Notes under the pieces: generated by a model
What the model was told of the DNA's origin: nothing
The model's database searches: none
The model's input: the letters and a program-made list of their open reading frames with translations, nothing else
Translations under genes and position numbers: made by a program
Shown here: positions 1 to 32,000 of the stretch, piece by piece
Numbering within the stretch: position 1 is the stretch's first letter
How the letters are laid out: each line of letters starts with the position of its first letter
Assembly: GCF_000400465.1 (NCBI RefSeq)
Contig: NW_008806289.1
Span: 210,001-242,000, forward strand
Length of the DNA stretch: 32,000 nt
Direction: 5' to 3'
Source: Wallemia ichthyophaga EXF-994
Lineage: Eukaryota; Fungi; Basidiomycota

Positions 1-150
1 TCAACTTGATAAGCATTGGAAACATCTGTACATACTTGCGATTTCCACGATGGTGGCAGTAAATGCTCTGGTTTGCCAAAGTTCAAAGCTGTCTTCATAT
101 TCCTATATTAGTAGATCGTCGTCGATTGCAACCACCACGTTTTATTCTAA

Positions 151-1451
151 ATGGCCGACATCGAGAGACCAAGCAGGGATGGCTTGATAGACTTCATAGT
201 TCCCGTACAGGTTGCTATCTACGTTATTTGCGTGCTGCTGCGATACGTCGGCTATTCGCCCACTGCACTCTTTGCTACCCTCGTTGCGACGGGTTTTGCT
301 CTTTTCTATAGACAAGTCAAATCCGCGTATCTCAATAACAGCTTGAACTATATCATCGGCTCTCAGGGTACGTTGAATTGGGATGGCCAAGTTGTTTTCA
401 TTACCGGCGGTAAGTTTTCCACGTAACTACATCTATTCGGGGGATAGTGAACATCTCCATAGGCTCCAACGGCTTAGGGAAGGCTCTCGTCAAGGATCTG
501 CTTTTGATGCGCCCAAAGCGCATCATCAACGTTGATATTGCAGATAATGACATCACTCACGATAGTAAGTTGATTGGTCAGGTCAGGTTGTTTGGACTTA
601 TTTTTTAAGCTCTTCAAACAATCAAGTGTGATATTACCAACAGTGAGCAGCTTCAACGTGTATGCGGCGAGGTCATCAAAGAGGTACGCCAGTCTTTGAC
701 GTAGAGGAGGTCACTAACAGCACTTAAATTACAGCACGGTACACCTAATATTGTCGTACTTAATGCTGGTGCATTCGACGCAAAGTCCTTGACAGAAAGC
801 ACAACGGCCGACTTCAGAAAGTGAGTTTGAACATGCCGCACGCAATCATTCTAAGACATCTTTAGCACACTCGATGTCAACTTTACAAGCCACTTGGAAA
901 TCTTGAATGCTTTCTTACCTGGTTTCATAGAGCGTAACAGAGGTCACATTGTCAGTATTGGCTCGATTCTTGGTGAACTTCACGCAGCACACGCTGCAAC
1001 TTACTGTGCGACCAAAGCAGCTGTCATTTCATTATTCCAATGTCTTAGAGTTGACTTGAAGCATTTGCACAAGGCACCAGACGTTAAGACGACACTCGTA
1101 TTCCCAGGACTGATTGAAACGAGACTGTTCGGTAATGTCAAATACAGCCAGTCATCAAGATTACCTGCTTGGATTTCCGATGCGGTGATGCCCTCCGTCA
1201 ATCCGACCAACCTGGCTCAAAGAATTGTTGGCGATCTGAATATGAGACGCACAGGCGACATACGCTCACCTTACTTTGTTCACTTGGCTAGCTGGTACAA
1301 CCATCTGCCGCCGTTCGTGATGAATGCACTTGAATACGTGGGTATCTCTTTCATGTTGAACAATACAAAAGAAAGCTAACGAGTTGTGATTATGAAGGTT
1401 ATCGGCGTTCACAACTACATCGACCATGTTAAAGTTGCAAAAAAGCAGTGA
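151..1451 (+). CDS. Membrane-anchored short-chain dehydrogenase/reductase (retinol dehydrogenase 10/Tda5-like), about 5 introns
   Basis: N-terminal hydrophobic segment. After splicing 410-461 the frame reads VVFITGGSNGLG (TGxxxGxG), then IVVLNAG and ATYCATK (YxxxK). The last exon ends ...KVAKKQ* at 1449-1451. Confidence 0.85.
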
Positions 1452-1460
1452 TGGCGATAT

Positions 1461-2391
1461 CTAGATAACGGCCGATTCACCGCGCGACGTATTACTTTGT
1501 GCTTGAGCTGGCGTAGCAGAAGCTTGTGGCTGTTGCTAGATACCTTGTATCAATATATGAATGAAAAAAAAAGTGATGCACTTACTGGTGTTTCGAGCAT
1601 ATCTGAAATGGTGTCAGGTGGATTGCTATCTGGATTCTGCAAATACGAAGGGGTCTCATCGATTTCATTGAGATCATCGCCCAAAGCATCCAATTCTGTT
1701 AAAAGTGTGCGTTAGAAGACCGAATGAGTTTGTGCAACGCTAAACACACCAGCCTCAAGGTCAGCTTCGTCAATCTCTTCAGGAACGCCGTACGATCTAC
1801 CCAGGGTCTCTTGAACCTCAGTAGCAGATTCGATGAGATCTTGCATATCATCTTGGATGGTGTCGATCTTATCGATGTCTATCTTGCCGTACTGCTTCTT
1901 CATCTGCTTATTGGCTGTCTGCATAGCGTCGACTGTGGCCATTGTATTAGAGAGATTCTCAGTAGTCATTTGAGCCTGCTCCATGTTGAATGTTTGTTGC
2001 TGGAGTTGTGCGAGCTGTCCCTCGTATCTTAAAAAGAGGCAAATGAGTGGGCGATAAGGAAATCGAATGAATGCGCTCACACTTTCCTCTGTTGGAGTGC
2101 TCGCATGGCACGCTGCTGCACCGCTCGCTGACATCGGTTAGGTGATGCGGAATCCAAGGAATAGACGCACCTTGCCAGGGCCATCTCGAAGTCTATTCAT
2201 TTGCTGCTTAAACTGGGCTAATTCTTGATCGCACTTCTTCACTTTTGCTTCGATTGAGCCAGACCTGGATTCCGTCTTGTAGACTGTGAGAGCTGTGAGG
2301 AGGGACATGTAAATACGCTTACACTCTTTATCGCATCATTTAATCCCGGTTTTGGCGCTTTGGACTGGTTGTAGCCAAATAATCTCTGCAT
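1461..2391 (-). CDS. VPS60: ESCRT-III Snf7-family protein Vps60/CHMP5, multi-exon
   Basis: MQRLFGYNQSKAPKPGLNDAIKS start; YEGQLAQLQQQTFNMEQAQMTTENL...TVDAMQTANKQMKKQYGKIDIDKIDTIQDDMQDL...QETLGRSYGVPEEIDEADLEAELDAL is typical of Vps60. The exact final exon is inferred. Confidence 0.88.
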
Positions 2392-2421
2392 TTTGGTTAT
2401 CGTGCGGGTTGAAGACGTACG

Positions 2422-3108
2422 ATGACCACTCGCGAGGTGTGTAGAGTTGCGGATAAATTCTGAAAGCTTATCGTAGGCTTCAGCAGCCACAGCTTGTCCG
2501 CACAGCCAGCACACTCCCGCAATTCTTTCAGTCTGTCGCTTACACTTGCATCATTTCATCATCGCTTGCAGCAACTCTGCTATCGATTTGGAAGGTATTC
2601 TATCATCTCACTCGTACTCCTATCTTTGCTTACTTGCATCCAGCTATACGCACAAGAAAGATATCTCAAATCACTCCAAGCAAGGGAAGGCATCACTCAG
2701 ACTTTTCTCAAGCGTTACTCGGCGCTTTTGTCGATCCTCGGCAGCTACTACGGCAGCGATAGGCTTGGATTGGGTATAGCTAGGGATGAGGGCGAGAAAG
2801 GCACTCCACTGCTCCTCGATTCGCTCTCACACTCCCTTGAAGGTCTCAGCAGAGTAGTGCATGATCTACCAGGCGCTACACCGATAGCGTCTACCAGCCC
2901 ATCTACAATACTCAGTGAAGATGTCCACGATCTCTCTCATTCTCTATCCAAAGGCATCAACAAGTCAAAAAGTGAAATTATGCCGGCTGGTCGATCAACA
3001 GCAGACAATCTACCCTCACATGTAGAATCTGCTATCGATTTGCGCACCGAGATTCGCTCTTTGAAAGGATTGCTGCTGAGTAGAAGGAACCTTGCTCAAT
3101 CTCAATAG
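2422..3108 (+). CDS. Pex14/17 (Pex33)-like peroxisomal docking protein, C-terminal part; start uncertain
   Basis: A hydrophobic segment is followed by a helical region. The C-terminal DLRTEIRSLKGLLLSRRN resembles the conserved tail of Pex14 and Pex14/17. The 5' exon structure is ambiguous. Confidence 0.5.
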
Positions 3109-4244
3109 ACTAGAGACTTCGCACAGCATTACTGTAATTTACTATACCTCCTTGTAAACATTCAATGTACGCTACAAACCTTATACATCTGCTTATTTCG
3201 TTAACCTAAGATATACCGCTAAAGATATTTGTTATACATCTAACTGACTTGCTTTCGCCATTCGGTCGCAATCTGCTGCAAAAAGAAATAAGCAGAGTCA
3301 CTAGGAGATCATTTCAGACAAAGATTATATTCTGACAGCTATAAACTCTCGATCTGGGACTGGTCTCTACATATATGATGACATCAGGACGAGTATAAGG
3401 GATGACAGTGTGATACGAATTGTTAATCTAGTACTAACAGATACTTGGAGTTGGTTTAGCCATTCGATTGAATCTAAATCTGCTCAAGGCACCCTAAATA
3501 TGACTTAATAAATGTAAAGACGAACGTGGAAATACTATATACTGACAAGTTGAACAATTTAGCGATATCAAAATTTTCATAAAACCTTCAGCATTTCAAA
3601 TACATTCCTATATCAACATCCTCTCAATATCCAGAGTTGAATATCTTGACAACCACCTATCTCATCTCAGATGGCTGATTTACGACTTTTGACCATTTCC
3701 AAATAAAAAGGCTTGGTAAGTAGCACTGAATAATTCCTACGAGAATTTGCCAGTATTACATCCCTGAGCCTCCGATCGCGTGCTGTAGGCTGTTCGGAAG
3801 TTGTAATCCGACATGGTTCTGGAGCACGCTAAATGATACATATGGAAAATCTCACGCGCTTCATCGATAAAACAATTATTTTTACCTGATGGAGACCACT
3901 AGCACCGAAATATCGTTTATTCGGCTCTATAGACGCAATTCACGTTTCGATTCATTCTCCATCACCACGGCAATGAGAAAAGTTGAATAATGTAGATCGA
4001 GCTATAATAGAGGAATAGCTAAAAATACAAAGCTTTCAATGTAGCACAAATTAATTTTAAGATGACAATTCGAGCCATATGTGCTTAGCTTGATAATGAC
4101 AAAGCTTTGAAATATGCAGATAATTGATCTTCTAAACGGCGGGTAAATGCACATAATTCAATTGCATATACCAGATCAACAGCTTCAAATTACTGTTCAA
4201 TGAGCAATGAAATGTCCTTGTTACAACCAAACAAACGTTAGAGA

Positions 4245-6530
4245 TCAGTAGGGGAGAGTGCCGAGTGGCCGAAGTGTAGGTGCTGAGCAAGTGCCGTCGA
4301 GATTGATGCCATGTTCATCAGCCACGAGGTAGTAATCTTCATTAGCCACAGCGTAGTACGAGTTGCGCAAGTCTCTCGACAACTCTTCGTCAGCGTAATT
4401 GAATGGTGACAACATTAATGCTGACTTGGCTTCTATGAAGAGCGTATTTGGTACATCTTCAGCTCGTGGAACGTGTCTGAATCCAACCGATGCCCAGAGA
4501 GTGAGATCCTTCTGCCTGATGGATTCGTCATCTTGGTAGAACTTGGTGAAATCGACTGGTGGCTTCTTTGGTAAGACGGCGTTGTAGTATGATGAGCAAC
4601 TGCGTTCGTTGTCCTTGGTAACAGTGACAAAGGCATGATGATCGGCAAATTTGGCGTTCTGGTCCATCTTTTCGCCATCAACAATGTTGTGGATGACTGA
4701 ACGTGGCATGAGACGGTAGGAGCGCGGGTATCCATAGCTGTTGGTTGAGTCTTGGTTACCAATTAGCCAAAATTTGTCACTGTTACCGTTCCAGTCAATC
4801 ACAGCCTCCTTCTCCTTCTCCAAGACGCTTGTGTTGATCTTTTTCTGCTTCAGTGGCGGATCATCATCGTCCATCCAGTTGAACCTATCCTCACTAACCA
4901 CGATGTCCCTTCTCTCGACACTGTTGCTCTCGCCAGCGACATCAAGATCAATCTTGAAGGTGATAACGTGGTCGTGGATGCTGCCAGAGGATGTGGCGCT
5001 GACTCTTGTGTCATATGAATCGCCATTCGGATTATAATATGTTGTTTGAAGGTAACCCGAAGCATCAACTTCAATCTCAATCGAGCCTTCTGGGTAGAGT
5101 GTGAAGCTGATCAAGTAGTCGTAGTTGCCGACAGTGTAGATACTTCTCACTTCGAACGCAACACCCCTGGTAGCGCCTGCGTCTGTAGACTGGTAGTGTC
5201 TTGATATAGGCTTCTGAAGATCGCGTTCAAACATGCAAATGGTGTCGTTCAAGATGCGACCGGCACCGTAGTCGTAGAAGTTGACGTCCATGTATGTCGC
5301 TTCGTGTGGGCAGTCGTAGTTCCTGACGAGCGGTGTAATACCAGTGGCCATTCCAAAGCCTCGGTCGAGATATGCCGTGTAGGCTTGCATAGGATCAGCG
5401 CCGCCGTAATTGGAGACGGCATCTTGGAGTGAGATCTCATACGCAACTCTCTCGCCCTTGAACTTGACGTCGAAGAGCATCAGACCTTGCTCTGGGCTGT
5501 AGGAGAGGTAGAAGGACCAGTCCATCCAGGTGATGTATCTCTCATCTCTGTCGACACGATACCTCAAGCCACTTGGGGAGTAGGTAATCGGAGCGGGAAG
5601 CTCTTCGAGGTCGCGAGCAGTCCCCTTCACGGAGCGGAGAGCCCAGTCAGTGTTGGTGCTGTTGAGTTGGGGCGATGGCTCGAGTTTCCCCGCGTTGAAA
5701 TCCTCATTGAACGCGTCAGTAGATGACCACTTCTGGTTGTTGTAGACGAGCTTGCGGAGCTTCCATTGAGAAATGTCTTGGTTGGAGAAATCGAACTGCG
5801 CAAACAAGCCAGTGTATGCGAACCACATGGCAGAGGTGTCGTAGGCCAGCATCAGCTCGACCCATGGGTGTCTGTACGATCCATCGCCGTTGTTGGGGAG
5901 TAAACCGGTATCGTAGTTGCTAAGTGACCAAGGCACGCCCAGCAAATCATTGAGAGCATCAGAGATGGCAGTGAATGTTTCTGAAATGACATTGGTGCGC
6001 TCACGGTCCTCGCCGGGATGGGATGGTTTTGCATTCCAAGGTATCTCACCGTTGTGGTAGATTTTCTCGGCGAGATTCTCGATTCTCGTGTCGGAAGAGA
6101 CGGGCAGCGGGCCAACAAGGAGAGTCTTGACAATCGGAGGATCGTCCAAGCCAGAAACGACGTGTGCCTTGGCCATGCGATCGGGGAGTGGACCATCTTG
6201 GTCGAGGTAGTAAATGGCGTCTTCCTTGGTTGGGTGCCACAGCTCGATCTGCGTGGGCAATGTTAGTTGAGCCACAATCCCCACAATCGCACCCACCGAG
6301 TCGATGTAGTTGCCGTCTAAGGCGGCTTCGTCCATATCGGTGAGGTTGAGGGATTGCTCTGGGTCCTTGAGCCAGGCAGCGATATCCGCAAGCTCAGAAT
6401 TAGACAGTTCAAGGAAAGGGTTCGACTTGGGCGCTGTTGTTGTTGGGGCCGTTGAGCAGTTTGGCTGCGCGATGGCTATAGCGACCACTGCGACCACTGC
6501 TAGGGCAAAAACACCACCAAAAGCTTTCAT
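4245..6530 (-). CDS. Secreted copper amine oxidase (TPQ-dependent primary-amine oxidase, AOC/fungal lysyl-oxidase type), about 745 aa
   Basis: Signal peptide MKAFGGVFALAVVAVVAIAIA. TPQ consensus TVGNYDY. Cu ligands IHDHV and RHVPRAEDVP. One in-frame 48-nt intron at 6249-6296 (GTGGGT..CTAAC..CAG) that the ORF track reads through. Confidence 0.95.
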   Translation of the reverse strand: MKAFGGVFALAVVAVVAIAIAQPNCSTAPTTTAPKSNPFLELSNSELADIAAWLKDPEQSLNLTDMDEAALDGNYIDSVGAIVGIVAQLTLPTQIELWHPTKEDAIYYLDQDGPLPDRMAKAHVVSGLDDPPIVKTLLVGPLPVSSDTRIENLAEKIYHNGEIPWNAKPSHPGEDRERTNVISETFTAISDALNDLLGVPWSLSNYDTGLLPNNGDGSYRHPWVELMLAYDTSAMWFAYTGLFAQFDFSNQDISQWKLRKLVYNNQKWSSTDAFNEDFNAGKLEPSPQLNSTNTDWALRSVKGTARDLEELPAPITYSPSGLRYRVDRDERYITWMDWSFYLSYSPEQGLMLFDVKFKGERVAYEISLQDAVSNYGGADPMQAYTAYLDRGFGMATGITPLVRNYDCPHEATYMDVNFYDYGAGRILNDTICMFERDLQKPISRHYQSTDAGATRGVAFEVRSIYTVGNYDYLISFTLYPEGSIEIEVDASGYLQTTYYNPNGDSYDTRVSATSSGSIHDHVITFKIDLDVAGESNSVERRDIVVSEDRFNWMDDDDPPLKQKKINTSVLEKEKEAVIDWNGNSDKFWLIGNQDSTNSYGYPRSYRLMPRSVIHNIVDGEKMDQNAKFADHHAFVTVTKDNERSCSSYYNAVLPKKPPVDFTKFYQDDESIRQKDLTLWASVGFRHVPRAEDVPNTLFIEAKSALMLSPFNYADEELSRDLRNSYYAVANEDYYLVADEHGINLDGTCSAPTLRPLGTLPY

Positions 6531-6885
6531 CGTCTTTATAAAGGTTATAAACAAGATGCAGGCCTCTTATAGGATACTGGGCAGTCTGGGCTGACGCCTT
6601 GCTGTGCCTGAACACAAGGGGTTGTTTGTAGGATAAACATGGAGATCAATTGAATGTTTATAATTCTAGGTTTATCTGGGTTTATGTTGCTTGCTGGTGT
6701 TGCTGGATGTGCTATAGTGTTATGGTGTTTTGCTTTAGATTGAATCGATATTGGTGTTATTGGGTGGAGCACGACCAGAAAAACATTAAAGAATTAAATT
6801 AAAAGACTGCGCTATTAAAATATTTACATTCACCTCCACTTGACCTATCCATCTGACACATCATCTCACGCTTACACTTACCATC
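6531..6885. promoter_or_regulatory. Shared divergent promoter region of amine oxidase and ALDH
   Basis: 355 nt between the two divergent ATGs. GATAA cores at 6632-6636 (+) and 6672-6677 (-, AGATAA). Confidence 0.55.
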
Positions 6886-8482
6886 ATGAGCACCACATTC
6901 CAATACGATTTCGCAGCAAACCACAAGAATTCAGATTTCCAAGGCAAGGTCAACTTCCCCACCGGAGTCTTCATCAACAACGAATTCTCCGCCGGATCCA
7001 CCGGCAAGTCGATTGACATTGTCAACCCATCAACTTCCAAGGTCATCACACAGATCAGCGAGGGCACCGCCGACGACGTCGACAGAGCTGTGCGTGCTGC
7101 CCGCGATGCACACGACAACCGTTGGGGCACCACGGTTCACGGTTCCGAGCGTGGTCGCCTTCTTATCCGCCTTGCCGATCTGATGGAGGAGCACGCAGAC
7201 GAGTTGGCTGCTCTTGAGTAAGTGGCCGCTGCCTTGCAATCCACCACTCACCCGCTCAGGTGTCTTGACAACGGCAAACCTTTCAAGTTCGCAAGAAGTT
7301 TCGATATCCCAGAGGCTGCTGCCAACTTTAGATACTTTGGTGGCTGGGCAGACAAGGTCCAAGGCCACACCATGGAAGTCGGCGACGACAAGTTGGCCTA
7401 CACGAGATATGAGGCTATGGGTGTCTGTGGATCTGTGATTCCTTGGAACTTCCCATTGCTTATGGCTGTGAGTTTGGCTGTAAAATGCTTATCGGCTATA
7501 CTCACAATCCATTCTTTAGTCCTGGAAGCTGGCCCCTGCTATCGCCACTGGCAACGCTGTCGTCATCAAGCCATCTGAGATCACTCCCCTCACAGCTCTT
7601 CGTTTGGCTTCTCTTATCAAGGAGGCAGGCTTCCCAGCAGGTGTCGTAAACATTGTCGTTGGTTATGGCCAGACTGTCGGCTCTGCCATCATCGATCACC
7701 CAAACATCGACAAGGTCGCTTTCACTGGCTCAACTGCAGTCGGTAAACTCGTCATGAAGGCTGCTGCAAACAACGTCAAGAATGTCACCCTCGAATTAGG
7801 TGGAAAGTCTCCATCTGTCGTGTTTGAAGATGCTAATCTCGCAAACGCTGTCCAGCAGACAGCATTTGGTATTTGGTTCAACTCTGCTCAATGTTGCTGC
7901 GCAGGATCACGTATCCTTGTCGAGGAGTCAATCTACGATGAGTTTGTTAAGGGTTTCAAAGATTTCACAAACACATTGAAGATCGGTGATCCATTCGACA
8001 ATGAGACATTCTTCGGTCCAGTTGTCTCACAGGCCCAACAAAGCCGTGTTAATGGCTTTATCGAAAGCGGCAAGAAGGATGCCAAGGTGATTGAATGCGG
8101 TGGTGAACCATCCAACCTTGGTGGATACTTTGTCAAACCAAACATCTTCCTTGATGCTCCTGCCGACTGTGAAATTCAACGTCAAGAGATTTTCGGTCCA
8201 GCAGTGACTATTTCAAAGTTCTCAAAGAATGATGACGTTGTCAAGCTCGCAAACGACACAGACTATGGTCTCGCAGCATCAGTATTCACTGACAACTTCA
8301 GCAAAGCTCACAAGACTGCTCACGCTATAAAAGCAGGTACAGTATGGATCAACCAACACAACGTATTAACCAAGAATGTTCCATTCGGTGGTTACAAGCA
8401 ATCAGGATTGGGTCGTGAGATGGGATCTGAGGTGTTGAAGAACTATGTCCAAAGCAAGTCTGTCTTTGCTCAATTCACGTAA
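6886..8482 (+). CDS. NAD(P)+-dependent aldehyde dehydrogenase (ALDH1/2-like, probably cytosolic)
   Basis: Introns 7218-7259 and 7468-7519 join PWNFPLLMASWKLAPA, KPSE, FTGSTAVG, LELGGKSP (catalytic Glu), QCCCAGSR (catalytic Cys), EIFGP and PFGGYKQSGLGRE. No obvious presequence or PTS1. Confidence 0.95.
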
Positions 8483-8749
8483 TGTTCTCGCTTGATATCG
8501 CTTTAACGATTTCTTGGTTTGATGCCAATGCTTCAAGTAATGAATGAACGATTTGTAAATGACTTTATACATGGAATTGATTTTAAGATTATTGTTGGTC
8601 AGGCTGACTTTCCAAGGTGTTCGATTTGTGTGGCAATTGAAGGAAAAGGAGTTTGAGTCAAGTGCACAGCTTTAGCATCTTCTTGCTAACAAATACTGGG
8701 TTTATTAAATAAAAATTTCCGTTTTAAGACCATTTATTAAATTGATCAT

Positions 8750-9420
8750 ATGGATTTCAACCAGTCATGCGACACCTCTCTCCAGAACGACCAACACGAA
8801 CATCTCGTGAGTATTGTTTACACCAAACAAAACTGTTGTTGAATTGTTGCTCTCTTCTATCATAACCAGGCTCAGCATTGATTCGACGCCACTCTCGTAG
8901 TCGCTCCTATCATGTCTGTTCACTCGTTTGATAGAATCTTCAAAGGAGCGTGTGCAGCCTAAGGCAACAAGTTTAAATGCGTGGATGATTCGTAAGTACT
9001 CGCTGTGACTCTCTTCATCAGTGACTCCAACTTTTCAAACATCAGCTTTCAACCAGATCTCCACTATTCCTGGCCGTGTCCCTTTACGGTTTTCACCGCC
9101 ACTATAGTCTTTCTAAGAGAGAGTCTCGTCGATCCCTGATTTTGAACAAACGATTCAGGTTTGGTTGGAGGTTTGAGTCATAAGTCCTGGCTTGGAACAG
9201 TCACTTGGAAGATATCTCACAAGTTATCTAAGTAGCTTGCAAAAGCAGTCGCTTCTGTATCCACCGCGTCATGTCGTGTGCTAAACAGCACGACATAAGG
9301 GCTTCCACCCCACGATCCCTTTCTCAGTAGAGAAAAGTCTCTTAGCATGTCCAAGGACTGTTGGGAGACACGTGGGCCACTTCTCTGTGACTCTGACTTC
9401 TTTTGTTGTCAAAGTTTCAA
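8750..9420. other. Unresolved locus with splice signals (small multi-exon gene or ncRNA?)
   Basis: Strong + strand donors GTGAGT (8807) and GTAAGT (8992) with pyrimidine-rich CAG acceptors (8869, 9056). No recognisable product could be assembled. Confidence 0.25.
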
Positions 9421-9545
9421 AGAAGTGGCTTACGTTTTTGCTTTTGTAATTTATAATGATTTGAACGAAGAATTTGACCAAGGTGATACAAAGACAATGT
9501 GTAATGAGAGCTGTTGGAATTACTTTATTCAATACCGTCACCTCA

Positions 9546-10262
9546 ATGGTGAGTGATTTCGTCGGTATCAAGCAATCAGCTCAATTGAAATAACTACAGT
9601 CTGTAACCCTGCACACTTCTCTAGGAGATCTCAAAGTGAGTACACGTTATTACAGTGATCGATGTCACCAACGTTATCTCAAGATAGAAGTCTTCTGTGA
9701 AGCTGTACCGCAAGCGTCTGAGGTGAGTGAGAGTGCAATTCCATCTATAAATCACCACTCACACGGTAATAGAACTTTTTAGCCTTGTGCGCTAGTGGAT
9801 ATTATGATGGTTGCAAGTTTCATCGGTTAGTTGAATTTGCGATTAATTGGGTGGCTAATCGATGACAATAGTAATATTAAAGGATTCATGACTCAAACTG
9901 GTGACCCTACTGGCAGCGGTAAAGGCGGTCAGTCGATTTACGGAGAGCCATATCCCGATGAGATAAGGTCAACATTCAAGTTTAACAATAGAGGTTTAGT
10001 TGCGTTTGCTAATAGTGGAAGTGATAGTAATAGATCGCAATTCTTCATTACATACGCTGCAACGCCCCATCTTAACAGTAAATACACTATCTTTGGCAGA
10101 GTAATTGATGGCGCTGAGAATGGCACTCTTGGCGCAATTGAAAGGGTGCCCTCCGGTACCCAGAAGGAAGGTTTCAGACCAAAGCACGATATTTTACTTA
10201 AAGAAATTACAATACACTCTAATCCAATAGCTAGTAAGATAGTTAGAGACAATTACGTGTAA
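9546..10262 (+). CDS. CYP10: Cyclophilin-type PPIase, PPIL3/Cyp10 family
   Basis: ATG-only first exon and four short introns give MSVTLHTSLGDLKIEVFCEAVPQASENFLALCASGYYDGCKFHRNIKGFMTQTGDPTGSGKGG...ANSG...SQFFITY..PHL. Confidence 0.92.
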
Positions 10263-10296
10263 AATTGCGTGTAAATATACAAGAAGATCAATATTT

Positions 10297-10326
10297 ATTC
10301 ACTATTCACTATTCACTATTCACTAT
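10297..10326. repeat. Tandem heptamer (ATTCACT)x4
   Basis: Read directly: attcact attcact attcact attcact at. It overlaps the stop codon of the bromodomain gene. Confidence 0.9.
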
Positions 10327-12028
10327 CCTCCAGCTGACAAGAAAACTCTGTACATCTCAGTCGACTCTATTTTATCGTCACTTTTCGTGTACCTCACAAA
10401 TACTTCCATCACGTTCTTCCTTTGCAATGTAACTAACCAGTTCTGCTCCCCTGGTTGACACGTTGTAGTTGATCCAAATTGTATTATTGAACCATTGAAC
10501 CTCAACAGAATATCCCTACCTTCGGTTTTTATATCTTCCTTGTCGTACGTTTTCACCTCAACATTGATACCAGGTGGGAATGGAATCGTGAGAGTATGGT
10601 CAACGAAATATCTAAGATCGACGAATGATCTCCCAATCTTCATCGCCATAAGTGAGGGCTGCATCTTTAACATTTTATTTTCATGTGTAGAGTCCGCCCT
10701 TGCCTCAATAGGTAAAATAAGTTCATCTTTCTCGTCCTTCTTCTGTGTTTCAATTTTAGACGGTGTAGCAGATGGTGATTGTTGATGAGATTTTAGCAGT
10801 GGTTGTGATGCAAAATTTTCATTTGTTGGATCAATTGATGAGCGCTCAGATTGATACTGACTGATATCAAAATTAGGTGCAGCTTTAAGAGGAAATGATG
10901 GTCTTGTTTTGGGTGGTGGTTTAACGTCAACATATGTAGAAGGTATGCGTTGACCATCTGGTGTCATTACTATTCTGAACAGCTTCTCGTCCAGCATGTC
11001 ATCGGGTACGAACATTTTTAGCAGTTCGTACATTATGTCTTTCAATTCTCTAGCGTCGTTGTAGATTTCCGAGCCTTCTTCATTGAAATGCATCGCATTG
11101 TTGAACATGAGCTCCATATCTTCGACTATTTCACTGATTGTGGTGTAAAATTTCTCAGCCATGTTCTTGTTAATGATATCGAACGACATTGGGTTGTCAA
11201 TCACCTGCTTTTGTCAGCCGTCGGATGAGATAGTAAACCTAATCAACTCACATCGTAGTAGTAAGGCACCTCCTTCTCTTCAGGTAGAATATTGAAGGGC
11301 TCTGATAGTAATTTACCAGTATCTTTATCACGATGGGCCATCAATTTGTCAATAACTTTCTTCACAATCTTGTTTATACCCTTGGGTCTACCTCTTTTAG
11401 ATTTCTGTTGAGGGAAGAAGAAGCCACTCTCATTAGGATCAGGACCACCGTCAACGCTACCATATTCACAGAACTTTTGGAACCACTCTTTAACTTTCTT
11501 AAGCATAAATTTAGCATCAACTACGATTTGACTGTTCTTTGCGTTGTATTTCTTTGCATTAGCGAAGCAGAGTTCAAAGTCATTTTTCATTTCAAGCATG
11601 CTGACGTATTCCTTGTTATTGATTCTTGCTTCAATTTGTTGAAAAGATATTGGCTTCTTAATAACGGTATAATAATCGGGGAGAAATTCACCATTAGGAA
11701 GGTTAATGAATTCTGTTGATAATAATCTACCACTATCATCCTTCAAGTCTTTCATTTTATTATATAGATTTAACGATTGATCCAATTCGTTTTGTATATT
11801 ATTTACTTGATAGCTGTTCTTATCGGTATTTGTAACTCTTCTGCGCTTTCTAGAAGTTGAATTGCTCGCAGGTTCAATATCCAAATCATCTGCCAAGTAC
11901 TCATCTGAGTGACCTTCATCTTTGGCTTTAGATTCTAAAGGGACAGGTTCATCGATGTATTCATCATCAGCTTCACTTTTAGCTTCGTCTTTAATGTCCT
12001 CCTTGATATCCTTCACATCGTCTGCCAT
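10323..12028 (-). CDS. Tandem double-bromodomain protein, Rsc4/polybromo-like (RSC chromatin remodeller)
   Basis: Bromodomain 1: FINLP...LPDYYTVIKKPISFQQI...FANAKKYN..NSQI. Bromodomain 2: PFNILP...PYYYD|VIDNPMSFDII...MFNNAMHFNEEGSEIY. Intron 11205-11251. Probable start MADDVKD at 12028. Confidence 0.8.
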
Positions 12029-12449
12029 TTTGAGATAGTGATGATGATGTTGTTGGTTGAAGGAGGAAATCCATCGGGAAATGAATTGTTTGGTCAATCG
12101 GCATAGCTTGTGATGTATTTTACAAATGAATCGCACTTTCATACGCTCAAGTACAATCTTCAATATGATTGGTTGAAATCACTTTGCCTGTGAATTTGGA
12201 TAAATGTGAATAATTAAATTGTCTATCGAATTAAATTTGATTAGACAGCCACCATAGACATGACCATGTTGACGATCTGCACATAACTTTAATGACGTCG
12301 TCATAGCGGATATTGGTGGACTTGTATGGCTTAAAATAGTGACCTGAATGATCAAAGTACAGCCACATTTCACTCGGAATTTATTTGTTTTAACTTTATT
12401 CGTAATCAGTCTATTTTCCAGGCCCATAATCCCCTAAGAGAAGACCGCG

Positions 12450-14073
12450 ATGAGTAATGACTTGATTATTCTATTCGTTTTAATTTTGGCATGCCTATTA
12501 GCCTACAGACTAACCACAAACAAATCAAACGTACACAAATTCACGCGTATTAACAATAGCCACCTAATCTTTGGCAACTTCTTAGAGGCTTTAGGAATGT
12601 TTGACAAAAAATTCCCAGAATGGACTGAAATATACGGTCCAACTTTCATATTCGAAACTTTATTTCGCAAACAACATGTACACACGATCGACCCACTCGC
12701 TCTGGATCACATCCTCAGAAAGCGCAGTTACTCATATCCGAAAACGGTTGGTTTGAGGAAGTCTCTTGATTCAGTGATTGGTTTCGGTGGAATGATATCA
12801 TCTGAAGGCGATTATCATAAACGCCTAAAGAAGTTGATGACTAGCCCACTGAATAGCCCCACCAATTTGGAATCATTCATCCCTCTGATGAAGAGTAAGG
12901 GAGATCAGCTAGTCAAAGTTATCGAAAAGCTCATCGGTAATGAGAAGATTAAAGAATTAGATATTCTGCCGCTAATCGAAGAACTGGCTGGCGATATTGT
13001 TGGTCTTACATTATTCAGACTAGACCTCGGCTTATTACCAAACACTAATGATATCCATGCTAAGAATACCTCAAATATCGCTAAAGCTGTTGAACACCTC
13101 TCAGACAGCAAAGGTGACGCTAGTCTGGCATTCTTTTTACAATTCGTTATCCCAATAACTGGTTCATTGCCAACATCTACACAAAGACTGAATAAAAAGC
13201 ACCTTAGTGAATTTAAAAAGACTGCTGAAATACTCTATCACAACAAACTTGAAAGTTTGCAAGAATCAAAGGAGATTGGTGAAGATTTGAACACAGAAAA
13301 CGATATCCTGACACTCCTCATCGATGCAAACTTGAAGCAGGTGAAAAGTGAACAATTTACTAAGGATCAGATTATATCACAAATCACTACGTTTATTGTG
13401 AGTGTGTGTTGACCGCCTATCATTGCTAAATGTCATCCTTCTCCAGATAGCAGGCATAGATACAACTACCGTCACGCTCAATTGGATATTATACGCTTTA
13501 TCTACCAATCAATCAACACAATCAAAGTTAAGACATGAGATTGAGACTGCCAACATCAAACATGATCCAAGCCCAACACTCAATAGCATCAACTCCTTAG
13601 ATTATTTAGATGCAGTAGTCAAAGAAGGACTGAGATTGTATGCGGCAGTTCCAAACACGATTAGAGAGGCGAGTCAGGATGATGTCATCCCACTCAAGTA
13701 CCCGATCAAAGATAGAAAGACAGGAGAACTGATGGATAAGATAATAGTAAACAAGGGTCAGCAGATACTGATTCCTATACATTCCTACAACAAGTCATCG
13801 TACAACTTCGATGACGGATACGTTTTCAAACCAGAGAGGTGGATTGAGAATCCCAATCAGCCAATTTTGACATTCTTGGATGGTACTAGAATGTGTATCG
13901 GTGCCAAATTGGCTTTATTAGAGATTAAACTTACGCTTATACACTTGATCACTTCTTTTCACTTCGATTTCGATGATGCTTATGAAGTAGAGGCAAGAGG
14001 TAGAGTCACACTCCATCCATCTGTAAAGGGTCTGAAAAATCCTAAAATGTTATTAAATTTGAATAAATTATAA
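12450..14073 (+). CDS. Cytochrome P450 (copy 1)
   Basis: N-terminal TM anchor. I-helix TTFI|IAGIDTT across intron 13398-13446. K-helix EGLR, KPERW, heme motif FLDGTRMCIG. Confidence 0.93.
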
Positions 14074-14097
14074 TTATAAGACTCTTATAACACAACT

Positions 14098-15723
14098 ATG
14101 ATGATCTGGTGGCTTGGGAGTCTAGTTATAGCCGTGATAATAGCTTTATACATAAGAAGATATCCTACAAATGTCAACAATATCCCCAGAATCCCGTTCT
14201 CAAGTTATTTCTTCGGTCATGTCAAGCATCTGTTTGATAAATGCTTTGGCGATTGTCTGATTGGCTGGACGAATGAATATGGATACACTTACGTGTTAGA
14301 GTCTATTCTCAGAGAACCTTTATTACACACTATCGATAAGTCAGCACTTAATCACGTTCTCCAGAGGAACTCGCACAATTATACCAAACCCCAGGCAGTC
14401 CAAAACGTGATGCGGAAAGTATTCGGACGTGATGGTATATTTATCTCAGAAGGTTCTCAGCACAAAAAGCTACGCAAATTAATGACGCCGTCTTTCTTCA
14501 CTGCTAGCAATCTCCAGAACTTCATTCCAATCATTCAACAGAAGTCTGCGGAATTGGTTGATGTTTTCGGCAAAAAAGATACTGTGCAGTTTGACGTGCT
14601 ACAAGACTTTAAAAATGTCTCTACTGATATTGTCGGCATGATTGGTCAGTGTGATTGACATTATATACGTCATACTGATCGACAATCAGGCTTCGGTTTC
14701 TCATTCGATCTGTTAAACCCTATCAAAAAACGTGATCAGCGTCAAATAGAGTTGCATCAAGCGTTACAACACGTTATCGCATCTGCTGGTTCATCATCTC
14801 TATTCACGTCCTTATCACTATTCATATCTTCAATGAAGATAATTCCAACAAAAAGTTTTAAGCTTTTGAAAGAAGCTATGGCTTTGTTCGAGCAAGTTGG
14901 TTTGGATCTTATGAAAGGGAGGAAAGAAGTAGAGAAAGAGAATGAGGAGATCGGTGAAGGCTCATTCCAAGGCAAAGATGTGCTATCCCTACTTATGAAA
15001 TCGAATCTCAGACCTGAACTCAACCCAAGCGATAGACTGAGTACTTCAGAGGTCGTTTCGCAGATTGCAACTTTTTTGGTCGCCGGTACTGATACAACGT
15101 CGAACGCTATGGCTTATATGCTTCACTCGTTAGCTTCAAATAAACGAGTGCAAGATAAATTACGCAGCGAGATAATCGAGCACGCACTAAATATGAATGA
15201 ATCAACCTCGCTTAATGACGTCAATTCACTTCCATATCTCGATATGGTGATTAAGGAGACACTCAGACTGAACGCACCTGTTCCCCTCACTATCAGACAA
15301 GCTACAAATGCTGATGTCATACCCCTAGCTCATCCAGTGAAGGATACAAAGACAGGTGATATGATTTCACAGATAGTGGTTAAGCCTGGACAGAAGGTCG
15401 TGATCGGAATACACTCATACAACAAATCTAACTTGATGTGGGACAAGCCGCTCGAGTATATTCCAGAGCGGTACGAAAATGACACCCACAGCCCACCTTA
15501 TCTATCTTTCATCGACGGTCAGAGAGTGTGTATCGGATATAAAGTAGCGATACTTGAAATGAAGATCACTGCTATCAACTTAATCAAGAACTTTACCTTC
15601 TCACTCCCTGATCCACCGCACAACATCGTGAAAACCGGTAGAATGGTTCATACACCGTGGATTCGCGAGCGCATGGATCTAGGCACTAGGCTAGAGCTGC
15701 AAGTGAATGAATACAAGCTCTAG
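14098..15723 (+). CDS. Cytochrome P450 (copy 2)
   Basis: TM anchor, intron 14645-14689, AGTDTT, ETLR, IPERY, FIDGQRVCIG. Confidence 0.93.
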
Positions 15724-15812
15724 AAGTATATAATCATATCATACGTATAGAATTATAGAAAAAGTGTAGAATCACATGTGAAGTATGTTTTATGTTACAT
15801 AACCAACCTACT

Positions 15813-17469
15813 CTATCGAATATTACCACTTTTATTTCCGCCTCTTTCTAAAATACCCATACCGTCCTTCTTTGTACCACTTGATCCAGTCTTTGATTCC
15901 CATACTTTCCAGAACTTGAGTGATTCGTCACCTGCACCTGTTGCGAGAATGGTTCCATCAGGAGATAAACCTGAGTGCAAGACACGGGCGTCGTGAGCTG
16001 GCCAAGCGCCTACATTTGATAGAGATGGGTATGAGTGAACTTGAATGTTATTTTCACTGCGGGGTGGGTTAGTCAAGTGTCTCCCGTGATAGCATCACCA
16101 CTCACGGGAATCCATGTGTTGACAGGATCTCACGCGTGTGGTGTGAGAAATGTAAACCGGTAACCTGGCTGTCGAGTTTGAGAGAGTTGAGTCGAGCGCC
16201 TGTGGCAGACTGCCAGAAATGGATAGTATGATCACCTGTACCACCGCCAGAAGCTAAGAGCGAAGGTGTCCACGGACACCAAGCTAAGGCTTTGACGGCA
16301 GCCTCGTGGTTGCGTTTTGACCATCTCGGTTCAGGGCTTCTACCTTGAGCTGATTCGGAGGGTGAGGATGTACCAGTACCGACTCTCCAATCCCAGCAAT
16401 TGACAACATTGTCGTTTCCACCACTGGCAAGGGTGTAACCTTCCTGCGGTTTCCATGCCAGTCCTGTGACTTCAGATGCGTGGCCATTCAGCTCACCAAC
16501 TTTGTGTTGCTGTACTCTAACATCGTGCAGGTGGATCTGACCAGATTTAGAACCAGATGCCAGTATATGTTGCGACCAAGATAATGTACCAGTTCTAGCT
16601 AAATGACCGGCCATCTTTCTCAGTCTCTTGCCTGATTCTATGTCGTAGATCTGTATAGAGGAATCCGCCCAACCAGTAGCGAGATATGAACCGTCTTCTG
16701 TCCACTTGAGCGACTGAACATCACCACTGTTGAAATCCTCGCCATTGCAAAGCTCCTTCACAGACCCGTCGTCGGCATTCCACACAAATACGCGTGCACC
16801 AATACCGACAGCCAGAAGATTGGTGCTCGACCAGCTAAGAAGGTTGTAATAAAAATCATCCACTAATCCTGGCGCATCTAGCACTCTGTCTGGTTTCATC
16901 TTTGACAGATTCCGCTTAGGGTTTGGCTGTGCCTTGGTGCTGCTCGACGAAGCGTTGCGACTCGAGGTAGATTTAGCTAAATTGATGCGAATGTCCGTGT
17001 GCACACTCGCACTGCTCACAGGCGGGGGCTCTGCGAATGCGAGGATACGCTTGCTGTTGGTTGCGCTCCCTACAGCCCCATCGCCGTCGGTAGTCAGGAG
17101 CGGTGGCTCGTGCTCAATATCCTCCTCGTGATCCTTAGTGTTGCTAGCTTCTAAAGCTGCTCTGTTTGGTACGAAGCGATCCTTCTCATTTGTCAGCGAT
17201 TTCGACGCGCTTATGACACGCTCACCCTGTCCAGCTGTATTTCGTCAGTCTACGCTTCTCTACACTCATTTCCTCACCTTCCTCGTCTCGCGTTTCGCAT
17301 CGCCGACTTGGGACGCAGACGTGTCTCCGCCGCGTCCAACTACATCCATCGTACGCGTGTGCTCTCTTCGGAGGCTGTCGACAGACGACGACCGCGACGT
17401 ATTCTCCTCGTCTTTCGTCAGCGCGAGTTTCGATAATTCTGCAGAGAGTGATTGTGGTGATGATGGCAT
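15813..17469 (-). CDS. CDC20: APC/C activator Cdc20/Fizzy (Slp1), WD40 protein
   Basis: C-box DRFVPNR, KRILAF motif, RVLDAPGLVDDFYYNLLSWS, WD40 repeats (ASGGNDN, KALAWCPW) and C-terminal IR tail (GNIR*). Introns 16057-16105, 17182-17225 and 17235-17277. Confidence 0.9.
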
Positions 17470-17926
17470 TGCTTCGTGGTGGTTGGGGTTAGAGGGGGTG
17501 ATGGTATAATGACTGCTCAAGACGCCTCCACTCAATATGCCTCGACTCGCACAGAATATCGCCAGATGTACAGGGTGACGCTGATTGGCAATTTAGGCTG
17601 AACCTTTAGCATTTTCTAGCACGTCCTAGTTTCTGCCGCAACCGACTAACAAGTTAATACACCATGCACTGAGCTCCTTGGATCCGCCATTACCCGAAAA
17701 TTTTATAATTACACCGCACAGAGCCAACGTACATAATGATAGACTTTTTCATCATGTTACTTGAATGGGAAAGCCGTCGCGTCGATTCTTTGACCACTTA
17801 AGATACGACCCTACGTCGGATGTGATTAGCGAGAGGCACGCAGCATCAAGGTGTCTCAGATACGTCGGAACTAATTTCAAATTTTTAACAATTCTTACGA
17901 TGATCTACTTTTAGGAACAGACTCCG

Positions 17927-19554
17927 ATGATGTGGTTGCTTGGGAGTGTCGTTGCAGCTGCACTGATTGCCTTATATCTACGCAGATATCCTACGAATGT
18001 CAGTCATATCCCTAGAATCCCGTTCTCAAGTTATTTCTTCGGTCATGTCAAAGATATTTCTGATGAATGCTTCGGGGAACGTATGGTTAGCTGGACAAAT
18101 GAATATGGACACACTTACGTGATAGATTCCTTTTTAAGAGAGCCCTATATCCACACTATGGATAAGTCAGCACTTTACCATATTTTCCAGACGAACTCAC
18201 AAAATTACACCAAACCTAAGGCTTTCCGAGACGTAATGAGAACGATGATAGGTCGTGATGGCATACTCATCACTGAAGGCGCTCAGCACAAGAAGTTACG
18301 CAAATTAATGACACCGTCTTTCTTCACTGCTGGAAATTTACAGAACTTCATTCCAATCATTCAACAAAAAGCTACAGAATTGGTTGATGTTTTCAACAAT
18401 AAGGAGAAAGTGACATGTGATGTGCTGGACCCTTTGATGAATTTTTCTACTGATGTTGTCGGTTTAATTGGTGGGTGTGATACTAATGTTTTGTATGTTA
18501 TACTGATCGGCCCGACCCAGGTTTCGGTTTCTCATTCGATATGTTAAGCCCTGAAAGGAGACGTGAACAGCGTCAATCAGACCTGCAACAGGCGGTAGAA
18601 AGGATATTTTCTTCGGCTGGTCCTTCTTCGCTCTTAGCGTCAGTTTCATTTTTCATGTCCTCAATAATGATAATTCCAACAAAGGCTTTAAAACTTATAA
18701 AACAGGCCATGAGCTTGCTCGAGCACGTTGGGTTGGATCTAATGAAGGAAAAGGAAGAGGCAGAAAAAGAGAATGAAGAGATTGGTGAAGATTCATTCCA
18801 GGGTAAAGATATACTGTCTTTGCTAATGAAATCAAATCTCAATCCTGATCTCAATCCAAGTGATAAAATGAGTACTTCGGAGGTCGTTTCGCAGATTTCT
18901 ACTTTCCTGCTTGCTGGACTTGATACAACGTCAACTACGATGACGTTTATGCTCCACTCGTTAGCTTCGAATAAACGAGTGCAAGATAAATTGCGTAGCG
19001 AGATAATCGAACACGCACTAAATATGAATGAATCAACCTCGCTTAATGACGTCAATGCACTTCCTTATCTGGATTTGGTGATAAAAGAGGCACTCAGACT
19101 TAACGGACCTGTGCCTCTTGTTTTCAGGCAAGCTACAAAAGCCGATGTCATACCCTTAGCAAATCCAGTGAAGGATACAAAGACTGGTGATATGATTTCA
19201 CAGATAGTGATCAAGCCTGGTCAGAAGGTAGCGATCGGAATTCACTCATACAACAAATCTAACTTGATGTGGGACAAACCACTAGAGTTCATTCCAGAGC
19301 GGTACGAAAATGACACCCACAGCCCACCTAATCTATCTTTCATCGACGGCCAGAGAGTGTGCATTGGATTCAAATTAGCTTCGCTTCAAATGAAAATTTC
19401 TACCATTAACCTGATTAAAAACTTTACATTCTCGCTCCCTGATCCACCACAGACCCTCGTGAGAGCGGGTAGAGTGGTACATAAGCCTTACATTGGCGAG
19501 CGCAAGTATTTAGGTGCTAGATTAGAATTGCAAGTAAATGAGTACAAGCTTTAA
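17927..19554 (+). CDS. Cytochrome P450 (copy 3, close paralogue of copy 2)
   Basis: Intron 18471-18520 is at the same position as in copy 2. AGLDTT, EALR, IPERY, FIDGQRVCIG. Confidence 0.93.
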
Positions 19555-19664
19555 TATGTAGGATTATGGATATTTCATATATTTGTTTTAAAGAGTTGTA
19601 TTGCCGATTAGTCGTCACCTCATCTTCTGCAAGATGGCAAGTCGTGAAGGCGGGCAAAGTGAAA

Positions 19665-21844
19665 TTAGATTACATTAGTTTGAAAAGATGGTTTGAATAT
19701 TGGTAGTATGTGTGCCTAGGTAGTTGCGTCAGTCGCGTGTGTCTACTGCACTGTAAACTTACTTCAGTGTTGAATACTACCTCTGTAATTGCGTCGTTAG
19801 CAGTGGTATTTACGCATTAAACTACACTTACTGTCTAAAGGTGCTACTGAATTATCCTCAAATAGTAAATAAAGATATTTGAACGTCTCACTCTGTGTTG
19901 TGATAAGCATGGCATCTAAAACAACACACAATGACTACACCTACCAGTAGAAACGTCTCCATTTTGTCTTCATGATCTACTGGAACTTTGTTCACATTCA
20001 TTATACTAGCGTATCCGCCGCTGTTTATTTTTGCATGCTTCTCTATAGATTCAAATATGCTCCAACCCCACTCTCTGTACTTGTTGTTGCCGCTTAGCCT
20101 AAATGCTATGAAGATGGACTCCACAGTCTCCGGTCTGAGAATATAACGTCCGTCGATTGTGTCTTCACCACGTGAAGGCTTTATGTACCAATCCTCCTTC
20201 TGTCCTCTATAATCGCCAACTTGATGGAAGTGAATAATCTCCGGGGACAGACCCGACTTTGTTGAGGTGTATGTGTCGTACTGTTGATGCTTATGTGAGT
20301 TTGTTAACGAAAGCGAGTCTAGTGACGTACACATGTTTTGAGTAACTCTTCTCCAACCCACCAATCCTCACGTTGTTGAGTGGTGAATGTACTTTGATCT
20401 AGCGGAAGATGACTTTTGCCTTCGTGAACGCCGAGGAGAAAGAGTCCTGGCAAAAAGCAGACCTGAAATGATCAATTTGGCAAAAGTGGAAGGAGAACAA
20501 ACACACCAGATGGTCTTGCTTGTTGTATGGCCGGTATTCAGGTCTGAAAACGTTGTCAGAACATGACAAAATAAGCTAAGACAGCTGTCTCGCCTTTCAA
20601 TTCCACGCTTTGGGGTGAGTTCTATAGTATGTACCATCTTTTTGGGTCCTTGAGTCATTTTCAACAAGTGTCTTTTGATACCTCGACGAGCAGTATCATA
20701 CATGTCTTTGTAAACATGCTCGGTACTTGCTGTCTGAAGGTACTGCTTCAAGAGGTACTCGTAGTAGGAGTCGGCTCTAGAACCCAGTCGGATTGAACTA
20801 AAGTAGAAGTTTTTAACATGAGGACTGTTATTATGTAAACTGATATGATGGCATATTTGTGAGAAACATACTCAATGAAAATAGGTACCAAGCCATCTCT
20901 TTTTGGAGCATCCTTGATCAGTTGCATGACTCCTTCTGACTTTCTCCAGAATAAAGAATCGTCTAGTAGTTGAGAAAGGTATTTGAATTCCAATTGCAGA
21001 CTTGCGGCCTCTGCTGTACTTATGAAACCTCTGTTATCTTGATCGGATATACCCTCCATTCGATGCAAGTTGACGAAAGATAGAGGAAGACCGGAGTCTT
21101 GGTCGAATGAGGATACCAAGCGCTCGCCTAAGTCAGCAGCTAGATTAAGGTACAAAGGGTCTGGATTGCTTAGGTTTTGACTGAAAGGGTTTGATGAGAG
21201 ATAGTAAGACGATAGTAAACCACCGAGGACGCTGTTGTGGGTTAAAAGGAGTGTAAGTACTAGCAAATGAAAATATTTACCGGATTGTAGTCTGAGTGGG
21301 ATTAAGAGGATTTCTGTTTAGACAAGTAAAACACGCACTTCAAAGGTATTGAATTTGTCATCTACGTCGAAGGATAGTTCATTTTCAATCCAATTTCTTG
21401 CTCTGGCATACTCATCGGTGAGACCCATGAGTTGAATAGTATCACTGCGAGTGAACGAGTAAGTGTGCGGTATATGTGATAATAAGAAACATACAGACTA
21501 TCAATGATAGTGTAACCAATTCCGGCTGAATTTGAAAGATTTGAGCCAGATTGAGAAATTGGATGGTATTCATCGGATCCCCACGCGTCCCTCTCATAAG
21601 CAAACCACGCGTGCTTGAAAGCAGATTTAACAGCATCGCGTTTAGGGAAATCAGGTCCAAGATATAAATCATGTGTGGGTAAATCAAGATTCTTATCTTT
21701 AACGATGAGTTTCTTTGGCTGTGAGTTGAGTACTTTGTACTTTGAATGATTGATCCTTGTAAAATAATGATTCAGTAATAATCCAATTCCTATTCCAATG
21801 AATAGTATTTTAAGCGCCAGCTTCTTACTCCAAATCCCGTGCAT
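19665..21844 (-). CDS. MNS1: Class I alpha-1,2-mannosidase (GH47, Mns1-like), type II membrane protein, many introns
   Basis: N-terminal TM segment, AFKHAWFAYERDAWGSDEYHPIS, AEAASLQLEFKYLS, YILRPETVES, KMETFLL|SETFKYLYLLF, VVFNTE|AHILPIF. The stop at 19665 was reconstructed by splicing. Confidence 0.9.
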
Positions 21845-21909
21845 TTCAATTCCTATTTCATTGACTGAGTCCACAACACAAAAGAATCCTTAACCAGAAA
21901 CCACCATCA

Positions 21910-23062
21910 ATGTCACAAGAATTTGATCAAGTTGAAATTGCAACGGGTCCTTCACTTATCTCAAAGCTTCAAGTGTGTTTTCTGTTGTTTCATCGGTGGC
22001 AATCATCCACTCACACATCCATTTAGGAATGTGGTATATCTGCAACTGATTGCCAGAAACTTGAATTGGCTGGCTATCACACTATTGAATCTGTTGCTTT
22101 CACTCCAAAGAAGCACTTGATGACAGTCAAAGGAATTTCTGACGCTAAAGCTGACGTCATTCTTCAAGAATCTTCCAAGTTCGTTTCAATGGGGTTCACT
22201 ACTGCTACTGAGGTTCACGCTCGTCGCGCTGACTTGATTAGCGTTACAACTGGTAGCAGAAACCTTGATACTATTCTTGGCGGTATGTTGTTGTGCTTCT
22301 ATTCATCCTTATCTAACTCGAATCAGGTGGTATCGAAACTGGAGCTATTACCGAACTATTTGGTGAATTTAGAACTGGCAAATCTCAAATATGCCACCAA
22401 TTAGCCGTCACTTGTCAACTTCCTATTAGTATGGGCGGTGCAGAAGGCAAATGTCTTTATATCGATACTGAAGGTACTTTCCGTCCTGTCAGAATTCTCG
22501 CCGTTGCTGAAAGATACGGTCTTAATGGTCAAGACGTCTTGGATAATGTCGCATACGCACGCGCTTATAACGCTGATCATCAACAACAACTGTTAATCCA
22601 CGCTAGCGCTATGATGGCTGAATCAAAATTTGCATTACTTATTATCGATAGTGCAAGTGAGTCATTGTCTCAATCACTTATTAAACACGCTCATTCTCTC
22701 CTCAAGTGAACTTATACAGAACAGATTTCTCTGGAAGAGGTGAATTGTCCGCTAGACAGATGCATCTCGCCAAATTTCTGCGAAATCTCATGAGACTTGC
22801 AGATGAGTATGGTATAGCTGTCGTGATAACCAATCAAGTTGTAGCCCAGGTCGATGGTGCAAACCCATACAACCCAGATCCAAAAAAACCTATCGGGGGT
22901 AACATACTTGCACACGCCTCAACCACTAGATTATTCTTGAAGAAAGGCAGAGCAACAACAAGAGTTGCCAAGATATATGATTCACCTTGTTTACCAGAGT
23001 CTGATGCGACTTATAACATTGGTGCAGATGGAATAGGTGACCCTATCGACGAGGAGGCTTGA
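21910..23062 (+). CDS. RAD51: DNA repair recombinase Rad51
   Basis: Introns 21973-22026, 22283-22326 and 22657-22706. Walker [58 protein letters not shown]. Confidence 0.95.
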
Positions 23063-23228
23063 TTTTTACATCGTCGTGAGCAGGGTTAGCTATCAGAGAG
23101 AATCGATTCGATATTTCTTGCATCATTGCAGTGTTTACTCAGCAAAACCAGCATATCTCAAGTGTACCATAATTGATAACCCATGTACTCTAGAAGATTG
23201 TATACAGTAGAAATTTTATTTATTCCCT

Positions 23229-23237
23229 ATGACTCAT
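23229..23237. promoter_or_regulatory. Gcn4/CpcA (AP-1-type) binding site ATGACTCAT upstream of HIS7
   Basis: Perfect ATGACTCAT about 23 nt before the HIS7 ATG. HIS7 orthologues are known general amino acid control targets in ascomycetes. Confidence 0.5.
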
Positions 23238-23259
23238 TCACATCTTGCTAACCAACCAA

Positions 23260-25099
23260 ATGGCAGACAGATTGTTTATATTGGATTACGGCGGTGGAAA
23301 CACACGTTCACTCACAAATTCAATCAAGAGATTAGGCTACGAATTTGAATGGGTTAAGGAGCCCAAAGATCTTGCAAATGCTGAGGTTCGTGGGAGGGAC
23401 ACGGCGTCAACAACGAGGCTGACAGATAGCTTATTAGAAACTTATATTCCCTGGCGTTGGCAACTGTGGTCAAGCTGTAAAGAGCTTACACAACTCCGGT
23501 TTGTTTGAGCCACTACGCCAGTACGTCTTATCAGGTAAACCTTACTTTGGTATTTGCATTGGTATGCAAGTCCTATTCGAAACTTCAGCAGAATCGCCGC
23601 AGGACAAAGGGTTCGGCGTTATACCTGGTTCTGCCGCCAAGTTTACAACAAGCGCAGTAGATCCAAAGAGAGTTCCTCATATGGGTTGGTCTGCTGCTAG
23701 AAGGTTGTCAAACTCATCGCAGAATCCAATCAACGGCGTTAGAGATGATTGTCATTACTACTTTGTGCACTCATACGCTGTACCCTACAATCCATCCAAG
23801 TTAGCTGGCTGGGCTAGCACAATAACTCAATATGGTAAAGAAATCTTTGTTAGTTCAGTACAACGTGGATCTGTTTTAGGTACTCAATTTCACCCTGAGA
23901 AATCTGGAGAAGCTGGTCTTGATCTTCTCAACAGCTTCCTCAAGACAAAGGCCGAACTTAATCCATTAAAGAGCTTAACAAGCTACCCAGAACCAGTTGA
24001 TGTTGAATTAAATGAGAAAGATGATCTTGTCAAGCGTATTGTCGCTTGTTTGGATGTACGCTCTAACGATAATGGTGATTTAGTGGTCACAAAGGGAGAT
24101 CAGTATGATGTTAGGGAGGATGACAACAACCCAGAATCAACAGATGCTGCTTCGAGCAAGCGTGAGGTCAGAAACCTCGGTAAACCTGTTGAATTAGCTA
24201 GACGTTACTTCAGTGAAGGTGCAGATGAAGTCGTCTTCTTGAATATCACTTCATTCAGAAACTCCCCATTAGGTGATCAGCCAATGTTAGAATTAGTTAA
24301 GGCTGCTGCTGAGACTATCTTTGTTCCACTTACAATAGGTGGTGGTATTAGAGATATGGTCGATCCAGATGGTACTCGTCACTCTGCATCAGAAGTAGCA
24401 CACGCATACTTTAGATCAGGTGCGGATAAAGTCTCAATTGGCTCAGATGCTGTATATGCCGTTGAAGAACTGCTCAACAGAATTAAAACCAATACTCAAC
24501 CAATACTGACTGGTCAATCAGCTATCGAAACAATCTCAGCTGGCTACGGTGCACAAGCTGTCGTTGTATCTATTGATCCAAAGAGAGTTTACTTTAACCC
24601 TAACAGTGAAAAACCATCTGAAGAGCATCTCCCTTCGGTCATTTACGGAAAAGACGCTAAAGCTAACACAACGGATGAGGAGAGAAAGCTAGCTTGGTGG
24701 TATCAGTGTACTGTTCAAGGTGGTAGAAGTTATAGAGATGTGGATGTCGTTCAACTCGCAAAAGGCGTTGAATCACTTGGCGCAGGTGAAATACTACTCA
24801 ATTCAATCGATAGAGATGGTTCAAAGAGAGGTTTCGATGTTGATCTCATTCAATTGGTTAGAGAATCAGTAAGCATTCCTGTCGTCGCATCTTCCGGTGC
24901 AGGTGAAGCTCAACACTTTGCTCAAGTCTTTGATGCAACAAATGTCGAAGCTGCTTTAGGTGCAGGTGCATTCCATAGAAAAGAGTTACCAATAGAAGAT
25001 GTGAAGAATGACATGCGTCAAAAAGGCTTAAAAGTAAGAACTGAACTTCCTAAAGAATTAGTACAAAATTTGAGTCAAGGTAAGGTTATATTACAATAG
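23260..25099 (+). CDS. HIS7: Imidazole glycerol phosphate synthase, fused HisH-HisF
   Basis: LDYGGGNTRSL; intron 23386-23437; PGVGN, GICIGMQ (catalytic Cys), QFHPEKS; cyclase RIVACLDVRSND, GADEVVFLNIT, LLNSIDRDG. Confidence 0.96.
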
Positions 25100-25149
25100 A
25101 TATTGTTATTTTTCATTCAAAAGGGATATGTTGAAGTTTAATAAATCGA

Positions 25150-27443
25150 TTACATTGATTGCTTGATAATTTCCAAACGATTTTGAATCCTATCTAATGC
25201 AACGTTTAATTGATCAATCTCCATTTGTGCGTTTGATTGTGTGTGCGTGTGATGTTTGAAAGCATCATGTACAACACTTCTAATCGTGTCTACTAATAGT
25301 GGTTCGTGATTTTGACTTAATGTTGATATTGGCTTGAATGGCGTTAAATTGAAATACGTGTAAGCGTTTGATATGATTAAAATCAAGATTAAAACATAAA
25401 GTGTTTTCGTAAATGATGGTGAAATCGTCAAAGCTCCTAGAGCTGAAAATATTGTCATCGTTAGTCTGACTACTTTATTGAATAACTCGAATGTACCATC
25501 TAATAAATGCTGTAAGATAGTTGGCAGCATTGAAGTATGTTCCATTGTACTCTTTAAATGACTATCCTCGACTTTAGCTTTTTCAGCTAATTCCTTTGAT
25601 CCTTCTTTTTCTTCACGAGCTTTCTCAGGGGTTATTGCATTAGTATCCGTAAATTCATTTGCATGCTCTTCAATATATTTACGCATTGCTGACTCTAAAG
25701 CGCGATGATAAGATTTCTGACCTTCGATTGCTGATCTTTCAATAACACCTGAAAAATAGTGAGTCGAGTAGATTTTCAAACATCCAGGACCCACCCTTTA
25801 AAAAACTTCTACCAGTCCATTCAACCTTTGTGGAGACAATAACATGAGAATTGTTGTTAGTTGCCCATGAAATTGCTGTTCTAGTACGAACAACAAAAGA
25901 ATTACCAGAAGGTACCTCTGGAGTACGGGTGGACGTGAGTACAAGAACATGATCATCAAAATCGACATGCTCATTTTCATCATCCAATACACATTTCGTT
26001 GACTTTGGACCGACACCTACTGTCAAAGGTTTGATGTAAGTGATTGTTCTACTAAGTTTAGAGCTATCAGCTTTGGGTTGCCAGTCAGATATTTGAATTT
26101 CTGTCAGGTCTTGAGTCGACATAAAGTCTTTAATAAAGAAGCTTGTAAACATAAGATTGTAAAGCTTTTCAGGTGTTGCTGGGAGTGTAGTATCCATTGC
26201 AACCTCTGGGAAGTTTACAGAAGGGTCAATCTTTGTAGGCCTGTGAATAGTTGGTGGAGGTCTTTGTGTCGCTTGTCTAGGTACAGAAGGACGAGCATTT
26301 CTAGATTGCTTTCCACCTTTCTCTTTGTGTTTACGACTGGATTTGCTTAATGAAGTTGAGGCTGATGTGGCAGAGCTTTCTGCAGATGTATCAGAGTCTT
26401 CTTGCGAGCTTCCTTGATTAATTAGATGGGCGCTTTCGTGAGACTCTTCCGATACTGGTATGGTGGGGTGAGACAACCTCCAGATGTTTAATATCACATC
26501 GTAAACAGTGTCTCTGGATAAAAACGAAGCGAAGACATACTATTGCGCGACAGTTAGCGTTGTCTCATCTTCATAATTGTAAGCCAACCTTTGCGCGCAA
26601 TGTAGAAATTTGGATTGCGTTTGGAATGACAAACGCAGTCATCTTCTTCTCGATTGCAACCATTTCAGAGAAAGGAACAGCAAACTGTATCTTATTAAAA
26701 GATGAATAGAGATGAGTGAAACTACCTACGCTGGTAACCCAACCAAATATGTTTGCGTTAAAGGAGATGTGATTTTCTGATATGTAAAGACGCCCTTGAA
26801 TAAGTATTTCACGCTGTAAAGCACAACCATAATCTTCAATGAGGTAATCTTGCTCAGGAATATTAGGAAAGAGTTGGTGAAAGTCAGCATTTCTGCGTGA
26901 ACTTGCGACAGCGAAACCGGTGATACCTTCGCCGAAGTAATCATTTAACTCTAAAGACTGGCTGTCAACATCTGAAGAATGTCTATCATTTAAAGCCAAG
27001 CCAATCTGAGGATCTGTTTCATTTAAAGAGTTACGGGAGGTATCGATTGAGTTCCTGGTTGAAGGGCTAATTTGAGATTTATCAGGAGTAGAATGACCGC
27101 TAGGAGAAACATCACGTAAAGAATCAGGAATATGATTAGAATCTGAGTAATTCCTTTTACGTGTATTGTTTGATCTAAGTGATGAATTTGACTGCGACTT
27201 TTTGTGATTGAATTCATCAAGGCTGAGGCTGCCATCACCGATACTCAAAGGTAAAGATCTCCTTTCAAGCGTAGGTGTCTGAGTATCATCATCCAGCTGA
27301 GGCTGCTGCTTATCAGGCATATCAAGCTTTGGTAGATCATCATATTGAGATAAAGGCTGATTCATGACCATAAGATTATGCCTATTATTCGTAGATTCCT
27401 CTTTGTTCTCCTTTTTCTTATATTTGTTTAGAATTGAACTCAT
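25150..27443 (-). CDS. GRAM + VASt (StART-like) domain membrane-contact sterol transporter (Lam/Ltc/Ysp2 family)
   Basis: GRAM: RNADFHQLFP...DYGCALQREILIQGRLYISENHISFNANIFGW. VASt: STRTPEVPSGNSFVVRTR...VEWTGRSFLK. C-terminal TM segment and coiled coil. Three introns (one is 26685-26729). Confidence 0.88.
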
Positions 27444-27810
27444 CCTTCTTGATAATCAACTTTGAAGAATGTTAAGCTTGAGATTTTCAAGTCTGGGGGC
27501 TGTAAATATTTTACAGGATTTGCTGGGCGGTATATTAAGGGCTGTACCGTGAGTATTACCCAGCACGCATGCTACTACCCACTCAATTCCCATCCAGCAA
27601 GAAGAAAGTATCTCACTCGAGAAAATCCATGCGCTCTGCGAATAAAGGTTTAAAGGACAAGCAAAGCTTAGTACATTGCCCCGCTTCTGGTCTTCCAAAG
27701 CCTGCTCATCACCTCTCACAAGATCTTTACAACGAACTTAAGCGGAATTGGAAATCATTTCAGAAGTAAATTTCAATTATAAATGCTATTTGTCTCAATT
27801 ACATTAGTTC

Positions 27811-29333
27811 TTAAGCGTTAAGCTTTGGTGCTGTTGTTCCACGTGCTAATCCATCTTCACCACCGTAAACAACCTTTCCACTCTCTTGAGCAATCTCATC
27901 TTCGATTCTGAGTAAACGGTTGTACTTGGCAAGACGCTCTGTACGACATGGTGCACCTGACTTGATTTGTCCTGTTTGAAGTGCAACAACAAGGTCTGCA
28001 ATGAATGTGTCTTCGGTTTCACCTGAACGGTGTGAAACCATTACACCCCATCCAGAGCTTTGTGAGAGTTGTGCTGCTTCAATTGACTCTGAAACGGTAC
28101 CAATTTGGTTTACCTTAAGGAGTAATCCGTTACATGCCTTCTTTTCTACTGCTGTCTTGATACGAAGTGGGTTTGTAACTGTTAAATCATCTCCAACAAT
28201 TTGAATTGGTGAGTTTTGAGTAAAGTGTGACCATGCTTCCCAGTCATCTTGGTCAAATGGATCTTCAATTGAAACAATTGGGTATTTCTGTACGTATCCA
28301 AGGTAAAGGTCTGCAAGTTCCTTACCTGATAACCATTTAGACTTGTCTGAGTTGTCGTTCTTGAAATCCAAGTCATATTTGCCCTCCTTGTAGAATTCTG
28401 ATGAAGCAACATCAAGTGCAATTGAAACCTTACCAGTGTAACCTGCTTTGTCAATAGCAGTAACGAGCAAGTCAAGTGCTTCATCAGCACCATTAACATT
28501 TGGTGCGAATCCACCTTCATCACCAACGTTGGTAGCATCAATACCGTATTTAGCCTTGATAACCTTCTTAAGTGATTGGTATGCTTCTGAGCCAATTCTC
28601 ATTGCTTCAGTGAATGAGCTAGCGCCAGTTGGGAGTATCATGAACTCTTGGAAAGCAAGAGCGTTACCAGCGTGTGATCCACCGTTGATAACGTTGAATG
28701 CTGGAGTTGGGAGAACGAATGGAGCCTTAACACCAGTGAGTGTAGCGAGGTGCTTGTAAAGTGGAACACCCTTCTCAAGAGCAGCAGCTGATGCAGCAGC
28801 CATTGAAACACCGAGGATGGCGTTAGCACCGAGCTTGTTCTTGTTTTGAGTACCATCAAGCTTAAGAAGAAATTCATCAACTTGATTTTGGTTGGCTGCG
28901 TCAATGTTTGCCTTTACAAGCTCTGGGGCAATAATGTCGTTGACGTTGCTAACTGCCTTGGTTACACCCTTTCCGTTGTAAGCATCACCGCCATCACGGA
29001 GTTCATTGGCTTCGTAAACACTGAATAGGCGTTAGTAATTCGCTGCTTCAACGCTTCCCACTAACCCAGTTGAAGCACCTTTATATGTGTAAGCCAAGAA
29101 ATTCTAATCAACAAATAAAAAACGTACCGGATGGGACAATAGCAGTAGCCTGTTTGCCACCAGCAGTGATAACAACTTCAACGGTTGGCTATTTGTCTAT
29201 TAGACTGAGTGCATGTCTTTGTGCTCGACTTACACCGCCTCTTGAGTCGAAGACTTGACGTGCATATACCTGAGATATTCTGTAAGCTATGTTTATACGT
29301 ATCTTACAGCTTTCTTACTTTTTCAATTGCCAT
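27811..29333 (-). CDS. ENO1: Enolase (phosphopyruvate hydratase)
   Basis: MAIEK|[11 protein letters not shown]..., PSG|ASTG|[44 protein letters not shown]. Four short 5' introns. Confidence 0.96.
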
Positions 29334-29673
29334 TTTAATAGATCCTGGTTGTGTCGAAAAAAGAAACACCTACGAATCAATCTACTTGAATTTGGTAATC
29401 AAAATTTTGCTTGCTCATGTTCCAAATAGCCAGCATAACTATACCATACAACCTCTTTATCCGCCTTCGTCGACATTAAGTTATCTCAGTCATGAGGGAA
29501 ACAATCCGGCGGTATCTCTTTTGCGCAGATGGAGTTGATGTGATTCTTAAGCGATACTTGCGCAATCCTTAAATTCAAATTAATTTCATTTTTAAAGAAA
29601 AATAACATGTATGAATGTTTGGCGGTATATGTACTCATCTTGAAAAGGTATTTTAATGAGTGTCTGTACAGAG

Positions 29674-32000
29674 CTAATTTGAAGATCTGAATAAAGAGAA
29701 TAAGTCCTTACGTTCCCTGGTTGGTGATTTCAATGTTTTATCAACATTCTCATCATTTTCTGTATTCACACTTGACTGATATTCACCATCCGATATAGCC
29801 TTTTCTTTCTTTGGTGTTGCTGGCATACGACTTTGTTTTGGCCGTAGCGATTGATTTTTGTTTGGCGACGTTGGTCTCGACTTAGACAATATTCCTCTTT
29901 TCTTCCGAAGGTTTAATGTACTTGAAATCGCTTCACCCACTGTCTTTTTAGCAGGCGGTGTTGACTCCCTTCGAGTTGATGGTGGCGAATCTGTATCTGT
30001 CGTTGCTGATGATGCATCTTCGTGTGTTTGCACTGGTATTTTAACTTGTCTATTCGAATTATTGATTGTTGAATTTTGACGACGTAATATCAGCTTGTAT
30101 TTATCTGTAACTCCTCTAGCAAACAGTGTTGATGGATTTATTCTGCGTCCATTCGGTGCCATTGGTGTATCTGATTCTACTAAGTCCCATTCATCATCGT
30201 CGTTGTCATCTGTTGCGTCTTCATCGTCTGCAATAGATGAGCTTGAAGACGAGCTAACAAGCATTGGTCTATCAAATGCTAGCACACCTGATTTCTCACG
30301 TCTGCGCTTTCTCAAACCATTTGGATGATGTGTGACAATTGATTCACTTTCCTCTACGTTGTCAGACATTGACGGTGGTACTTTTGATAGTGATTTTGGT
30401 TCCTTATGCAGCTCTGTCTCAAATCGCTGGTTGATAATGGCATCCTCGGTTGTATCTTTGTTCACATTATCGACACTTGTAACTTTCTCCAATTTTTCGA
30501 CCACCTCAGCTTCATCTCCAGTTTTCTCATTTTCATTAAAGACATCATCATGCTCCTCTTCATACATGACAGAATGACCATCCTCGTTTAGACGCCTGTA
30601 ACTGTACTTGTCAAAGAGATCTTCATTGTTGGCGTCAGCATCTCGAATAGCTTCGTCCGCGATCGCAGCACGCTCTGGGTCTATGTTGCTAGCATTTAAA
30701 TCATCATCATCAATAATTGGCTCCATGTCGAGGAATGTCTCATCAAAGTTTTGAGTATCGAGATGATCTTCTGGGTTAGTTGGTGGTATGTAAGGTGGGA
30801 TATAGCGTTTCGCGGATATATGATTCCAATCGAGCATTCCTGTCATGCTCATTAATACTTATTTGAAGTGATTGACTTATCTCACCAAAGTATGGATGAC
30901 GTTTAATACGTGGTTCACATAGACGTAATTCTGGGTTCTTTTGGAGAAGCTGGTGTGTGTAAGTAATTGTCTAAAATGCAAAACTTAAACTTACCCCTCT
31001 GAGTAAAGACTTGGTATCTTGATCCATATATCTTTCATCGCCAAAATTTAAGTCGTCGTGAAGTACACGAACATACATATCTGAGTGATTTGAAGCCCAA
31101 AATGGGGTCTGGAAACTTGTCAGTATGGGCGATGCTGGTTTGCATCCACGTACTATACCAGCAAGCATTTCGTAAAGCATGGTTCCGAGTGACCACCAGT
31201 CAACTTCATATGAATAGGATAAACCTTGAATAACCTCTGGTGCTAAGTACTCAGCTGTACCGCAGAAGCTACTAGTGGTATCTTTAGGATCGACATTGGG
31301 CGTTGTTGAACTGACTGTCGTCATCCATTCCGGTAAAGCCATGATTGGGCCTTCAGGTTTGGGAAATTGTTTCGATAGTCCAAAGTCAGTCAATATAATA
31401 TGTCCATCAGCTGCGATCAAAATATTTTCAGGTTTTAGATCGCGATAGATGACACCAGCAGCGTGAAGACCTTCAACACCTTCAACAATCTCAGCAGCAT
31501 AGAATCTTGCTCTGTCACGACCTAGACGGCCCCATCTAGACAGTTGAGTAGCTAAGTCACCTCCCGGATGGAAGTCCATGGCAAGGAATAAGTCACTCTC
31601 ATCATGAAATGAGTAGTGCAATTGAACGATGAAAGGATTTAAAACATCTCTAGTCATACGCTTTAAGACTGTTTGTTCAGTGAGGGTATGTAGCAACTCT
31701 TGGTGTGCCAAAACATGTCTTTTGTGAATGGCCTTCATCGCAAAGTATCCACCGTTGGTTTTGTGTCTGACCAAAAGAACTTTACCTGCGCAGCCTTTGC
31801 CTAAAACTCTCTTCATTTCAAAATCTTCAATCTTAACCTTGCGATGCTTCTTACGAACGACCTTGCGCGTAGTCGTTTCGTTTGTATCGTTCTGCAGTGA
31901 TTGGAGATTAGGTTCAGATTGAAATAGTTCATGAGATTTTGCTAGGCTTTGGTTGAAGGAAGCGGACTTGATAACTTCATCAGAATCTACTGGTTTCTCA
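29674..32000 (-). CDS. AGC-family Ser/Thr protein kinase (Akt/Ypk/Sch9-like), 5' end outside the window
   Basis: GKGCAGKV, AMK, IYRDLKPEN, DFGLSK, SFCGTAEYLAPE, DWWSLG. AGC C-terminal region YIPPYIPP...NFDETF...FDKYSY. Introns 31109-31153, 30950-30994 and 30840-30885. Confidence 0.9.

Follow-up and report, generated by a model that had tools for sequence, protein, structure and literature searches.

In Escherichia coli, TynA is a periplasmic copper amine oxidase and FeaB a cytoplasmic phenylacetaldehyde dehydrogenase; the pathway genes feaB and tynA are both driven by FeaR. In strain K-12, feaR (minus strand), feaB (plus strand) and tynA (minus strand) lie next to one another; the initial annotation of the locus studied here, made from the sequence alone, had cited the adjacency of tynA and feaB. 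The fungal enzymes of solved structure that come closest to the oxidase of this locus are the Pichia pastoris lysyl oxidase (PPLO; 1n9e/1w7c) and an Aspergillus nidulans amine oxidase (ANAO; 3pgb); to our knowledge, an aldehyde dehydrogenase (ALDH) neighbour has been described for neither gene. The substrate channels of ANAO and PPLO are wide enough to admit whole peptides (PMC3382800). In Fusarium graminearum, copper amine oxidases and then ALDH turn tryptamine into auxin (PMC13490858). A literature search returned no description of oxidase–ALDH gene linkage in fungi or of a bidirectional promoter between two such genes; it tied the amine oxidases of Wallemia to no function, and placed the genus only in amine-rich fermented foods.

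Two divergent genes with conserved catalytic residues

The window, a 32,000-nt stretch of DNA from the salt-loving basidiomycete fungus Wallemia ichthyophaga, carries a copper (TPQ) amine oxidase gene on the minus strand (positions 4245–6530) and, head-to-head with it, an ALDH1/2-class ALDH gene on the plus strand (6886–8482). The 355 nt that separate the two start codons (6531–6885) presumably hold both promoters and both 5′ UTRs. The gene positions and the length of this divergent spacer match the initial annotation exactly, and its view of the DNA as eukaryotic, amid housekeeping genes, was sound: the source is a fungus, and the neighbouring genes encode Snf7, SDR, QRPTase, SSB, NOL10, cyclophilin, a bromodomain protein, a WD40 protein, GH47 and Rad51. 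A search of the window for tRNA genes and Rfam families gave no hits.

The oxidase gene consists of exon 1 (6297–6530) and exon 2 (4245–6248, including the stop codon), which together encode 745 aa. It had initially been read as a single exon, overlooking a 48-nt, in-frame intron (6249–6296, minus strand; GTGGGT...CTAAC...CAG). Reading through this intron adds the 16 extra residues seen in 761-aa models; these residues are missing from the RNA-seq-based reference model (745 aa; EOQ99764.1) and from the W. mellicola protein, and the alignment with 3pgb shows a gap in the same place. The protein is 99% identical to W. ichthyophaga proteins, and matches Cu_amine_oxid (PF01179) with E=1.3e-120 over profile positions 3–405 of 407, i.e. 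the full-length catalytic domain. It also carries a DUF1965 domain (28 bits; cut-off, 23). Alignment with 3pgb places the TPQ precursor at Tyr454 (745-aa numbering; codon 5121–5123) within T-V-G-N-Y-D-Y, matching NYDY of 3pgb; copper ligands at His503 and His505 of an HDH motif (4974–4976 and 4968–4970) and at His670 within RHVPRAED (4473–4475); and the catalytic Asp at Asp373 within YLDRG (5364–5366), all on the minus strand. The best-scoring solved structures are 3pgb (378 bits, E=1e-111) and 1n9e (371 bits), as against 84–124 bits for the yeast oxidases (peroxisomal HPAO-type and 3loy) and 113–116 bits for bacterial enzymes. The sequence thus belongs to the PPLO/ANAO subgroup, and to neither the peroxisomal yeast nor the bacterial type; its closest homologues outside Wallemia are 31–41% identical.

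A predicted signal peptide spans residues 1–21 of the oxidase (MKAFGGVFALAVVAVVAIAIA; 6468–6530, minus strand), with a 19-residue hydrophobic run behind M-K and A-I-A, an A-x-A motif, ahead of Gln22, such that cleavage would fall before QP. The N-terminus is the only stretch of the protein with a KD19 value above 1.6; there is no hydrophobic C-terminal tail, and there are five N-x-S/T sequons. On the strength of this N-terminal hydrophobicity, entry into the secretory pathway is very probable, as had been proposed. Short hydrophobic N-termini are also present in the W. mellicola orthologue and in a W. ichthyophaga paralogue, where runs of 15–16 residues are too short for a membrane anchor. We therefore consider it unlikely that the oxidase is membrane-anchored, given that the run in the W. 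mellicola orthologue is just 15 residues long; the name 'Membrane primary amine oxidase' in the reference record traces to similarity with mammalian AOC3.

The ALDH gene has three exons (6886–7217, 7260–7467 and 7520–8482) separated by two short GT-AG introns (7218–7259 and 7468–7519), and its spliced product of 500 aa agrees at every residue with the public protein P0121/EOQ99765.1. Both genes of the pair have public annotations already. All three exons match Aldedh (PF00171), together covering profile positions 5–461 of 461. In the alignment with PDB 7kqv (E=1.8e-163), the catalytic residues correspond to Asn174 (oxyanion Asn; 7447–7449), Glu272 (general base; 7793–7795) and Cys306 (catalytic Cys; 7895–7897), and the nucleotide-binding motif GSTAVG is identical; human ALDH1B1/ALDH2 and yeast Ald4 also match strongly. 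Both enzymes of the pair appear intact. Inspection of the ALDH sequence by eye revealed neither an N-terminal presequence nor a C-terminal peroxisomal signal, consistent with the proposed cytosolic location. Its Wallemia orthologues are 80–81% identical, and the next of the matches listed are generic basidiomycete cytosolic ALDHs at 52–58%; no second Wallemia paralogue occurs among the best 120 matches listed. The public record names the W. mellicola orthologue 'indole-3-acetaldehyde dehydrogenase' by similarity only.

Linkage within and beyond Wallemia

One reading of the locus is that the two genes form a dedicated, co-regulated amine-catabolism module analogous to tynA–feaB, in which the 355-nt spacer would act as a bidirectional promoter that responds to amines or to nitrogen limitation, and this ALDH would be required to catabolise the product aldehyde of a secreted, ammonium-releasing oxidase. 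The pathway logic and the adjoining feaB and tynA of E. coli speak for such a module, as do the salted, amine-rich foods that Wallemia inhabits and the conversion of tryptamine to auxin by copper amine oxidases and ALDH in F. graminearum (PMC13490858). Linkage within the genus points the same way. The head-to-head pair is also present in W. hederae and W. mellicola, with homologous spacers of 355 nt and 368 nt, respectively; relative to W. hederae, the two genes have been cleanly inverted together in W. mellicola while the flanks stayed as they were, and in W. ichthyophaga the pair survives beside a rearranged left flank. Moreover, of the 4884 genes of W. ichthyophaga, 3 encode Cu_amine_oxid proteins and 10 encode Aldedh proteins; a random gene order would place some oxidase immediately beside an ALDH only ~1.2% of the time. 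Next to the W. ichthyophaga paralogue of the oxidase lies a gene for an MFS transporter, and none for an ALDH.

A synteny check for conserved linkage in relatives gave a divided answer: the pair is shared by three Wallemia species, but beyond the genus an ALDH is adjacent at 0 of 8 fungal loci with this oxidase type, which argues against a dedicated module. At one of the eight, in Vanrija, an ALDH lies two genes away. Vanrija albida has an independent arrangement of oxidase, Zn-cluster-type transcription factor and ALDH within 8.5 kb, which favours the module, but this ALDH belongs to another subfamily, is only ~44% identical to that of Wallemia and is not its orthologue. We conclude that the adjacency most likely arose in or before the genus Wallemia and has been inherited since.

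We also considered whether the rearrangements themselves indicate selection on the pair. The probability that three breakpoints would all miss the spacer is ~0.63, computed with the 355-nt spacer and 3′ intergenic regions of ~1.0–1.1 kb on either side; the argument is thus not significant. A search around the pair for repeats, inverted or direct, that could account for the inversion found none that was convincing.

The divergent orientation and the spacer length are not unusual for W. ichthyophaga. Among the 10 pairs of neighbouring genes in the corresponding 21 kb of strain L007, 5 are divergent, and their spacers measure ~30, 81, 235, 355 and 421 nt. Given so compact a genome (514 genes/Mb), a short divergent spacer is by itself no sign of shared regulation.

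Expression and the intergenic spacer

The initial annotation had called the two genes co-regulated, and had named uncorrelated expression as an outcome that would count against this. The only expression data set is published RNA-seq from cells at 10% or 30% NaCl (PMC3849046, supplements S5/S7), which covers two salinities, apparently without replicates, in amine-free medium. Between these salinities, expression of the two genes was uncorrelated. The oxidase (GME3831_g) fell about five-fold, from an RPKM of 70.2 at 10% NaCl to 14.4 at 30% (log2 -2.29), whereas the ALDH (GME3832_g) was not differentially expressed (951.7 and 963.7, respectively; log2 0.018, P=0.135). GME3832_g was equated with the ALDH by its exact CDS length (1503 nt) and by the neighbouring gene number and accession, its sequence not being printed. 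The levels of the two genes are therefore 14- to 67-fold apart, and the very high, constitutive expression of the ALDH is what a central-metabolism ALDH would show. This high basal level does not exclude further induction. Genes that fell together with the oxidase at 30% NaCl encode cell-surface and redox proteins, namely an NADPH oxidase, ferric reductases, a copper transporter and a chitinase.

The spacer is poorly conserved. Alignment and a search for shared k-mers, which short or degenerate sites would escape, found no k-mer of at least 8 nt common to all three Wallemia spacers; W. ichthyophaga and W. hederae alone share a weak block (CTGGGCTGA / GCTGTGCCTGA), which lies ~40–60 nt upstream of the oxidase ATG. 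A megablast comparison of the spacer with E. coli genomes gave no match, an outcome of no significance. HGATAR, the site of nitrogen GATA factors, occurs 1, 0 and 3 times in the three spacers, with 0.9–1.7 expected, and is thus not enriched. No transcription factor gene adjoins the pair in W. ichthyophaga. Together with the uncoupled expression in this single data set and the resemblance of the ALDH to generic cytosolic enzymes, the lack of a conserved motif, of GATA enrichment and of an adjoining regulator weighs against a dedicated module.

Discussion

We conclude, with a probability of roughly 60%, that the locus comprises two intact, separately regulated genes standing head-to-head, and does not constitute a dedicated module under the joint control of one promoter. 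The gene structures, the catalytic residues, the linkage across the genus and the uncoupled expression at two salinities are established directly by the data. For secretion, substrates and metabolic hand-over, we infer the following scheme. The oxidase, a PPLO/ANAO-type TPQ enzyme with modest, condition-dependent expression, would enter the secretory pathway and convert primary amines outside the cell, perhaps peptidyl lysine among them, to aldehyde, NH3 and H2O2. The ALDH, an ALDH1/2-class enzyme with high, constitutive expression, would be a cytosolic generalist. Small aldehydes would diffuse into the cell, where the abundant ALDH would oxidise them like any other cellular aldehyde. Since small aldehydes can enter and be oxidised in this way, the two enzymes could act in series; catabolic coupling is plausible, and the pair would then be an ordinary one with a plausible metabolic link. 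Weighing against separate regulation are the ~1% chance of adjacency, the survival of the pair through a two-gene inversion and a left-flank rearrangement, and the arrangement in Vanrija.

On this balance, we regard the dedicated, co-regulated module as unlikely. If it were real, it would be a small eukaryotic catabolic gene cluster that mirrors a bacterial one, would hint at how an extreme halophile on salted foods gains nitrogen from biogenic amines, and might yield a salt-tolerant enzyme for degrading amines in foods. A more specific version strikes us as distinctly improbable: a Wallemia amine-scavenging pair for salted habitats rich in protein, in which a secreted oxidase with a broad channel frees ammonium from biogenic amines or from peptides rich in lysine, and the ALDH is co-induced from the 355-nt promoter under nitrogen limitation. 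Were this true, then taken with the arrangement in Vanrija it would mean that basidiomycetes had convergently arrived at the tynA–feaB logic in the form of a small catabolic gene cluster. Least probable, in our judgement, is that the oxidase acts, as PPLO and ANAO are able to, on protein-bound lysines or N-termini, cross-linking or modifying cell-wall or secreted proteins, or serves mainly as an extracellular source of H2O2, such that its product never meets the ALDH and the adjacency is functionless: ANAO and PPLO are the closest solved relatives, with channels of suitable width (PMC3382800), the DUF1965 domain of the subgroup is present, and the oxidase declines with cell-surface and redox genes, not with nitrogen-catabolism genes, but identity to ANAO and PPLO is modest (31–41% even for the closest non-Wallemia homologues), PPLO-type enzymes also oxidise small amines, and retention across the genus of an adjacency so improbable by chance would have to be coincidence. 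The main value of separately regulated neighbours such as these may lie in their being a cautionary case against reading shared regulation from a short divergent spacer.

Comparison with known systems

The ALDH matches human ALDH2 and ALDH1B1, yeast Ald4 and fungal cytosolic ALDHs over its full length (E=1e-151 to 1e-163), and shares with the generic ALDH1/2 class the catalytic Asn, Glu and Cys and the GSTxxG motif. That class includes cytosolic and mitochondrial enzymes; the Wallemia protein, judged by eye, has neither a presequence nor a peroxisomal signal. The oxidase is matched by PPLO and ANAO over almost its full length (E about 1e-110), with DUF1965, the TPQ motif, the copper ligands and the catalytic Asp in common, and its N-terminus resembles a secretion signal, although the relationship is distant, the nearest homologues outside the genus being at 31–41% identity.

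The F. graminearum pathway, from tryptamine through indole-3-acetaldehyde to auxin, offers in a fungus a two-step chemistry like that proposed for the Wallemia pair; the passages of that paper that use the words 'cluster' or 'adjacent' say nothing of linkage between the oxidase and ALDH genes (PMC13490858).

The E. coli system differs in several respects. TynA falls in a different subgroup from the PPLO/ANAO subgroup of the Wallemia oxidase; feaB and tynA are convergent, with the gene for their AraC-type activator, feaR, beside them, whereas the Wallemia genes are divergent, have no regulator adjacent and are uncoupled in expression between 10% and 30% NaCl. Nevertheless, each Wallemia protein falls in one family with its E. 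coli counterpart, at 38% identity between the ALDH and FeaB and, over the catalytic domain, 28% between the oxidase and TynA; and in both organisms the genes for an exported TPQ oxidase (in Wallemia, a probable one) and an apparently cytosolic ALDH adjoin each other.

Results

The oxidase gene and its product

In this window, which belongs to the halophilic basidiomycete Wallemia ichthyophaga, the copper amine oxidase gene occupies positions 4245-6530 on the minus strand. Its product matches Pfam Cu_amine_oxid (E=1.3e-120) and DUF1965, is 99% identical to deposited W. ichthyophaga proteins, and is publicly named 'Membrane primary amine oxidase' (EOQ99764.1). The top relatives of solved structure are Aspergillus nidulans amine oxidase (ANAO; 3pgb) and Pichia pastoris lysyl oxidase (PPLO; 1n9e/1w7c), both at ~370-378 bits; mammalian ectoenzymes score ~240-285 bits, and bacterial, plant and other yeast oxidases, including the peroxisomal HPAO type, ~84-124 bits. 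When aligned with 3pgb, the protein matches the TPQ tyrosine (N-Y-D-Y), the H-x-H and third His copper ligands, and the catalytic Asp. The initial annotation needs one correction, as the gene has more than one exon: a 48-nt in-frame intron (6249-6296, minus strand, GTGGGT...CTAAC...CAG) is removed in the RNA-seq-based reference model, leaving a protein of 745 aa. The residues that the intron would encode are absent from the W. mellicola orthologue and fall at a gap position in the 3pgb alignment. Population-genomics assemblies of W. ichthyophaga, and the W. hederae annotation, read through the intron and list an oxidase of 760-761 aa.

The oxidase begins with M-K, followed by 19 uncharged hydrophobic residues and then A-I-A preceding Gln22. 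This run is the sole strongly hydrophobic segment of the protein, which carries five N-x-S/T sequons and a C-terminal tail that is not hydrophobic. Because the corresponding runs span just 15-16 residues in the W. mellicola orthologue and the W. ichthyophaga paralogue, a cleaved signal peptide would fit better than a membrane anchor. The aldehyde dehydrogenase (ALDH) has no basic presequence at its N-terminus and ends in -AQFT. From these features it is reasonable to predict that the oxidase is secreted and the ALDH cytosolic.

A rival reading is that the oxidase acts on peptides or proteins and that the neighbouring ALDH is irrelevant to it; the substrate channels of PPLO/ANAO relatives admit whole peptides (PMC3382800). 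A distant homologue in Exophiala dermatitidis (34% identical) carries the record name 'Copper amine oxidase vicK1', which suggests that some enzymes of the subgroup have a role in the maturation of peptide natural products. None of the genes neighbouring the oxidase in the window is of that type.

Divergent pairing of the oxidase and ALDH genes

The ALDH1/2-class gene lies at 6886-8482 on the plus strand and contains two short introns of the GT-AG type, at 7218-7259 and 7468-7519. Splicing yields a product of 500 aa, publicly named 'Aldehyde dehydrogenase' (EOQ99765.1), that is 100% identical to the W. ichthyophaga public protein and retains the catalytic residues Asn174, Glu272 and Cys306. 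The gene models confirm the divergent pair proposed at the outset, with the two start codons exactly 355 nt apart.

According to a published Pfam census, the genome has 4884 genes, encoding 3 Cu_amine_oxid and 10 Aldedh proteins; under random gene order, the chance that some oxidase adjoins an ALDH is low, ~1.2%. The pair was, however, selected in a scan where many other functionally suggestive combinations might have drawn notice. Gene density is 514 genes per Mb. Of the 10 pairs of neighbouring genes in the 21 kb around the same pair in a W. ichthyophaga strain (locus L007), 5 are divergent, and their spacers measure ~30, 81, 235, 355 and 421 nt. We conclude that a divergent layout with a short spacer is unremarkable here.

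Linkage within Wallemia

The expectation that the linkage would be conserved in relatives holds within the genus, where the genes are head-to-head in W. hederae and W. mellicola, and fails at eight non-Wallemia loci, where no ALDH adjoins the oxidase. The W. hederae order is Fcf1, GATA factor, Gar1 and PUF, then oxidase (minus) and ALDH (plus) around a 355-nt spacer, then cyclophilin, a bromodomain protein and a P450. W. mellicola keeps both flanks but has ALDH (minus) and oxidase (plus) around a 368-nt spacer, so that the two species differ by a clean inversion covering exactly these two genes. In W. ichthyophaga the pair is oriented as in W. hederae, with another left flank consisting of a 195-aa protein, Snf7, SDR, QRPTase, SSB and NOL10. 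Across the three species there are thus three rearrangement breakpoints around the pair and none inside it. This pattern was dropped as a sign of selection on the pair, since the 3' intergenic regions beside it measure ~1.0-1.1 kb, compared with 355 nt for the spacer, and all three breakpoints would avoid the spacer by chance with a probability of ~0.63.

Several other features of these loci were observed. In W. hederae the gene of the GATA-type zinc-finger transcription factor (L008 729-2605) is three genes away from the pair, as is its counterpart by position in W. mellicola (L001 1028-2729); the flank that carries it was replaced through rearrangement in W. ichthyophaga. In W. hederae the intact oxidase gene is followed directly downstream by a decayed fragment (L008 ~6767-7120, minus strand) that resembles the N-terminal part of the oxidase together with its signal peptide and carries an internal deletion and a frameshift. 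The fragment appears to be what is left of a tandem duplication of the oxidase; neither the window nor W. mellicola has a counterpart. Two P450 genes in the window (12450-15411 and 17927-19554, both plus strand), on either side of a WD40 gene, are ~80% identical to each other over 1.3 kb of DNA. The syntenic locus of W. mellicola lacks both, and W. hederae carries a single one there, a pattern that suggests lineage-specific gene gain with duplication.

W. ichthyophaga has a second oxidase of the PPLO type, P0004 (727 aa, 40% identical), encoded on the same strand as the first and ~28 kb away from it (L002 8001-10328). L002 12753-18328 matches window positions 32000-26425 at 99.4%, and P0004 lies just past the right end of the window (equivalent to ~34425-36752, minus strand). 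Head-to-head with P0004, in place of an ALDH, is the gene for an MFS sugar-type transporter. Between the P450 genes and P0004, the minus strand of the window (25739-31816) carries VASt, GRAM, enolase, unknown and protein kinase as separate reading frames. In one public assembly (L002 10609-16942) a 1622-aa model fuses TauD, kinase and enolase domains, and is probably a merged mis-annotation.

Regulation and expression

GC content varies among the three Wallemia spacers (0.39, 0.52 and 0.36), which have no k-mer of at least 8 nt common to all three and show no enrichment of nitrogen-type GATA sites. Expression values come from published RNA-seq (PMC3849046, Additional files 5 and 7) in which the type strain was grown at 10% or 30% NaCl; the data cover two salinities in amine-free medium and are apparently unreplicated. 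The oxidase, identified by its printed sequence as GME3831_g, falls from 70.2 to 14.4 RPKM between 10% and 30% NaCl (log2 -2.29, differentially expressed). GME3832_g was taken as the ALDH, as its CDS of 1503 nt is exactly the ALDH length and its gene number and GenBank accession are consecutive with those of the oxidase; it goes from 951.7 to 963.7 RPKM (log2 0.018, P=0.135). In the table, sorted by RPKM at 30% NaCl, it falls in the third of 24 parts, an estimated rank among the most highly expressed few percent of genes. The levels of the two genes differ 14- to 67-fold, and their responses to salt also diverge: across these two amine-free, apparently unreplicated conditions the ALDH is flat and the oxidase drops about five-fold. 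Uncorrelated expression is an outcome that the initial annotation itself had named as refuting the co-regulated pair.

The stretch of Supplementary table S6 that lists the oxidase (PMC3849046) also lists a Ctr-type copper transporter, two ferric-chelate reductases, an NADPH oxidase and a chitinase, all dropping with it at 30% NaCl. Such a set is a hint that the oxidase belongs to a common metal or cell-surface programme, and not to one under nitrogen control. As an alternative to acting on peptides or proteins, the oxidase could be an extracellular source of H2O2, a role to which the ALDH would likewise be irrelevant.

Three observations point to a generalist ALDH of central metabolism and away from an enzyme specialised to serve the oxidase: expression is constitutive and very high; the nearest relatives, Wallemia orthologues (80-81% identical) aside, are generic cytosolic ALDHs of many basidiomycetes (52-58%); and the best 120 homologue matches include no second Wallemia paralogue. 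Similarity alone underlies the name 'indole-3-acetaldehyde dehydrogenase' given to the orthologue in W. mellicola.

Oxidase loci outside Wallemia

The eight non-Wallemia loci of this oxidase type come from Ceratobasidium, Trametes, Calocera, Malassezia, Vanrija, Patellaria, Atractiella and Kalaharituber. At just one of them, in Vanrija albida, does an ALDH lie within 8 kb of the oxidase. There (L010 8001-16560), oxidase (plus), a fungal Zn-cluster-type transcription factor (minus) and ALDH (plus) lie within 8.5 kb, with the factor divergent from the ALDH. The Vanrija ALDH is ~44% identical to that of Wallemia and therefore belongs to a different subfamily. One such case would arise by chance with a roughly estimated P of ~0.1 (about six neighbour slots at each of the eight loci), and is only mildly unexpected. 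In Atractiella (L012 11927-19298) and Malassezia (L006 3531-4349) the oxidase stands beside MFS transporters and an aldo-keto reductase, or a short-chain dehydrogenase. These neighbours could be alternative aldehyde handlers; the families are abundant, and chance may also account for them.

Discussion

Most likely the oxidase and ALDH genes are regulated independently of each other, and their adjacency is a trait of the genus alone; nothing so far shows that they form a dedicated, co-regulated module. Both were already annotated publicly, and we found no paper that discusses their pairing. The finding is a new, genus-specific case in which the genes for the two steps of a known pathway happen to adjoin, and its interest is low to moderate unless co-induction by amines or fungal-wide enrichment of the linkage emerges.

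A hand-over from oxidase to ALDH is chemically sound. Aldehydes diffusing in from the oxidase reaction would be oxidised by the abundant ALDH. In Fusarium graminearum, tryptamine is converted to auxin by a copper amine oxidase and then an ALDH (PMC13490858). In E. coli, periplasmic TynA and cytoplasmic FeaB are encoded by adjacent genes and the hand-over works across compartments; it is the feaR-feaB-tynA arrangement of that system that the oxidase, transcription factor and ALDH of Vanrija recall.
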